Assembly: GCA_965220505.1 (NCBI GenBank)
Contig: CBDCQE010000001.1
Span: forward strand, 1,411,692-1,475,691
Direction of reading: 5' to 3'
Source: Dehalococcoidia bacterium
GTDB lineage: Bacteria > Chloroflexota > Dehalococcoidia > Lucifugimonadales > UBA3495
Length of the DNA: 64,000 nucleotides
Shown here: one piece after another, positions 1-64,000 of the stretch
Position numbering within the stretch: position 1 is the stretch's first letter
Layout of the letters: the number at the start of each line of letters is the position of its first letter
Made by a program: the position numbers and the translations under genes
Notes under the pieces: generated by a model
The model's database searches: none
Seen by the model: the letters and a program-made list of their open reading frames with translations, nothing else
What the model was told of the DNA's origin: nothing

Positions 1-353
1 GAGAAACGGTGATTGGCTACGAGATACACATGGGACGAACCTCGGGCGAAAGCATCATACCGCCGTTCACCGTAGTTGACCGGGCCGATGCCGCCGTCAC
101 CCCGGAGACGGCGTTTGATGGAGCGCTGGGCGCCAACGGTCGCGTGATGGGAACGTACATCCACGGGCTGTTCCACAACGCCGGCGTCCGGCGGGCAATC
201 CTGGGCGAATTGGCCCGGCGCAAGGGCGTAAGCTTGCCCGAGGGAGTGGACGTGGCGCGCGACCGGGAGTACGACCGGCTCGCCGATTGGGTGCGGGACA
301 GCCTGCGCATGGACCTGGTATACGACATGGCGGGACTGACGCCGGCGCTATGA
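1..353 (+). CDS. cobQ: Cobyric acid synthase, C-terminal part (gene begins before the window)
   Basis: GYEIHMG...GTYIHGLF glutamine-amidotransferase C-terminal motifs; directly upstream of cobU. Confidence 0.9.
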   Translation, partial: ETVIGYEIHMGRTSGESIIPPFTVVDRADAAVTPETAFDGALGANGRVMGTYIHGLFHNAGVRRAILGELARRKGVSLPEGVDVARDREYDRLADWVRDSLRMDLVYDMAGLTPAL

Positions 354-919
354 GCTCGATTCACCTGGTATTGGGCGGTATTCGGTCGGGGAAAAGCGCT
401 TACGCGGAACGGCTGGCAGCCGAAATTGCCGGATGCGAGCCGGCACTGTACGTGGCCACGGGTATCGCCGTCGACGCGGAGATGGAGCAACGCATACAAC
501 GACACCGGCAGCGGCGGCCCCAAAATTGGCAGACCCTTGAAGCTCCGCTCAACCCGGTGGGCGCGCTGCAGGATCGGTCGCGCGCCATGGACCCTCCCAC
601 CGTCCTGCTGCTCGACTCAATGGACGTTTGGGTGTCGAATCTGATGCTGGAGCACGAGGGCACGCCGCGATTGGAATTGGAAGCCCGCATCGTCGGCGCG
701 ACGCGACGGTTTGCTGAATACATTCAGGAGACCGATCGCCAGGCGGTGGTAGTCAGCAGCGAAGTCGGCCATTCGTTGGTTGCCACGACCGCGATGGGCC
801 GCCAATTCCAGGATCTGCTGGGAACGGTGAACCAGGCGATGGCGGAGGAAGCGGACCAAGTCACCATGGTAGTAGCCGGGTTGCCCGTTCCGATCAAGCC
901 CTCGGGAACCACCCGCTGA
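350..919 (+). CDS. cobU: Bifunctional adenosylcobinamide kinase / adenosylcobinamide-phosphate guanylyltransferase
   Basis: LVLGGIRSGKSAYAE P-loop, RIQRHRQRRP, VSSEVGHS, FQDLLGTVNQ; the ATG at 350 overlaps the cobQ stop (ATGA). Confidence 0.92.
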   Translation: MSSIHLVLGGIRSGKSAYAERLAAEIAGCEPALYVATGIAVDAEMEQRIQRHRQRRPQNWQTLEAPLNPVGALQDRSRAMDPPTVLLLDSMDVWVSNLMLEHEGTPRLELEARIVGATRRFAEYIQETDRQAVVVSSEVGHSLVATTAMGRQFQDLLGTVNQAMAEEADQVTMVVAGLPVPIKPSGTTR

Positions 920-956
920 CGGGCGGTGGGCCGGCGCAGGGCGATGCGGCGAAACG

Positions 957-1868
957 ATGGCTGAGTACACGTTGGGAACGGCTTCGGTGCTGGCGCCGGG
1001 GACCTGCGGCGAACTGGTGCAGGGGATGACCGGGGACGTGGACTTCCTGGTGACCTGCCCGATCAACCAATTCTCGCGAGCGACGGTCACTGTCTCCAGC
1101 GCGGATCAGCCCGGCGAGCATGTACGAGGAATAGACCACCTGCCGAAAACGCGTCAGGCCGTGGTTGACACGTTGGCACGACTCAGCCGCTGCCTCGGAA
1201 TGCCCGGCATCGTTGCCGACGTCACGGTGGCCAACCCGATGCCGGTGGGCAAAGGGATGGGCAGCAGCAGCGCGGACATCACGGCCGCGGTGTGCGCGAC
1301 CGGCAAGGCCGTGGGCATCGATTTTTCGCCGGATGCGGTGGCAAAGATCGCGCTGGGGGTGGAGCCGACCGACGGCGTGATGTTTCCCGGCATCGCCATG
1401 TTCGATCACCGTCGCGGCAGAGTCCTCGAACTCCTGGGCGCTCCTCCTCCGATGGAGGTGATAGTCATAGACCGCGGCGGTCAGGTGGACACGCTGGAGT
1501 TCAACCGGATCGACCGCGGGGAGCATTGGCGGTCGCTCGCCGATGCCACCACCGAGGCCCTGGAGTTGGTGCGAGAAGGCATCCGCCGGTGCGACCCTGA
1601 ACTGGTGGGCCGGGGCGCCACCGTCTCGGCGCAAGTAGGGCGGCCGGATGACGCCGGCCCGTGGGTGGAAAAGGCGTCAGACTTCGCGGCTGAAATCGGA
1701 GCCGTGGGCGTCAACGTGGCCCACAGCGGGACCGTGGTCGGCATCCTGCTGGACGCGCGGAAACGGCAGAGCAAGCCGGCATTCAGGGAGGCACAAAGGG
1801 AGTTTGTGGCCGCGGAGAGCGTGCACCACTTCCGGATTGTTGGCGGCGGGGTGCGCCAGGCAGTTTAG
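957..1868 (+). CDS. pduX: GHMP-family L-threonine kinase (PduX-like), cobalamin aminopropanol-phosphate supply
   Basis: PGTCGELVQG, PVGKGMGSSSAD GHMP ATP loop, GVNVAHSGTVVG; cob operon context. Confidence 0.85.
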   Translation: MAEYTLGTASVLAPGTCGELVQGMTGDVDFLVTCPINQFSRATVTVSSADQPGEHVRGIDHLPKTRQAVVDTLARLSRCLGMPGIVADVTVANPMPVGKGMGSSSADITAAVCATGKAVGIDFSPDAVAKIALGVEPTDGVMFPGIAMFDHRRGRVLELLGAPPPMEVIVIDRGGQVDTLEFNRIDRGEHWRSLADATTEALELVREGIRRCDPELVGRGATVSAQVGRPDDAGPWVEKASDFAAEIGAVGVNVAHSGTVVGILLDARKRQSKPAFREAQREFVAAESVHHFRIVGGGVRQAV

Positions 1869-2269
1869 AACAATTCCTGTAACGCTTGTTCCGGCGTGAT
1901 GGCCGGGATTGGGGAGTTGGCGAAATCTCTGGCGTCCCGGGTGACGATATACCTGACTCTGGCGGCTCGGGCGGCGGCAACCTGCATGGCGTCCTCGAAA
2001 TCAGCCATCGGCAGGGATAGCGCGTAGCGGAGCTCTTCGTGGCCGGTAGATACGACGGTCAGAAAGGCGGCCAGCCGCACCACAAAAGCGCGGGCTGTGG
2101 CTCTGTCGGTTTCACGCGCCACCAGGAAATGGAATGTCGCTACAGAATGCCAGGCGACGAAAGCGCTTGCTGAAGTCTGCTCGATCCGATTGAGTAGTTC
2201 CTCGGCTGCCAGCGCGAAGTCTTCCCGGTCGAGCGCAAAATCTACCAGCACGTTATTGTCAATCAACAC
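1865..2269 (-). CDS. PIN-domain (VapC-like) ribonuclease toxin
   Basis: LIDNNVLVD...DFEDAMQVAAA...IVTRDARDF acidic PIN motifs, 134 aa; GTG start overlaps the upstream stop by 11 nt. Confidence 0.88.
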   Translation of the reverse strand: MLIDNNVLVDFALDREDFALAAEELLNRIEQTSASAFVAWHSVATFHFLVARETDRATARAFVVRLAAFLTVVSTGHEELRYALSLPMADFEDAMQVAAARAARVRYIVTRDARDFANSPIPAITPEQALQELF

Positions 2270-3281
2270 GAAAATACTTGGCCTTTAGGTATTCGTGGCG
2301 CAGCTCGTCAAGGTATTGGTCGTCGATCTGACGGTCTGCGGGTGGCGTGATACGGAATTTACCGCGCCACCGAGTACCGAAGGGAAGAGGCTCCTCGCCA
2401 TACCGCCGTCGCCAGTAGAACAGGTATTGGTTGGCGTAGCCGGCGTATTCTCCAAACATCTGTTGAGCGCGTTGCGATGCCGCGGCCAATTCTTGTCCTC
2501 TTGGATCCTCTCTTTCCGGGAAGCCCCATTCGGGGTAGGCTTCGGTGATGGCGCGCCAGACCCACCGGTCCACCGGAAACGCTTCCAGCTTGTCCAGGGA
2601 GAAGAGGGCGATGCGGTCGGCGATTTTGTCGGAGACGCCCGCAAACTGCAGCAGGCTAATCCTGACGTCGGGGTAGGGCTGTAGACGCAAATCATTCCAA
2701 TCAATTTCACCGGCGTCCACTTGCTTGGCGATTGCATTCAAGTCCCAGGCCAACCGTGAGCCTAACAACCACTTCCAGGATAAATGCGCCAGCCTATGAT
2801 CGGACTCCACTTGCCTTGGCGTAGGGAACGTGTAACGAATATCTTCCCCCAGGCGCAGTTCCGTTCCTATGAGTTTCGCAGCGTGCTCTAGCGAGTCCCC
2901 AATGTATTCAACATCGGTACGCTCGGCGCAAAACTGCGCCGCCAGACATTCCCAGGGGTCCTGACGCAGCAGGCGCAAGCCCGGAAACTCACGCATGATC
3001 GTGGACACTTTCGGGTCGCGGGCGATACTGGCGTAGATGACGTCGATATCATCGTCCAACCGGAGATAGCGGCGCAGGCATTCGTCAGGGTCGTCCACGT
3101 GCCCCGGCAAGCTGGCGGTTTCGTACTCAATTCCCCCGTCAAACTGCCGGACGTGAAACAGGTGCGGCCCCACCACGCCGGAAAACCAGCCGTCGCCAAA
3201 GGGACGCCAGCGAAACGCTTGGCCCATGGTAAGAGTGAGGGACAGGTTGAACCGGTTAGGAATGGGGAGTTGGCGCGTCAT
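2259..3281 (-). CDS. OGG1-type HhH-GPD DNA glycosylase paralog c with ~46-aa antitoxin-like C-terminal extension
   Basis: GQAFRW, LRLLRQDPWECL, GVSDKIAD (Lys), FPVD (Asp), GYANQYLF; extra tail FGTRWRGKF...YLKAKY absent from the other two paralogs. Confidence 0.85.
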   Translation of the reverse strand: MTRQLPIPNRFNLSLTLTMGQAFRWRPFGDGWFSGVVGPHLFHVRQFDGGIEYETASLPGHVDDPDECLRRYLRLDDDIDVIYASIARDPKVSTIMREFPGLRLLRQDPWECLAAQFCAERTDVEYIGDSLEHAAKLIGTELRLGEDIRYTFPTPRQVESDHRLAHLSWKWLLGSRLAWDLNAIAKQVDAGEIDWNDLRLQPYPDVRISLLQFAGVSDKIADRIALFSLDKLEAFPVDRWVWRAITEAYPEWGFPEREDPRGQELAAASQRAQQMFGEYAGYANQYLFYWRRRYGEEPLPFGTRWRGKFRITPPADRQIDDQYLDELRHEYLKAKYFRVD

Positions 3282-3314
3282 AGCAAGCTTGGCCCCCGCG
3301 TCCGCTGTGGCTAT

Positions 3315-4226
3315 TCATTTAGGCTGGTCACAGAACATGAACTGACCGGCGTAGCCGGCATACTGGCCAAACGTGCCCTGGGCCCACAACCTGATCGCCG
3401 CGTCATTTTTCGGCGCAGCGGGGTAATTTTGGGTCACGAAGCTCCGTATGTGCCTATCAATAGGGAAAGCCTCGGTTTTGTCCAGCGAAAACAGTGAAAT
3501 GCAGTCGGCGATTTTGTCGCCTATGCCCTCCAGCCGTTTAACCGCCCGTTTGGCGTGAGGGTAGGACTCGCTCCGCAGTGCATACAGGTTCAAGTCGCCA
3601 TTGCACACTTCGCGCGCCGCCCCGGCGATTTTCCGGTCGCGTTGGAGACCGAACTGCATCCCCTGGAGGCTCGCGGCTGCGGTTTCCGTTATCAGAAGTT
3701 CGGGTGCCGGGAAAGTGTGACGCGCTTTGCCGCACATTTCAATGGTGTCGCCAAACGCTGCGGAGATGCGTTCGACGATGCTTGAAATACGGGGGATGTT
3801 GTTGTTGGCAGAGCACAAGTAGGCAACGGTGCATTCCCACGGGTCCTGACGCAGCAAACGCATGCCACCGTAGTTTTCGATTAGCCTGGCAATGCTGGCG
3901 TCGCGGTTGGTCAGATCGCTGTAGATGCGCGAAACATCGTCATCCAACCTGAAGTAGCCTTGCAGCAGTGTCCGAACGTCCTCGTCGTCAGCCGGTCCAC
4001 CGAATTTAGACGCGCGGTATTCGACGCGCGAACCGACCTGGCGCAAATGGATCAGAAAACTCCCGAGCACTCCGGAGTGCCACTCGCTGTCTGGATGGCG
4101 CCCACCATCTTCCAATTTGTCCACGCTGCCGTCCAACTTGCGCCACCGAAACGCTTGCCCCATATACAAAGTTAGCCTGAGGCTGAAGGGCTGGGGGATT
4201 TCCAGTTCACCTTCAACAATGTTCAT
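3315..4226 (-). CDS. OGG1-type 8-oxoguanine DNA glycosylase paralog b
   Basis: GQAFRW, MRLLRQDPWEC, CSANNNIPRI, GIGDKIADC, FPIDRH, GYAGQFMF; start placed at ATG 4226 behind GGAGG. Confidence 0.9.
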   Translation of the reverse strand: MNIVEGELEIPQPFSLRLTLYMGQAFRWRKLDGSVDKLEDGGRHPDSEWHSGVLGSFLIHLRQVGSRVEYRASKFGGPADDEDVRTLLQGYFRLDDDVSRIYSDLTNRDASIARLIENYGGMRLLRQDPWECTVAYLCSANNNIPRISSIVERISAAFGDTIEMCGKARHTFPAPELLITETAAASLQGMQFGLQRDRKIAGAAREVCNGDLNLYALRSESYPHAKRAVKRLEGIGDKIADCISLFSLDKTEAFPIDRHIRSFVTQNYPAAPKNDAAIRLWAQGTFGQYAGYAGQFMFCDQPK

Positions 4227-4284
4227 CTCACAACCTCCACAGTGGAATCGCTCGGATCTGTAGCGTTCAGAGAAGTGTGGGCAG

Positions 4285-5166
4285 TCACCGCCCCTCCCGC
4301 CGCCGGCCATGGAAAAGGTACTGCTGGGAATAGCCCGCGTATTGGCCGAAGTGGTCCTGGGCCCACTCCACCATCACCCGGTCGGGCGGCTTTTTCTGCA
4401 TGGGGAAATACCATTCAGCCAGGGCGCGGCGCACCCACACGTCCACGGGAAACGCCTGTAGCTTTTCCAACGAGAATACCGCGATGCAGTCGGCGATCTT
4501 GGCCCCGATGCCGTAGCACTCCATGAGCCGGGACTTGGTTTCGGGATAGGGCATCCGGACCAGTTCGTCCAGGTCCAGTTCGCCGTTGCAGACACGTCGA
4601 GCCGCCGCGACTACATAGGGAGCGCGGAACCCCAGGCCCAGTTCACGCAGGAACCCTTCCCCGGCGGAGGCCAGTTGCTCGGCGGACGCGAAGGTGTGCC
4701 GCACCTCCCCGTCCAGCTCCAGCGGGTCGCCCAGGCTGTCGGCCATGGCCTCCATGTTCTGGTGGATGCGGGGGATGTTTGACGTGGCGGAGCAGATGAA
4801 CGCGACCGTACACTCCCAGGGTTCCTGGCGCAAAATCCGCAGGCCCGGGTAACGAGCAACCATTTCCGCGACGCGCCGGTCTCGGCAAATGTCAGCGTAT
4901 ATCGCGCCGATGTCGTCGTCGAGACGGAAATAAGACCGTAGCAAGTCCGGCAGGGCGGCCGTGTCCACGGCATTGCCAGGGCCGGCGGCGCGATATTCCA
5001 CCCCTGCTGCCACCTGTCGGATGTGAATGAGCCACTGGCCCAACACGCCCGAATACCAGCCGTCCCCCAGATTCTTCCAGCGGTGGGCCTGCCCACTCTC
5101 GAGGCTCTCCGCCAGGTCAAAGGGCTGGTCTATTGCCAGTTGCACCGTCCGTTCCAGCGCCGCCAA
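4285..5166 (-). CDS. OGG1-type 8-oxoguanine DNA glycosylase paralog a
   Basis: SGQAHRW, LRILRQEPWEC, CSATSNIPRI, GIGAKIADC, FPVDVW, GYSQQYLF; GGAGGTG RBS. Confidence 0.9.
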   Translation of the reverse strand: MAALERTVQLAIDQPFDLAESLESGQAHRWKNLGDGWYSGVLGQWLIHIRQVAAGVEYRAAGPGNAVDTAALPDLLRSYFRLDDDIGAIYADICRDRRVAEMVARYPGLRILRQEPWECTVAFICSATSNIPRIHQNMEAMADSLGDPLELDGEVRHTFASAEQLASAGEGFLRELGLGFRAPYVVAAARRVCNGELDLDELVRMPYPETKSRLMECYGIGAKIADCIAVFSLEKLQAFPVDVWVRRALAEWYFPMQKKPPDRVMVEWAQDHFGQYAGYSQQYLFHGRRREGR

Positions 5167-5192
5167 CCCCTCACCTCCCTTGGAGACGCCGA

Positions 5193-8036
5193 CTATCCGG
5201 TTCGAGGACGGTCGAGTTGCAGCCAGCGGGCCGCCTGCTCGCCAACGGTGTTGACGCTGGAGCGTTCGACCGTGCAGGGGGGCAGCGCGTTCAGGAAGCG
5301 GTCACCGTAGTTGGCGGTCTGGATGCGACGGTCCAGGATGACCACGGCCCCCCGATCCACCTTGTTGCGGATCAGCCGGCCGAACCCCTGGCGGAAACGG
5401 AGGACGGCGGAAGGCACCTGGTACTCGTTAAACGGGTTGTTGAACAGGTTCCCTCGGGCCTTGACGATGGGATCGGTAGGCACCGGGAAAGGCAGGCGGC
5501 ACAGCAGCAGCCCGCGCAGGATGCCCGACTCCATGTCGACACCCTCCCAGAAACTGGCGGTGCCGAGCAGTACGGCGCGCGGGTCGGCGTGCAGCCGGTC
5601 AACCAGTTGTCGCGGCGTGCCGTCGATCCCCTGGGCCAGGACGTTGATGCCCGACGCGCGCAACGGCCCCCGCACGTGGAAGGAAGCGTCTCGCAGCGCA
5701 CTGTGGGAAGTGAACAGCGCCATGACGTGTCCGTCCAATGCCCGCGCCATGTTGAGGATCACCTGGGCCGTCCCACGGGCGTGATCGGCGCCGCGACGCG
5801 GGTCGGGGAGGTCATCGGGCACCATGAGCAGGGTATTGCGCCGGTAGTTGAACGGGCTATCGACCAGCAGTTCGTCGCAGTCGTCGGGGAAGCCGAGGCG
5901 TTGCCGCAGGAAACCAAAGTTGCTGTCCGTAGCCAGGGTTGCGCTGGTCAAAACCACGGTCTCTTTCTGCTGGAACAGCATCTCAGACAGGATGGGGCCG
6001 ACCGACAACGGGGTGGAGTGCAGCGTGATGTTGCGCCGCACCATGTCGATCCATTGGATCTGTTCCTCATCATAGCGACCGAAGACGGATGCCAGACGGT
6101 CGTTGAACTCGGAGACCGTGTCTACCGCGCTGATCAGTTCGTTTCCCTGGCTGTCGTCGGAGAGATCGAATATCCCCTGGTCCACCAGCCTCCAGACGTC
6201 GTTCAGGCGGTTCACGCTGTCGGCCATAAAGGTCGAGAACGATTCCCATTCGCGGGCGGCCGCGCCCCATTCCCTGCTCTGCCGCACCGAGGGCTCCAGG
6301 GAGACCGGCTGACGGTCATTGTCGCCGCGGGTGTGCGATTGATAGAGGCTGGTGATCGCGGCCCACAACTGTTGCCACGCCTGCAGGGCCTGGTTGCAAC
6401 TGGCCGTGGCGTTGGTGAGGGCGTCACGAGCTCGCCCGAGGTTTTCGTCCTCCGGCGACTGGTTGGCAATGGAGGTCAGGTGCCGGAACAAGCGGTAAAC
6501 GGCGTCCATTTCCTGGGCCAGATCGTCCTCGGCCATCTCAAAACCTAACTGCCGGCTTGCCTCTTCCTCCAGGTGGTGGGCTTCGTCGACTATGAGGTGT
6601 TGGTAGTCCTGCAACACGGTGCCGCCGACGGCAAGGTCCGCCAGCAGCAGGGCGTGGTTCACCACCAGGATGTTGGCCGCCTCGGCTCGCTGGCGGGCCT
6701 GGCGCAGGAAGCAGGGCGCGCCGCCGCGGAACGACTGGCACACGCCCTGGTTGTCGGCGCACACCCGCAACCAGGCTCGATGGTCTCCAAAGTTCAGGTT
6801 GAGGTCGGTTCGGTCGCCGTTCTGCGTGTCGTCCAGCCAGACTGCCGTTTTCCCGAGAACCCTGGCCTCATCCTCAGTCAAGGTGTCCGACGCGCCCAGG
6901 CTGGCCCATCGGCGGAGGCACACGTAATTGGATCGACCTTTGAGTTGAGCCGCTCGAACGGCCCCCGGTTCCAGTATGCCGGCCTCTTCCAGGATGGAGA
7001 TAACCGCCGGTATGTCCTTATCCATCAACTGCTCCTGCAAGCTGATGGTGTTGGTGGAGATCACCACCCGGTGCCCATGAGTGGCGGAGTAAAGAACCGC
7101 CGGGAGCAGATAGGCGATGCTCTTGCCGATACCGGTGCCACCTTCAACGATGAGCTTTCTGCCCTGATAGATGGCGCGGGTGACGGCCTTCAGCATCTCG
7201 GCCTGTTGGGGCCTGTTTTCAAATCCGGGGAACGAGTTGGCGAACACGCCGTGGGGGGCCAGAAGGTCCTCCACCTGCTGCTCGGTGAGCTCGCGTCGTA
7301 TGGCCTTGCCGTTTTGGTCGCCGGCCTCGCTGGACAGTCTCCGGGCCAGGCTGTCCAGGTTCAATCCATTGAGGCCGACGGCGCCGGGGGTCCCGGGTGC
7401 CGCGTTGGCGCCGGGAGCGTGGGGCACAAGCGCTTCGAGCAAGTCGGCCACGGAGGCATTGGCGGCACGGGCGGAGCGGGCAATAAACGCAACCTTTGCC
7501 GCCGGGTAGGACGCACCCAGCTTCAGCAGATGATGGAACACCAGCGCGGTGGTTTCGGCGTCGGCCACAGCGCGATGAGCCTGGTTGTGGTCCAAGCCCA
7601 GGTGCCTGGCGAGGGCGCTGAGATTGTATTCCGGCAGGGTGGGAAGGAATATCGACGCCAGGTCCCAGGTGTTGTAACTCCGGTTCGTGAGGTGCAGCCC
7701 GTGGGATGACAGGAATGACAGGTCGAAGGCGATGTTGTGCCCGACGATGGGCAGGTCGCCAACGAACGTGGCGAACTGTGCTGCGATTTGTTGGAATCGC
7801 GGCGCCCGTTCGATTTGCGCTGGGCTGATGGACGTCAGTTGCTGGATGAAAGTGGGTATTTGACGGCCCGGGTTGACGAACGTTTGGTACCGGTCGGACA
7901 CCTCACCACCACGAAACTTGACGGCTCCTACTTCGATAATGGCATCGGAATGCGCATTCAGACCGGTGGTCTCCAGGTCCACGCACACGAATTCGCGCTC
8001 GAATATGTCGCTTTGAGGCAGCAGCGTCGGCGTCAT
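5193..8036 (-). CDS. dinG: DnaQ-like 3'-5' exonuclease / DinG-family helicase fusion
   Basis: N-terminal DLETTG..HNIAFD..HRAVADA (DEDDh); GGTGIGKS, four Cys of the Fe-S region, DEAH, GTASFWEGVD, QGFGRLIR. Confidence 0.93.
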   Translation of the reverse strand: MTPTLLPQSDIFEREFVCVDLETTGLNAHSDAIIEVGAVKFRGGEVSDRYQTFVNPGRQIPTFIQQLTSISPAQIERAPRFQQIAAQFATFVGDLPIVGHNIAFDLSFLSSHGLHLTNRSYNTWDLASIFLPTLPEYNLSALARHLGLDHNQAHRAVADAETTALVFHHLLKLGASYPAAKVAFIARSARAANASVADLLEALVPHAPGANAAPGTPGAVGLNGLNLDSLARRLSSEAGDQNGKAIRRELTEQQVEDLLAPHGVFANSFPGFENRPQQAEMLKAVTRAIYQGRKLIVEGGTGIGKSIAYLLPAVLYSATHGHRVVISTNTISLQEQLMDKDIPAVISILEEAGILEPGAVRAAQLKGRSNYVCLRRWASLGASDTLTEDEARVLGKTAVWLDDTQNGDRTDLNLNFGDHRAWLRVCADNQGVCQSFRGGAPCFLRQARQRAEAANILVVNHALLLADLAVGGTVLQDYQHLIVDEAHHLEEEASRQLGFEMAEDDLAQEMDAVYRLFRHLTSIANQSPEDENLGRARDALTNATASCNQALQAWQQLWAAITSLYQSHTRGDNDRQPVSLEPSVRQSREWGAAAREWESFSTFMADSVNRLNDVWRLVDQGIFDLSDDSQGNELISAVDTVSEFNDRLASVFGRYDEEQIQWIDMVRRNITLHSTPLSVGPILSEMLFQQKETVVLTSATLATDSNFGFLRQRLGFPDDCDELLVDSPFNYRRNTLLMVPDDLPDPRRGADHARGTAQVILNMARALDGHVMALFTSHSALRDASFHVRGPLRASGINVLAQGIDGTPRQLVDRLHADPRAVLLGTASFWEGVDMESGILRGLLLCRLPFPVPTDPIVKARGNLFNNPFNEYQVPSAVLRFRQGFGRLIRNKVDRGAVVILDRRIQTANYGDRFLNALPPCTVERSSVNTVGEQAARWLQLDRPRTG

Positions 8037-8068
8037 CGCGATGAATTACACTCGAAGCGGAACCGCAC

Positions 8069-8773
8069 TTACGCCGAGCGCAGGCGGTACGGCCGCAAGG
8101 ATCCCTGCCGCAGCCCTTCCAGCGGGCGGAAGTCCCGGCGATGCAGCGCCGTGAGGAACTGGGCCTCGTCAAAGACTTCATCGGGGAATTCGGTCACGAA
8201 TTTGCCCAGCCCGTGGGTGCTGTGAGCGTCGCTGCCCCCGGTCACCGGCAGGCTCAGCCGGTGGGCGACCTCGGCGGCGAAGCGGTTTTCCTCGTCCGAC
8301 GTGCCGCCGTTGGCAACCTCGATGGCGTCGGCCAGTTGGAACACCGGATGCGTCATCGCCGTTTCCGCGTCCTGCGGGATCGGCTCGTCAGGGTCCGGAT
8401 ACAGGTACGGTCGGGTCCGGTGGTGCTGTCCCAATACGCCGCGGAAGGGGTGCGCCGACACGACGAAGCCGCCGGCGGCGTGGGCAGCCTTGCTCAGCTC
8501 CTCGGCGCGGTGGAACCCGCTCTGGTACCGGTCCACGCCGAAAGCCAGGATGTGACCCATATCGGTGTCGGCTTCCATGGCGCGAATGAGCACGACGTTG
8601 TGCCGGGCGGCGAAGGCGGCGAATTCGTGCCGGTCCCAGGGGCCGGCGTGTTCGGTGATGCACAGGCCGCGCAATCCCAGACGTTCGGCCTCAAGGATGA
8701 GATCTTCGGGCGTCAGGCTGGAATCGGCGCTGCCTTTGGTCGTATGGATGTGTAAGTCAAAAATCCGTGACAT
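8069..8773 (-). CDS. PHP-domain metal-dependent phosphoesterase
   Basis: DLHIHTT, ITEH, HILAFG, SAHPF, GGSDAHS; start placed at ATG 8773. Confidence 0.85.
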   Translation of the reverse strand: MSRIFDLHIHTTKGSADSSLTPEDLILEAERLGLRGLCITEHAGPWDRHEFAAFAARHNVVLIRAMEADTDMGHILAFGVDRYQSGFHRAEELSKAAHAAGGFVVSAHPFRGVLGQHHRTRPYLYPDPDEPIPQDAETAMTHPVFQLADAIEVANGGTSDEENRFAAEVAHRLSLPVTGGSDAHSTHGLGKFVTEFPDEVFDEAQFLTALHRRDFRPLEGLRQGSLRPYRLRSA

Positions 8774-8911
8774 AAGCCCTACCAGTCTATGCGTAGCCCG
8801 GAACGGCGTCAACGCCGGCGCAGCCTCACGCGTACCCGGTTGGCGGCGGGGGAGCGATTGGCATGGATGCACGGGATAAACGGGATGATTCCAGATTGGG
8901 CTTGGGGAGTT

Positions 8912-9021
8912 GTCAGAAGCGGGATTTGCGGGGTTTTGTGATTGGGCGGGATTGGGAGGGTTTCATCGGGGGACGGTCCCAATCCTGGTAATCCTCAAAT
9001 CTTGAAAATCCTGCTTCTGAC
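8912..9021. repeat. 110-bp imperfect palindrome (GGGATT/AATCC-rich) in the divergent intergenic region
   Basis: gtcagaagcgggattt (8912-8927) pairs with aaatcctgcttctgac (9006-9021), 15/16; inner gggattggga/tcccaatcct arms. Confidence 0.75.
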
Positions 9022-9156
9022 GGTTCCGGGCCGGACGCCGGCGGCTGGGCGGGTGGTTGGGGCTCAAATGGGGGAATTGGGCGAAATTGGGGTGAGGTTA
9101 TGGATATGTGATCATAAACTCGCAGCGGATTGTGTTCCGGTCATGCAGTTTTGCGG

Positions 9157-9236
9157 TATAGTACGCGCCGAGTTACGGCGACGAGACACTGCCGAGGCTC
9201 GGGCCACCCGAATTGAACGCGAGGTAGATGACGATG
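9157..9236 (+). promoter_or_regulatory. Putative -10 (TATAGT), RBS (GAGGT) and start ATG of the giant surface-protein gene
   Basis: TATAGT 9157-9162; GAGGT 9221-9225; ATG 9234; no convincing -35 element. Confidence 0.45.
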
Positions 9237-12200
9237 AACAGCAGCGGCCTTCGCAACAGACGTTCTCGCCCCCTGATCCGCGGGGGGGGGGGGGGAAGAA
9301 AGCTCTAAGATGGCCCCTGCTGCCCCTGGCCGGCGTGCTGGCCCTGGCCCTGCTGGCGGTGTTCGTCGCCATGCCGGAGCGGACCGCGCGGGCCAACCAC
9401 AACCCCCCGGCGCCCACCAACCTCCAGTTGGATGGGGCTGTCACCGATACCGCGATCCGAATCAGGTGGAATGCCCCGTCGGATACGACCAACGTCTCCT
9501 GGTACCGCATGGACATTCGGACCAGCCCGTCCGGAAGCTGGGGCAAAGTCTTCTCGAAACAAGCTTCTTTTCCCCGCACCCACACCTTCACGGGACTTCA
9601 GAGCGGTACCGCCTACGACGCACGGGTTCGTTCATGCTATAGCGATAGCGTCAGTCACTGCGGCCAAGGCGTCCAGATTACCGCATCTACGGCCTCGGCT
9701 ACTTTCTCCATAGCCAACACACAAACTGCGGCGCAGGGACTAAACCAAAGTAACATCGACACGAATTACAGGTTGGCCTTGGCCGGCACCACAGTGTCCT
9801 GCTCCGGCTCCGGATTCACTGCTTGTAACAGCCACCTCGAAATCGTCACCAACCCGACGACGGCGGGGCTGAGCATCCTCCGATCCTTACCCGATGGTAA
9901 TGGGATCGCGGTAATAATCAACAAGGACAGCGACTTCGGCCCCTCGCAGGGCTTCACGGTGGCGCTCAAGCTCAAGGCCTCGGGCCACACCGGCACCTAC
10001 GACATCACCTCCAACGCGCTGAGCGTGACGGTCTTAAAACAGCCCGACTCGCCCACGAACCTGAGATTCACCAACACAGGCTCGCCCAACTCGGTCACGT
10101 TCCAGTGGGACCCGCCCAGCGACACCAGCGGCGGCAAGGTCGTGACGGGCTACGACTACCGCTACCGGGTGACCGATCCGGACCAGGGCGCCGGCGACAA
10201 CTGGACCTATCGCAACACCACCGTCACGAGCGCCAACGTCACCAACCTGATGCCGGCCACCGAGTACGACTTCTCGGTGCGCGCCAAGAACGCGCTCAAC
10301 TCGAGCGCTTACGCCACGGCTGTGACGCATACGACGGCCGTGGACCCGGCGGGGCCGCCGGGCAAGCCCACTAATCCGAGGGGAACCGCACTATCCTCCA
10401 CCGAGATCAGGTTCCAGTGGGACGCGCCCGCCGCCGGCTCGGGTGGAACGTTCGCCTATTACCAGTATGATGTCAAGCTCGCCACCGAGACAAGTTGGGG
10501 GGCGCCCTCTGGAGGAACCCCCAACATCAACACTCGAGAGTTTAGGCCCACTGCCCTGCACCCCGGCACGACCTACGAGTTCCGGGTGCGGGCGTGCAAG
10601 TCGAGCGCAGCGACCAATTGCGGCCCGTGGTCGGACACGGCCAGCGCGACGACGAACTACATCCAGCCGAACGCGCCGCCGAACTTCGCAGCCTCCGCGC
10701 TCAATAACAACAATAACGGCACCGACCGGCTGACCTGGGACCCGCCGACGAACACCGGGATCCAGAATTACCAGGTACAACGGCTACGGGACGGGCAAAC
10801 GACCTGGGAGCAAGCGGTCCAGCTTGCGGCCACGCAGACGCAATACGACTTCGCCAAGGCGTCCGGCACTTCGGGCAGCGCCTACCAATATCGCATGTGG
10901 GCGACGGCCGGCACCTTTGTCGGCGCTATTGCGCCGGCAGTCAAGGTCGCCGGGCAGCCGGGCCAGGTCAGCGACCTTACGGCGACGGCGTCCACCACGG
11001 CGGTGGCGGTGGACCTCGCGTGGACCGCGCCGTCCGACGGCGGCAAGGACCTGACCGGCTACTTGATCCAGTGGCGGGAGGACGAGACCGGCAACTGGAA
11101 TGCACCGCGCGGCGCCGATGGAAGTACGACGGCCCCCGCCGGCGCGACCAGCTTCACCGTCGATTCGAGCCACGGCTTGCAGACCGGCACCGTGTATGAC
11201 TTCCGCATCCGGGCGGACAACCCGGACCGCGGCAGCTTCTTCAGCAACACCGCCCAGGCGGACCAGGCGACGGTGAATATCGGCGCGTCGGTTACGGGCA
11301 CCAGTCCCACCACCCTCAAGGAGGGCAACCTGGACGGGGCGACGCTGACGGTGGACCTGGCCGGCGTGACGTATGCGTCCAGCATTGCCGCGAGCCAGTT
11401 CAGCGTGCGGCGGGCGTCCGACGACGCGGCGATTGCGGGGCTGAGCGTGGCCTCGGTGACGCGCGACGGCAGCAACACGGCGACGCTCACGCTGGCCTAC
11501 GCCTGGACCGACGCGGCGATGACGGCGGACACGGACATCGAGGTCGTGGTCCAGGCCGCCGCCCACTCCGGCGGCAGCGGCCTGGTGACCGGCCCGGTGT
11601 CGGTGGGGCATTTCGCCAGTACGACCGGTTCCCTGCCTTCGACCGCCACCGTGGACGAGGGGGACGACGGCAGCGTCGTGATTACGCTGACGGAGCCGGC
11701 GCCCGAGGCCATTACGATTGAATGGTGGACGGCCCCGGATACGGCTGCAGCGAATGTTGACTATACGCATGTGCCGCAAGCCAGCCCCAACGAGGTGGTC
11801 ATTCCGGCCGGCAGCACGACCAGCGGGCCCTTGCCGCTCTCCACCATCGAGGACACCCTCGACGAGGACGACGAGACGTTCTCCGTGACGGCGGGCTTCA
11901 AAGTGGGCACGCTGGGGAATCTGGCCGGCAAGGCGTTCTTAGATGTGCTGGCCTCACGAACCGTCGTCACCATCACCGACGACGACGACCCGCCGACGCT
12001 GTCGGTGAGTTTGCCCAGCGTCCTGGAGGGCGACAGCGGCACGACGGCGATGCCGTTCACGCTCACGCTCTCGGAGGTGAGCGGGCGGACGGTGACGGTC
12101 GGTTACCAGTTCGGCAACGTTCCCGCCGAATTCGGAGATCCGGTTGAGAACGATGACCTGGTGACCGGAACCGGTACAGTGTCCTTCGCGCCGGGTGAGA

Positions 12201-15200
12201 CGAGCAAGACCGTTACGACCGCCATCATGGTGAACGGGGACACTGTCGTCGAGCCGGACGAAGTCTTCGACCTTGTGTTGAATAGTCCAGGCGGAGGCGC
12301 AATCTTCGTCCGCGACAACTCGCGGCCCGAGTTCCGCGTGCCCTTCGACAGTAATGCCCAGCTCGTCGGCACCATCCGCAACGACGACATCCAGCCGACG
12401 GCCATCGACCTGAGCGTCAGCCCAACCAGCGTCGGCGAGGGGGTGGGCGCGGCCCAGGTCACGATCACCGCGTCCTTCCCGCCGGGCAGCGGCACGCTGG
12501 ATACGGCGACCGACGTAACGGTAGCGGTGGGCGCGGGCGCGGACAGCGCGACCGAGGGCACGGACTACCAGACCGTGGCCTCGGTTCCGATCAGGATCCG
12601 CGCCGGCAATGGGTCGGCGACGGCCACCTTCACCCTCACCCCGACGGACGACACGGCCTCGGAGGGCAACGAGAGCATCTCGATCACCGGCGCCGCGCCG
12701 GGTTTCACCGTCAATCCCGCCACCCTCACCCTGGCAGACAACGACCAGTCGGCGTCCATCTCCAGCCCGTCGTCCCTGACGGAGCGGGGGCTGAACGGGG
12801 CGCAGTTGACGGTGGACCTGGATGAGACGCAGTACGTCTCTTCCCTTGCGCCCAGCGATTTCGGCTTCCAGCCGCCAGGCGCCCTCCGCGATCTTTCCGT
12901 CGCATCGGTCAGCCGGAGGAGCAACACGCGCGCCGTCCTGACGCTGCGGTTCACCGGCGACATCGGCATGGACGTGCAGTTAAGTGTGGTAGTTGACGGC
13001 TCGGCGCATACCAGCAGCGGGTCGCTGACGACGGCTGCGGTCACGCTCACCCAGGCGCCGACGCCGGGTCGGGTTACGGGCTTGGGCGTGACGGGCGGGC
13101 CGGCGAGCCTGACGGTTAGGTGGAACACCGCCTCGAACGCCGACAGGTACAGCGTGTCGTATTGGCCGACGGACAGCCCGGGTGACATCGTCACCAGACG
13201 GGTTGATGGCGGGTCAACGTCCCGTACCAGCATCGGCGGGCTGGATGGCGACACCGAGTACTCGGTGCGAATGGTCGCCACCAGCAACTTTGCCCCCGAC
13301 GGAGCCGCGTCGGACACCGTCTCGGCGACCACGCTGCCGGGCCACGCCATCGTGTCGGCCACCGACCCGTCGCCGCTGACGGAACGCAACCTGGACGGCG
13401 CGACGCTGACGGTGGACCTGCTGCCCGACGTGTACGATCCGTGGGCGCCGCAGTTGGACCGCGCACGGGGATTTGACCGCGCACGGGTCACCGCATCCGG
13501 CGTGCCCGGCGTCACAATTGCCGACGTGACCCGGGTGTCGGACACGCGCATGGTGGTCACGCTGGCCTCCGACGACACCGATTTCGACACCGACCGCCGT
13601 CTTCGGGTGGAGTTCTACTCGGTCCACACCAGCATCGAGACGATCACGGCCGTGGCCGACGTCCAGGCGGTGGTGGAGGCTCCGCCGGGCCGGGTGCGGA
13701 ACGTGCGGGTAGTGGCCGAACCGCAGCGCATCAATGTGACCTGGGACCCGGTGGAGGGCGCCACGGGTTACCGGGTGGAGTGGAGTCCGGCGGCGTCCTA
13801 CGGCTCCTCCTTCCACAAGGAATGGCCCTGGCCCACCCGGTACAGCATGGGGGCGTTGCAGCCGGGCACGGAGTACACGGTGCGTGTGGTGGCGACCAAG
13901 GCGCGGGCGCCGGACGGGCAGCGGTCGGCCGGCGCCCGCGCAACCACGCCGGCGTTTGGCGCAATGCTGACCAGCACCGAGCCGTCGGAGTTGACGGAGG
14001 ACAACCTGAACCGGGCGCGTCTGACGGTGGACCTGATGGGCATCGAGTGGGTGCGCCAGGTGGAGGGCCGGTACTACCGGTTCCAGCTGGGCCGGGTCAA
14101 CGACTGCTCCGAGGCGGCGTACTACGACAACTGCCAGGACTTCATCGTGAACCGCAGCGTCGCGGTTGCCGGCGTGGAGCGGGTCTCCGGCTCGCGGGCG
14201 ATAGTCTCGCTGCGGGCGCGCAACGTGAACCTGGAAGGCAACGGCTTGTGGCTGCGCTTCCCCGACGATATGCACACGCATTACTACGGCGAGGAGGACT
14301 TCATCGTCCTGGAGGTCATCGCGCCCGGTGAGACTGGCCTCAACATGAGGGCCAGCGTCACGGTGGCCGCCGCCGACCCGGTGGCGGTCAACGAGGGCGG
14401 CTCCGCGGCAACCTACACGGTGGTGCTGGACGGCCAGCCGTCGGGCGACGTGACCATCGCGATGAGCAGCGACAACGGCGATGTCACGACGCAACCGGCC
14501 AGGCTCACCTTCACGCCGGACAATTGGGATACGGCGCAGACGGTCAGCGTCCGCGCCGGCCACGACGATGACGCGGCGGACGATGTCGCCACCGTGAGCC
14601 ACGCGGTGAGCGGGGCGCAGGGCTACGCCGGGATTGCGGTGGCGTCGGTGTCGGTCAGCGTAGCCGACGACGACACGGCCGGGGTAACGGTGACACCGAC
14701 CGAACTCAGCGTGAACGAGGGCGAGTCAGCCAGCTACACGGTGGTTCTGGACACGCAGCCCGTCGGCGACGTGGGCATCTTGGTGGTCGCCAGCACCGGC
14801 CTATCGGCGCAGCCGACTGAGTTGACCTTCACGCCCGACAACTGGCGGAACGCGCAGACCGTAACGGTCAGCGCCGCCCAGGACGACGATACGGATGACG
14901 GGACGGCCTGGATCATCCACTCTAGTGGGGCCGGTCCCGATTCCGGGTACGACAGCGTGCCGGTTGGCAACGTAATCGTGGACATAATCGACGACGACGA
15001 ACCGGCGACCCTGCCGGCCCAGCAGGAGCCGGAACCGGAACCCGGCACCGTAACGGTGAGCGCGGCCAGCCTCAGCGTCCGCGAGGGCGGCGACGGCGCG
15101 ACCTACACGGTGTCGCTGGACGTTGAGCCCACGGAGAACGTGGTAATCGCGGTGTCCAGCGACAACGGCGACGTGACCACGCAGCCGTCCAGCCTCACCT

Positions 15201-15979
15201 TCACCGCCGGCAACTGGCAGGCGGCTCAGACGGTAAGCGTCAGCGCCGGGCAGGACGACGATAAGGCGGACGACACGGCCACCCTCAGCCACGCGGCCAG
15301 CGGCGGCAACTACGATGGTGTTGCGGTGGCGTCCGTAGCCGTCAGCGTGACCGACGACGACAGCGACCGGGCGGTGCTGGAGGCGTTCTACGACGCCACG
15401 GGTGGCCATAGCTGGACCAACATCGGCAACTGGCTGAGCGACAAGCCGCTGAACCAGTGGCACGGCGTGACCGCCAACGGATCGGGGCAAGTGACTGGGC
15501 TGTCCCTGCGCGACAACGGCCTGAGCGGGTCCTTGCCCGCTGCGTTGGGCAACCTGGACAGTCTGCAAGTCCTGTCCCTGGACCGGAACAGCATCAGCGG
15601 GTCGCTGCCGTCAGAGTTGGGCAACCTGTCCAACCTGACCCGGCTGGCGATGAACCGCAACAGCCTCAGCGGCGCCATACCGTCGCAGTTGGGCAACCTG
15701 TCCAATTTGAGCATCATCGGCCTGGCGCGGAACAGCCTGAGCGGGTCGCTGCCCAACAGCCTGGGCAACCTGAGCGGGCTGACCAAGGTGTCGCTGCACG
15801 ACAACACGGGACTGAGCGGGGCGCTACCGTCGGGGTTCACCAACCTGGCGAACCTGCAACGGCTGGCCATCGCCAACACGGGGCTGTGTCTCCCGGACAC
15901 GCAGGCGTTCGACGACTGGCTGGCCGGCGTGCCCGACAAACCGGGGATCGACGGGCTGGCGGACTGCGCCTCGCCATAG
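9234..15979 (+). CDS. Giant secreted/surface protein: signal peptide, FN3 repeats, Calx-beta-like domains, unnamed repeats, C-terminal LRR; out of frame from ATG 9234 at G14
   Basis: KKALRWPLLPLAGVLALALLAVFVAMPERTARA signal; FN3 motifs (W..P, Y.VRVRA); EDTLDEDDETF and VEPDEVF Calx-beta-like motifs; 24-aa LGNLSNL..L.L..N.LSG.(L/I)P repeats after 15360. Confidence 0.85.
9282..9295 (+). repeat. G14 homopolymer in the signal-peptide-coding region (contingency-locus-like)
   Basis: 14 consecutive G between the RBS-preceded ATG 9234 and the hydrophobic segment. Confidence 0.9.
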
Positions 15980-16010
15980 ACACAGCAGAGCCACGGAGCC
16001 AGCCAACCAC

Positions 16011-16040
16011 GGAAGCGCGGACGTCACAGTCCGCGTTTCC
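16011..16040. terminator. 12-bp stem-loop after the surface-protein gene (terminator or REP-like)
   Basis: ggaagcgcggac-gtcaca-gtccgcgtttcc; no U-tract. Confidence 0.5.
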
Positions 16041-16179
16041 ATTGGCGGGGGAACGTCAGCAGCAGGATTTACGAAAGGGAGGTGCGCATGAGCGACCCGG
16101 CACGGCAGACCGGTTCGCCTCTGATAAAATGCCCGCGAATCCCCTACCCGAAGGGCGAGATTCCCAGGAGATGAGAGAG

Positions 16180-17115
16180 ATGGCGAAAGTTGGCTTTATT
16201 GGTCTCGGAACCATGGGCGCCAGCATGGCGTACAACTGCCTTCGCGGCGGCAACGATATGGTGGTCCACGACATCCGACGCGAGGCCGCGACCCAACACC
16301 TGGAAGCGGGAGCCCAATGGGCCGACAATCCCCGCGAGGTGGCCGAGGCCACCGACATTGTTTTCACATCCCTGCCCGGACCGGTGGAGGTGGAGGCGGT
16401 TTCGCTGGGCGAAGACGGGATCATGTCCGGCATGTCGGCGGGCAAGACCTACTTCGACCTGAGCACCAGTTCACCCACGCTGATCAGGCAGATCCACGAC
16501 CGCGTATCGACGCAGGGCATCAACGTGCTGGACGCTCCGGTGAGCGGCGGCCCGGCCGGCGCCGCCAGCGGCCGGCTGGCCATCTGGGTCGGCGGCGACA
16601 AGGCGGTGTTCGATCAGCACAAAGCAGTCCTAGACTCCATCGGCGATGCCGCCTACTACGTCGGTCCCATCGGCAGCGGCTCCGTTGCCAAGCTCGTGCA
16701 CAACTGCGCCGGCTATATCGTCCAGACCGCGCTGGCCGAGGTGTTCACCATGGGCATCAAGGCGGGCGTCGACCCGCTGGCGCTGTGGCTGGCCGTGCGC
16801 AAGGGCGCCGGCGGACGCCGGGGGATGTTCGAGGGGCTGGCCCAGCACTTCCTGATCAACGACTTTGATCCTCCGGATTTCGCGTTGCGGCTCGCGCGCA
16901 AGGACGTGGACCTGGCCGTAGCGGTCGGCCGCGAGTTCGATGTGCCCATGAAACTGGCCAACACCACGCTGGCGGAGATGACCGAGGCTATCAACCGGGG
17001 TTGGGCCGGCCGCGACTCTCGTGTAGCGATGCTGCTGCAGGAGGAACGGGCGGGCATCGAAGTCCACGTTGATCCCGAGGATTTGCGGCGGGCGTTGGAG
17101 GAGCAGGGCGGTTAA
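16180..17115 (+). CDS. NAD(P)-dependent oxidoreductase, 3-hydroxyisobutyrate/2-hydroxy-3-oxopropionate dehydrogenase family
   Basis: KVGFIGLGTMG, LDAPVSGG, GSGSVAKLVHN, F.LRLARKD; true start ATG 16180 behind AGGAG. Confidence 0.88.
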   Translation: MAKVGFIGLGTMGASMAYNCLRGGNDMVVHDIRREAATQHLEAGAQWADNPREVAEATDIVFTSLPGPVEVEAVSLGEDGIMSGMSAGKTYFDLSTSSPTLIRQIHDRVSTQGINVLDAPVSGGPAGAASGRLAIWVGGDKAVFDQHKAVLDSIGDAAYYVGPIGSGSVAKLVHNCAGYIVQTALAEVFTMGIKAGVDPLALWLAVRKGAGGRRGMFEGLAQHFLINDFDPPDFALRLARKDVDLAVAVGREFDVPMKLANTTLAEMTEAINRGWAGRDSRVAMLLQEERAGIEVHVDPEDLRRALEEQGG

Positions 17116-17142
17116 CGGCAACTCCCGCAAATGACAATCGCC

Positions 17143-17168
17143 GGCCGTCCTTCAGCAGAAGGACGGCC
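17143..17168. terminator. Hairpin between convergent genes
   Basis: ggccgtccttc-agca-gaaggacggcc perfect 11-bp stem. Confidence 0.6.
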
Positions 17169-17214
17169 ATTGCATTTCGACGGGCAAACAAGGGCCGGAG
17201 GCCGACAGGCCCGG

Positions 17215-18684
17215 TCAGTCAGCGGCCGCCTCCCAGCGCAACACGGGGCGGCGTGCGGCCGTCGCCTCATCGAGCCGCGAGACCGGCGTGGTGTGCGGAG
17301 CGTGTTGGACCAATTCGGGCTCGGCGGTCGCCTCGGAATCGATGATGCGCAGGGCGTCGATGAATGCGTCCAGCGTCTCCTTGGTTTCCGACTCCGTGGG
17401 CTCGATCATCAGGGCTTCGTGCACGATCAGCGGGAAGTACATGGTCGGAGCGTGGAAACCGTAGTCCAGGAGACGCTTGGCCACTTCCAAACCGCTGACC
17501 CCCCGCTCACGCTGGCGGTCGGCGGAGAAAACGACCTCGTGCATGCACGTGCGGTCGTAGGGCAACTCGTAGATGTCCTTGAGCGATTCCATGATGTAGT
17601 TGGCGTTGAGGACCGCGTTGCCACTGATGGAAAGCAGGCCGGCCGCGCCGAGGGTTCGGATGTAAGTGTATGCCCGGACCAGGACCCCGAAGTTGCCGTG
17701 GAATCCGCTGATCTTGCCGATACTGTGCTCCGGCTCCGAGAGGGCATATTCGCCGCCGTGGTTTACCGTCACCATCGGGGCGGCCAGATAGGGAGCAAGG
17801 TTCTCACCACAGCAGACGGGGCCGGCGCCCGGGCCGCCGCCACCGTGCGGTGTGCTGAAGGTCTTGTGCAGGTTCAGGTGGCAGACGTCGAAGCCCAGTT
17901 CGCCGAGCTTGGCCCGCCCAAGCAACGCGTTCATGTTCGCGCCGTCGCCGTAGACCAGGCCGCCGCAATCGTGGACGATCTGGCAGACCTCCAGGATGTT
18001 GGTGTCGAACAGGCCCAGGGTGCTGGGCAGCGTGATCATCACCCCGGCCAGGTCGTCGCTTGCAATCTCCCTCAAAGCTGCAAGATCCGTATTCCCGTCG
18101 GCATCGGACGGGATCGTCACCACGTCGAAGCCGGCCATCGCGGCCGATGCGGGGTTGGTGCCGTGGGCGCTGTCCGGGATGCCCATCTTGGTGCGGCCGG
18201 AGTCGCCGCGGGCCAGGTGGTACGCCCGCATCATCAGCACACCCCCCAGTTCGCCGTGGGCGCCGGCGAGGGTAGCCAGGCTGGTCGCCGCCATGCCGGT
18301 GACCTCGGTCAAGAAGTCCTGCAACCGATAGAGCAACTCCAACGCGCCCTGCGACTGTTCCGCCGGCTGCTGCGGGTGGATGCCGGCGAACCCGGGAAGG
18401 AACGCGATCTCATCGTTGATCTTGGGGTTGTACTTCATCGTGCACGACCCCAACGGATAAAAATGCGTATCGATGCTGAAGTTCAACTGGCTCAGGGAGG
18501 TGAAATACTGGACCACCTCGGGCTCCGATACCTCGGGTAATGGCAGATCGTCCCGCAGGTAGGCCGCATCCGGCAGGGGTGCAGGCGGAACATCAAGGCC
18601 CGGCGTGATCACTCCGACGCGGCCGGGCACGCTGCGGTCCATCAACAGGCTGGTGGTGTCTCGGTTGCCGCCTTTGTTCAACAT
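17215..18684 (-). CDS. gcvPB: Glycine dehydrogenase (decarboxylating) subunit 2
   Basis: YPLGSCTMKYNP, PDSAHGTNPASA, HLNLHKTFSTPHGGGGPG (PLP Lys), LMIEPTESE; ATG 18684 behind AGGAG. Confidence 0.95.
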   Translation of the reverse strand: MLNKGGNRDTTSLLMDRSVPGRVGVITPGLDVPPAPLPDAAYLRDDLPLPEVSEPEVVQYFTSLSQLNFSIDTHFYPLGSCTMKYNPKINDEIAFLPGFAGIHPQQPAEQSQGALELLYRLQDFLTEVTGMAATSLATLAGAHGELGGVLMMRAYHLARGDSGRTKMGIPDSAHGTNPASAAMAGFDVVTIPSDADGNTDLAALREIASDDLAGVMITLPSTLGLFDTNILEVCQIVHDCGGLVYGDGANMNALLGRAKLGELGFDVCHLNLHKTFSTPHGGGGPGAGPVCCGENLAPYLAAPMVTVNHGGEYALSEPEHSIGKISGFHGNFGVLVRAYTYIRTLGAAGLLSISGNAVLNANYIMESLKDIYELPYDRTCMHEVVFSADRQRERGVSGLEVAKRLLDYGFHAPTMYFPLIVHEALMIEPTESETKETLDAFIDALRIIDSEATAEPELVQHAPHTTPVSRLDEATAARRPVLRWEAAAD

Positions 18685-18803
18685 CGTCCGAAGTCTCCTG
18701 GTGTTCTCACGGTTACTGCCATCGCCCGCCCGGGTGATGTGGTCGCGGGCTGGAAACATAAATTCATTGATCGTTCAGTGTCTGATTGCCGCCGGGCCTG
18801 CCG

Positions 18804-19427
18804 TCACGACGATCGCTTCATCCAACGATTTACAAGGGGCACAATCCGGTAGGCTCGCGAACTCCACGCCAGGATGACCGCCACGACGACCAACGTGCTC
18901 GCTATGAAGGCCGGCGGGCCTCCCCAAGCAAACAGCCAAGTGGTTCCGAAAATCGCGAACAGCGCAGCCATGGCGATCATCCAGCAAACGGTGCGCCAAA
19001 GGATGCGCCGGTTAATTCTCCGGTCTGCTGCGCGTACGATCTCCTCCACCTCTTCCGGTGTCGCGTCGTCCCAACGGGCCATCTGAGCGTTCATGTGGCG
19101 GATCTGCCGCCGGACTGCGATGGACCCGCACACGAACATGCTGCAGGCAACGAAGGTCAGGGTCACGATGGATGCCAGGAACGCAATGTTGAACCACAAT
19201 GCGCCCGTGGGCAGCCAGGTGGTGAAACTGGCGAGTGCTGTCCGAACAATTACCAGGGCCAGCATGAGACCGGCAAGCCCGAATCCCACAGCGAACAGCG
19301 TGGGTTCCCTGACCCACAGGCCGAACCATTTGACGTATCCCTCGTGCTCCGACGAAGCATCTTCGTCTTCGAAGGGATCCGGGTAATGCCGCAGCCGTCT
19401 CAAATTGCGCAGGTTTCGGTCAATCAT
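18804..19427 (-). CDS. Hypothetical membrane protein (~4 TM) between gcvPA and gcvPB
   Basis: 207 aa with four hydrophobic segments; no recognised motif. Confidence 0.55.
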   Translation of the reverse strand: MIDRNLRNLRRLRHYPDPFEDEDASSEHEGYVKWFGLWVREPTLFAVGFGLAGLMLALVIVRTALASFTTWLPTGALWFNIAFLASIVTLTFVACSMFVCGSIAVRRQIRHMNAQMARWDDATPEEVEEIVRAADRRINRRILWRTVCWMIAMAALFAIFGTTWLFAWGGPPAFIASTLVVVAVILAWSSRAYRIVPLVNRWMKRSS

Positions 19428-19504
19428 GGCGGGTCGCTGTTATTGTGAAGGTGGCCCGATTACAACCGGTGGCTAGTCTTGGACGAGAGTCCGAAAGGGT
19501 CTGA

Positions 19505-20830
19505 TCACTTCTCGGCGGACAACGCATCCACCAGGAGGTCGATATCTTCCCGGGAGTTCATCTCGGTGACGCACAGCAGCATCCCGTTTTCGAAGCGGTC
19601 GCTGACATCGAGCCCGCCCAGTATGTTGCGTTCCATGAGCCGGCGGTTGATCTTTGCCGGGGCTTCGGGACAGGTGACGACAAACTCCTGGAAGAACTCG
19701 CCGGACTGGGGCAGAGAGTACCCATCCAGATCGCTGATGGCCGAGGCCGCGTAGTGAGATTTGTGATAGCAAAGCTCTGCCGCCTGGCGCAGCCCCTGCC
19801 GGCCCATCGCCGCCAGGTAAATGGTAGATGCCAGGGCATAAAGCGCCTCGTTGGTGCAGATGTTGGATGTGGCCCGCTCGCGCCTGATGTGCTGCTCCCG
19901 TGTCTGTAGTGTCAGGACGTAGCCGGTGCGACCCTGGGTATCGGTGGTACGACCCACGAGGCGGCTGGGCATCTGGCGGATGTACTGCTGCTTGCAACTG
20001 AACAGGCCCAGGTACGGGCCGCCGAAGGACGGTGGAATGCCGATGGGCTGGCCCTCGCCGGTAACGATGTCCGCGCCGAATGCACCCGGAGGCTTGAGCA
20101 TCCCCATGGCCAGGGGATCGGCGGACACCACCAGCAGGGCGCCGTCGTCGTGGGCGGTCGCGGCCAGGGCGGCAAGGTCATCCAGGCCGCCGTAGAAGTT
20201 GGGGTATTGCGCCACCACTCCGGCGGTTGCTTCGGTCACGCTGGCGCCGATGTCCGCGGTCGGCACGATGTCGATGGCAATCCCCTGGGCCTGGCAGTAG
20301 GTCGCGATGACCTGGCGATAGGCGGGAGCCACGGTGTCGCTGACAACCACCTGCTGCCGACGGGTGACCCGACAGGCCATGAGCACCGCCTCCGCAAGGC
20401 TGGTGGCGCCGTCGTACATGCCGGCGTTAGCGACTTCCATCCCGAACAGTGCGCTGATCATCGTCTGGAATTCGAAGATGACCTGAAGGGTTCCCTGGGA
20501 CACTTCAGGCTGGTAGGGCGTGTAGGCGGTCAGAAATTCGCCTCGGGTCATGACCGCTTTCACGATGGAGGGGATGAAGTGATAGTAACTGCCGGCCCCC
20601 AGAAAGGACGGACCACTGGACAAGGGCCGGTTGCGGGCGGCCATCGCGCCAAGTTCACGCTGGATCTCCAACTCCGACATGGGGTCGGGGAGGCGGAGCG
20701 GAGGGTTACGGTAATCGTCCGGGATATCGGTGAACAGGTCGTCGACGCTGCTCAGGCCAACTGCGGCCAGCAACTCGTCCTGTTCGGCAATGGTGTTCGG
20801 GATGTAGTGCGATTGAAAATTCGTGACCAT
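19505..20830 (-). CDS. gcvPA: Glycine dehydrogenase (decarboxylating) subunit 1
   Basis: FLGAGSYYH, FLTAYTPYQPEVSQG, NAGMYDGA, TREQHIRRERATSNICTN. Confidence 0.95.
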   Translation of the reverse strand: MVTNFQSHYIPNTIAEQDELLAAVGLSSVDDLFTDIPDDYRNPPLRLPDPMSELEIQRELGAMAARNRPLSSGPSFLGAGSYYHFIPSIVKAVMTRGEFLTAYTPYQPEVSQGTLQVIFEFQTMISALFGMEVANAGMYDGATSLAEAVLMACRVTRRQQVVVSDTVAPAYRQVIATYCQAQGIAIDIVPTADIGASVTEATAGVVAQYPNFYGGLDDLAALAATAHDDGALLVVSADPLAMGMLKPPGAFGADIVTGEGQPIGIPPSFGGPYLGLFSCKQQYIRQMPSRLVGRTTDTQGRTGYVLTLQTREQHIRRERATSNICTNEALYALASTIYLAAMGRQGLRQAAELCYHKSHYAASAISDLDGYSLPQSGEFFQEFVVTCPEAPAKINRRLMERNILGGLDVSDRFENGMLLCVTEMNSREDIDLLVDALSAEK

Positions 20831-20948
20831 TCGGGATTGCTCCGTTTGGCTGATGATGGTTCAGGACGGCAAATTACGCGGTTCGCGTGGAAAATTCTGG
20901 ATGGTCTGCCACAGTCGTTGGAGGCGCTGACCGGTGGCACGCAGCGGA

Positions 20949-22136
20949 TCAGGCCAATACCCGATAACGATAGCTCGATTCCATGAGGTCGCCTTCGGCG
21001 AAGCGGCTGAAGCGCAGGGGGGAGAGGTCCACATCGCGGGCCTTGCCCTCGGCAACCAGCTCGGCGACCGCCTTCCCGATGGCCGGCGACAGCTTGAACC
21101 CGTGCCCGCTGAACCCGACGGCACAGAACAGGCCCTCGACACCGGGTACGCGGTCCAAAATGGGATGCCAATCCGGCGTGGTGGTGAACAGGCCGGACCA
21201 TCCGCCGCGGTAGTAGGAGTCGGACATACCGGGAATGCGGCGGGCCAGTTTCGTTCGCGCCGAAGCGGCCGACTGCAAATCGATGCCTTGGGGATACGCG
21301 TCAGGGTCCGGCTGCTCTTCGTCATCGCCGAACCCCATGGTGGTGAAGTTGGCGCCGTCCGGCCGGAAGGAGAATGACTGGCTTATATCGCCCACGGTGG
21401 GATGCCTAGGAACGATCTCAACAGGCCGCGCTACGGTCGCGACCTGATGACGGACGGGCAGCAAAGGCACGTCCACCCCCGCGCCGGCCAATACCTGCTT
21501 GGCCCATGGGCCGGCCGCAACGACCACTGTATCGGTGGCGATGCGTTCTCCGGCCGCCGTGACGACGGCTTGCACCCGCCCGTCGGCGGTTTCGATTCCG
21601 GACGCGGGATTGCGGGAGGCGATTACGGCGCCGGCTTCCCGGGAACGGGCGGCGTAGGAAACGGTGACCTGGTAAGGATCGGCGTAGCCGGATTCGGGCT
21701 CCCAGGCCGCTCGCTCGTCGTCGTAGAGAGTCACCATGGGGGCCAGGCCGGCCAAGTCATCCCGGGACACCACTGACGTCGGCACCCCCAGCTCCTGGTG
21801 CATTGCGACGTTGCGCTCCAGGCCGCCCTGGTCGTGCTCATTGACGACCACCAAATAACCGGTCCGGACGAAACCGGAATGTCCACCCACATGCTCGTCG
21901 AAGTCGGCGAAAACTTGCAGACTCTGCCACGCCAGTTGCGTAGTGACCCGGTTCGAGTAATGCATGCGGCAGATGGCCTGGGAACGGCCGGTGCTGCCGG
22001 AACCGAGCACGTCGCGCTCCAGCAAAACGGTATTCGGGATCCCCAGTTGCGCCAGGTGATACTGGATGGAGCAACCGATGACGCCGCCGCCAATGATTAC
22101 CGCGTCGGCCACGTTGGGGAGAGTGTTACTGGTCAA
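20949..22136 (-). CDS. FAD-dependent oxidoreductase (sarcosine oxidase beta / DadA-like)
   Basis: VIIGGGVIG, GSGSTGRS, VVVAAGPW, TPDWHPILD, GFSGHGFKLSPAIG. Confidence 0.85.
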   Translation of the reverse strand: MTSNTLPNVADAVIIGGGVIGCSIQYHLAQLGIPNTVLLERDVLGSGSTGRSQAICRMHYSNRVTTQLAWQSLQVFADFDEHVGGHSGFVRTGYLVVVNEHDQGGLERNVAMHQELGVPTSVVSRDDLAGLAPMVTLYDDERAAWEPESGYADPYQVTVSYAARSREAGAVIASRNPASGIETADGRVQAVVTAAGERIATDTVVVAAGPWAKQVLAGAGVDVPLLPVRHQVATVARPVEIVPRHPTVGDISQSFSFRPDGANFTTMGFGDDEEQPDPDAYPQGIDLQSAASARTKLARRIPGMSDSYYRGGWSGLFTTTPDWHPILDRVPGVEGLFCAVGFSGHGFKLSPAIGKAVAELVAEGKARDVDLSPLRFSRFAEGDLMESSYRYRVLA

Positions 22137-22548
22137 TGCCCTTCCACGACATGACGCGGCTCACGTCGATCTCGATGGCAACCAGCTTCTGGTCGCCCTC
22201 GGCCAGGTCGGCGGCGTCCTGCTCGCCTCGTTCCTCGCCTTCGTACCGGGAGAAAATCCGGCGAACCGCGTCCTTGAGGTTATCGCTGCGAACTGTGGCG
22301 TCGCCCTCGAGAATGACGTATTGATACGGCCATTCGTCGGTGGCAACCGATAGGGCCACCTTGGGGTTGCGCCGCACGTTCCTTGTCTTCACGGCCGCAT
22401 CGCCGGAGACCACGGTGATCTTGCCATCTTCCCACTGGTACCAAACCGGCGAAACATGTGGAGAACCGTCCTCGCGGATGGACGCGAAGTGGGCAACGTG
22501 CGGGCCCGCGAGGTAGGCGTCGATCTCTTGTGGCGTCAGTCGCGGCAT
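22126..22548 (-). CDS. Pyridoxamine 5'-phosphate oxidase-like (PPOX, probably F420-dependent) protein
   Basis: REDGSPHVSPVWY, KTRNVRRNPKVAL. Confidence 0.8.
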   Translation of the reverse strand: MPRLTPQEIDAYLAGPHVAHFASIREDGSPHVSPVWYQWEDGKITVVSGDAAVKTRNVRRNPKVALSVATDEWPYQYVILEGDATVRSDNLKDAVRRIFSRYEGEERGEQDAADLAEGDQKLVAIEIDVSRVMSWKGIDQ

Positions 22549-22758
22549 CGGTACCTCTGATTACGGCCGGCGACCCTACACGGTTCAATGCGTGCGCGGT
22601 CCGGGATGCGAATATCATACCATAATCACCTTTTTGCCTATGGGGCGGATCAGTAATCGAGCGTCCCGCCGAGGCGCGCGAATCCTGTTGCGGCAGGCAC
22701 GATTTCTGCATCGGGGTCCGGGGCATGCGGCGTCCAAGTAACCCGCGCTGCCGCCCTG

Positions 22759-22767
22759 TGGTACAAT
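22759..22767 (+). promoter_or_regulatory. Extended -10 promoter of the MFS gene
   Basis: TG-g-TACAAT ~70 nt upstream of ATG 22840. Confidence 0.5.
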
Positions 22768-22839
22768 CCGGCCGCATAGCGGGGCGCGGGTGTTTCACCG
22801 CGCCCCGGAATTACGTTCGTTGAACGCACGACCCGGACA

Positions 22840-24318
22840 ATGGCATCCAATATTCCATCCGACCCATCCGAGACCGATGCGTCTCAAACCGGTCAGAGGC
22901 CACGGTTAATGCGCCGGCCCAGGATCTTCTACGGGTGGTGGATCGTCATCGTCAGCCTCGTTGCCGACGGGATGAAGCACGGCAGTTTCAACCGCGGTTT
23001 CACCGTTTTGTACGTGCCGGTCGAAAGCGAGATCATCTTCCCGAAGAGCGTCCTGGGCTTCAGCCCGCAGTCCCGGACCATGCTGGGACTGGCGGAGGGA
23101 CTAGGCAGGTTCATGGGCGGTGTTCAGGGCCCGTTGATGGGATATTGCACCGACCGGTTTGGTCCGCGCGTGATGCTGGCGTTCGGTGGGTTGATGTCCG
23201 GCCTTGGGTTCATTCTGCTGGCGCGCACCACCAATTTCTGGTGGTTCCTGCTCGTGTTCGTGGTGTTCCTCTCCGTGGGTTTCCGGTCGGGCTACAACAA
23301 CGCGTCGATAGCGGCCGTGAACAACTGGTTCCGTCGCCGGCGGGGCTTGGCCATGTCGGTGGTCAGCATGGGCAACGGTCTCGGTGGCGCGTCCGCCTAT
23401 CTGGTTGGCCTGCTGGTTTTCCTGGTGGGATGGCGGGATGCCTGCACCATCCTCGGGGTCGCAATCCTGGCGGTGGTCATACCATTGTCGTATTTCCTGC
23501 GTCGTTCCCCCGAGGACATGGGTCAGTTGCCCGACGGGGACCCGCCGGAACTCGCCGAGACGAACGCATCGGAGCGCAGTGCGGTGGCGCGCCGCCGCTC
23601 CACGAACGTGGGGGATACCGATTTCACCGCCCGCGAAGCGATGCGAACACCCTCGTACTGGCTGCTGGTCATGTCGACCGGTTTCCGCAACATCGTCCAC
23701 GCCGGGGCCTCGTTTCTGATGGCCCCGCTGATCATTTGGTTCATGGAGGCCGGAGTGCCGGTCGACCCAGCCTCGGAACAGGGCCAGAGACACATCATCG
23801 TGGCCGCCGCTTTTGTGAGCGCCTTCTCCCTGGCGAATATGGTGTTCAACCCGTGCATGGGCTGGATTGGGGACAAGGTGGACCGGCGCAAACTCAGCGC
23901 ACTATGCATGCTCGCCGGCGCGGCAGCGCTGGGATCACTGCTCACCCAGAGCGGACACCTCTGGCAGGTCGTCGTGTTTGTCCTGTTGCTGGCCTTTGCG
24001 GAGAGCGCAAACCCACTGAACTGGGCCATCATGGGCGACTTCTTCGGCCGCAGGGCCTACGCTACCCTGCGGGGATGGCAACACCTGCCCGACCAGTTGG
24101 CCTCAATGTGGACCGCCATGTGGATGGGCGCCATATACGACTACACCAACAGTTTCTATTGGGCGCTGTTCCCGCTGGTCTTATTGTACATCGCTGCAGC
24201 CATCGGCTACTGGTTTCTGCCGCGACCTCCGCTGCCGAGGCGGCTGCAATTGCAGCAGGAACGCAGCACCGGCAGCCGCAGCCGAGCGATTCGCACCGCG
24301 CCGGAGCCGGCTGGCTAG
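22840..24318 (+). CDS. MFS transporter
   Basis: IFYGWWIV, GYCTDRFGPR motif A, WFRRRRGLA, DFFGRRAY; ~12 hydrophobic segments. Confidence 0.88.
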   Translation: MASNIPSDPSETDASQTGQRPRLMRRPRIFYGWWIVIVSLVADGMKHGSFNRGFTVLYVPVESEIIFPKSVLGFSPQSRTMLGLAEGLGRFMGGVQGPLMGYCTDRFGPRVMLAFGGLMSGLGFILLARTTNFWWFLLVFVVFLSVGFRSGYNNASIAAVNNWFRRRRGLAMSVVSMGNGLGGASAYLVGLLVFLVGWRDACTILGVAILAVVIPLSYFLRRSPEDMGQLPDGDPPELAETNASERSAVARRRSTNVGDTDFTAREAMRTPSYWLLVMSTGFRNIVHAGASFLMAPLIIWFMEAGVPVDPASEQGQRHIIVAAAFVSAFSLANMVFNPCMGWIGDKVDRRKLSALCMLAGAAALGSLLTQSGHLWQVVVFVLLLAFAESANPLNWAIMGDFFGRRAYATLRGWQHLPDQLASMWTAMWMGAIYDYTNSFYWALFPLVLLYIAAAIGYWFLPRPPLPRRLQLQQERSTGSRSRAIRTAPEPAG

Positions 24319-24440
24319 CCCGTTCAGAAATCAGGGGCGACCTGTAATCGCCAAAAGCCGGAGAAATCGCTCGACGATATGCGACAGGGTAAGCGTGGTA
24401 CGACCTGGCAATTTGCCTCGCCTTTACCTTCGAGGTAACC

Positions 24441-25760
24441 ATGGGCAAGCGTGAAACGCCGACAGGGAGATTAGCCCGTCTTCTGGATGGCGACCTGTCA
24501 TTTCAGACGCCATCTCGGCTCGCCCATCCGTTGTACGCGCTTCACCCGTTTGCGGCACGGTTTCCGTACGGCTTGCCCGGGTATTTCATCGACGCCCTGA
24601 CGGAGCCCGGCGGCACAGTACTGGACCCCATGTGCGGGTCGGGTATCACGCTCCTGGAAGGGTGGGCGGCCGGCCGGGCGGTTATCGGTGTGGACCTGGA
24701 CCCGCTGGCGCGACGGCAAGCGAAAGCCCGCACCACGGCTCTCGGTAACGCGGAGGTCTTGGAGGCTGGTCAGGCGGCACTCCGCCGGACGGCGGACCTC
24801 ATGGCTGGGCTAGGCCCACAACGTGACCCGTTGGAGGCCGTAAGGGCAGACATGGATTCCCCAACGCGGGAATTCCTGGACTATTGGTTCTTCCCGGAAA
24901 CGCAACATGAGCTAGCGTGCCTTACCCTCGCAATCCGGGAAGAGTCCGATGCGGACCTGCGCAACCTGCTGGAAGTGATCTTTTCTTCCACGATTGTCAC
25001 CAAGTCGGGTGGTGTGTCCCGGGCCCGGGACTTGGCCCACACTCGCCCGCATCGCGTGTCCGGCAAGGCGCCCCGCCGGCCGATCCCCCTGTTCGCGAAC
25101 CTGGTCGAACGCGCTGCTGGTGCCTACGGGAGCATAAACCGGGACGCGGTCGGCGAGTGTCGGATCATGGACGGAGATGCGCGTTCGCTGCCGTTGCCGG
25201 ATTGCAGCGTGGACCTGATCGTGACGTCGCCTCCTTACGCCAACGCGCTCGATTACATGCGTGCGCACAAGTTCTCCCTGGCGTGGCTGGGCGACCCCAT
25301 CCCGTCCCTGACCAAGTTACGGCGCGAGTACATCGGCTCGGAGGCTTCTGGCAACCAGGCGGCGACGTCGGTTGACTCGCTGCCGGCAAAGGTCGAAGCC
25401 GTGGTCGAGCGCGTCGGCGAGGCGGATGCCACGAAATCCCGCGTCCTGCGGCGGTACTTTGCTGATATGTCGGCGTCGATCTCCGAGATGCAGAGAGTGC
25501 TCCGGCCCGGGTCGGCGGCGGTGATCGTGGTGGGTCCTTCCACCATGCGCGGGATATTGGTGCCTACCCACGAATGCCTGGCGAATTTAGCCACGCAAGC
25601 GGGATTGGACGTAGTGGCGGTCGCTCCGCGAAACCTGGACCGCGACCGGCGGATGATGCCGGCGCGGAATGCTAGACGTACCGGCAGCGGCAACATTGAC
25701 ACGACGGGCATCGAGCGGCGGATGCACACCGAGTACGTCATCGGCGCGTTGATGCCCTGA
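24441..25760 (+). CDS. Orphan amino-DNA methyltransferase (likely N4-C; motif I before motif IV)
   Basis: VLDPMCGSG SAM-binding motif then IVTSPPY catalytic motif; no restriction endonuclease adjacent. Confidence 0.8.
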   Translation: MGKRETPTGRLARLLDGDLSFQTPSRLAHPLYALHPFAARFPYGLPGYFIDALTEPGGTVLDPMCGSGITLLEGWAAGRAVIGVDLDPLARRQAKARTTALGNAEVLEAGQAALRRTADLMAGLGPQRDPLEAVRADMDSPTREFLDYWFFPETQHELACLTLAIREESDADLRNLLEVIFSSTIVTKSGGVSRARDLAHTRPHRVSGKAPRRPIPLFANLVERAAGAYGSINRDAVGECRIMDGDARSLPLPDCSVDLIVTSPPYANALDYMRAHKFSLAWLGDPIPSLTKLRREYIGSEASGNQAATSVDSLPAKVEAVVERVGEADATKSRVLRRYFADMSASISEMQRVLRPGSAAVIVVGPSTMRGILVPTHECLANLATQAGLDVVAVAPRNLDRDRRMMPARNARRTGSGNIDTTGIERRMHTEYVIGALMP

Positions 25761-26112
25761 CGGCACGGGCAGAGTCGGTCAAATGGTCGGTGCAGAGCAC
25801 CCAGTCGGTGCCCGGTAATCTAGTCTCAAACTGCAACCCGGTTTCGCCCGGCACAGCTTTCTACCAGATGTTGTTATCGGCGGTCGGATGGGATGGATCG
25901 CCGCCGCCATACCGCGCCCCCGGCTGAATCAAAACGAATATTCCAATGCCGCCGTCACCGGCCGGGCGCACGATTGGAATCCATCATACTTTTTGTTGTG
26001 CGGCCAATAGCGTTGATTTTTTCAATTGCGGGCAAAACATTACATCTACATATCCGTCTAGCGGGGCTGCCGGCGGCCCCATTACCATTGTCTGCCACAC
26101 GATCATGGTCAC

Positions 26113-27570
26113 TTGGAATCAGGAACGCAGACGATGCAAGATCAACCCGACCCCGTATCAGCGTGGCAAGCAGCCCTCGGCCGCCTACAGCTGGAAATTC
26201 CCCAGGAGCAATTCAACACTTTCCTCCGGCCCTGCTCCGGCCTCCGATGGGAAGATGATTGCCTGGTGGTCAGCGCAGCAACCGCGTTCGCGGTGTCGTG
26301 GTTGGAATTGCCGTTGCACCTGGAAATGGTTCGGGAGGCAGTAGCCAAAACGACGGGCGCACAATCAAGCGTCCGTTACCTGGCGACCCCGGCGGGTGAC
26401 TACAACCCGGCGCCGCAACGCGAAGTTTCGGTGTATTCGGTAGTCGCGGAGCCGGCGACGCGGCTTCCCAACCGGATGGATCCAGAGGGCGACCCATCGC
26501 AACGCGAAGCTGCGGATACATGGCAGGTCCGCCAATCCAACCAAGCGGTTGGGATCAACCCGCGGTATACCTTCGACAATTTCGTGGTCGGCGAAAGCAA
26601 CCAGTTGGCCTACCACGCCGCGCGAGCCGTCAACGCGGATGGGCAAGATGCTGTCCCCGGTTACAATCCGTTGTTGCTGTACGCCGGCTCCGGGATGGGC
26701 AAGACCCACCTGCTGCACGCTATCGGCAACGCGGCCCGTCAGAAGAGTGTTTCGGTCCGCTACGTTACGTCCGAACAGTTCACCAACGAGTTCGTGTCCG
26801 CGATCCACCGCCGCGCGATGCCCGAATTTCGCGAACACTACCGGGGCGTCGACCTGCTGCTGCTGGACGACGTGCAGTTCCTAGTGGGAAAAGAACAAAC
26901 ACAGGAAGCGCTGTTTCACACCTTCAACGACCTGCACCAGGCGGGGTCGCAGATCGTTCTGACCAGCGACCGCCCGCCCGAGACCATCTCGCCGTTGGAA
27001 GACCGGTTGCGCTCGCGTTTCCAATGGGGATTAGTGGCCGATATCCGTCCTCCCTCTCTGGAAACGCGGCTGGCGATGCTCCATTCCTGGGCTTCGGACA
27101 ACGGATCAGAGGTGCCGCCTCCGGTGCTGGACCTCATCGCGCAACGCGTCAGCCGAAACGTGCGCCAACTCCTGGGCGCGTTCAATCGCGTTGTGGCAAC
27201 GTCACAGCTCTTGGGCGCTCCGCTGACCGCAGAAAGCGTAGCCGTACAACTGGACGCCATCTTGGGGCCGGATGCCCGCGCGGAAGTAACGCCACAGGAG
27301 GTGCTGGGCAAGGTGGCGCATCACTACGGGCTTGCGGCGGAGCAGATTTTGGGCCGCAATCGCACGGCTGCCGTGGCGTTGGCCCGGCAGGTGACGATGT
27401 ACCTGTTAGTATCGGAACTCAGCATGACACCGACCGGCGCCGGGCGTTTCCTGGCGGGCCGCAACCACAGCACGGTAATCCACGGGGTTGCCCGGGTGCG
27501 CCAGGCCATGGAAACCGATAGCCGGCTGAAGCATGCGGTCCTCGCAATCACTGAAACACTGACCGACTGA
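26113..27570 (+). CDS. dnaA: Chromosomal replication initiator DnaA (alternative start ATG 26134)
   Basis: YTFDNFVVG.SN, YNPLLLYAGSGMGKTHLLHAIGN, LLLLDDVQFL, RLRSRFQWG, RNHSTVIH. Confidence 0.93.
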   Translation: MESGTQTMQDQPDPVSAWQAALGRLQLEIPQEQFNTFLRPCSGLRWEDDCLVVSAATAFAVSWLELPLHLEMVREAVAKTTGAQSSVRYLATPAGDYNPAPQREVSVYSVVAEPATRLPNRMDPEGDPSQREAADTWQVRQSNQAVGINPRYTFDNFVVGESNQLAYHAARAVNADGQDAVPGYNPLLLYAGSGMGKTHLLHAIGNAARQKSVSVRYVTSEQFTNEFVSAIHRRAMPEFREHYRGVDLLLLDDVQFLVGKEQTQEALFHTFNDLHQAGSQIVLTSDRPPETISPLEDRLRSRFQWGLVADIRPPSLETRLAMLHSWASDNGSEVPPPVLDLIAQRVSRNVRQLLGAFNRVVATSQLLGAPLTAESVAVQLDAILGPDARAEVTPQEVLGKVAHHYGLAAEQILGRNRTAAVALARQVTMYLLVSELSMTPTGAGRFLAGRNHSTVIHGVARVRQAMETDSRLKHAVLAITETLTD

Positions 27571-27605
27571 ACACTTCACTCCACAAGCGGGTCCAGGAGG
27601 CACAC

Positions 27606-28640
27606 ATGACGACAGGCAGCAGCCAGACCATCCGAACCGTCGTTGGCACCGGCGAAGCCGGCTACAGCGGCGATGGCGGGCCGGCCGCGTCCGCCACCCT
27701 TCGCGAGCCGTTCATGTGCACGTTCGACCACGCGGGCAACATGTTTTTCTGCGAGGCGAAAAACCACGTCGTCCGGCGGATTGACGCATCCTCCGGCCAC
27801 GTGACCACCGTGGCCGGCACGGGCGAGGTCGGCTACACGGGAGACGGTGGGCCAGCGACGGCGGCCACCATGAATGAGCCCTATTCGCTGGAAGTTGACA
27901 GCGACGGAAACGTATACATCGTCGACCGCCTCAACGCCGCAGTGCGCCGGGTCGACGGCGTCACCGGAGTCATTACTACGGTGGCGGGCACCGGCGAGCC
28001 GGGATATTCAGGCGATGGCGGTCCCGGCGAAGCAGCGCAACTGCGGGAGCCCAACGACTGCTTCCTGGACGGACGGGGCGGACTGCTCATCGCCGACATC
28101 CAGGACCAGCGTATCCGTCGCCTGGACCTGGCGACAGGCATCATCGATACCTTCGCCGGCAACGGCGAAAAAACGCGCGGGGGCGACGGTATGCCGGCGC
28201 GACAGGCAAGCTTCCTGGGGTCGAGGGCGGTATGCATGGACCAGCACGGCAACACGTACATCGCAGAGCGAGAGGGCAACGGCGTCCGCGTGGTCACCGC
28301 GGGCGGGATCATGGGAACCGTTGCCGGCGCATCCGCCGAACGCGGCTACGCCGGCGATGGCGGGTCCGCGCTGGCCGCCACCTGGGGAGCGCCCAAGGCC
28401 CTGCGCTGCGACGCCGCGGGCAATGTCATCGTGGTCGACACGGAGAACCACGCTATCCGAAAGATCGACGTCACCAACGGAGTGGTGACCACCATCGCCG
28501 GCGGGCAATTGGGCGGGCATGGAGATGGCGGCCCGGCCACCGACGCCGGACTGGACCGCCCGCACGGGTGCGGCATTGCGGCCGACGGACAGATCTACAT
28601 CGCGGATAGCAACAACCATCGGATACGGGCGGTCGGTTAG
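27606..28640 (+). CDS. NHL-repeat beta-propeller protein
   Basis: Six repeats of T(V/I)AG.G..GY.GDGGPA..A.L..P...D..G.(I/L)YIAD..N..(I/V)R. Confidence 0.88.
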   Translation: MTTGSSQTIRTVVGTGEAGYSGDGGPAASATLREPFMCTFDHAGNMFFCEAKNHVVRRIDASSGHVTTVAGTGEVGYTGDGGPATAATMNEPYSLEVDSDGNVYIVDRLNAAVRRVDGVTGVITTVAGTGEPGYSGDGGPGEAAQLREPNDCFLDGRGGLLIADIQDQRIRRLDLATGIIDTFAGNGEKTRGGDGMPARQASFLGSRAVCMDQHGNTYIAEREGNGVRVVTAGGIMGTVAGASAERGYAGDGGSALAATWGAPKALRCDAAGNVIVVDTENHAIRKIDVTNGVVTTIAGGQLGGHGDGGPATDAGLDRPHGCGIAADGQIYIADSNNHRIRAVG

Positions 28641-28674
28641 GAGGTCCAAGCGGCAGTCAAATCCTCTTGGTTCC

Positions 28675-28704
28675 TTGACACTACCGGCACCCGTTGGCTA
28701 CGAT
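28675..28704 (+). promoter_or_regulatory. Sigma70-type promoter of the tRNA pair
   Basis: TTGACA-N18-TACGAT. Confidence 0.65.
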
Positions 28705-28750
28705 TGATTCATCGTCGGCAACGAGATTGTCGTCGGCCGATGGCAGAAGT

Positions 28751-28826
28751 GGGGATATAGCTCAACTGGGAGAGCGCGGCGTTCGCAATGCCGAGGTTGC
28801 GGGTTCGAGCCCCGCTATCTCCACCA
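28751..28826 (+). tRNA. tRNA-Ala(CGC)
   Basis: Full cloverleaf, G3:U70, anticodon loop TTCGCAA, encoded CCA. Confidence 0.95.
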
Positions 28827-28836
28827 CTTCGTTTCT

Positions 28837-28910
28837 GCCCCTGTAGCTCAGTTGGATAGAGCGGCGGCGTCCTAAGTCGCGCGTCGGGGGTTCGAGTCCC
28901 TCCAGGGGTA
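28837..28910 (+). tRNA. tRNA-Arg(CCT)
   Basis: Cloverleaf GCCCCTG/CAGGGGT, anticodon loop GTCCTAA, T-loop TTCGAGT; CCA not encoded. Confidence 0.9.
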
Positions 28911-28942
28911 CTTTTTCTTGCCTATTTTCCTGCTCAAAAACC

Positions 28943-30310
28943 TCAGGTCCGGAGCAGTTCCGCCAGGCTGCTGACCGGTTTCCCTTCCTCCAACAGGTCC
29001 AGGCGGGAAAGAACTTCGGCCGTCGTCGCTTCGGACAGCGCCGGCGAGACACAGTCGCGGAATTTCTCGCGGACGTCCTCCATCGTCACGCCGCGCAGGG
29101 CCCCGCTGTTGGCGCGGTGCGCCTGTTGTCGGAGCGTGCTGCCGTCCTTCATCTGGACGTCAACCTGGTGGAAGCCTTCGGTCCAACTGGGCTGCCCCTC
29201 GTTGCCCGGGATGCGGCGCATGTCGATGCGTGGAATCAGCGCCTGGGCTTCGGGACGCATCACCTGATCGTCCGTGAAGGACTGCAACCCGACCCGTTGG
29301 TCCAGCAAGGCCGCTGCCAGGCAATATTGCATGCTGAACTTTCCCTCCAAAGACGACACCGGGCGGGAGTGAATCAATGACCGCGGCGGGTCGAAGTCCA
29401 CCATCACGTCGATCCGGTCCACCGCCGCGGGGTCTATGGTGCCCTGGGACAGCAGGTCAAAGGTGGCATCCAGCGCCAGGTGGGCGCTGCCGCAGCAGGG
29501 GTACTTCTTGATTTCAATGCCTGACTCCACCAGGTAGCATTTGTTTCCCAGGTTCTGGACCACCTGCTGGCCGTCGAATCCCTGGCCGCCCGAGAAGGCT
29601 CGAATGAACCCGAACCGCCCTTCCAGAGCGTCCTCGCTGGCGGTGAAACCTTCTCGCACCAGCCTGGCCGCGACGACCCCGGCGCGGGCGGCGTCTCCGG
29701 CGTGGAACGGCTTGGTCATGGTGCCGAAGTTCTGTCGCAATCCCGACGCTTGGGAAGCCGCCAGGGAGACGGCCATGGCCGTCTGTTCCGGGTCCAGGCC
29801 CATGATCCTGCTGGCGGATGCCGCCGCACCCACCGCTCCCAGGGGACCCGTAGGGTGCCAGCCGAGGTCATCGTAGTAAGCTTCACTCAGGGCCTCACCG
29901 ACGGCGCAGGCGACTTCGAAGCCGGACATGTATCCGAGCAGCATGTCCTTGCCGGTGGCGCCGCACTCCTCGGCCACCGCAAGGGATGCGGGCAGCAGAA
30001 CTGCGGTGGGATGTGTCTTGGTGATCTGGGTGATGTCGTCGTAGTCCAGGGCGTGGGCCATGGCGCCGTTGACGAGGGCGGCGTTGGCCGCGGAGGTCCG
30101 GAATCCCCGTCCAACGACGCTGGCGGTGGGGGAGGCGGCTTCGGCCGCAACGTAGCGACATAGAATGTCCGACAGGGCTTCGCGGGAGCCGGCCAGCATA
30201 CACGCCAAACAGTCCATGATCGCTCCCTTGGCCGCTTCGATGGCGTCGGGCGGGAAGTCCTCAATGTCGGTGGCCGTGACGTATTGTGCGATCCGCTGCG
30301 TAATGTTCAT
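28943..30310 (-). CDS. MmgE/PrpD family protein
   Basis: NGAMAHALDYDD, HPT, GTMTKPFHAG, KKYPCCGSAH, KFSMQY; start ATG 30310. Confidence 0.88.
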   Translation of the reverse strand: MNITQRIAQYVTATDIEDFPPDAIEAAKGAIMDCLACMLAGSREALSDILCRYVAAEAASPTASVVGRGFRTSAANAALVNGAMAHALDYDDITQITKTHPTAVLLPASLAVAEECGATGKDMLLGYMSGFEVACAVGEALSEAYYDDLGWHPTGPLGAVGAAASASRIMGLDPEQTAMAVSLAASQASGLRQNFGTMTKPFHAGDAARAGVVAARLVREGFTASEDALEGRFGFIRAFSGGQGFDGQQVVQNLGNKCYLVESGIEIKKYPCCGSAHLALDATFDLLSQGTIDPAAVDRIDVMVDFDPPRSLIHSRPVSSLEGKFSMQYCLAAALLDQRVGLQSFTDDQVMRPEAQALIPRIDMRRIPGNEGQPSWTEGFHQVDVQMKDGSTLRQQAHRANSGALRGVTMEDVREKFRDCVSPALSEATTAEVLSRLDLLEEGKPVSSLAELLRT

Positions 30311-30528
30311 GGATTCACTCCTGGCGCGCGGGCTTGCTGCCTGGTTGTCGCGCGCCTGATGGTAACGCGAATGTATGCCATTTTGGTGCGGTGTCAAGTG
30401 GCCGGGTGGCGGGCTGCTGAGACTCCGGCGGGTTTGCTGGCGAGTCATCCCATCTGGTGTCCGCCCCCCGTGCTATCATGGGCCGCGCATTCACCCCGAT
30501 CTGCCGGACACGAAGGAGGGCATGGCAA

Positions 30529-31329
30529 ATGGCGACAGGCACCCAGACATGGACCGAAGAGTTCGCGGAGGTAGCTGGAACCAAGCTCCAGTTGGTCAGG
30601 GGCGGCTCGGGTGACCCCTTAGTGATCCTGCATGACGAAATGGGCCACCATGGGCAGGTTCGCTACCAGAACGAACTGGCCGGGGACTTTGCCGTCCACA
30701 TACCCTCCCATCCTGGATTCGGTGCCACCGAAGGCCAGGAATGGATCATGAACATGCGGGACATGGCCGGTTGGTACCTGGAAGCCCTGGATGACCTGAA
30801 TCTTGGGCCGGTAAACCTGCTGGGGTTCTCGCTGGGGGGCTGGCTGGCCGCGGAAATGGCGTCGATGTCGCCCGACATGGTCCGCAAACTGGTGCTGGTG
30901 GCGCCGGCCGGAATTCGCCCGCCCTCGGGAGAGATATTCGACATGTTCCTGGTGGTGCCGAGAGACTATATCGTCGCCGGATTCCTGGACCCCGAGGCGA
31001 CCCCCGAGTTCGGCGAGGTCTGCCCGGAGGAACCCTCGGATGAGCTGAATGAAGCCTGGGCCGTGGCGCGGGAGGAAGCGTGTCGCCTCAGCTGGCGTCC
31101 ATACATGCACAATCTGGCCATGCCCAATCTGGTCCGCCGGCTCAAGCGGGTGCCCACCCAGATCATCTGGGGACGCGAAGACAACATCGTCCCCGTGTCC
31201 GCCGGTCAGGTGTACCACGACTCTATCCCCGGATCCCGGCTCGACATCCTGGACGGATGCGGCCATCGCCCCGAGTTGGAGAAGACCGACGAATTCCTGA
31301 GCCTGGTCAAGGGTTTCCTGGCGAATTAG
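30529..31329 (+). CDS. Alpha/beta-fold hydrolase
   Basis: HPGFG, LLGFSLGGW nucleophile elbow, IWGREDNIV, GCGH; AGGAGG RBS. Confidence 0.88.
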   Translation: MATGTQTWTEEFAEVAGTKLQLVRGGSGDPLVILHDEMGHHGQVRYQNELAGDFAVHIPSHPGFGATEGQEWIMNMRDMAGWYLEALDDLNLGPVNLLGFSLGGWLAAEMASMSPDMVRKLVLVAPAGIRPPSGEIFDMFLVVPRDYIVAGFLDPEATPEFGEVCPEEPSDELNEAWAVAREEACRLSWRPYMHNLAMPNLVRRLKRVPTQIIWGREDNIVPVSAGQVYHDSIPGSRLDILDGCGHRPELEKTDEFLSLVKGFLAN

Positions 31330-31385
31330 CGATAGCGTCGCTATGGTAAAATCCGGCCGTACCCGGAAGCGCAAGGAGAAGCGAC

Positions 31386-32675
31386 ATGTTTATCGGATAC
31401 TTTACGGAAAGGCCGTACCAGGACCCCAAATCCGGGTACTTTGGCGCCACCGGCAAGTCCATCATGGACCTGAACGTGAGCAACGACATCTACGATGCCG
31501 AGCTGGGCGCCAGTCTCTACAACCGCTATCTGGACGAGAAGCTCTACGCCGAGGAAATGGGCTTCGACGGCCTGATGCTCAACGAGCACCACAGCACGCC
31601 CTTCTGCATGGGCGGCGCGATGAACGTGGAGGCATCCATCCTGGCCCGCATCACCAACCGGGCCAAGATCGTCCTCCTGGGCAACATTCTGCCCCTCTGG
31701 GACGACCCCCTCTGGCTGGTGGAACAGCTGGCCATGATCGACATGATCTCCCACGGGCGGCTCGTATCAGGCTGGGTGCGCGGCACCGGGCGCGAGAGCG
31801 TGGCGCACAACATTGAGCCTCACTACAACTGGGAGCGGTTCAAGGAAGCCCACGAGCTCATCGTCAAGGCGTGGACGACCCCCGGCCCCTTCCGCTGGGA
31901 GGGCAAGCACTTCCACTTCCGCCACGTCAATCCGTGGGTGCGCCCCTACCAGAAGCCGCACCCGCCCATCTGGCTGCCGGGCGTGGTCTCTCGCGACTCC
32001 CTGGTGTGGGCCGCCGAGCAGCGCATCCCCTACATCATGCTGGCCACCGAGATGGAACCCACCAAGCAGGCGTTCCAGATCTATCACGACACGGCCGCAG
32101 AACTGGGCTACGAATCCGGTCCGCAGAACATCGGCTACCTGTGGAAGGTCCACGTTGACGAGACCGAGGAGCTGGCGGAGCAGACCGGGCGCAAGTACGT
32201 GCAGGGTCCGAGCAATCCCTTCCTGGCCGGCAACGAGGGAACTACCAACCAGGCTCTGCTGCATCTGCCCGGCCTGACCTCACGGCGCCGCGTCCTGCCC
32301 ACCACCGAGGTTGCCACCGCCGCCCGCGGCGGCAGCGCCGGCCCGGGCGGTGTGCTGTCCCGCCCCTACGAGCAGCAGGTCAACGACTACACCATCATCT
32401 CCGGCACCCCGGACAGCGTCATCCCGAAGATCCGCCATGTGCTGGAGACCATCCGCCCCGGCAGCATCTTCTTCTGGGACGGAGACGGCGCCATGACCCA
32501 CGACGACGCCATGCGCAGCCTGCGCCTCATGGGCCAGGAAGTCCTCCCCGCCGTCCGCGAGATGGCCAAGGAACTGGACCTGCCCGGTCCCTTCGAGGTT
32601 GACCCTGCCACCGGTCAACCCTACGAGGCACAGACGTACTCAGCACAACCGGCCGAGGTCACGGCGGACGATTAG
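31386..32675 (+). CDS. LLM-class (luciferase-like) flavin-dependent oxidoreductase
   Basis: GFDGLMLNEHH, EQLAMIDMISHGRL..G..RG, PRPYQKPHPPIW-type motif (VRPYQKPHPPIW). Confidence 0.9.
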   Translation: MFIGYFTERPYQDPKSGYFGATGKSIMDLNVSNDIYDAELGASLYNRYLDEKLYAEEMGFDGLMLNEHHSTPFCMGGAMNVEASILARITNRAKIVLLGNILPLWDDPLWLVEQLAMIDMISHGRLVSGWVRGTGRESVAHNIEPHYNWERFKEAHELIVKAWTTPGPFRWEGKHFHFRHVNPWVRPYQKPHPPIWLPGVVSRDSLVWAAEQRIPYIMLATEMEPTKQAFQIYHDTAAELGYESGPQNIGYLWKVHVDETEELAEQTGRKYVQGPSNPFLAGNEGTTNQALLHLPGLTSRRRVLPTTEVATAARGGSAGPGGVLSRPYEQQVNDYTIISGTPDSVIPKIRHVLETIRPGSIFFWDGDGAMTHDDAMRSLRLMGQEVLPAVREMAKELDLPGPFEVDPATGQPYEAQTYSAQPAEVTADD

Positions 32676-32701
32676 GATCGAACCATACGCAATGCACACG
32701 C

Positions 32702-32725
32702 GCCTCTCCCAAACCAGGGGGAGGC
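32702..32725. terminator. Stem-loop after the LLM gene
   Basis: gcctctccc-aaacca-gggggaggc. Confidence 0.45.
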
Positions 32726-32777
32726 CGTTTGCTATATTCCACGCACTTTCCGGTCACACCCCACACGGAGCGCAACC

Positions 32778-33794
32778 ATGCCTTACGGAGACAATGACTG
32801 GCTGGCCCTGACCGCCGAACCCTCTCTCGAGCCGGACCTGCCCATCTGCGATGCCCACCACCACTTCTGGGATTTTCGCATGGACCGCGTCCCCTACCAT
32901 CGCTACCTGCTGGATGAGCTGGCCGCGGACGTGAACAGCGGTCACAACGTCCGCTCCACCGTGTTCCTGGAGGCGCGGTCAATGTATCGCCCCGATGGGC
33001 CTGAAGAGCTGCGGCCGGTGGGGGAGGTCGAATTCGTGCAGGGCATTGCCGCCGCCAGCGCCACCGGCCTCTACGGGCCGACCAAGGCCGCCGCCGCCAT
33101 CATCGGCCACGCGGACCTCTCCCTGGGCGATGACGTGGCTCGCGTGCTGGACGCCCTCCAGGCCGCCAGCCCCAACCGTTTTCGCGGCATCCGCTACAAC
33201 ACCGGGTGGGATCCGCATCCCGAACTGGATAGCCGTTCGACCGAGCACAAGCTGGCCGACCCGCAGCTGCGCGCCGGGGCCAGGGTGCTGTCCGATCGCG
33301 GTCTGGTATACGAGAACGTGGTGTACTTCCCGCAGCTTTCTGACTTGGTTGATTTTGCCAACGCCCTCCCGGACCTGACCATCGTGTCCAACCACATCGG
33401 CGGTTTGATCCGCATCGGCCCCTACGGCAACCGGGACGACGAGGTGATGCCGGCCTGGCGCGAAGGCGTCGCCGCGCTGGCGCAATGTCCCAACGTGGTG
33501 ATGAAGCTCGGCGGCGTGGGCCAGCCCAGATACGGTTTCGACTGGCACACTCGGGTCACGCCCATCGGCTCCGAACAACTGGCGGAGGAGATGGGGCCGC
33601 TGATCACCTATTGCATCGACCAGTTCGGCCCCGACCGCTGCCTGTTCGAGAGCAACTTCCCGCCGGACAAGGTGTCCTTCTCGTACAACGTCATGTACAA
33701 CGCTTTCAAGCGCATGACGTCGGGCTACTCGGCCAGCGAGCGCGCCGCCATGTTCCACGACAACGCGGCGCGGATTTACAGCATCGAACACTAG
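32778..33794 (+). CDS. Amidohydrolase_2 family protein
   Basis: ICDAHHHFWD, NHIGG, VVMKLGG, FESNFPPD. Confidence 0.88.
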   Translation: MPYGDNDWLALTAEPSLEPDLPICDAHHHFWDFRMDRVPYHRYLLDELAADVNSGHNVRSTVFLEARSMYRPDGPEELRPVGEVEFVQGIAAASATGLYGPTKAAAAIIGHADLSLGDDVARVLDALQAASPNRFRGIRYNTGWDPHPELDSRSTEHKLADPQLRAGARVLSDRGLVYENVVYFPQLSDLVDFANALPDLTIVSNHIGGLIRIGPYGNRDDEVMPAWREGVAALAQCPNVVMKLGGVGQPRYGFDWHTRVTPIGSEQLAEEMGPLITYCIDQFGPDRCLFESNFPPDKVSFSYNVMYNAFKRMTSGYSASERAAMFHDNAARIYSIEH

Positions 33795-33797
33795 CGG

Positions 33798-35153
33798 CTA
33801 CGTGGCGGCCAGCAACGCGGTCAGTTCGCCCACGTCCGACAATCGGTCCAGGCGACTGACCGCCTCAACCACCTGCTGCACCTTGCCGGCGGCAAGGGTT
33901 TCCCGCGACAGCAGATCGAACTTGCCCAGCAGTTCCTCCCGGCCGGCGGGGTTGGAGAAGTCGCCCCGCTGGGAGGTGACCTCCGCGCGGCGAACACGGC
34001 CGTCAGCGAGTTGCACGGCGACCCGCGCCGCCGGGTAGTCGTACCGGCGCAGGTTCATCTCGGGGTCGGAATCCAGTGAAACGCGCTCCGCCAGCGCGCG
34101 GATGTCGGCGCTTTCCACCCGCTCCGGCACGAATGCGGTGACATCGGTCCGGCCGTAGCAGACTGCGGCGGCGACGGCGTAAGGAATCGAAAACTTGGCG
34201 GCCAGCATGTTTTCCGGGTGCGGGTCGGCCATGATGCCGGCGATGGGCGGCGCGGTGACCGCGATGCTCTGCACATCCGATGGCGCAAAAGCCTCTTCGC
34301 GAAGCAGGTCCTGCACCGCATCCAGCACCGGGTGGTTGTACAGGCAGCAGGCGTGCAGCTTGAAATAGTTTTGCTCGATGCGCAGATCGCCGCCAGTGCC
34401 GAGGCCATCGGTCACCGCCTCCGGGTCGAAGCCGTCACCCAGGAATGTGCGGTAGAGGTCCGCCGGCCCGTCGGCGATAGCGGTGTACCCACATTGCGAC
34501 AGGTGGGCCGCCATGATTCCCTGGAAACCGGACCGTCCGGGGTACAGGTTGCGCACGGTGGCCCCTTCGATGCAGGGCGTCCAAGTGTTCGCCGGGCTCA
34601 TGGACATGGCCAAGTTCATCGCCACCCTGGTTTGCCCGGCGTCGAAACCCATCAGTCGCGCCGCAGCAGCCGCGGTGCCGATGGTCCCCCACGTGCCGTG
34701 GGAGTGCACCTCGGCCCTGACCGTAGTTGCCGTGCCGATGCGAGAGATCACCTCGTAGCCAACGATGATGCTCGCCAGGACCTCGCGGCCGCTGCTTCCC
34801 AGTTCCTCGCCCACGGCGATGGCCCCCGGCGTGACGTGGATGGATGGGTGCCCACCGCCCAGGCGGCTGCCCTCGTCCATCTCCAGCGACACGCCGGCGG
34901 TGGCGTTCACCATGGTGGCCCAGACCGTTTGTACCCGATGACCATGACCCAGGACGGTCGCCCTGCCGGGTCCGCTCATGGCCGCGGCGAGCCTAGCGAA
35001 GTTGGCGTTTTCGGACAGGCGGCTGCCGGCCAGGATCGCGCCGATGGTGTCCAGTACCACGTCCCTGGCGGCGGCAATGGCGGTTGGATGCAAATCCTCC
35101 CAGCGGGTTTCGGCAACGAACTCGGCTAGAAGGTCGAGATAGTCCTGGGCCAT
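33798..35153 (-). CDS. MmgE/PrpD family protein (second)
   Basis: VSLEMDEG..GGHPS, NYFKLHACCLYNH, AAKFSIPY; start ATG 35153. Confidence 0.85.
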   Translation of the reverse strand: MAQDYLDLLAEFVAETRWEDLHPTAIAAARDVVLDTIGAILAGSRLSENANFARLAAAMSGPGRATVLGHGHRVQTVWATMVNATAGVSLEMDEGSRLGGGHPSIHVTPGAIAVGEELGSSGREVLASIIVGYEVISRIGTATTVRAEVHSHGTWGTIGTAAAAARLMGFDAGQTRVAMNLAMSMSPANTWTPCIEGATVRNLYPGRSGFQGIMAAHLSQCGYTAIADGPADLYRTFLGDGFDPEAVTDGLGTGGDLRIEQNYFKLHACCLYNHPVLDAVQDLLREEAFAPSDVQSIAVTAPPIAGIMADPHPENMLAAKFSIPYAVAAAVCYGRTDVTAFVPERVESADIRALAERVSLDSDPEMNLRRYDYPAARVAVQLADGRVRRAEVTSQRGDFSNPAGREELLGKFDLLSRETLAAGKVQQVVEAVSRLDRLSDVGELTALLAAT

Positions 35154-35161
35154 GATCGCAC

Positions 35162-36043
35162 CTACCGGGTGAAGAATTCGTGGAGCAGACGGTACGCGTC
35201 GTCGGGCAGTTCCTCGGCGATGTAATGGCCGCACGGGAGCGACTGCCCCTCGACGTTGTTGGAATAATTGCGCCACACGCCGAGAACGTCCTGGGTGCGG
35301 CCCACGAAACCCCGGTCGCTCCACAGGGCCAGGTGGGGGCAGTTCACCTTGTTCTCGAAGTCGGCCTCGTCGTGCTCCAGGTCGATGCTGGCGCCGGCGC
35401 GATAGTCCTCGCACGCGCCGTGGATGGCATCGGGGTTGCTGAAGCAGCGCACGTATTCCTCCACGGCCTCAGACGGGAACACCTCCTCAGCGTTGCGCTC
35501 CCGCATGAACCGCGAGCGGATGTAATAGTCGGGATCGGCACCGATAACGCGCTCCGGGAAATCGTAGGGCTGGATCAGGAAGAACCAGTGGTGGGTATTG
35601 GTCGCCATCTCCTTGTCGACGATGCTGAACATGTGGCGCGTGGGCACGATGTCCAGCGTCGCCAGCCGCAAAACGCGTTCAGGATGGTCCTTGGTCAACC
35701 GGTGGGCGACGCGGGCGCCCCGGTCGTGACTCCCCAGGAAGAACGTGTCGAACCCCAGGTGGCTCATCGCGTCCACCAGGTCCTGCGCCTGCGCCCGCTT
35801 GCAGTGGTTGAAGTGGTCGGGGCTGCCCTGGGGTTTGCCGCTGTCGCCGTAGCCGCGCAGGTCCGCCGCGACCACGGTGAAATCTTCCGCCAGCCTGGGC
35901 GCGATCTTGTGCCACATGGTATGGGTCTGCGGGTAACCGTGCAGCAGCAGGAGCGGTGGTCCGCTGCCACCCTTCACCAGGTTGACTATTTCGCCACTGC
36001 CGGCGGTAACTTGCATCCGGTCGAATCCTTCGAATAGGGGCAT
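35162..36043 (-). CDS. Alpha/beta hydrolase, haloacetate (fluoroacetate) dehalogenase-like
   Basis: LLHGYPQTH..W, DLRGYGDS, SHDRGARVAHR (Asp nucleophile), HHWFFLIQP, CEDYRAGA, CGHY. Confidence 0.8.
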   Translation of the reverse strand: MPLFEGFDRMQVTAGSGEIVNLVKGGSGPPLLLLHGYPQTHTMWHKIAPRLAEDFTVVAADLRGYGDSGKPQGSPDHFNHCKRAQAQDLVDAMSHLGFDTFFLGSHDRGARVAHRLTKDHPERVLRLATLDIVPTRHMFSIVDKEMATNTHHWFFLIQPYDFPERVIGADPDYYIRSRFMRERNAEEVFPSEAVEEYVRCFSNPDAIHGACEDYRAGASIDLEHDEADFENKVNCPHLALWSDRGFVGRTQDVLGVWRNYSNNVEGQSLPCGHYIAEELPDDAYRLLHEFFTR

Positions 36044-36083
36044 GGTCGTCGGTCTCCTGAGGTTTGCTGGTTCTGGCGGGATT

Positions 36084-36110
36084 GTAGCCGGCTTGGGGGC
36101 GGCCGGCTAC
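36084..36110. repeat. GTAG-type REP-like palindrome
   Basis: gtagccggc-ttgggggcg-gccggctac. Confidence 0.45.
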
Positions 36111-36284
36111 CGTTGGGCGCGGTAAGCGACGGCGTGTAGGATCTTTGGAGCCGACCCTGGCGCAGTCATGAGGAAAGTCCGTCGGTCGGCTCGGGCAGAG
36201 CCTGGCGCACCAAATCGTCGTGCCGCCACGGGCGGCGGCGCAGTTGGCGCGCCGCCTTTCGCGATCAATGATAACCAGACACGA

Positions 36285-36293
36285 TGCTAGAAT
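36285..36293 (+). promoter_or_regulatory. Extended -10 of protease cassette 1
   Basis: TG-c-TAGAAT just upstream of the partner gene. Confidence 0.5.
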
Positions 36294-36316
36294 GACGGCA
36301 GCAACCGGTAGGGCAT

Positions 36317-36604
36317 ATGCGGCACGGAGCAATCATCGTGGCATTCAACCAGGAAAACGCGCCGGCCATCGGCCGCGCCATTTACCTCGAAAAAATACAT
36401 CCCACCCTGGGGCCGGAGCACAAGGGCAAGGTGGTGGTCATCGACGTCAAAAGCGGCGACTATGAGATTGCCGATCGGCACATCGATGCAGACTCGAAGC
36501 TGCGAAAGCGGCGGCCTGACGCTTTCACCTGGGAGGAGCTGGTGGACGTGCCGAATACGTACCGGGTCCACTCTAGCGTCGTGACCAAGCCGCTACACCT
36601 ATGA
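36317..36604 (+). CDS. Small partner protein of retropepsin cassette 1 (possible start GTG ~36338)
   Basis: Shares Y...L.P...GK..V.D..S.DY..A...L....P with ORFs at 50282 and 51795. Confidence 0.75.
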   Translation: MRHGAIIVAFNQENAPAIGRAIYLEKIHPTLGPEHKGKVVVIDVKSGDYEIADRHIDADSKLRKRRPDAFTWEELVDVPNTYRVHSSVVTKPLHL

Positions 36605-36999
36605 TTACGGGCCAGGTGATGCGGAACCCGGACGGTGGCCTGGAGGCTTGGGTTGCCGTATCCGTCATGGACGCTTACGGCGAACTGCAACAGTTTGAAG
36701 TCATAGTGGACACCAGCTTCACTGGATGGCTGACGCTGCCAGATGTGGACATCCGGCGGCTGGGGTTGACCAGCGCGGGTCATCGATACAGCATTACCGC
36801 CAGCGGCAACGCGGAACGGTTTGAATTCTATCGAACGTCGGTGCTATGGCAAGGACGACCTTACACAATAGAGGTTTTCCAGTCCATCGACCAACCATTA
36901 CTGGGTATGGAACTGTTGCGCGATAACTGGATTACCATGGGAGCCTGGGACGGCGGCGATGTGCTCATTGACGAAGCCCGCCTTGAACGTCTCTTTTGA
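36601..36999 (+). CDS. Retropepsin-like (clan AA) aspartic protease, cassette 1
   Basis: VIVDTSFTGWLTLP (DTS variant of DTG) and PLLGMELL; ATGA overlap with partner. Confidence 0.8.
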   Translation: MITGQVMRNPDGGLEAWVAVSVMDAYGELQQFEVIVDTSFTGWLTLPDVDIRRLGLTSAGHRYSITASGNAERFEFYRTSVLWQGRPYTIEVFQSIDQPLLGMELLRDNWITMGAWDGGDVLIDEARLERLF

Positions 37000-37056
37000 C
37001 ACCGTATTGCCCTCCGTGTAACTTAGCCGGCAATCAATCCTGCAACGAGAGACAAA

Positions 37057-38229
37057 ATGACCACCGTCGCCGTACCTACCGATATTGACCACTACTTGGC
37101 CGCCGCTCCCGACTTCGTGGCCCGCGTCGACGCGGCCTCCGACTGGATCGACGCAGAGCGGCAGATGCCGCCCGACCTGGCCGCGGATATGGCCGACGCC
37201 GGATTCTTCCGGCTGCTATTGCCCCGCGAATTGGGCGGCGCCGAGTTGGCTCATCCCGATTTCTTGAAAATTCTGGAGCTGTTTGCGGGAGCCGATGCCA
37301 GCGTGGCCTGGTGCCTCAACCAGAACAACGTTTTCTCAACGCGGTCCACGCGCATGGCTATGGCAACCGCACGGGAAATCTGGGGCGAACAACGGGGTGT
37401 GGTGACCAACGGACCACCGGCCGCCGGGTCGAAATCGGTTCCGACACCGGGAGGTTTCCGGCTGAGCGGGCATTGGAACTTCAGCAGCGGCAGCGACCAC
37501 GCTACCTGGATTGCCGCGCTGGCCCCCGTCATCCCCGAGAACGGAGGGGGGGTCGATGGGCAGCCTCCACAAACCCGCCTGCATCTGATGCCGATTGACC
37601 AAGTGCGCATGGTGGACCTGTGGCAGGTCGCCGGACTTCGCGGAACCGGCAGTTTCAGTTTCCAGGTGGACGACCTGTTCGTCCCCGAGGAACGCTCTTT
37701 CGTGCAGGAGGGACCGTCCTGGTGCGACCGCCCGCTCTACGGCATTCCCACCACGCTGCTCTTCGCCACCGGCTTTGCCACCGTGGCATTGGGAGTAGCG
37801 CGCAAGAGCCTGGACATCGCCATCGAGGTGGGTGGCAGCAGGACACCCTATCGTTCCGGCGTCCTGCTCCGCGACCACCAGGCCACGCAGCGCACCATCG
37901 GCAAGGCCCACGCGCAGCAGAGTTCGGCCCGTGCTTTCCTGAAGGACGCCCACGGCCGGCTTTGGGAGTCGGCCTGCACCACGGGCACGCTCACCACCGA
38001 CGAGCGTATCCAGCTCCGCGTGGCCGCGACCCACGCCATCCGCACCTCGGCGCAGGTCGTGGACGCCGCGTACACCCTGTGCGGAGCCAGCGGCATTTTC
38101 CAGTCCAACCCGATCCAGCGGAGATTCCAGGACATGCACGTCATCACCCAGCACGTGCAGGGGCACCATGTACACTATGAAACCGCCGGCCAGTACCTGC
38201 TGGGGTTGGATCCGCAGGGCGTTTTCTAG
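37057..38229 (+). CDS. Acyl-CoA dehydrogenase-fold flavin-dependent monooxygenase (HsaA-like)
   Basis: DASVAWC, LSGHWNFSSGSDHATW, GLRGTGS, IQRRFQDMH. Confidence 0.82.
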   Translation: MTTVAVPTDIDHYLAAAPDFVARVDAASDWIDAERQMPPDLAADMADAGFFRLLLPRELGGAELAHPDFLKILELFAGADASVAWCLNQNNVFSTRSTRMAMATAREIWGEQRGVVTNGPPAAGSKSVPTPGGFRLSGHWNFSSGSDHATWIAALAPVIPENGGGVDGQPPQTRLHLMPIDQVRMVDLWQVAGLRGTGSFSFQVDDLFVPEERSFVQEGPSWCDRPLYGIPTTLLFATGFATVALGVARKSLDIAIEVGGSRTPYRSGVLLRDHQATQRTIGKAHAQQSSARAFLKDAHGRLWESACTTGTLTTDERIQLRVAATHAIRTSAQVVDAAYTLCGASGIFQSNPIQRRFQDMHVITQHVQGHHVHYETAGQYLLGLDPQGVF

Positions 38230-38246
38230 CAAAAGGAGGTATCGCC

Positions 38247-39665
38247 ATGGCTGCCAATCACGTCGATACGGTCATAGTTGGCGGGCAGATCGTAACCTCA
38301 TCGCAGGTCTACGAGAGCTCCATCGCGATCTCCGGCGAGAAGATCGTGGCCATCGGCCCGGAGAATTATCTGCCGCCGGCCGACCGGTACATCGACGCCA
38401 GCGGCAAGTTCGTGCTCCCCGGCCTCATCGACAGCCATGTCCATCTGGACGGCCATGACGACTACGCGCTGGGCTCGCTGGCCGCGGCCCATGCCGGCCT
38501 GACCACCCTTGTGCCTTTCGGCACCTACCAACTGGAGGGCGACGAGACGCTGCCCCAAGCCTTCCACCGCACCCGCGAAACCGTCGAACGAGCCGCTCTT
38601 ACCGATTTTGCCTTCCATTTCATCCTGCAGAACCGACCGAGCATCCTGTCCGGTCTGCCCAACGCCGTGGATCTGGGCGTCAAGTCGTTCAAGATGTTCA
38701 TGACCTACAAAAAGCGGCCCGGCCGGATGTGCGACGACGACTACATCTGCGAGGCGATGGACCTAGTGGGACGTAGCGGCGGAGTCCTGCAGCTCCACTG
38801 CGAAAGCGGCAACATCATCGAGTACCTGGAAAACAAGCTCCTGGGCGAGGGCCACACGCACCCCACAGACTTTCCTGCTGCGTGTCCTGACTGGGCAGAA
38901 GAAGAGGCAATCAATCGGGCGGTCAAGATGTCTGCCGCCACCCGCTGCCCGACCTACGTCGTGCATCTCAGCACCCAACTGGGCCTGGAACGCATCAAGC
39001 AAGCCCAAAGCCTCGGGCAGCGGGTGTGGACTGAGACCTGCCCGCAATACCTACTGCTGTCCGACGCCCAGATGGCGGCGCGCGGCCCCCTGGCGAAGAT
39101 CGGCCCGCCACTGCGACCTGAGGATGGACCCGACCGTGACGCTTTGTGGGAAGGTTTGCGCCAGGGTCACGTATCCATTGTGGCCAGCGACCACTCGCCG
39201 CATCCCCAGGAGCTCAAGCAGCCCGGCTGGGACAACATCTTCGTGGACGCCAACGGCATGTCGGTTCCCTTCGGATCGCCCGGAATCGAGACCATCGTCC
39301 CGCTGATGTACAGCGAGGGGGTCGTGCAGCGTGGGCTGCCCATCTGGTGGCTGGCTCGGGTCATGGCGGAAAATCCGGCTCGCATCTTCGGCATCTACCC
39401 GCGCAAAGGAGTGATCCAGGTGGGCTCCGACGCCGACTTCCTGATCCTGGACCCCAACGGCGACCGCATCGTCACCGCCAGTGACCACCACAGCAACGCC
39501 GGCTACACCCTGTTCGAGGGCTGGCGTGTCAACGGCCGCCCCTGGATAACCATGCTCCGGGGGCAGGTGCTGCTTCAGGATGGTGAGATCCAGCAGAACC
39601 CAGGATACGGGACCTTCATTGAGAGCGGCTCACCCGTCGCGCCCCTCGGCGGCCCGGTCGATTAG
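38247..39665 (+). CDS. Cyclic amidohydrolase (dihydropyrimidinase/allantoinase family)
   Basis: PGLIDSHVH, SFKMFM (carbamylated Lys), LHCE, VVHLS, ASDHSP, GSDADF. Confidence 0.85.
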   Translation: MAANHVDTVIVGGQIVTSSQVYESSIAISGEKIVAIGPENYLPPADRYIDASGKFVLPGLIDSHVHLDGHDDYALGSLAAAHAGLTTLVPFGTYQLEGDETLPQAFHRTRETVERAALTDFAFHFILQNRPSILSGLPNAVDLGVKSFKMFMTYKKRPGRMCDDDYICEAMDLVGRSGGVLQLHCESGNIIEYLENKLLGEGHTHPTDFPAACPDWAEEEAINRAVKMSAATRCPTYVVHLSTQLGLERIKQAQSLGQRVWTETCPQYLLLSDAQMAARGPLAKIGPPLRPEDGPDRDALWEGLRQGHVSIVASDHSPHPQELKQPGWDNIFVDANGMSVPFGSPGIETIVPLMYSEGVVQRGLPIWWLARVMAENPARIFGIYPRKGVIQVGSDADFLILDPNGDRIVTASDHHSNAGYTLFEGWRVNGRPWITMLRGQVLLQDGEIQQNPGYGTFIESGSPVAPLGGPVD

Positions 39666-40712
39666 ATGAAAATCACCGAGGTCCGCGCCGTATACCCCAA
39701 CTACCGGTACGTCGTCCCGTCCTGGCGCACCCACTTCTGGCAAATCGTAGTTCGCATCGAAACAGACGTCGGAGCCGTCGGCTTCGGGTACGGCGGCGGT
39801 GGGGTGGCCGGCGTGGAGATAGTCAACCGCCATTTCCGCGAACTGCTGCTGGACCGTGAGATCAACAGCCTGGCGGACATCGGGGACACTTGGGATCATC
39901 TCTACGAACAGTCCCTGCCGTACGGCCGCAAAGGGCTGGCGATGATGGCGCTCAGCGGCGTTGACCTCGCCCTCCACGATCTGCTGGCCAAAGCGGAGAA
40001 CAAGCCGGTGTTCGAGCTCTTGGGCGGCGCCCGGAAACCCAGTATCCTGGCCTATGCCACCGGTCCGGATTCGGAAGCGTACCGCGACCTCGGCTTCCGC
40101 GCCCACAAGTTTCCGCACCGATGGTTGGGAGACGCCGACTACGAGACCGCCGCAAACGCCGCGGCGAGTGCCCGTCAACTCTATGGCCCTGATGCCCGCG
40201 TCATGGTCGATTGCTACATGTCCTGGGATGCAGAGGTCACCGCCCGCATGGCGGACATCCTGCGCGAGTACAACCTCTATTGGTACGAGGACGTGCTGAC
40301 ACCGGACGATCTGGCCGGCCAGGCGGCTTCGCGCGCGGTAGCGGGCCCCACCCTCATCGCCGGCGGTGAGCACGAGTTCACCCACTTCGGATTCGCGGAC
40401 ATCGCCCGCGCCGAGGCCCTGGGCTTGTGGCAACCCGACATCACGTGGTGCGGCGGAATCACGGCCGGCTTGCGCATCATCGACCTGGCCCGGGCCGCCG
40501 GCATACCGGTTTCGCCCCACCGGGGAGCCGAGGTTTGGGGCCTGCATCTCATCGCCGCCTCCGACTGGGCCGACTTCGCCGAATATCACTCCGACCACAT
40601 CCGTTCGTCCCGAGACGTGCTCTGGCTCGATGAACCCGAGCCGGAGGACGGTTTTATCGCCCCATCGGATCATCCGGGCTTCGGAGTCAAACTCAACGAG
40701 GAAATGCTTTAA
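39666..40712 (+). CDS. Enolase-superfamily acid-sugar dehydratase (mandelate racemase / L-rhamnonate dehydratase-like)
   Basis: SGVDLALHDL..K, VMVDCYM, WYEDV, AGGEHEFT, WQPDITWCGG, SPH. Confidence 0.82.
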   Translation: MKITEVRAVYPNYRYVVPSWRTHFWQIVVRIETDVGAVGFGYGGGGVAGVEIVNRHFRELLLDREINSLADIGDTWDHLYEQSLPYGRKGLAMMALSGVDLALHDLLAKAENKPVFELLGGARKPSILAYATGPDSEAYRDLGFRAHKFPHRWLGDADYETAANAAASARQLYGPDARVMVDCYMSWDAEVTARMADILREYNLYWYEDVLTPDDLAGQAASRAVAGPTLIAGGEHEFTHFGFADIARAEALGLWQPDITWCGGITAGLRIIDLARAAGIPVSPHRGAEVWGLHLIAASDWADFAEYHSDHIRSSRDVLWLDEPEPEDGFIAPSDHPGFGVKLNEEML

Positions 40713-40714
40713 CC

Positions 40715-41893
40715 ATGGCCGGACCGCTCAACGCCTTCGTTCCCGATAGCAATGCGTACCTCGCCGGCGCTGACGGCGGACCATTGTCCGGCCTCACCTT
40801 CGCGGCCAAGGACATCTTTGACATCGCCGGTCACGTCACCGGCTGCGGCAATCCCTATTGGCTGGCGACCCACGGCCCCGCCGAGGCGAACGCCTGGGTG
40901 GTGCAACGGTTGGTGGACGCCGGCGCCGTCATGGTCGGCAAAACCATCACCGACGAACTCACCCGCGGGATATTCGGCGAGAATATGCACTACGGAACGC
41001 CCATGAATCCGAGGGCGCCGGGGCGTGTGCCGGGCGGTTCCTCCAGCGGGTCGGCGTCGGCTGTGGCCGGGGAGTTAGTCGACTTTGCCCTCGGCTCGGA
41101 CACCGGAGGCTCGGTGCGCGTGCCATCCAGCTTCTGTGGGTTGTACGGCCTGCGGCCCTCTCACGGACGCATCCCGCTGGACGGCATGCTGCTCCAAGCC
41201 CCGTCCTTCGACACCATCGGCTGGTTCGCCCGGGACGCCGAGACATTCGCTCGGGTCGGGTCGGTCATCCTGCCGCCGGGCAACGAAACGCCGCGACCCC
41301 AGCGCTTGGTCATAGCGGAAGACGCCTGGGATCTCGCCGAGCCGGGCACGAGGCGAGCGCTGGAACCTGTCCTGGAGAAAATTGGCGCGCTTTTCGCCTC
41401 GTCGGCAACAGTACGGTTATCCCCAATCAGCCTGGAAGAATGGTCAGGTCACCAGCAGGTATTGCAGAGCCGTGAGGCGTGGAAGTCGGCACGGGACTGG
41501 ATCGACCGGGTCAATCCGACCTTCAGCTTTGAGGTGTCCGACCGGTATGCCCTGGCCCGCTCGATTACCGATGAGCAGATCGTCACCGCGCAAGCTGGCC
41601 GTGATGCCGTGATTGCCCGCATCAACGAGGTGTTCGACGGCGGGGACGTTGTGATGTGCCTGCCAACCACGGTGTCCCCGGCTCCGCTGCTCGGCCAGCG
41701 CGTTTCCGAGCGACACACGCTGCGGCTGCGCAACAGCGCGCTCACCTCCATAGCGGGGAACACGGGCCGCCCGCAGATCAGTTTGCCGCTAGCCGAAGCA
41801 GACGGCTTGCCCGTCGGCTTGTCCCTACTGGGAGACCGCGGGGCCGACGAGCAGTTGATTGCGTTGGCGCGGGAGATCGCAGCAGCGGCGTAA
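40715..41893 (+). CDS. Amidase-signature family amidase
   Basis: AAKDIFD, PGGSSSGSA, GSDTGGSVRVP. Confidence 0.9.
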   Translation: MAGPLNAFVPDSNAYLAGADGGPLSGLTFAAKDIFDIAGHVTGCGNPYWLATHGPAEANAWVVQRLVDAGAVMVGKTITDELTRGIFGENMHYGTPMNPRAPGRVPGGSSSGSASAVAGELVDFALGSDTGGSVRVPSSFCGLYGLRPSHGRIPLDGMLLQAPSFDTIGWFARDAETFARVGSVILPPGNETPRPQRLVIAEDAWDLAEPGTRRALEPVLEKIGALFASSATVRLSPISLEEWSGHQQVLQSREAWKSARDWIDRVNPTFSFEVSDRYALARSITDEQIVTAQAGRDAVIARINEVFDGGDVVMCLPTTVSPAPLLGQRVSERHTLRLRNSALTSIAGNTGRPQISLPLAEADGLPVGLSLLGDRGADEQLIALAREIAAAA

Positions 41894-41910
41894 CGTCTTA
41901 TCTCTCCGTA

Positions 41911-42396
41911 TCAGTCCCGCCGTGACCTGAACAAAACGTGGATCGCAAAGGCGCGCTGATCGATGGTGTCGGCGCGCCGAAATCCGGCAATGGCCCTATC
42001 GGCCTCGCTGATCAGCTCTAATACTTGAGAGCGCGAAAACGTTGCTTCCGGGACATAATCGGCATGGTGCCGATAACGCTGGATGACTACGAACCACTGC
42101 CCGAAATCTTGAATTTCCGCCGGAAACTGCCGCATTTCTCGCTGATTGTTGCAGCGGTCTTTAGCAACACCATGCTCCAGCGACCGGTAGGCTCGTTCCC
42201 ACGCCGGCTGCCTCCGGCGAGCGGGAGTCGAACCGACCAGCATGTCCGCGCAGCAGCGGGCGAGTGCATGGAATAGCGCGTAATACGCGGTGCTGACGGC
42301 TCGACGCAATTCGGCCTGACGGGGCCGACCGCGCCGTCCACCAACTCCGCCGGCAGCCAGATGTCGGGCAATCCTGATCAGATCTTCAGGATTCAC
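41911..42396 (-). CDS. HEPN-domain protein
   Basis: LRRAVSTAYYALFH and RHHADY motifs; GTG start overlaps the upstream gene by 11 nt. Confidence 0.75.
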   Translation of the reverse strand: MNPEDLIRIARHLAAGGVGGRRGRPRQAELRRAVSTAYYALFHALARCCADMLVGSTPARRRQPAWERAYRSLEHGVAKDRCNNQREMRQFPAEIQDFGQWFVVIQRYRHHADYVPEATFSRSQVLELISEADRAIAGFRRADTIDQRAFAIHVLFRSRRD

Positions 42397-42703
42397 CGTA
42401 CTTGCTCGCGAACAGTTCTTCCCACTCGGATTTTTCCACGAACGATATGCCGGGGACGCTGGGCACCCCTACCGCTATTGATTCCGGCCAGATATGACCG
42501 GGGATTTTGATAGTCCAGCCCGGGTCCAGATTCTTTTGGTCGCCGTCAAACACGATGTAAATATCCAGGTACTCGTCGCCGTCGTGATCAATCTCATGCT
42601 GAACCACTATCGGGTCAAAGACGAACTGGTCCTGGAAATGTTGCACCAACATATCCTTGACCAGGCCGGCGATCTTCTGCTTGTTTTCGGCGCTAATGGA
42701 CAT
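42386..42703 (-). CDS. Small acidic nucleotidyltransferase-like protein (partner of HEPN)
   Basis: DHDGDEYLDIYIVF acidic beta-hairpin; GGAGG RBS; similar to the ORF at 63106. Confidence 0.55.
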   Translation of the reverse strand: MSISAENKQKIAGLVKDMLVQHFQDQFVFDPIVVQHEIDHDGDEYLDIYIVFDGDQKNLDPGWTIKIPGHIWPESIAVGVPSVPGISFVEKSEWEELFASKYGES

Positions 42704-42772
42704 GACGCAACCTCCAATCGCACCTTCCGGTACGCACCACTGATGAATATGGGGTTCCATGCTTGCTGTCCA

Positions 42773-44476
42773 TTACTTGTTGAGAACGACGTCGATCAGG
42801 GCGACCCGCCCCTCGTTGACGGCGTCCAGGCCGTTGCGCAGTGCTTGGGCCAGATCGGCGGGATCCTCCACCCGTTCCCCGTAGCCGCCGAAGGGCTCGA
42901 CCAGCTTGGCGTAGTCCGGGCCGGGGATATGCACACCGTGCCAGATGTCCGAGCGCGCCGCAACGCCGTCGGGGTAGTAGGCCAGATGGTTGCCGCGCAT
43001 AGCCTCGTAGCCGCCGTTGTTGAACAGCACGGTCAGGAACGGCAGGTTGGCCTCGCCGGCAACTCCGAAACACTGCGTAACCGGGTTGTACAGGAAGCCG
43101 CCGTCGCCCATAAGCGCCACCACCGGCTGATCGGGCTTCGCCAGCTTGACCCCCAGCGCCAGCCCCAGACCTTGACCCAGGCCGCCGTTGGTCTTGTAGT
43201 AACTCTGGGGTCGGTCCCAGACGACGTGGCGGCCGATGGCGCCCCGATGGGTGGTGACTTCCTCGGAGTAAACCACATCCTCGGGCATCACCTCACTGAG
43301 CACAGCGCACAGCCAGGCCGGGTCGATAGGCCGACTGCTACTCGCGGCGGCTTCGGCGGCGTAGGTTGCTTCTGCCAAACGCTCGTGCTCCTCAGCCCAG
43401 CGCTGGCGTCGCACCTCTATCTCGTCGCGGCGACCGGCCACCGCGGGTTGCAAGGCCTCGACCAGCAAACCCAGCCCGATGGTGAGATCACCCTCGACAT
43501 AGCGGTCGGCGAAGAGGTTCTGGTACACCATGTATTCCTTGACGGTGGTCTCGCCCATGGATACCACCGTCGCATTTTGGGGCCCAGCCTGCGGCGGATA
43601 CCAAGGAGCACGGCTGCCGGCCAGGATCACCAGGTCACTCTGCTGGAGATAACGTTCCGGCTGGCCGCCCAGGTACAGCGGATGGCCCTTGGGGAAGTTG
43701 GCGTACAGCGCCGCGCTCTCCACCACCGGAATGGCGAACAGTTCGGCCAGGGTCACCAGGTTGTTGAAACCGTGGATCTCGCGCCCCGCGCTGTCCGTAA
43801 TGATCAACGGCGATCTGCTGCGGGCGATCAGACCAGCCAACTCGGCAATGTCCTGATCCGATGGGCGGATTTTGGGCGCGGACGGAACGGTTCGCAGCTT
43901 TTCCGGCGGCGTCCACGAATGCACCATAGTCTCGATGGGAATGTTCATGAACGATGGCCCCTGGGGCACGCGCTGGGCCAGTTCGCCGGCCCGAACCAGT
44001 TGCTCGTACACGGTGTGTGGGCTCGTGGCTCGGCCGCTCCACTTGGTGAAGGCGTCGGCAAAGCGGTCCGGGCCACCCACCACGCTGAGGTTGCGGTACC
44101 ACTGGCCTTGAGGGTCGATCTCCGGGTCCTCGCCGTAGCTTGTGGCCTCGCCGGAGCACACCAGCATGGGCACCTCGCCGATCATCGCGCCGTGTACTCC
44201 CATGCTGCCCTGGAGCAAACCGACGCCGGCGTGCAGCAGGACCGCCTGCATCCGGCCTGTGACCCGGGTGTAGCCGCTTGCCATGTTCACTGCCAGGGTC
44301 TCGTGCCAGCAGTTGATGTACTGAGGCCCCGGCGTCTCGTTGACCTTCTGACGGGCCAGAGCTTCCCACACCGGCGCCCATTCCGAACCGGGGGACGAGA
44401 TTATGTAATCAATGCCAAGATTGCGGAATGCTTCGAGGATGCCTTCGCCGCAATCCTGAGTGGTCGTGCTGGTCAT
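42773..44476 (-). CDS. Thiamine pyrophosphate-binding enzyme (benzoylformate decarboxylase / ALS-like)
   Basis: PGSEWAP, WHETLAVNMASGY, LMGDGGFLYN...NNGGY TPP motif. Confidence 0.88.
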   Translation of the reverse strand: MTSTTTQDCGEGILEAFRNLGIDYIISSPGSEWAPVWEALARQKVNETPGPQYINCWHETLAVNMASGYTRVTGRMQAVLLHAGVGLLQGSMGVHGAMIGEVPMLVCSGEATSYGEDPEIDPQGQWYRNLSVVGGPDRFADAFTKWSGRATSPHTVYEQLVRAGELAQRVPQGPSFMNIPIETMVHSWTPPEKLRTVPSAPKIRPSDQDIAELAGLIARSRSPLIITDSAGREIHGFNNLVTLAELFAIPVVESAALYANFPKGHPLYLGGQPERYLQQSDLVILAGSRAPWYPPQAGPQNATVVSMGETTVKEYMVYQNLFADRYVEGDLTIGLGLLVEALQPAVAGRRDEIEVRRQRWAEEHERLAEATYAAEAAASSSRPIDPAWLCAVLSEVMPEDVVYSEEVTTHRGAIGRHVVWDRPQSYYKTNGGLGQGLGLALGVKLAKPDQPVVALMGDGGFLYNPVTQCFGVAGEANLPFLTVLFNNGGYEAMRGNHLAYYPDGVAARSDIWHGVHIPGPDYAKLVEPFGGYGERVEDPADLAQALRNGLDAVNEGRVALIDVVLNK

Positions 44477-44479
44477 ACT

Positions 44480-45997
44480 TCAGTCCTCCTGTGCCGGGCT
44501 CGCCGCCGGGCGGAGTGCGGGTTCGGGCCGAGTGCTGGCCGGTACAGCCTGATCCTCACGGTGGGTGGGCAGCGCCGACAAAAAGAGCGCCACCGACAAT
44601 GCTCCAATCATAGTGAAGAAAGCGTATCTCATTCCCACGGTGAACGCGGTTCCCACTCCCGATGCTGCGCCGTGGCGCACCGCGTCCAGGCTGGGCTCAT
44701 AGCCCATGGAACCCATGGTGGCGGTTACGATGGCGGTGGCAACGGCGACGCTGACCACGTTGCCGGCGTTGCGGATCAGGTTGACCAGTGCCGAAACTAC
44801 GCCGTGGCTTTCCCGTTCCACCGCGCTCAAAATGGAGCTCGAATTAGGGGAGTAGAAGGTGCCCATGCCGCTGCTGGTCAGCATCAGGCCGGGGATCACC
44901 TGGAATAGCGAAGATTCGGCAGTCGCCTGGGAGAGAATGGTGATGCCTGTGGTCGACAGGATCAGTCCGGTTACGGTGAATTTGCGCCAGCCATAACGGT
45001 CCGAAAGCCGGCCGCTGATGGGACCCAGCATCGCCATGCAAAGCGCTCCCGGAACCACGCAAAGACCCGCCACCGACGGGCTGTAGCCAAGAACGTTTTG
45101 CAGGTAGAACGGCGTCATGAACAGGATCGCCGAGCTGCCGATGAACATGAGGTAGTTGGCAGTGACACCCAGGAAAAAGTTGCGCCGGCGGAACAATCGC
45201 AGGTTCAGCATTGGGTTGGCGATTCGTAGCTCCCACCAGATGAACCCCGCCAGGAGCACAACGAAAGCCGCGGCTGCGCCCAGTATTGGCGGGGAAGTCC
45301 AGCCGGTGCGGTGGGCGTTGGTGATGCCAAGCAGCAACGCCAGCAGGGCGCTGGAGGACAAAAATGCTCCCAGCCAGTCAAAGGCCCCCTGTCCCGGGCC
45401 GCGAACCGGGCGCGATTGGTCCGTGCTGGTCAGCACCGCAACGCACATGCCGATGCTGATGGCCACCATGGGGACCGTGGCAAAGAAAACGGAGCGCCAT
45501 CCGAAGGCGTCGACCAGGAAGCCGCCCATGGCCGGGCCGGCGACGGCTCCGGTGCCGACCATCGTCATAATCAGGCCGATGGCCTTCCCGCGCTCGTTGG
45601 GCGGGAAGGCGCCTATCATGATGGCCATGCCGGTGCCCTGGGTCATGGCCGCGCCGGTGCCCTGCACGATGCGGGAGATGATCAGTATCCCCAGGTCGGA
45701 GGACGTTCCGGCCGCGACGGAGCCAGCGATTGTTACCACCGAGCCGATGATGTACACGCGCTTGGAGGTGATGATATCCGCCAGCCGGCCCATGGGCAGC
45801 AGCAGGGCGATGATCGTCATGGCATAGCCGATTACCAGCCACTGGACGCTGGGGATATCGGTTTGGAAATGGGTCGCTATGGTCGGCAGGGCAACTCCTA
45901 CGCTGCCGTGGTCGACCACGGAGGCGAAGATGCCTACCGCCAGGGTCGCGAAGGCGTACCACTTGTAGTGGCGGCCTCGCGCGAGCGAAGATATCAC
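44480..45997 (-). CDS. MFS transporter, DHA2-like (14 TM)
   Basis: VALPTIA, LLPMGRLADI, GRLSDRYGWR motif A. Confidence 0.88.
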   Translation of the reverse strand: MISSLARGRHYKWYAFATLAVGIFASVVDHGSVGVALPTIATHFQTDIPSVQWLVIGYAMTIIALLLPMGRLADIITSKRVYIIGSVVTIAGSVAAGTSSDLGILIISRIVQGTGAAMTQGTGMAIMIGAFPPNERGKAIGLIMTMVGTGAVAGPAMGGFLVDAFGWRSVFFATVPMVAISIGMCVAVLTSTDQSRPVRGPGQGAFDWLGAFLSSSALLALLLGITNAHRTGWTSPPILGAAAAFVVLLAGFIWWELRIANPMLNLRLFRRRNFFLGVTANYLMFIGSSAILFMTPFYLQNVLGYSPSVAGLCVVPGALCMAMLGPISGRLSDRYGWRKFTVTGLILSTTGITILSQATAESSLFQVIPGLMLTSSGMGTFYSPNSSSILSAVERESHGVVSALVNLIRNAGNVVSVAVATAIVTATMGSMGYEPSLDAVRHGAASGVGTAFTVGMRYAFFTMIGALSVALFLSALPTHREDQAVPASTRPEPALRPAASPAQED

Positions 45998-46029
45998 GAC
46001 TGCGTTACCGGGACCGTAGATGCCAAGCG

Positions 46030-46989
46030 CTACTCGCCGGCGAAGAACCGTCGAGGGTTCTCCACTGTGATCTGGTGAATGTCCTCGTCCGACGCTCCCA
46101 TTTCCTTCAGGCGGGGCAGCACGTAACGGGGGATGAAGTTGTAGCCATCCGGGTTGGCCCGTCGCCGTTGCTCCTGCACCTCTGCGCCGTGGCGAGCCTT
46201 GGGCACCGAGTAGTCGTGGGAAAGGAAAATACGGTGGGTGAACCCGGCATCCATCAGCGCCTTGGCGACTTCGGTCCGCTGTTCCCAGTCGGGAGTGCCG
46301 GGGCGGAATCCGCCAGGGTAGCGGTCCAGGCCCAGCCAGACGCCTTTGTTGAGGAGACCCAGGAGGTACTCCAGGTCGGTGTCGTCGTTGCTGTGGCCGA
46401 TGTACACCCGGTCCAAGTCAACGCCTTCTTCCTCCAGAACACGCACTTGCGCCTCGCCGATACGCTCCGGCGACCACGTGTGTGTCGAGATGGGCACGCC
46501 GGTGGCTTTCTGCGCACGCGCGGCGGCCCGCAACACGTTCTCCTGTGGGGCCGTGATCCCACCTTCGTCGCTGGCCACCTTGATGATGCCAGCCTTGATC
46601 CCGGTGCCCTCGATGCCCTCCTCGATTTCGCGAACATAAAGCTCGGCGATGACGTCGGGGGAGATTTCGCCGAAGGGCCGTGGCACGGCCAGGTGGTTGC
46701 CGGTCGCGACGACCACCTGCATGTCGCTACCCAACGCCACCTCGCGGATCAGCTGGACGTCCCGTCCCAGGTCGAAGGTGCTCACGTCGATTATGGTTTT
46801 GACTCCATCCTCCCTGACGGCGCGCATGGCGGCGATGGACTGTTCGCGGATGCCGTCACGGTCGATGATCTCCGGGTAGGTGTGGCGGAGGCCGGCGGCG
46901 TTGGTTCCAACATGCTCGTGGCTCAGGGTGAACCCCAGGTCGTCGGTATCTATGGGCCCCATCACGCTGTTCACGGTTGCCATTGCCAT
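46030..46989 (-). CDS. Phosphotriesterase-family protein
   Basis: FTLSHEH, AGIIKVA, PISTH, YIGHS, FLSHD metal ligands. Confidence 0.88.
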   Translation of the reverse strand: MAMATVNSVMGPIDTDDLGFTLSHEHVGTNAAGLRHTYPEIIDRDGIREQSIAAMRAVREDGVKTIIDVSTFDLGRDVQLIREVALGSDMQVVVATGNHLAVPRPFGEISPDVIAELYVREIEEGIEGTGIKAGIIKVASDEGGITAPQENVLRAAARAQKATGVPISTHTWSPERIGEAQVRVLEEEGVDLDRVYIGHSNDDTDLEYLLGLLNKGVWLGLDRYPGGFRPGTPDWEQRTEVAKALMDAGFTHRIFLSHDYSVPKARHGAEVQEQRRRANPDGYNFIPRYVLPRLKEMGASDEDIHQITVENPRRFFAGE

Positions 46990-47179
46990 CCCTCCTGGCC
47001 GTGGGCGAATGCGGGTATTCTATTACGGATTCCGCTGGGACGATACGAGCGCGGCGTCTCCGGTGCGCCGGCTTGCGCTACCATCACCGTGTCCGTGGCT
47101 CGCCCGTGCGTTTCCCAGTGCGACTTGCTGAGCAATTGCTGGCACGTCTATATTGACCGAAAAGCACTGGGAGGCAAAC

Positions 47180-47731
47180 ATGCGAACGCCCATTTTGACC
47201 CGTGACCAGGTCCCCGCGGAACTGCAAGACGCATTCGACCATGAGACCGCCAACTCCGGCGGCGTGGTTTCCAGCGGCCCAGGTTCCGCCATGATCAACA
47301 GCCCCGAAATGCGGAAGCGGGCGAACCATCTGGTCAACTACCTGCGGGACGAGTCGTCCCTGCCCAAGAAGATCCAGGAACTGGCCATGATCCTGACGGC
47401 ACGCAACATGGACTGCCAGTACATCTGGTTCGCTCACTCCGTGCGAGCCAAGGAACAAGGCATCAGCGCAGAGTTCGTTGACAACCTGCGTGATCGTAAA
47501 GCTTTGCCGCAACTGCCGGCAGACGAGCAGACGGTGGTCAACTACGCCACGGAATTGTTCAACAACCACCGTGTCACCGACGCAACCTTTCAGGCCGCCA
47601 TCGACCAGTTCGGGCCCCTGGGATTGACCGAACTGACGACGCTGTTCGGTTACTACACCCTGCTTGCCTTCAACGCCAACTCTTTCGACATCGACGTGCC
47701 GGACGGCGCGGAGCCCAAGCTCCCGATTTAG
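47180..47731 (+). CDS. Carboxymuconolactone decarboxylase / AhpD-like protein
   Basis: QELAMILTAR..DCQYIWFAH, ELTTLFGYY; ATG 47180 behind GGAGG. Confidence 0.78.
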   Translation: MRTPILTRDQVPAELQDAFDHETANSGGVVSSGPGSAMINSPEMRKRANHLVNYLRDESSLPKKIQELAMILTARNMDCQYIWFAHSVRAKEQGISAEFVDNLRDRKALPQLPADEQTVVNYATELFNNHRVTDATFQAAIDQFGPLGLTELTTLFGYYTLLAFNANSFDIDVPDGAEPKLPI

Positions 47732-47791
47732 CCGGGCTCCAACCGTCGCCGCCGTTCGGCGTATCTGCCCGGGTATGCTCCCGCGCTGCGC

Positions 47792-48877
47792 TCAACGCGG
47801 CAGCCGGCTGAGCAGGCTGACGTACCATCGGGACAATGGGACGACCAAACCGGCCCGATGGTACAGGCGGGCCGGCGCGGATTCAGCCGCAATGCTTTGC
47901 GCCAGCATCGGCTCCAGGACCCGGTCGCGGAACTGCTCGACCAACGCGGGGTTGTCCGTGCACAGCACAACCTCCTGTTGCAGATCGTACGCCACGAAAT
48001 CGAAGTTGCAGCTGCCCAGAATGAGTTGCGTCCCGTCAATCAGTACGGCTTTCACGTGGCACATTTCCGGTTGGTAAAGCAGCACCTCGAGATTGCAACC
48101 CGCGGCCGCGCGAAACAACTCCTGTTGCAGGATGGCCTTGTTGTTGCGGGCGGGGTTGATGACCCGAACCCGAACTGCTGCCGGAAGTTGCGCGAGGCGA
48201 CCCAGAAAAGGGTCCGACACGTAGGGCGTGATCACGTCGACAGATTTTTCGGCCCGTTCCACGGTGGCGAAGAGGTCTTCGTATTGATCTCGGCTGCGGC
48301 GACCATCGAGGAAGAAAAGCCTTCCGATAGAGGTCGACACCACCCCGGAAGAGTTGACGCCGCGCAGCGTGTTGCAAAAATCCCGGGCTAGCGCATCCAC
48401 CAGCGTGGGGCAGTCGGAGCGCATCATCAGGTCGTGCCACCGGAAATTGTGCTCGCTGAGGTTGATCCCTCCCAGGAATGCCTGGTCGTCGACCACCATC
48501 ATCTTCTTGTGGTTCCTGATGGGAAACTTGCGCCAGAGGCAGCCCATGGGGTTCGTAACGACGATACGCACGCCGTCCCGCTCATCCTGGCGGAGCAGCC
48601 GGCGCGTATCGCCCACTTCGCGTCGGAACTCCGGATCCAAAAGGAATCTTGGGCTGAAAACCAAGTCGTCGCTGATCTTGGCGGTGGAAAAGGCGTCGAC
48701 GCACAGGACCTTCTCCTCGGCAGGAGAATGGGCCAGCAGATCCCAAAAATGCCGGCCTACCGAATCCATTTCGAAGGTCATCACCTGCACCAGCACGCGG
48801 CGGCGCGCCTGCAGTATGGCTGGCTCTACCGCGGCGACAAACTCAGGGGCATTGACCAGTAGCGAGGGATCGTGCAC
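47792..48877 (-). CDS. Phospholipase D superfamily (cardiolipin synthase-like, no N-terminal TM)
   Basis: Two HKD motifs: RNHKKMMVVDD..GGINL and HVKAVLID..GSCNF. Confidence 0.85.
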   Translation of the reverse strand: MHDPSLLVNAPEFVAAVEPAILQARRRVLVQVMTFEMDSVGRHFWDLLAHSPAEEKVLCVDAFSTAKISDDLVFSPRFLLDPEFRREVGDTRRLLRQDERDGVRIVVTNPMGCLWRKFPIRNHKKMMVVDDQAFLGGINLSEHNFRWHDLMMRSDCPTLVDALARDFCNTLRGVNSSGVVSTSIGRLFFLDGRRSRDQYEDLFATVERAEKSVDVITPYVSDPFLGRLAQLPAAVRVRVINPARNNKAILQQELFRAAAGCNLEVLLYQPEMCHVKAVLIDGTQLILGSCNFDFVAYDLQQEVVLCTDNPALVEQFRDRVLEPMLAQSIAAESAPARLYHRAGLVVPLSRWYVSLLSRLPR

Positions 48878-48890
48878 TGGCTGGGAGAAA

Positions 48891-49895
48891 TTAGCGGGAT
48901 GGAAAACGGGCGGCGAGGACGTCCGCGACCAGTCGCGCGGCCACCTGTGCGGTCAGGTCAGACAGGTCGTAGGGCGGCGCAACCTCCACCACGTCGAACG
49001 CCACCAGGTTGGACCGCGCTACCAGCGCGGTCAGGCAACGTCGGCATTCCTCATAATACAGCCCGCCCACCTCCGGGGTTCCGGTGCCGGGCGCCTGGGT
49101 CGGGTCAAGCACGTCCACGTCGAAGGTGATGTACAGATTTGACCCGACGGGCAGGCTCTCGGCCACGGCCTCCGGGCCTGCTTCGCGGAACTGGCGGGTG
49201 GTAACTATCGTGTTCCCGTGGGCCACGGCCTCCTCATACGGAGCCCGACGCACGCTGCGGATGCCCACCGACGATATGGAACCCACGTGCTCCAACTCGT
49301 GGCACCGGCGGATTGGGCTGCCGTGGGTCAGCAAAGATCCATGGTAATCGTGGGTGTAGTCCAGGTGCGCGTCGAAGTGCACGATGTCCAATGGAGCAAA
49401 TCGGCCAAGTCCGGCCACCGCTGGGAAGGTGATGGCGTGATCGCCTCCAAGGATCACGGGCAACGCCCCACGCTCGGCGATCTGCGCCACCACACCGGCC
49501 AGCCGCTCGAAATTATGCACCACCTCGGAGGGATTCACCGTCACATTGCCGCAATCCACCATGGTGATGCCGCGTAGGAGTTCATCACCCGCGTCGGCGT
49601 CGAAGAATCCCTCCGCGTCTTTTCCCTGACCGTAGGGATCAAGGTAAGAATAAGCCCGTGGCGCGTCCCGAAGGGCGTCGGGGCCGTAGCGGGCCCCCGG
49701 GCGTCCGAAGGTTCCCTGGTCGAAGGGCATGCCCACGAAAGCGATATCCGCATCCAGCTGATCGATGTCGGTACAACGGGGCGACCGGAACATGGTTCGC
49801 GGCCTGCGGTCCAGCGGAGGGACATCGCCGGGCGACGCATCGGGCAGGTATTGTGGTCCGATGTTGAAGTTAGAATTGAAGTAGGTCATACACAC
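48891..49895 (-). CDS. Agmatinase / ureohydrolase family
   Basis: PGARYGPDA, GGDHAIT, HFDAHLD, TFDVDVLDP, APGTGTPEVGG, VEVAPPYD. Confidence 0.9.
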   Translation of the reverse strand: MCMTYFNSNFNIGPQYLPDASPGDVPPLDRRPRTMFRSPRCTDIDQLDADIAFVGMPFDQGTFGRPGARYGPDALRDAPRAYSYLDPYGQGKDAEGFFDADAGDELLRGITMVDCGNVTVNPSEVVHNFERLAGVVAQIAERGALPVILGGDHAITFPAVAGLGRFAPLDIVHFDAHLDYTHDYHGSLLTHGSPIRRCHELEHVGSISSVGIRSVRRAPYEEAVAHGNTIVTTRQFREAGPEAVAESLPVGSNLYITFDVDVLDPTQAPGTGTPEVGGLYYEECRRCLTALVARSNLVAFDVVEVAPPYDLSDLTAQVAARLVADVLAARFPSR

Positions 49896-49916
49896 CGAAT
49901 AAGCGGGAAGTAGCGA

Positions 49917-50285
49917 TCAAGGAAGTTTAGCAATGGTTACGCGCCCTCCGGGAACCATTGCCGCGGTAAGCAAATAGCCCGCTAGTAGGCGTGCGCCAAC
50001 AAGGGTTTCAGATTCGGATATCAGAACTGGGATCGCTCTAACCTCATCGTCCCAGAATACGGCGGCGTAACAAAAATCGTGTCGCTGTTGGTTGCCCAAT
50101 ACCAGTGGCCTTGACCCTTCTATGGGCAGGCCCATCTGGCTAATGGCTCCCCGGGGCATCATCAGATATTGGGAAAACCCGGTGTCAATCACTGCGTCGA
50201 ATCGATGTGCTGTCCGCCGATCATAGGCAACCACTTCTACAGAGATGACAGCCTCGTAGATATCGTTCACGCGCCCGCTGATCAT
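49917..50285 (-). CDS. Retropepsin-like (clan AA) aspartic protease, cassette 2
   Basis: AVIDTGFSQYLMMP, TLVGARLL; ATGA overlap with partner. Confidence 0.82.
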   Translation of the reverse strand: MISGRVNDIYEAVISVEVVAYDRRTAHRFDAVIDTGFSQYLMMPRGAISQMGLPIEGSRPLVLGNQQRHDFCYAAVFWDDEVRAIPVLISESETLVGARLLAGYLLTAAMVPGGRVTIAKLP

Positions 50286-50548
50286 CCAATTCTTATCCGC
50301 TTGCCATGCAAGATGGTCTCATCGTCAAACCCGACGCGAAAGACGATCATCTCCCCATCGGGCTGCCGGTCACGCAAGTGGACAGTAGCAACAATCAGCT
50401 CATCGTCCACTTCGTAGTCATGCGACTTGGCGTCGATGACGATGAACTTGCCATTCTCCGCCGGCTCTAACTGGTCGCGAAGTTCCGCGTTGTAGAACTC
50501 TTCGGCCTGCAACGAAGCGGCAGTGCGGTTGTTGTCAGTCGCCGCCAT
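50282..50548 (-). CDS. Small partner protein of retropepsin cassette 2
   Basis: FYNAELRDQLEPAENGKFIVIDAKSHDYEV; GGAGG RBS before ATG 50548. Confidence 0.78.
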   Translation of the reverse strand: MAATDNNRTAASLQAEEFYNAELRDQLEPAENGKFIVIDAKSHDYEVDDELIVATVHLRDRQPDGEMIVFRVGFDDETILHGKRIRIG

Positions 50549-50604
50549 GATTCCTCCACGATATGCAGCCAAAACCGTTCCGGCGATTGCTGCTGCGCTT
50601 TTTG

Positions 50605-50610
50605 ATTATA
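50605..50610 (-). promoter_or_regulatory. -10 element of cassette 2
   Basis: Perfect TATAAT on the minus strand ~57 nt upstream of the partner start. Confidence 0.55.
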
Positions 50611-50645
50611 CTTGACCGCAGCCGAAGTGAAAAAAGGAGATTGCC

Positions 50646-51416
50646 ATGGCACGGCTCGAGGACTACCAGAACCGGTTCCAGTTTGCGAAATTCGAGCGCG
50701 AGGACGGCATACTGCAGATGACGCTCCACAGCGACGGAGACACGCTGCAATGGGGCGCCGGCCCGCACACCGAGTTGCCGGAGGTATTTCACACCATCGG
50801 GACCGATCCGGAGAACAAGGTGATCATCATGACCGGCGCCGGAGACGGGTTCACCGGACCGGCCGGCAGCAGCGACACGGTGCCGCGGCGCACACCGGAG
50901 CAGTGGGACGCCACCTACTGGGAAGGCAAGCATCTGCTGGGCAATTTGCTCAACATCGAGGTGCCGATCATCGCCGCCATCAACGGCCCGGCGTTGCGGC
51001 ATTCGGAACTGCCCCTGCTCAGCGACATCGTACTGGCTGCGCCGCACACCACGTTCCAGGACTCCGGCCACTTCATGAGCGGGCTGACGCCGGGTGACGG
51101 GATGCACATCATCTACCCGCTGCTGCTTGGCATCAACCGCGGACGCTATTTCCTGCTGACCGGTCAGATGCTTGACGCGGCCAAAGCGCAGGAATTCGGC
51201 CTGGTCGCGGAGGTGTTGCCCACGGACGAACTGCTGCCCCGCGCCTGGGAGCTGGCACGGCAACTGGCGCAGCAACCGCGCCTGGTGCTGCGATATTCGC
51301 GTGTGCTGCTGACGCATCAGTTGAAAGGCGTCCTGCACGACATACTGGGCTATGGCCTGGCGTTGGAAGGCCTCGGGTCCGCTCAGGACTACCTGGACCG
51401 GGGGCAGGGCCGCTGA
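50646..51416 (+). CDS. Enoyl-CoA hydratase/isomerase family protein
   Basis: VIIMTGAGDGFT, VPIIAAINGPA, PGDG, AKAQEFGLV.EV; AAGGAG RBS. Confidence 0.88.
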   Translation: MARLEDYQNRFQFAKFEREDGILQMTLHSDGDTLQWGAGPHTELPEVFHTIGTDPENKVIIMTGAGDGFTGPAGSSDTVPRRTPEQWDATYWEGKHLLGNLLNIEVPIIAAINGPALRHSELPLLSDIVLAAPHTTFQDSGHFMSGLTPGDGMHIIYPLLLGINRGRYFLLTGQMLDAAKAQEFGLVAEVLPTDELLPRAWELARQLAQQPRLVLRYSRVLLTHQLKGVLHDILGYGLALEGLGSAQDYLDRGQGR

Positions 51417-51426
51417 GCGGCGCTTT

Positions 51427-51798
51427 TCAAAGGGCCGCCAACTCGGTGATGGCGACGATTCCGCCGGGGGTCATATCGATCAGCACGCGGCTCCCGGCGA
51501 GCAAGTCGGCGCTGGCTAGGTACGAATAATCGGACTCCAGCACCCTGACCGTCTTGAAACCGCGGTGCCACATCACTTCCCCGTCGTAATAGGTGAACCG
51601 CGCTTCCTGCTCGTTAGCCAATCTGAATGTCAACCTCCCCGCCGGAACCAATCCGATCTGCCTGATGACAGTTTGGGGTAGGAGCAAGTCTGCTCCCTGA
51701 AACCCGGTATCGATTATGACTTCCAGCGTGAGATCGTAGTCGCGCATTTAAACCGGAATTACTGCCTCACAGTACTCGTTAACTCGGCCGGTGATCAC
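51427..51798 (-). pseudogene. Retropepsin-like protease, cassette 3, with in-frame TAA at codon 17
   Basis: GTG 51798 reads MITGRVNEYCEAVIPV*MRDYDLTLEVIIDTGF; TAA at 51750-51748, immediately followed by ATG. Confidence 0.78.
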
Positions 51799-52076
51799 GC
51801 TTCTATTTCCCTGATTCTTCCGCCTCCCAATGAGCCAACCGTCCGATATCCGATTCGGAACGCATAACCGTAAGAACCCGGATGCTGCTCTTTGAGTTTT
51901 GAGTCGGCCTCGGTTAAGTTAACGCCGATGGCGTAGTCGCGTGATACCAAGTCCAGAACAAGCACTTTACCCTTTTGGGTGGGCAGCAGTTTAGGCAGTA
52001 ATTCCGTTTCGTAGAACGCTTCGGCAGCGGCCCATCCATCTGTCTTCACGGGTCCGGCGTGCTCGGCTTTGGTCAT
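51795..52076 (-). CDS. Small partner protein of retropepsin cassette 3
   Basis: FYETELLPKLLPTQKGKVLVLDLVSRDYAI; GGAGG RBS; GTGA overlap with the protease. Confidence 0.78.
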   Translation of the reverse strand: MTKAEHAGPVKTDGWAAAEAFYETELLPKLLPTQKGKVLVLDLVSRDYAIGVNLTEADSKLKEQHPGSYGYAFRIGYRTVGSLGGGRIREIEA

Positions 52077-52105
52077 GTTCTGTCCTCCCCTGAGGTTGTG
52101 GTTCC

Positions 52106-52111
52106 ATTGTA
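52106..52111 (-). promoter_or_regulatory. -10 element of cassette 3
   Basis: TACAAT on the minus strand 30 nt upstream of the partner start. Confidence 0.45.
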
Positions 52112-52118
52112 ACCGGGT

Positions 52119-53420
52119 TCAGGCTGCAACGGTTGTTCCCCTGAACTCTTTGCGCGGAGGCACAGCTGTCAACATGAGCACGGCGGTACAAGCGTAGATG
52201 CCCAACAGCGTCCACCACGCCACCACGTAAGACCCTGAATAGTCGTGCAAATAACCCACGAGCGGCGCGCCCACGCCTGCGGACAGGAGATTGACCGGCA
52301 TGACGATGCCCCGGATGGTTCCCAGGAAAGCGCGGCCGTAGTAGGCGGCGAAGATGTAGCTGTGGACGATCATTCCCACGCCAACAGAACATCCAAAGAC
52401 GATCGTGGACAGGAACATCAACTCCACCGACGACACGTAAATCATCAGGACAATGGCCACGATGAAACCTGAGAAGGATGCGGCGGCCAGGAACCGTATC
52501 GGGATGTGGTCGGCCAGCCAGCCAGCCACCAGGGAGGTGGCCGCAGCTCCGCCGGCGTCAGCCGCAAACGACCAGGAAACCGTCAGCGGGTCGTAGCCAT
52601 GCTCCACGAAGTAGGGGATGCGGTGAAAGCTCGCGCCTCCCTGGGCCACGCCGGCCAGTGCGAACACTGCCATCAGCTTCCACATGGTTCTGGTGCGAAA
52701 TGCCTCGCGAACCGTCCAAATCATCTCCGGTTCAGGCTGCCGGTTCCCGGCCGGCCCGGCCTCCGACTCTGCCATTTCCTCCGGAGGGTCACCGTCCACC
52801 CGCAGGCCCATGTCCTCGGGCTGGCGCCGCAGGAACAGCGCTGCGGCCGGAGCAGAGATAACCAGGAAAATCAGCGCCAGGATGCGCCAGGTGCCCCGCC
52901 ATCCGTAGTCATCGATCAGCCATTGGGTCACCGGCAGGAAAACGATGCCGCCAATGCCCAGCCCGGCGCCGGCCAGGGCAAGGGCCCGCCCGCGTCGCCG
53001 GACAAACCACTTCGCCACGGGCACCGATGTCACAATGCCGTTGGGCGCGGCCAGGCCGGACGCTCCGATGAGGCCGAAAAAGAGGATGAACTGCCAAGCG
53101 TGGTTGCTGAAGCTGACCAGGAGCAGGCATCCGCAGATCACTATCGCGGAAACCGGGATGTAGGCCCGGGGTCCGTAGCGGTCGATCAACCAGCCCACGG
53201 CAAAGCTGAAAACGCCGGTCGCCAGTCGACGGGTGGTTTGCATCCACCCGAACGTGGCACGGGACAGCGCCAGATCCCGCTGCATGGGCAGGACGAAAAG
53301 GCCGTAGTTCAGGGTCCCCGTCCCCATCGTCGAGAAGTTGACGGCAAACATGGCGGCGACGATGACCCACCCGTAGAAGATTCGCCTTTGTCCTGTTGGA
53401 TGTTCGGGTCCAGAGGCCAT
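52119..53420 (-). CDS. MFS transporter
   Basis: IFYGWVIV, GWLIDRYGPR, WFVRRRGRA, YYGRAFLGTIRG. Confidence 0.88.
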   Translation of the reverse strand: MASGPEHPTGQRRIFYGWVIVAAMFAVNFSTMGTGTLNYGLFVLPMQRDLALSRATFGWMQTTRRLATGVFSFAVGWLIDRYGPRAYIPVSAIVICGCLLLVSFSNHAWQFILFFGLIGASGLAAPNGIVTSVPVAKWFVRRRGRALALAGAGLGIGGIVFLPVTQWLIDDYGWRGTWRILALIFLVISAPAAALFLRRQPEDMGLRVDGDPPEEMAESEAGPAGNRQPEPEMIWTVREAFRTRTMWKLMAVFALAGVAQGGASFHRIPYFVEHGYDPLTVSWSFAADAGGAAATSLVAGWLADHIPIRFLAAASFSGFIVAIVLMIYVSSVELMFLSTIVFGCSVGVGMIVHSYIFAAYYGRAFLGTIRGIVMPVNLLSAGVGAPLVGYLHDYSGSYVVAWWTLLGIYACTAVLMLTAVPPRKEFRGTTVAA

Positions 53421-53430
53421 TAGACAGAAA

Positions 53431-53460
53431 GATAGGGGCGAATGACTATTCGCCCCCTAC
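53431..53460 (-). repeat. GTAG-type REP palindrome
   Basis: Minus strand GTAG-GGGGCGAAT-agtc-ATTCGCCCC-tatc. Confidence 0.6.
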
Positions 53461-53499
53461 GCGTTAAAGCGTCGACAATGATTTGGCGGAGCGATTCGA

Positions 53500-54336
53500 T
53501 CAGATGGCCTGCCAGTAGCGTCGGCCCTGCAGGCGTACGATTTTCCCGAATCCGGGCGCAGGGAGGTGCACGGCAGCCACCGGTATGCCTTCGCTCTCCA
53601 GCTGGTCCAGCACCGCTTGCCGGGTCGCAATGGCCTGTTCCGGAATGATGTCGGCGCGGGATGCCCAGTGGGTCTGCTGGATTTGAGAGGTGTTGTGCAG
53701 CACGTCGCCCAGGACCAGAGCGCGTTCGCCGCCGGAGTTGATCATAATGCTCATGTGCCCCGGGGTATGGCCGGGGGTGGGCAACGTGGTGAGCTCTCCG
53801 GTGATGCTGAACTCGCCTTCCATCAGCTCCACCAGCCCCATGTCCACCAGCGGCCACACGCAATCGGGAGCGTTGGGGTAACGATCGGGCTGCAAGGCAG
53901 GGTCGTGGCTGGCGTCCAGATCGACCTTGCTGAAGTAGTACCTGGCGTTCGGGAATGTTGGTTTCAGGTTCCCGCCGTCGTCGCGGACGGTGTTCCAGCC
54001 GACGTGGTCGCGGTGCAGGTGGGTCATGACCACCGCATCGATGTCTTCCGGTGACAGACCGTTGCGGGACATGTCGTCAAGCAGTTCGCCCCAGGGAGTC
54101 TCCGGAGTGTCCTTGGCTCCCAGTCCCGTGTCTATGGCAATGTTCCTGCCTTCCGAGCGAACCAGAAAGCACGCCAGGTTGAAACTGACCTTGCGGTCAG
54201 GCGTCAGATGGTCGTGGAAAGGTTCCCAGTCCGATGCCGGGATGTCCGGGAAGAAGTTGCAAATGTCAAACTCCAGGAGACCGTCCGACAACGACGCGAT
54301 CTCCACGTTGCCGATAGTAATCTTGCTGGCAGCCAT
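53500..54336 (-). CDS. Metallo-beta-lactamase-fold hydrolase (AHL-lactonase-like)
   Basis: IDTG, THLHRDHVGWN (HxHxDH), PGHTPGH, GDVLH, VHL; start ATG 54336. Confidence 0.85.
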   Translation of the reverse strand: MAASKITIGNVEIASLSDGLLEFDICNFFPDIPASDWEPFHDHLTPDRKVSFNLACFLVRSEGRNIAIDTGLGAKDTPETPWGELLDDMSRNGLSPEDIDAVVMTHLHRDHVGWNTVRDDGGNLKPTFPNARYYFSKVDLDASHDPALQPDRYPNAPDCVWPLVDMGLVELMEGEFSITGELTTLPTPGHTPGHMSIMINSGGERALVLGDVLHNTSQIQQTHWASRADIIPEQAIATRQAVLDQLESEGIPVAAVHLPAPGFGKIVRLQGRRYWQAI

Positions 54337-54590
54337 AGTCCCTCCAGATGCCGTAGATTGGCGCATTCTACCACTGGCATTCCTTCGCCACTCGGCGCGG
54401 CGTGGAGCCAATCTCTGTCCGGGCTGTTCCCACAAGTTGACCGGCTCCGCAATTGTGGTGGGCCGATGTAGCCATTGTGGGATTGGTGCTCCGGCGTCGC
54501 GGCGAGTTTCGCCCGTTTACGACTACACCGGCGTTTGCTGACACTAGCCGATGGACGCGGGCAATCGACGGATGATACACCGGACGCAGG

Positions 54591-55916
54591 TTGCCACCTA
54601 TGAACATTAACGACCTACCCGAAGCCCACGCCGGCCAAAAACCGCAGGGGGTTGACCCGCGCGATCCTCTGCAGCCCATCACGGAAAAGCAACTAGCACG
54701 CCTTTGGCAGCGCAGAGCGGCGCGGAGCCGAGCGCTTCGAACCGAACACGGAAACCGGATCCGTGTGCTCTATCCGGGGCGCCCAGGGGTTACGGCGGGG
54801 CCAGATTTTCGCAATGCCCTGCTGCTGGTGGAAGACCAGGGCCTCGTGCAGGGTGATGTAGAAGTCCATCTGCGTCGGCGCGATTGGCGATCCCATGGCC
54901 ACCACGAGGACCCCAACTACAACGGGGTGGCGTTGCACGTCGCCCTGGAGACCGCCGGACCGGATTCGGATACGGCCAGCGGTCGCAACCCCCCGCTGGT
55001 TAGCCTGCGCGGTATGCTCGATAATCCGTCACTCGAGGATTCGCCGGAGCACGTGAGGGATCACCTCTGGTTGTTGCTGGAAGGGCAGGGCTACAGGCGG
55101 CCCGACACGGCGGAGCGGATGGCCGCACTGCTCAACCGAGCCGGGGACGAGCGCTTCCTGGGCAAGAGCCGTGCGCTGCAACGTCTGATGTCGGAGCAAT
55201 CGCCGGCGCAAACGTTATGGGAATCCATTTGCGAGGCGCTGGGTTATCGACACAACCAGCACGGATTCCTGCAATTGGCGCTCGCCGCCCCGATCTGCCG
55301 GTTGGAAGACATGGCGCGTCGTACACCCGAAAGCGCTCGCACCGCCGCGTTGACTGCCGTGCTTCTCGAATTGGCCGGGTTCGACTACCGCGGACCTCCG
55401 GAAAGTCTGGACAGCATCCGCAGGGAGTTGGGAATACCGCTGGACGCCACCCAGTGGAAGCTGTTCCGGGTGCGCCCATCAAACCATCCCCGCCGCCGGG
55501 TGGAAGGGGCCGCCGGGTTGTTGGCCCGGTTCGGTGATGTGGGATTGCTCAACGGCCTGGCGCGTGTTGCCGCCGCAGGCAATCCGTCGTCGTTGACCGC
55601 AGCGCTGAGTATCGGAAGCAGCGCCGGTGGTGGAACCGCTCTGATCGGCTCCGGTCGTGCCAGGGATATCGCCGTCAACGCGGTACTGCCGTTCCTGCAC
55701 GGATTGGCCACGCTTACCGGCCACGCACGAGGGTCGGGGGCGATGTTGGAACTGTACCGGAAGTACGGCAAGCTCGCGGAGAACGAAGTCACCCGAGAAC
55801 TGGAATCGGCGTTGCAACCTCGAGAATGGGGGCGGGTGGCGCGCACCGCCCGACAGCAACAGGGGTTGATCCACCTGCAACGCCTGCTGGCGGGAGTCTC
55901 CAACTCACAACGCTAG
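54591..55916 (+). CDS. DUF2851-like protein
   Basis: LYPG.....GPDF.NA, GDVEVHL...DW..HGHHEDPNYNGV.LHV, RVRPSNHP.RR, GSGRARDIAVN..LP. Confidence 0.75.
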   Translation: MPPMNINDLPEAHAGQKPQGVDPRDPLQPITEKQLARLWQRRAARSRALRTEHGNRIRVLYPGRPGVTAGPDFRNALLLVEDQGLVQGDVEVHLRRRDWRSHGHHEDPNYNGVALHVALETAGPDSDTASGRNPPLVSLRGMLDNPSLEDSPEHVRDHLWLLLEGQGYRRPDTAERMAALLNRAGDERFLGKSRALQRLMSEQSPAQTLWESICEALGYRHNQHGFLQLALAAPICRLEDMARRTPESARTAALTAVLLELAGFDYRGPPESLDSIRRELGIPLDATQWKLFRVRPSNHPRRRVEGAAGLLARFGDVGLLNGLARVAAAGNPSSLTAALSIGSSAGGGTALIGSGRARDIAVNAVLPFLHGLATLTGHARGSGAMLELYRKYGKLAENEVTRELESALQPREWGRVARTARQQQGLIHLQRLLAGVSNSQR

Positions 55917-55971
55917 CGGGGGCGACGTGACGTCACCCCCGGCGGCTGCGACTCTGCTTTGCCGGGTCAGG

Positions 55972-56304
55972 TTATTTCAGAGGTACCGCCAGCGAAACCC
56001 GGGGTTCCTCGCCGACGTTGCGAATGATGTGCCCGTGGCCGGTCAAGTCCTCGGCGACCAGGACGTCGCCGGGGCCGAACTGGCGCTTGGCGCCGCTGGC
56101 GACCTCGATCTCGGCGCCGCCGGACAGGAACACCACGTACTGGTGCCGGGGCGCGGTGTGGTAGTCCTGCCACCACCCGGGCGGACGTTGCCCGACCGTA
56201 AAGTCCCCGGGTCCGACGTCATTGGCAATGTCGGCAAACTGGTCGGTGGTGAGGTCCTCGAAGTGGGACTCGCCGTCGTCACCGGCGTATATGCGGACGA
56301 TCAT
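55972..56304 (-). CDS. Cupin-like protein, tandem copy 3
   Basis: YAGDDGESHF, HTAPRHQY, GDVLVAEDLTGHGH; AGGAGG RBS, ATG 56304. Confidence 0.78.
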   Translation of the reverse strand: MIVRIYAGDDGESHFEDLTTDQFADIANDVGPGDFTVGQRPPGWWQDYHTAPRHQYVVFLSGGAEIEVASGAKRQFGPGDVLVAEDLTGHGHIIRNVGEEPRVSLAVPLK

Positions 56305-56329
56305 GGCACTATTCCTCCTGGCGTCCGGT

Positions 56330-56674
56330 CTAGCCCTCGGCGAGGGGAACGGCCAGGGAGACGCGGAAATCGTCTCCGATGCTGCGGGCAATGTGTCCGT
56401 GACCGGTCAGGTCTTCAGCGACCAGAACGTCCCCGGGGAACATTCTCACTTTGGTTCCGTCAGCAACTTCGAACTCGGCGATGCCGTTGAGATTGACCAC
56501 GTACTGCCGTCGCGGGGCGTTATGGTAATCGGAAAAACTGGGGGACTCGCGCCGGTTGACGTTGATGTCGCCGGGACCCACGTTGTTGGCAATCTCGGCG
56601 AACTGGTCCGGCGTGAGTTCCTGGAAATGGCTTTCGCCGTCGTCGCCGGTGTATACGCGAACTATCTGTCCCAT
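56330..56674 (-). CDS. Cupin-like protein, tandem copy 2
   Basis: YTGDDGESHF, HNAPRRQY, GDVLVAEDLTGHGH; AGGAGG RBS, ATG 56674. Confidence 0.78.
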   Translation of the reverse strand: MGQIVRVYTGDDGESHFQELTPDQFAEIANNVGPGDINVNRRESPSFSDYHNAPRRQYVVNLNGIAEFEVADGTKVRMFPGDVLVAEDLTGHGHIARSIGDDFRVSLAVPLAEG

Positions 56675-56715
56675 TGGGGTAGCCTCCTGTGTGCTGGGGT
56701 TAACGGGCTGTGGGA

Positions 56716-57054
56716 TCAACTTGCCAGGGGGATCACGGCGGTGAGACTGGGAACGTCTCCGACCACGCGGGTGGTGTGGCCCTGGCCGGTGGTGTCTTCC
56801 ACCAGCCGCGCGTCTCCCGGGCCGTATCGGAACGTGGTCCCATCGCCGAGGCCGATCTCGATCTCGCCGCGAAGGGAGATGATGTACTGCCGGCGCGGCG
56901 CCGGGTGCCAGTCGATGAAGTGTCCCGGCGGCCATTCCCGAAAATTGATCGACTGAGCCGCCTGCGCGTCTCCCAATTCCGGATGGTCGGCGAGGCTGGT
57001 CTCTTCGATATGCGATTGGCCGTCATCGCCGGCATAAAGTCGATAGATCGCCAT
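56716..57054 (-). CDS. Cupin-like protein, tandem copy 1
   Basis: YAGDDGQSHI, WHPAPRRQY, GD.RLVEDTTGQGH; ATG 57054. Confidence 0.78.
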   Translation of the reverse strand: MAIYRLYAGDDGQSHIEETSLADHPELGDAQAAQSINFREWPPGHFIDWHPAPRRQYIISLRGEIEIGLGDGTTFRYGPGDARLVEDTTGQGHTTRVVGDVPSLTAVIPLAS

Positions 57055-57277
57055 GGGGTCACCTGCTGTAGCGGGCCGGCAAGCCCGGAGTGGGGTCATC
57101 TTACCCGTCGGCGGTTGCGGCGGCAACCGGCGGCAGGAGTCGCCTGTCCGCGGACGCCGCGCTCGCCCAAAACCGCGTTTGACAACTCATGCTGATCTTG
57201 TATCCGTGATATGCGCTCTGATAGTCTCAAGTGTGTACCAACAGTAGATATGCCGAACGTGAACCGGAGGATAGACA

Positions 57278-58099
57278 ATGCCGGACCCAACTGCGCCGGG
57301 CCCTGAATACACCATGGGGTACAGCCCTGAGTTTTTGCAACTGCTGGACCGACGCAACGCGGACACGCACGCCGCCTATCTACTGCCGCACCTGCGTTCC
57401 GGGATGCGCTTGTTGGACTTTGGCTGCGGGCCGGGCACACTAACCGTCGGGTTGGCGGCCGCGGTGCACCCTGGCGATGTCCATGGGATTGACATGGAAG
57501 AGAGCCAGATCGAAATGGCCCGCTCTGCCGCCGCCGCGGGCCAGCACGGCAACGCAACATTCCACGTCGGGAACGTGTACGAACTGCCCTTCGAGGACGA
57601 CTATTTCGACGTAGCGCACTGCCATGCCGTCCTGATGCACGTACCCGACACCGACGCGGCGCTGCGCGAGGTGAAAAGAGTGTTGAAACCGGGCGGCATC
57701 ATTGGCAGTCGGGAGATGATCGCCGGATCTTCGTTCTCCGATCCGGCCGGAGAACACATCCCGGAAGCCTGGGCTACGTTCGGCAGGCTGTTGATGGCCA
57801 ACGGCGGCCACCCTGAAATGGGCAAAGAGCTGAAACGCCGGCTCTTGGAGGCCGGTTTTGTCGACATCCGTGCGACCGGGTCGTTCGACTACTTCAGCTC
57901 CGCTGACGACGTTGCCTTCCTTTACGCTTTCATCATGGACTGGTTCTTCATGCCCCGCGTGATAGCGGCGGCCACTCAATACGGACTGGCCACGCACGAA
58001 CAGTTTGACCAGTGGCGCACCGAGCTGGACGAATGGCGAGAATCGGCAGGCGCGGTAGGGGGTCTGGCCTTTGGTGAAGCCATTGGCATCAAGCCCTGA
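57278..58099 (+). CDS. Class I SAM-dependent methyltransferase
   Basis: LLDFGCGPG, VHGIDM, LPFEDDYFDVAH, EVKRVLKPGG; GGAGG RBS. Confidence 0.88.
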   Translation: MPDPTAPGPEYTMGYSPEFLQLLDRRNADTHAAYLLPHLRSGMRLLDFGCGPGTLTVGLAAAVHPGDVHGIDMEESQIEMARSAAAAGQHGNATFHVGNVYELPFEDDYFDVAHCHAVLMHVPDTDAALREVKRVLKPGGIIGSREMIAGSSFSDPAGEHIPEAWATFGRLLMANGGHPEMGKELKRRLLEAGFVDIRATGSFDYFSSADDVAFLYAFIMDWFFMPRVIAAATQYGLATHEQFDQWRTELDEWRESAGAVGGLAFGEAIGIKP

Positions 58100-58144
58100 A
58101 GGGCGGGAATCTGGAGGACAAACGACCCGGACCGGTCACGGCGT

Positions 58145-58173
58145 TTGCTGGCATGAGCTATTGATGGTATTAT
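58145..58173 (+). promoter_or_regulatory. ssrA promoter
   Basis: TTGCTG-N17-TATTAT with extended TG. Confidence 0.6.
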
Positions 58174-58213
58174 CATTGCAAGCGTCGCCGCGCATGGTGA
58201 CGCCGTTTTGAAT

Positions 58214-58569
58214 GGGGACGCGTAGGTTCGACAGGAGCGGTTTCTGACGGATTGCAGGCCGAGGTTGCTGCTGCCCTCGTAAAAACAGTGGCGAAAAAGT
58301 AACTGGCGAACGTGAATTCGCTCTAGCCGCCTAATCGCGGCTACGTCTGCCACCAGTAGGCCCGGAAGCCGGGAAGCGGACGTACAATCATTCCGGGATG
58401 CTACCTCAGGGACGCCGATACCCGAGGCTATAGACTTTATCGGCTGGCGGTTGACGAATCCCGTCGGCGGGAGTCCTCAGCAGCGAGACTAAAGCGCCGA
58501 ACACGCTTGTAGCATATCCGATCAGGGAAGTTTCTGGACGGGGAGTGCGACTCTCCCCCGTCTCCACCA
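58214..58569 (+). ncRNA. ssrA: tmRNA; tag (A)GEREFALAA*
   Basis: 5' GGGGACG..GGTTCGAC pairs with 3' CGTCTCC-ACCA (G3:U70); tag ORF ggc gaa cgt gaa ttc gct cta gcc gcc taa. Confidence 0.95.
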
Positions 58570-58619
58570 ATTGATATGGTACGGACAACCTTCTCTCTGA
58601 AGGTGCCCCTCGTCAAAAA

Positions 58620-58654
58620 CTCGTGGTCTGACTAGACAGGCCACGGGTTTTTTT
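58620..58654 (+). terminator. Rho-independent terminator after ssrA
   Basis: cgtggtctg-actaga-caggccacg stem followed by a T7 tract. Confidence 0.8.
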
Positions 58655-58704
58655 GTGCAACCCGGAAACCGAACCTGCGCCACTACAAAGAGGATCAACG
58701 CCCC

Positions 58705-59202
58705 ATGACCAACGGAACGAAGCGCCCGTACGCATTCGAGTACCTTCTCACATGCCAGCAGTGTCAGAGCCCGATGCTGATCAAATTCGGACCACTGCCG
58801 GAAGACGACGTTTACCGCTGCTCAAGAGCGCTCACAGCACCCGAACGCACCTGCGCCGCCCCTGACATACGAGCCCGGCAATTCGAAAACTGGCTCATCC
58901 AGGACCTCGCTGAAGTCGTCCTCAGCCCTCGCAACATCAAACTCTTGAGCCACTACCTGTACCACACGGACGTAAAGCCAGAGGATCTAAAAGGATTCCC
59001 GGAGACGGCTTCCGACCCCCTCACCTTCACCACAGTCGATGCTGCGCCCGAAGCCCAACGGCTTTTTGCCAAGTGCATCGACGACATCGCCGTCAATGGA
59101 ACGGAAGCGACCATCCACTACTTGATTCCGCTGCCGCCAGATAGTCCGCTGCCAGGGGCTACGACCCAGATCATCGAACTGCCCGCCCGAGTCCTGCACT
59201 GA
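58705..59202 (+). CDS. Stand-alone large-serine-recombinase zinc-ribbon/C-terminal domain protein
   Basis: YLLTCQQCQSPM...YRC...C...IRARQFENWL and R.F..CIDDIAV...TIHY; no resolvase domain. Confidence 0.7.
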   Translation: MTNGTKRPYAFEYLLTCQQCQSPMLIKFGPLPEDDVYRCSRALTAPERTCAAPDIRARQFENWLIQDLAEVVLSPRNIKLLSHYLYHTDVKPEDLKGFPETASDPLTFTTVDAAPEAQRLFAKCIDDIAVNGTEATIHYLIPLPPDSPLPGATTQIIELPARVLH

Positions 59203-59226
59203 ATACAGTACCGCGCGGTCAAGAAA

Positions 59227-59250
59227 TTGGGGGCGCCTTTGCGCCCCCAA
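59227..59250. terminator. Perfect hairpin between convergent genes
   Basis: ttgggggcgc-cttt-gcgcccccaa. Confidence 0.65.
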
Positions 59251-59272
59251 AGCTTGTGGATACCCGATCCTC

Positions 59273-59524
59273 CTAACCAAATCGGTGTGGATCAGCCTTG
59301 TAGGCTGATATTACCAGCCTCGCAAAGTCCTTCATAACCTCCGACCAGGGACTGACGACCGGAGAACCCGGTGTTGCCGACTCCCGCAAAACCGGGTTAT
59401 CATCCCACTGTTCGGACGAGGGTCCCTCGCCCGACTCTTGCGGCGTCGCGTCGCTTGGTAGGCTTTCACGCGGCGCCTCTTCGTCTTCGTGACCGAACCC
59501 GCTTCGGTCTATGTTCTCTGCCAT
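59273..59524 (-). CDS. Small acidic hypothetical protein (83 aa)
   Basis: AGGAG RBS before ATG 59524; low-complexity D/E/S/P-rich sequence. Confidence 0.45.
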   Translation of the reverse strand: MAENIDRSGFGHEDEEAPRESLPSDATPQESGEGPSSEQWDDNPVLRESATPGSPVVSPWSEVMKDFARLVISAYKADPHRFG

Positions 59525-59614
59525 TTCCGCTTGCTCCTTCTTCGTAATCGTAAGGGACCAGTTCAATCTCTCTACGCCCAAATCAATAGAGACACAGGCG
59601 CTCCCACCTCCTTT

Positions 59615-60286
59615 TCAGATAAGCAGTCCATCCCGAAGCCTGGACTGCACTCGCTCAAATAACTCCTCCGGCACCAGAGGCGGCGTGAAGCCCGTGACGC
59701 GGACCCACTCTGCTGCCTGCGTTGGCACCTTGAACACTTCGCCGTCGGGCGTCCGCATTGTCCGAGTCTTACCGTAGTAATCCACGCCCAAGTACGAACG
59801 GTTCCGCAGCATGCTCAGTACCACGGCGTATCCCCACCTCATTCCGCGCTTCGACGGAATTGCCTGGTCGTTCAAACGCCGTGCGATCCGACTAACCGTC
59901 TCTCCCGCGTCGAACGTCTCGAAAACCCAGAGGACTACCTTGGCCTCGGCGGAGTTCACTACCCTGCGGCCCAACTCACGGTCGTAGTCGAAACCGTAAA
60001 TGCCGTGTCCGGTGCCCACGGGCATGGATCCCGATCTCGCCCGCGCCTCCTGCGCGAACCGCACCAGATCACCAGATGCAGACCGAACTCCCGAGTCTTC
60101 CGGCGGAAATCGAACACTCCCATCGGCAGCGCCGTTTTGCAAATCACCTCCTTTTCGCGTATCCTTAAAAGCGATCTCCCCGAGTTCCTGCTCGGTTGAT
60201 CCCGGTGCCGCGGACGAGGGCTCAATCTCCCGCGGCCCATTTCTTTTTGCGCGAGGCCACTCCCGGGGCCTTGCTCTGTCAGCCAT
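59615..60286 (-). CDS. Stand-alone 'Recombinase' DNA-binding domain of a large serine recombinase
   Basis: IYGFDY....EAKVV..VFE.F..G....RIARRLN...IP...W....V..ML.N..YLG...V.EELFERVQ; AGGAGG RBS; no catalytic Y.R.S domain. Confidence 0.78.
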   Translation of the reverse strand: MADRARPREWPRAKRNGPREIEPSSAAPGSTEQELGEIAFKDTRKGGDLQNGAADGSVRFPPEDSGVRSASGDLVRFAQEARARSGSMPVGTGHGIYGFDYDRELGRRVVNSAEAKVVLWVFETFDAGETVSRIARRLNDQAIPSKRGMRWGYAVVLSMLRNRSYLGVDYYGKTRTMRTPDGEVFKVPTQAAEWVRVTGFTPPLVPEELFERVQSRLRDGLLI

Positions 60287-60287
60287 A

Positions 60288-60953
60288 TCAGTCCTCCTGA
60301 TTCTCCTGCTCCCGCCGTCGAGACTCCCGCTCACGGGCGAGGCTCATGATCATTTCCCTGTCTGGTTGCAGATCGTCGCCCTGGTACACGAGCTGACCGC
60401 GATCACGCCGCCAGTCGTCGCCGTGCCTGACCAAGCCGCCCAGCGACCCGCGTATCGACTCGGCACTAGCTGCGTTCGTCTCCTCAGTACGGAAAATCGC
60501 CTCAGCGAGCGCCTGCTCACGGAGACTGAAACCGTAAACTCGCGCCGCCGCCAGAGCCCGCTCCCGACTATTCCGCTTGCCTGAAACCACACGGGCGTCG
60601 TAAATCGGCTCACCGGTTTCCTCGTCGACGTCAGGCTTGAACGCCCAGAAATCCTTACCGAGGATCGCGCTGACAACCGCGCCGGGCTCGAAAGCCGGCA
60701 AGTCAAAGGCAGTCATCCCGACTTGGCTATCCGCCAAAGGGAATGAGGCCTTCTCGGTCTCATCGCCCACCAAGCCCAAGGCATCCCGAAGCTGATGGAC
60801 GATCTCCAGATGGACCTCGACCCAATGCTTATCCTGAACTGCCCGACTCATCAGCATCTCTGCTTCCTGCTGATCCGCCTCTGCCTGCCGGAGCTTTTCC
60901 AGCAAACCAGACTCCAGCCGCCGAATGATCTCTATCACGACTCGGGACCCCAA
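60288..60953 (-). CDS. Hypothetical protein (N-terminal coiled coil, possible C-terminal HTH)
   Basis: 221-aa ORF whose stop lies 1 nt from the next start; no recognised family. Confidence 0.55.
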   Translation of the reverse strand: MGSRVVIEIIRRLESGLLEKLRQAEADQQEAEMLMSRAVQDKHWVEVHLEIVHQLRDALGLVGDETEKASFPLADSQVGMTAFDLPAFEPGAVVSAILGKDFWAFKPDVDEETGEPIYDARVVSGKRNSRERALAAARVYGFSLREQALAEAIFRTEETNAASAESIRGSLGGLVRHGDDWRRDRGQLVYQGDDLQPDREMIMSLARERESRRREQENQED

Positions 60954-61460
60954 AACATGGTGATTTACTCAACGCCTGCGATCTAATCTCCGGTGCAGAC
61001 GAGGAACTGTAGTGAAGACGCGTGACAGAGTAGCACTCAATTTCACTCAATACAACCCATAAATCGCAGAATTTGATAGCAATTTTGCAATGACACGCCC
61101 GATCCACCAAGCGCACGGCTGCTGCCGACAACTGTCAACCGACCCTAACGAGGCCCCTAAAAACGAGTAGATGCCAGCACAAAAGGAGTGCCGCGACTGC
61201 CGCTAAAAATAGCAGACATGTTGCGCCAGTCGACAATTTTTCAGCACGGCACCCCGCAAGAACTCCATACAAATAATGGCACCCGTCACAACGGTGCCCA
61301 TGATCTTCCGTGTACGCCACATGCTCCCCGCGTCCCAGCGAGGAAGAGCCATTTGCCAGCCTCAACGACGGCCAAGCAGGACTGAACGTTAACATTAGAC
61401 AGGGCCGCTGATCGGCTCGTCGGTTGACGCCAATCCAATAGATCCAAGGACAGCAATCCA

Positions 61461-62993
61461 ATGCCCGACATCACCTACACACTCGAGCCCATCGTGACGA
61501 AACCCATCAGTTCCCGCGCCCGAGCGGTAATCAAATCCGTGCGTAGGAACACACGATGCCCATACTTGGTCGACGCAAAACTCGGCAGTCCCGAGAAGGC
61601 TCCATTGCTGAGTGCAGAAACCGCGGCAATAGGCGACACGTCGCGGCGCACCATCGCTGACAAATGGAAGAAAGAAACGCAAAGACTTCGCGAAACCGAC
61701 ACCAAGCGCGGGGGGCCTCTTCAAACCATTGCCCAGCGTGCCAACGACCTCATCACCAGAGCCGGGATCCTGAATCGCAACAACCACCGCCCGCCAATCT
61801 ACTCTGAAACGACGATTGCAACGTTCATCAAAATGGGTGCTGCAACACCAAAGGAGTCGCCGCTCATCCGAGCAGCAGGGTACGTAGTTCCGCCACCCAT
61901 TTTCCCGGTCAACCACGACCTCGCAACAGTCGCGCCGGAAATCGCAGCCTACATGGCGCGAACGCACGAACCTCAAAGCATTGAGCAAATCGCACAATGC
62001 CTAGAACACCGACGCGAACTGCTCGCCAAATGGCCAGACCTCGACCTCGCAATCGCCATCCGACAACTGACAGGCATCCAGCCCGACGAGCAAGGGAACT
62101 ACCATCCAGAACAACCTTGGGGAAAGTTCCTCAGCGCGCAGCAACTGGTTATGCACACGGTATTCCGGATCTTCGCCCGCGAAGGCGCCCCATGCACTAT
62201 CGGATACCTGCTCAGAGAAACCGAGCGACTGATCGGCCAGTTTCTGCCCGAGGGATACAACACCCTCGTTGCTGTACGCGTGGCAGTCTCGAAATCCAAT
62301 GACATCACCTGGCAGGGCCCGCGCACCTTCGGCCTACGGAAATGGGGCACATCCGCAGAACCCCAGTACACAAGCAGCCGGCGGGGCAACACCGGCGACC
62401 TGATCCACGCATTCCTGCTCCGGCATGGTCCTACCGAGATCGAGGGCGTGATCGAACACATCCAGCAAACCTCTGGCGCCAAAAAGCGGACCATTCAGGA
62501 AGCCATCAACCATGACCGAGAGAACCGGTTCATCCGCATCTACGATCAAAAAGTGGCCATCAACCCCGTTCCTGATGTACACAACGGTACGTCTCCCTCG
62601 CTGATGGTGGTGCCAGACCAGCGGGAATGTAAGCCGGCGCCAGTCCTGCGGGAGTCGGAACTCGCGTGGCTCACGCGTTACGTGCAGGAGCTCGACGAGC
62701 TGACGCCGCCGCTACCATCCCAAGTGGCCATCACCGGAGCTCGCGCCGCCGGCTTCGCGCAGGTAGGCGACGCTCTGGAGATAACCGTCGTCGCCGAATC
62801 ATGCCACAAGTCAGACCTAGAGCCCAGGATAGCAGACACCGTAGCCGCGGCGACAAAATCAGTCCCGTGTGTGCAACCGAACATCAAGATCCAATCGTGC
62901 GAGCAGTGGGCCAAGGCGCAAGCTCGGAAAACGCCCATCGAATACCGCAGCGTTTGGCTGCCGCCCGACAGGACTCCATGGCAGGAATGCTAA
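61461..62993 (+). CDS. Multi-HTH protein with a C-terminal degenerate minimal-nucleotidyltransferase-like domain
   Basis: Repeated helical wHTH-like units (e.g. TGDLIHAFLLRHGPTEIEGVIEHI); C-terminal VAITGARAAG....DALEITVV resembles MNT GS.A.G....SD.D. Confidence 0.5.
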   Translation: MPDITYTLEPIVTKPISSRARAVIKSVRRNTRCPYLVDAKLGSPEKAPLLSAETAAIGDTSRRTIADKWKKETQRLRETDTKRGGPLQTIAQRANDLITRAGILNRNNHRPPIYSETTIATFIKMGAATPKESPLIRAAGYVVPPPIFPVNHDLATVAPEIAAYMARTHEPQSIEQIAQCLEHRRELLAKWPDLDLAIAIRQLTGIQPDEQGNYHPEQPWGKFLSAQQLVMHTVFRIFAREGAPCTIGYLLRETERLIGQFLPEGYNTLVAVRVAVSKSNDITWQGPRTFGLRKWGTSAEPQYTSSRRGNTGDLIHAFLLRHGPTEIEGVIEHIQQTSGAKKRTIQEAINHDRENRFIRIYDQKVAINPVPDVHNGTSPSLMVVPDQRECKPAPVLRESELAWLTRYVQELDELTPPLPSQVAITGARAAGFAQVGDALEITVVAESCHKSDLEPRIADTVAAATKSVPCVQPNIKIQSCEQWAKAQARKTPIEYRSVWLPPDRTPWQEC

Positions 62994-63105
62994 TGGAAGG
63001 TCACCAAACCGCCATCACAACTTCTGCCTGACGCCGTGGCGGTTGACCCGTCTTCTCACGACCCCATATCATCAAACGGCAACCCCATTCCAAAAGGTGG
63101 GCAAT

Positions 63106-63396
63106 ATGACCGCCAATCCCGAAACGCTGGAAAAAATCACCAGCGCCGTCAGGGCAGAGCTGCCCAAGTACCTGCCCGCGGAAGCCGCCATCTACGACGT
63201 ATTCGCGCAGAACCGCCCCGGACCCGACGACGAAGACTACGTTCACGTTCGCGTGATCCTCGAAGACGAAAACTCCGAACTTGACCCGCGAGAGCTCAAC
63301 CAGTTCAGCAGCGATATGCGCGACCTCTTAGAGCAGTCCGGCATTGACTACGATCCGAACATCACCTACGCAAACCGGAGCGAGCTCGGTTTGTGA
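63106..63396 (+). CDS. Small acidic nucleotidyltransferase-like protein (paralog of 42386-42703)
   Basis: GPDDEDYVHVRVIL...LDP matches DHDGDEYLDIYIVF...LDP. Confidence 0.55.
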   Translation: MTANPETLEKITSAVRAELPKYLPAEAAIYDVFAQNRPGPDDEDYVHVRVILEDENSELDPRELNQFSSDMRDLLEQSGIDYDPNITYANRSELGL

Positions 63397-63485
63397 CTAC
63401 CCCAAGTAACCCGACGCAGGCACCAATCAATTGGCGCATCCTCATTCAGGCGGGACGCGACCTACTAAATGTACGAAGAGTGTGA
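63393..63485 (+). pseudogene. Truncated HEPN-like gene (N-terminus only)
   Basis: GTGA-coupled start; INWRILIQAGRDLL resembles MNPEDLIRIARHLA of the HEPN at 41911; stops after 30 codons. Confidence 0.5.
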
Positions 63486-64000
63486 CCTAGGGCTCGGGCA
63501 CGCGAGGCTGATCGATCTGCAAAGTACGACCGTGCGCGTCTCGCCCGCCCGCTCTGTCGGCACGGGTTTTGAAGAAGATCTGTACTTCAATCCCAGCCAC
63601 TCGCTCAGCACCTATGCTGAAGCTGCACGGCGGAACGGCGCCATCACCGACGACCCTCGGTTGCTGGACGCTACCCAAGGCCCTCGCTAAACTGCGGCTC
63701 AATTATGAGCACGAAAAGGAAGCGTGGTCGTTCCCGACAAAAACAGGCCGCCACGCGCCCCAAACCAATGGACTCAATGGCTGACCGTCTGATTGACACC
63801 AGCCGGCAAAACTACAATCATCCAGCCAGATCAACGCTCGCCGTTATCACGCTGAACACTTTCACCTGCGGGGTCGTGGGATGCGCCATTGCCTGGGTAC
63901 TAACCGTTTGGATAAGCGAACCAGCCGATTTCACTTGGCAAAAGTACGTGATCATCGCGGGCGTTGCTGCGCTAATCCAAATCATCTTGGGGTTCGTCAA

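Follow-up and report, generated by a model that had tools for sequence, protein, structure and literature searches.

What are two pieces of large serine recombinases (LSRs), neither with a catalytic domain, doing beside the tmRNA gene of a marine bacterium? The stretch of DNA analysed here (the window, 64 kb) comes from a Dehalococcoidia MAG of SAR202, a group whose uncultured members are abundant in the ocean. A first-pass annotation had described a zinc-ribbon gene and a Recombinase-domain gene that face each other across a hairpin next to ssrA, had read them as one LSR split into two genes, and had favoured their retention over decay of an island, with directionality factor, site blocker and regulator as conceivable roles.

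Two LSR pieces and a small gene beside ssrA

Both genes are real, as is their neighbour. The Rfam model RF00023 places ssrA, the tmRNA gene, at 58214–58569 on the forward strand (122 bits, full model); ARAGORN did not call it. Just downstream, at 58616–58654 on the same strand, lies a strong stem-loop followed by a U-run. The RNA fold of 58570–58660 reaches −36.4 kcal/mol (z = −5.05), and on this folding model the stem-loop is the intrinsic terminator of ssrA and, in the circular form of the island described below, that of the integrase as well.

The zinc-ribbon gene (ZnR; 58705–59202, forward strand, 165 amino acids) encodes a stand-alone LSR zinc-ribbon domain with a C-terminal beta-hairpin. 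Its match to PF13408 (Zn_ribbon_recom) scores 25.6 bits, barely above the 25.3-bit cut-off; its AlphaFold model has a pLDDT of 78, and the top 23 PDB matches found with Foldseek are all large-serine-recombinase zinc domains. The four zinc-ligand cysteines (C17, C20, C39 and C50) are kept in each of seven intact main-family copies (alignment A1), and the protein has no Recombinase domain (PF07508). Aligned with full-length LSRs, the ZnR profile falls into two blocks that skip about 66 LSR residues of coiled coil, leaving a coiled coil of about 35 residues. The ribbon and its closing beta-hairpin are thus present without the embedded coiled coil of an LSR, which had already been described as largely missing.

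The Recombinase-domain gene (RD; 59615–60286, reverse strand, 223 amino acids from its ATG) matches PF07508 at 76 bits. In the AlphaFold model residues 1–70, which carry the leader motif APREIEPSSAAPG, are disordered, and residues 65–85 are a remnant of helix alphaE. The top 24 Foldseek matches are all LSRs, with E-values down to 1e-9, the value at which the SPbeta integrase was matched. RD and ZnR align to adjacent, non-overlapping parts of the phrog_95 integrase profile (positions 226–356 and 365–444). Neither protein has a match to PF00239, the resolvase catalytic domain with its serine nucleophile in Y-x-R-x-S. There is likewise no PF00239 match within the 64 kb, as had been reported; the closest one in the genome lies 22 kb beyond the window end, at C1:1497808.

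Each gene has its own Shine-Dalgarno-like ribosome-binding site, AAGAGGA before the ATG at 58705 and AGGAGGA before the ATG at 60286, in agreement with the first-pass annotation. The hairpin also stands: at 59227–59250 is a perfect 10-bp stem with a 4-nt loop, with no strand assigned, which looks like a minus-strand terminator. RD, however, does not reach it. An 83-codon gene (59273–59524, reverse strand; alignment A4 of 10 homologues) sits between RD and the hairpin, so the convergent partners are ZnR and this small gene, which had been overlooked though conserved. It has a Shine-Dalgarno sequence, AAGGAG, 8 nt before its ATG, and its product has a variable, low-complexity N-terminus and a conserved C-terminus, PWxEVMKDLARLVxAAYxADPHRF. 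RD shares an operon with the small gene and with ORF221 (60288–60953, reverse strand), which is translationally coupled to RD (TGAtATG); ORF510 (61461–62993, forward strand) is divergent from ORF221. The small gene, ORF221 and ORF510 gave no family in Pfam, PHROG or NCBIfam, and searches of the same three collections related the small gene to no known recombination directionality factor (RDF).

A single LSR as the source of both pieces is not supported. RD scores 100–175 bits against the clade A LSR lineage (motifs YGYDY..IDYYGKT) and 45–60 bits against the tRNA-targeting LSRs of its own genome, whereas ZnR scores 37–71 bits against the tRNA-targeting LSRs and 13–27 bits, over its N-terminal half only, against those of clade A. 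Judged by these profile searches, ZnR and RD are pieces of different LSR lineages, not halves of one broken integrase. RD, being from another lineage than the island integrase, need not read the same att motifs. We also considered a single inversion of the segment carrying ZnR and the small gene out of one ancestral integrase, an attractive idea because the end of RD and the start of ZnR both fall at the inter-domain linker. It was rejected given the different lineages and a search for inverted repeats flanking the segment, which found none.

An island with a complete integrase and mapped att sites

The pieces lie in an integrated island. It spans 29.1 kb, from window position 58570, which immediately follows the CCA end of the tmRNA, to C1:1499361 (roughly 87.7 kb when counted in window coordinates), with ZnR, the small gene and RD at its ssrA-proximal (attL) end. 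At the far (attR) end is a full-length, intact serine integrase (C1:1497778–1499361, forward strand, motif YARVSSDRQ). Recombined on paper, attL and attR yield a palindromic attP and the empty attB of relatives. The attP is a 40-bp imperfect palindrome, CCCTACCATATCAGTTGG-CCCA-CCAATTGATATGGTACGG, with a 4-nt centre; its 18-bp inverted arms, the attL P' arm and the attR P arm, are identical at 16 of 18 positions (the P/P' arm sequence is GATATGGTACGG). Crossover falls within CCACCA at 58564–58569, the final six bases at the 3' end of ssrA and the identity block common to attB, attP, attL and attR. The attR junction aligns with the empty ssrA sites of three relatives (G008, G015 and G014) at 87% over 122 nt, followed by the flanking gene at 94%. 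G017 and G013 have orthologous integrases whose 3' ends likewise carry the P arm with CCCACCA.

A look for an att repeat beyond the 64 kb had been suggested. A genome-wide search for direct repeats of the ssrA 3' end of at least 14 nt found none, and short-query blastn gave nothing convincing, but an att pair does exist, with only CCACCA repeated. The idea of a long direct repeat marking the island end was accordingly dropped, and the boundary came from the empty sites in relatives. A 6-bp repeat is as expected of a serine integrase.

The attL P' arm (ATTGATATGGTACGG..., 58567–58635, forward strand) has 34 of about 50 positions invariant in an alignment of 6 copies. The same bases encode the 22-residue C-terminal tail that the integrase would have in the excised circle, P-IDMVRTTFSLKVPLVKNSWSD, with the stop codon TAG at 58633–58635. 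All 6 copies keep this frame open, 5 of them have the TAG at the same position, and over the first 13 codons the variable columns number 3, 3 and 10 at codon positions 1, 2 and 3, a coding type of conservation. The integrase frame crosses attP and stops 70 nt short of the ZnR start, at a conserved TAG, giving the gene order int, ZnR, then the facing small gene and RD, in the circle. Two other readings of this region were discarded. Excision does not rebuild an integrase from ZnR and the distal Res-RD gene, since the distal integrase is complete by itself; nor is the motif after ssrA a chromosomal feature, since other genomes of the genus differ in sequence after the CCA end. In the genus ssrA is a variable hotspot, with at least six junction types directly after that end.

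Recurrence and constraint of the arrangement

Across SAR202 genomes and metagenomes, the arrangement in which ZnR faces the small gene and RD was seen at 11 loci, with 40–76% amino-acid identity. The named loci are the genome studied (G000), G017, G013, G004, four metagenome contigs, L039 and L044. Wherever the flank is known, the module directly follows a tmRNA or tRNA gene; in seven loci the gene immediately before ZnR, pointing the same way, is a tmRNA gene (3), tRNA-Ala (3) or tRNA-Pro (1). ORF221 keeps its position in G004, G013 and the metagenome loci L035, L036 and L037, and ORF510 is conserved in G004 (57% identity), G013 (52%), L035 and L036. The small gene was found in 9 of 54 genomes of the genus and in none of 400 other genomes of the class, so the module is restricted to the genus. 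Two distant paralogous systems, L026 and L033, also have a ZnR-like gene that faces a gene resembling the small ORF, next to full-length LSRs. The clade A arrays of SAR202 contain an intact LSR preceded by a paralogue that has no zinc domain and whose catalytic residues are degenerate.

ZnR has a constant length among loci (165–168 amino acids) and a dN/dS of 0.21–0.32, including 0.21 at a dS of 0.86 between G000 and M34 and 0.21 at a dS of 0.26 between M35 and M37. For RD, dN/dS is 0.27–0.58. With pN below pS (Fisher p = 1e-13 to 3e-3), these comparisons show that ZnR and RD are under purifying selection. Overall constraint on the small gene is weak (pN/pS 0.55–0.74, p = 0.015–0.12). Homologs of the same truncated architecture thus exist, with dN/dS of 0.21–0.58, and the recurrence in 11 loci, the constant gene lengths and pN < pS reject plain decay for the window copy and bear out the preference for retention. 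On this comparative evidence, ZnR, the small gene and RD are a conserved, catalysis-free accessory module.

Some copies are degraded, namely ZnR in G004 and L044 and RD in L036 (a contig of 2x coverage), so the module is dispensable. In G004, ZnR and the small gene decayed together. The character of pseudogene remnants, for which frameshifts or stops, dN/dS near 1 and no conserved architecture would be expected, was seen only in the decayed copies of G004 and L044. Most other loci also have a separate Resolvase-domain ORF just upstream of RD; in the window this ORF is deleted. These ORFs vary in length, and in 5 of 7 copies Ala or Asn replaces the nucleophile of Y-x-R-x-S.

Possible roles and known systems

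Of the parts of an LSR, ZnR and RD would retain the two that recognise att half-sites, while having neither catalysis, nor most of the dimer interface, nor the coiled coil that controls synapsis. This combination of modules kept and lost makes DNA-binding-only or integrase-binding derivatives the most likely description. Such proteins could occupy the att-site arms or the integrase and thereby gate ssrA recombination. They might lock the island in and keep rival elements out, or they might set directionality with the small partner. We lean towards a conserved module of integrase derivatives with this gating role, to which we give somewhat more than an even chance, and the module probably tunes insertion or excision of the island. 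A more elaborate arrangement, conceivable though rather unlikely, is an integrase-mimic control pair: the small protein would be the RDF, ZnR would titrate it as a decoy or would compete with the zinc domain of the integrase on the P' arm, freeing the integrase's coiled coil, and RD would be a second mimic aimed at a rival lineage. What makes the small gene a candidate RDF is its position near int and attP and its conservation. If such a pair operates, the integrase's own DNA-binding module, in the form of a domesticated copy, would determine directionality.

About as doubtful as the mimic pair is a role as domesticated transcription factors, in which ZnR and RD would regulate island genes (ORF221, ORF510 or the integrase, for example) or host genes and have no part at att. 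In its favour, each protein is a DNA-binding domain standing alone, each gene has its own expression signals, RD forms an operon with ORF221 and the small gene, and the trio is intact in G017, where the cognate integrase appears frameshifted; that case would argue either for a function independent of the island integrase or for an assembly error. However, the position of the module beside attP or int is constant in three divergent systems, and the att arm, searched through the genome at up to 5 mismatches in 20, has no operator-like repeated copies. We consider it a little less likely still that the proteins cover the 3' end of ssrA or tRNA-Ala and block entry of rival serine-integrase elements. 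Under such exclusion the two-lineage origin of ZnR and RD would make sense, both lineages being abundant in the genus, and competition for the site is heavy: L036, L039 and G013 contain tandem arrays as well as internal CCACCA and P' remnants. Yet in those same three loci the arrays lie upstream of the module, and later insertions at the neighbouring tRNA still occurred.

Neutral decay, with the genes as functionless pseudogene stumps of old integrases, is very improbable. It would fit the variable hotspot at ssrA, the variable neighbouring Resolvase-domain ORFs, mostly without their catalytic serine, and the broken copies of ZnR, RD and the small gene. But frames are intact and lengths constant in 9 of 11 loci despite saturated synonymous sites (dS 0.9 to >3), a divergence that also means the loci are not recent copies; ribosome-binding sites and operon coupling are maintained, and the low dN/dS and the retained zinc ligands speak the same way. 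Almost certainly wrong is a working split recombinase, in which catalytic, Recombinase and zinc-ribbon polypeptides would assemble into an active integrase. The Resolvase-domain ORF upstream of RD in most other loci and the adjoining phrog_95 segments suggest it, but the module of G000 contains no catalytic ORF, which refutes it at the window locus. Elsewhere the nucleophile is mostly replaced; moreover, the coiled coil required for synapsis is absent, RD and ZnR are of different lineages, and a complete integrase with its own att sites explains integration.

Serine integrases are important genome-engineering tools, and how nature controls their direction and their occupancy of sites has, to our knowledge, been worked out in just a handful of phages. 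If the gating role is correct, stand-alone integrase DNA-binding modules that selection keeps beside attP would represent a natural regulator or competitor of a new kind. With attB, attP, attL and attR all mapped, the locus provides the full set of sites of an integrase directed at the final tmRNA bases; the C-terminal tail of this integrase changes upon integration and could be a built-in switch. The locus also documents an active-looking mobile-element system in SAR202 at ssrA and tRNA-Ala. In our coverage of the literature, which was incomplete, we found no account of LSR zinc-ribbon or Recombinase domains that occur as proteins by themselves.

The parallel drawn earlier with the ssrA islands of Dehalococcoides holds at the level of the class only. 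Those islands carry a DsiB/DsiA module with an LSR of about 540 amino acids whose 3' end overlaps att (McMurdie et al. 2011, PMC3146451); dsiB overlaps attL on the reverse strand, dsiA adjoins it, the ssrA direct repeat is 20 bp and crossover is in the T-loop (PMC3146451). The SAR202 island shares the class, the ssrA target, integration by an LSR of about that size with its 3' end over att, and tandem accretion (PMC3146451), and its sister loci have small, catalytic-domain-only recombinase ORFs beside LSR-derived genes, like DsiB/DsiA. It is nonetheless not a DsiB/DsiA module: the integrase is on the forward strand at the ssrA-distal attR end instead of at attL, only the 6 bp CCACCA of the extreme 3' end are repeated, the window copy has no DsiA-like ORF, and the attL end bears the catalysis-free ZnR, RD and small genes, undescribed in PMC3146451.

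With the large serine integrases of phiC31, Bxb1, LI/A118 and SPbeta (SprA), ZnR and RD share the zinc-ribbon and Recombinase folds, the readers of att half-sites; unlike them, they lack the catalytic domain and coiled coil and are separate polypeptides, encoded on opposite strands and from different lineages. Serine-integrase RDFs (phiC31 gp3, Bxb1 gp47, SPbeta SprB and TP901-1 Orf7) are small, element-encoded proteins that act on the zinc domain or the coiled-coil hinge, and their genes often adjoin int or att in the circular map; we know of none that is integrase-derived. PMC5814800 describes gp3 as binding phiC31 integrase via the zinc domain. ZnR, in contrast to known RDFs, is integrase-derived, and the small gene shares with them size and the int/attP position. 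CcrA/CcrB of SCCmec and the serine-recombinase triplets of streptococcal and clostridial ICEs also have several LSR-related genes cooperating in one element, but those are, as far as we know, catalytic proteins, whereas ZnR and RD are entirely without the catalytic domain. Tn5 Inh, IS1 InsA and the P-element KP repressor are truncated transposase derivatives that inhibit their parent enzyme. Those inhibitors come from the same gene as the enzyme, whereas ZnR and RD come from separate, anciently diverged genes of the serine-recombinase superfamily and would be inhibitors by analogy; like them, they may act as the DNA-binding or multimerisation part, freed of the catalytic part, competing for the ends of the element.

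Recombinase-derived genes downstream of ssrA

The tmRNA gene ssrA (58214-58569, + strand) is full-length, matching its Rfam model at 122 bits over its whole extent; ARAGORN missed it. Five genes lie downstream. ZnR (58705-59202, +; 165 amino acids) matches the recombinase zinc beta-ribbon family PF13408 at 25.6 bits, barely above the cut-off of 25.3 bits. RD (59615-60286, -; 223 amino acids counted from its ATG) matches the Recombinase family PF07508 at 76 bits, and a domain search found no resolvase domain in it. ORF221 (60288-60953, -) stops one base ahead of the RD start (TGAtATG), and ORF510 (61461-62993, +) is divergent from it. The first-pass annotation had ZnR and RD converging on a perfect hairpin. 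ZnR and the 10-bp hairpin (59227-59250) are as described, but an overlooked small gene (59273-59524, -; 83 codons, with AAGGAG upstream) separates RD from the hairpin. The window does lack a catalytic domain, the nearest being at C1:1497808 on the same contig, 22 kb past the window end.

The AlphaFold models of ZnR and RD rest on alignments of 7-8 sequences. The ZnR model (pLDDT 78) has a zinc ribbon, two helices and a closing beta-hairpin, with a short, poorly defined stub at the coiled-coil position; its top 23 fold matches in the PDB are all large serine recombinase (LSR) structures, including phiC31, Bxb1 and LI. In RD, residues 1-70 are disordered and a helix at 65-85, corresponding to the end of alphaE, precedes a Recombinase fold whose top 24 matches are all LSRs (E down to 1e-9).

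We ran profiles of the two families against 83 full-length LSRs. The RD profile scored 100-175 bits against clade A, an LSR lineage with the motifs YGYDY..IDYYGKT; with the tRNA-targeting LSRs from the window's own genome it reached only 45-60 bits. The ZnR profile scored 37-71 bits against tRNA-targeting LSRs and 13-27 bits, over its N-terminal half only, against clade A. Alignment of ZnR to the tRNA-targeting LSRs falls into two blocks that skip ~66 coiled-coil residues, bearing out the earlier observation that its coiled coil is largely missing. Many of RD's nearest relatives end just past the Recombinase domain and, where sequence was retrieved, have degenerate catalytic motifs; SAR202 arrays have a paralogue of this kind immediately upstream of an intact LSR, and the RD leader APREIEPSSAAPG also occurs on small ORFs of these arrays. 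Three clade A arrays (L042, 5498-8663; L041, 14-2304; L017, 1-2826) have the order leader ORF (APRE[IV]E.S.AAPGP), resolvase-plus-Recombinase paralogue, intact LSR. The middle paralogue has no zinc domain and its Y-x-R-x-S motif is degenerate (R replaced by L, or S by A); it may serve as a partner subunit without catalytic activity.

The genome encodes six full-length LSRs. Besides the island integrase, they lie at C1:667-1632, C1:2057921-2059654, C2:203572-205332, C2:253509-255332 and C3:983806-985599. At least two of these five have frames reading into an opposite-strand tRNA gene (...GIRTRD), and four share a conserved upstream region translating as ASWC.KP..CTWK.GS....

Island boundaries and the integrase gene

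A ~50-nt block, ATTGATATGGTACGGACAACCTTCTCTCTGAAGGTG, immediately follows the tmRNA CCA end. It is also kept after ssrA in a congener (G017) and in the closest metagenomic relative (L034), and internal copies, each after TCCACCA, occur in the tRNA-linked L036, L039 and G013. Because other members of the genus have unrelated sequence after ssrA, the block belongs to the element. Within this single genus, the sequence after the CCA end falls into at least six unrelated types (ssrA 3' flanks L049-L068), which marks ssrA as a much-used site of integration in SAR202; only a plain terminator follows it in G011, G006 and G012.

In three relatives (G008, G015 and G014), a gene 230-900 nt after ssrA matches C1:1499655-1500920 of our genome at 89-95% identity. 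Here the right junction reads ...CCCTACCATATCAGTTGGCCCACCA and then, past the boundary, TTCCTTGAAAGCGCACTCTCCGGGCTGGCCC, from which point it is 87% identical to the empty site over 122 nt. The two junctions delimit an island of 29.1 kb (C1:1470261-1499361). The first-pass annotation proposed looking beyond 64 kb for an att repeat; the identity block common to attB, attP, attL and attR is CCACCA. In the attP reconstructed from the junctions, inverted arms of 18 bp (16/18 matching) surround CCCA; judged from sequence, this is the architecture of a typical serine-integrase site. The orthologous integrase genes in G017 and G013 also have the P arm with CCCACCA at their 3' ends.

The island integrase (C1:1497778 onward, motif YARVSSDRQ; region to C1:1499500) lies at the far end. 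In the integrated state its frame passes attR and continues for 45 chromosomal codons; across attP it would end ...SVGPP-IDMVRTTFSLKVPLVKNSWSD, with its stop at 58633-58635. The attL side (58567-58635) encodes the conserved 22-residue tail of this excised form (IDMVRTTFSLKV...). Since all six copies keep the tail frame open and differ mostly at third positions, the attL block is both att arm and integrase-tail coding sequence. The integrase gene spans attP, and integration therefore exchanges the enzyme's C-terminus. In the circle, the integrase is followed by ZnR and then by the small gene and RD, which face them.

In G017 the orthologous integrase (C1:1937282-1938867) lies about 160 kb from ssrA and is in two frames from residue 176, through a frameshift or a long-read indel error; ZnR, the small gene and RD beside ssrA are intact there. 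In tRNA-Ala-linked relatives (L039, 2253-2610; L022, 12638-12976, -; L035, 113-560), a frame continuing past the tRNA CCA (P[SF][DN]TVGRTF...) leads into a 90-100-aa Cys-rich (CxxC) ORF, which resembles a C-terminal zinc-finger extension that integration severs from an integrase.

Recurrence of the trio and its possible role

Among 40 relatives searched, three further species of this genus (G017, G013 and G004) have the same convergent arrangement, at 44-52% identity. A search of 5.8 billion proteins gave four more ZnR homologues, each of 167 aa and 52-71% identical; facing each of them is a gene of 77-83 aa together with one for a Recombinase-domain protein. L039 and L044 add two loci, for a total of 11. 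The homologues all come from MAGs or metagenomes, and the source organism is itself a SAR202-cluster Dehalococcoidia MAG. Of 54 genomes in the genus, nine carry the small gene; a search of 400 further genomes from the class found no copy.

For the least saturated pairs, ZnR dN/dS is 0.21 (G000-M34, dS 0.86; M35-M37) and otherwise 0.27-0.32; RD gives 0.27-0.58, and the small gene about 0.5-0.67 over its whole length, with a strongly conserved C-terminus (PWxEVMKDLARLVxAAYxADPHRF). pN is below pS for ZnR (p = 9e-14 to 3e-5) and RD (p = 5e-12 to 3e-3), and the ribbon's four Cys are kept in the seven intact copies of the main ZnR family. In L034 the intact RD gene is immediately preceded by a 118-aa partial duplicate of itself (11634-11990, -) that comprises the leader and the start of the domain.

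Some copies are damaged: in G004 ZnR is truncated and the small gene has a stop, the L044 ZnR lacks its ribbon half, and RD is frameshifted in L036, a contig with 2x coverage. Neutral decay of the trio is nonetheless very improbable: recurrence in 11 loci, dN/dS below 1 and the retained Cys all speak against debris, upholding the earlier preference for retention. ZnR, RD and the small gene are very probably selected accessory genes. On the phage integrase profile phrog_95, RD spans positions 226-356 and ZnR 365-444. Sister loci have a resolvase-domain ORF of its own ahead of RD, with Ser as the nucleophile in only two of seven copies; this ORF is absent from the window. The ZnR and RD profiles favour different LSR lineages, which argues against the proposal that one LSR was split into two genes; pieces of a working split enzyme are scarcely credible.

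RD and ZnR retain both modules that read att half-sites and are without the catalytic function, the greater part of the dimer helix and the synapsis-governing coiled coil. Most economically, they would gate recombination by binding to the arms of att sites or to the integrase, whether to keep the island in place, to shut out rivals or, jointly with the small protein, to set direction. We regard a conserved, catalysis-free module gating recombination at att sites as somewhat probable overall, and att or integrase binding as its mode of action as a tentative proposal. That they serve as island transcription factors seems unlikely, and a role purely in entry exclusion a little more doubtful still.

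In two distant paralogous systems (G015, L026, 9321-12940; a second G017 site, L033, 9683-12876), a ZnR-like gene, 28-34% identical to ZnR, lies opposite a small-ORF-like gene, with a full-length LSR within about 1 kb. Because this pair accompanies an LSR in both, the recurrent unit consists of ZnR and the small gene beside integrase and attP; on this sequence comparison, RD is an addition peculiar to the ssrA/tRNA-Ala family. One of the two LSRs runs at its 3' end into a tRNA gene (translated ...GYRIRTCDT).

Relation to known ssrA islands

In a literature search of incomplete coverage, no paper turned up that describes conserved accessory genes encoding an LSR zinc-ribbon or Recombinase domain as a stand-alone protein. 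The parallel drawn earlier with the Dehalococcoides ssrA islands (PMC3146451) holds in part. Those islands differ in integrase placement, repeat length and crossover point, and are without the ZnR, small-gene and RD trio, but they are like the present island in class, in their ssrA target and in having an LSR that overlaps its own att site.
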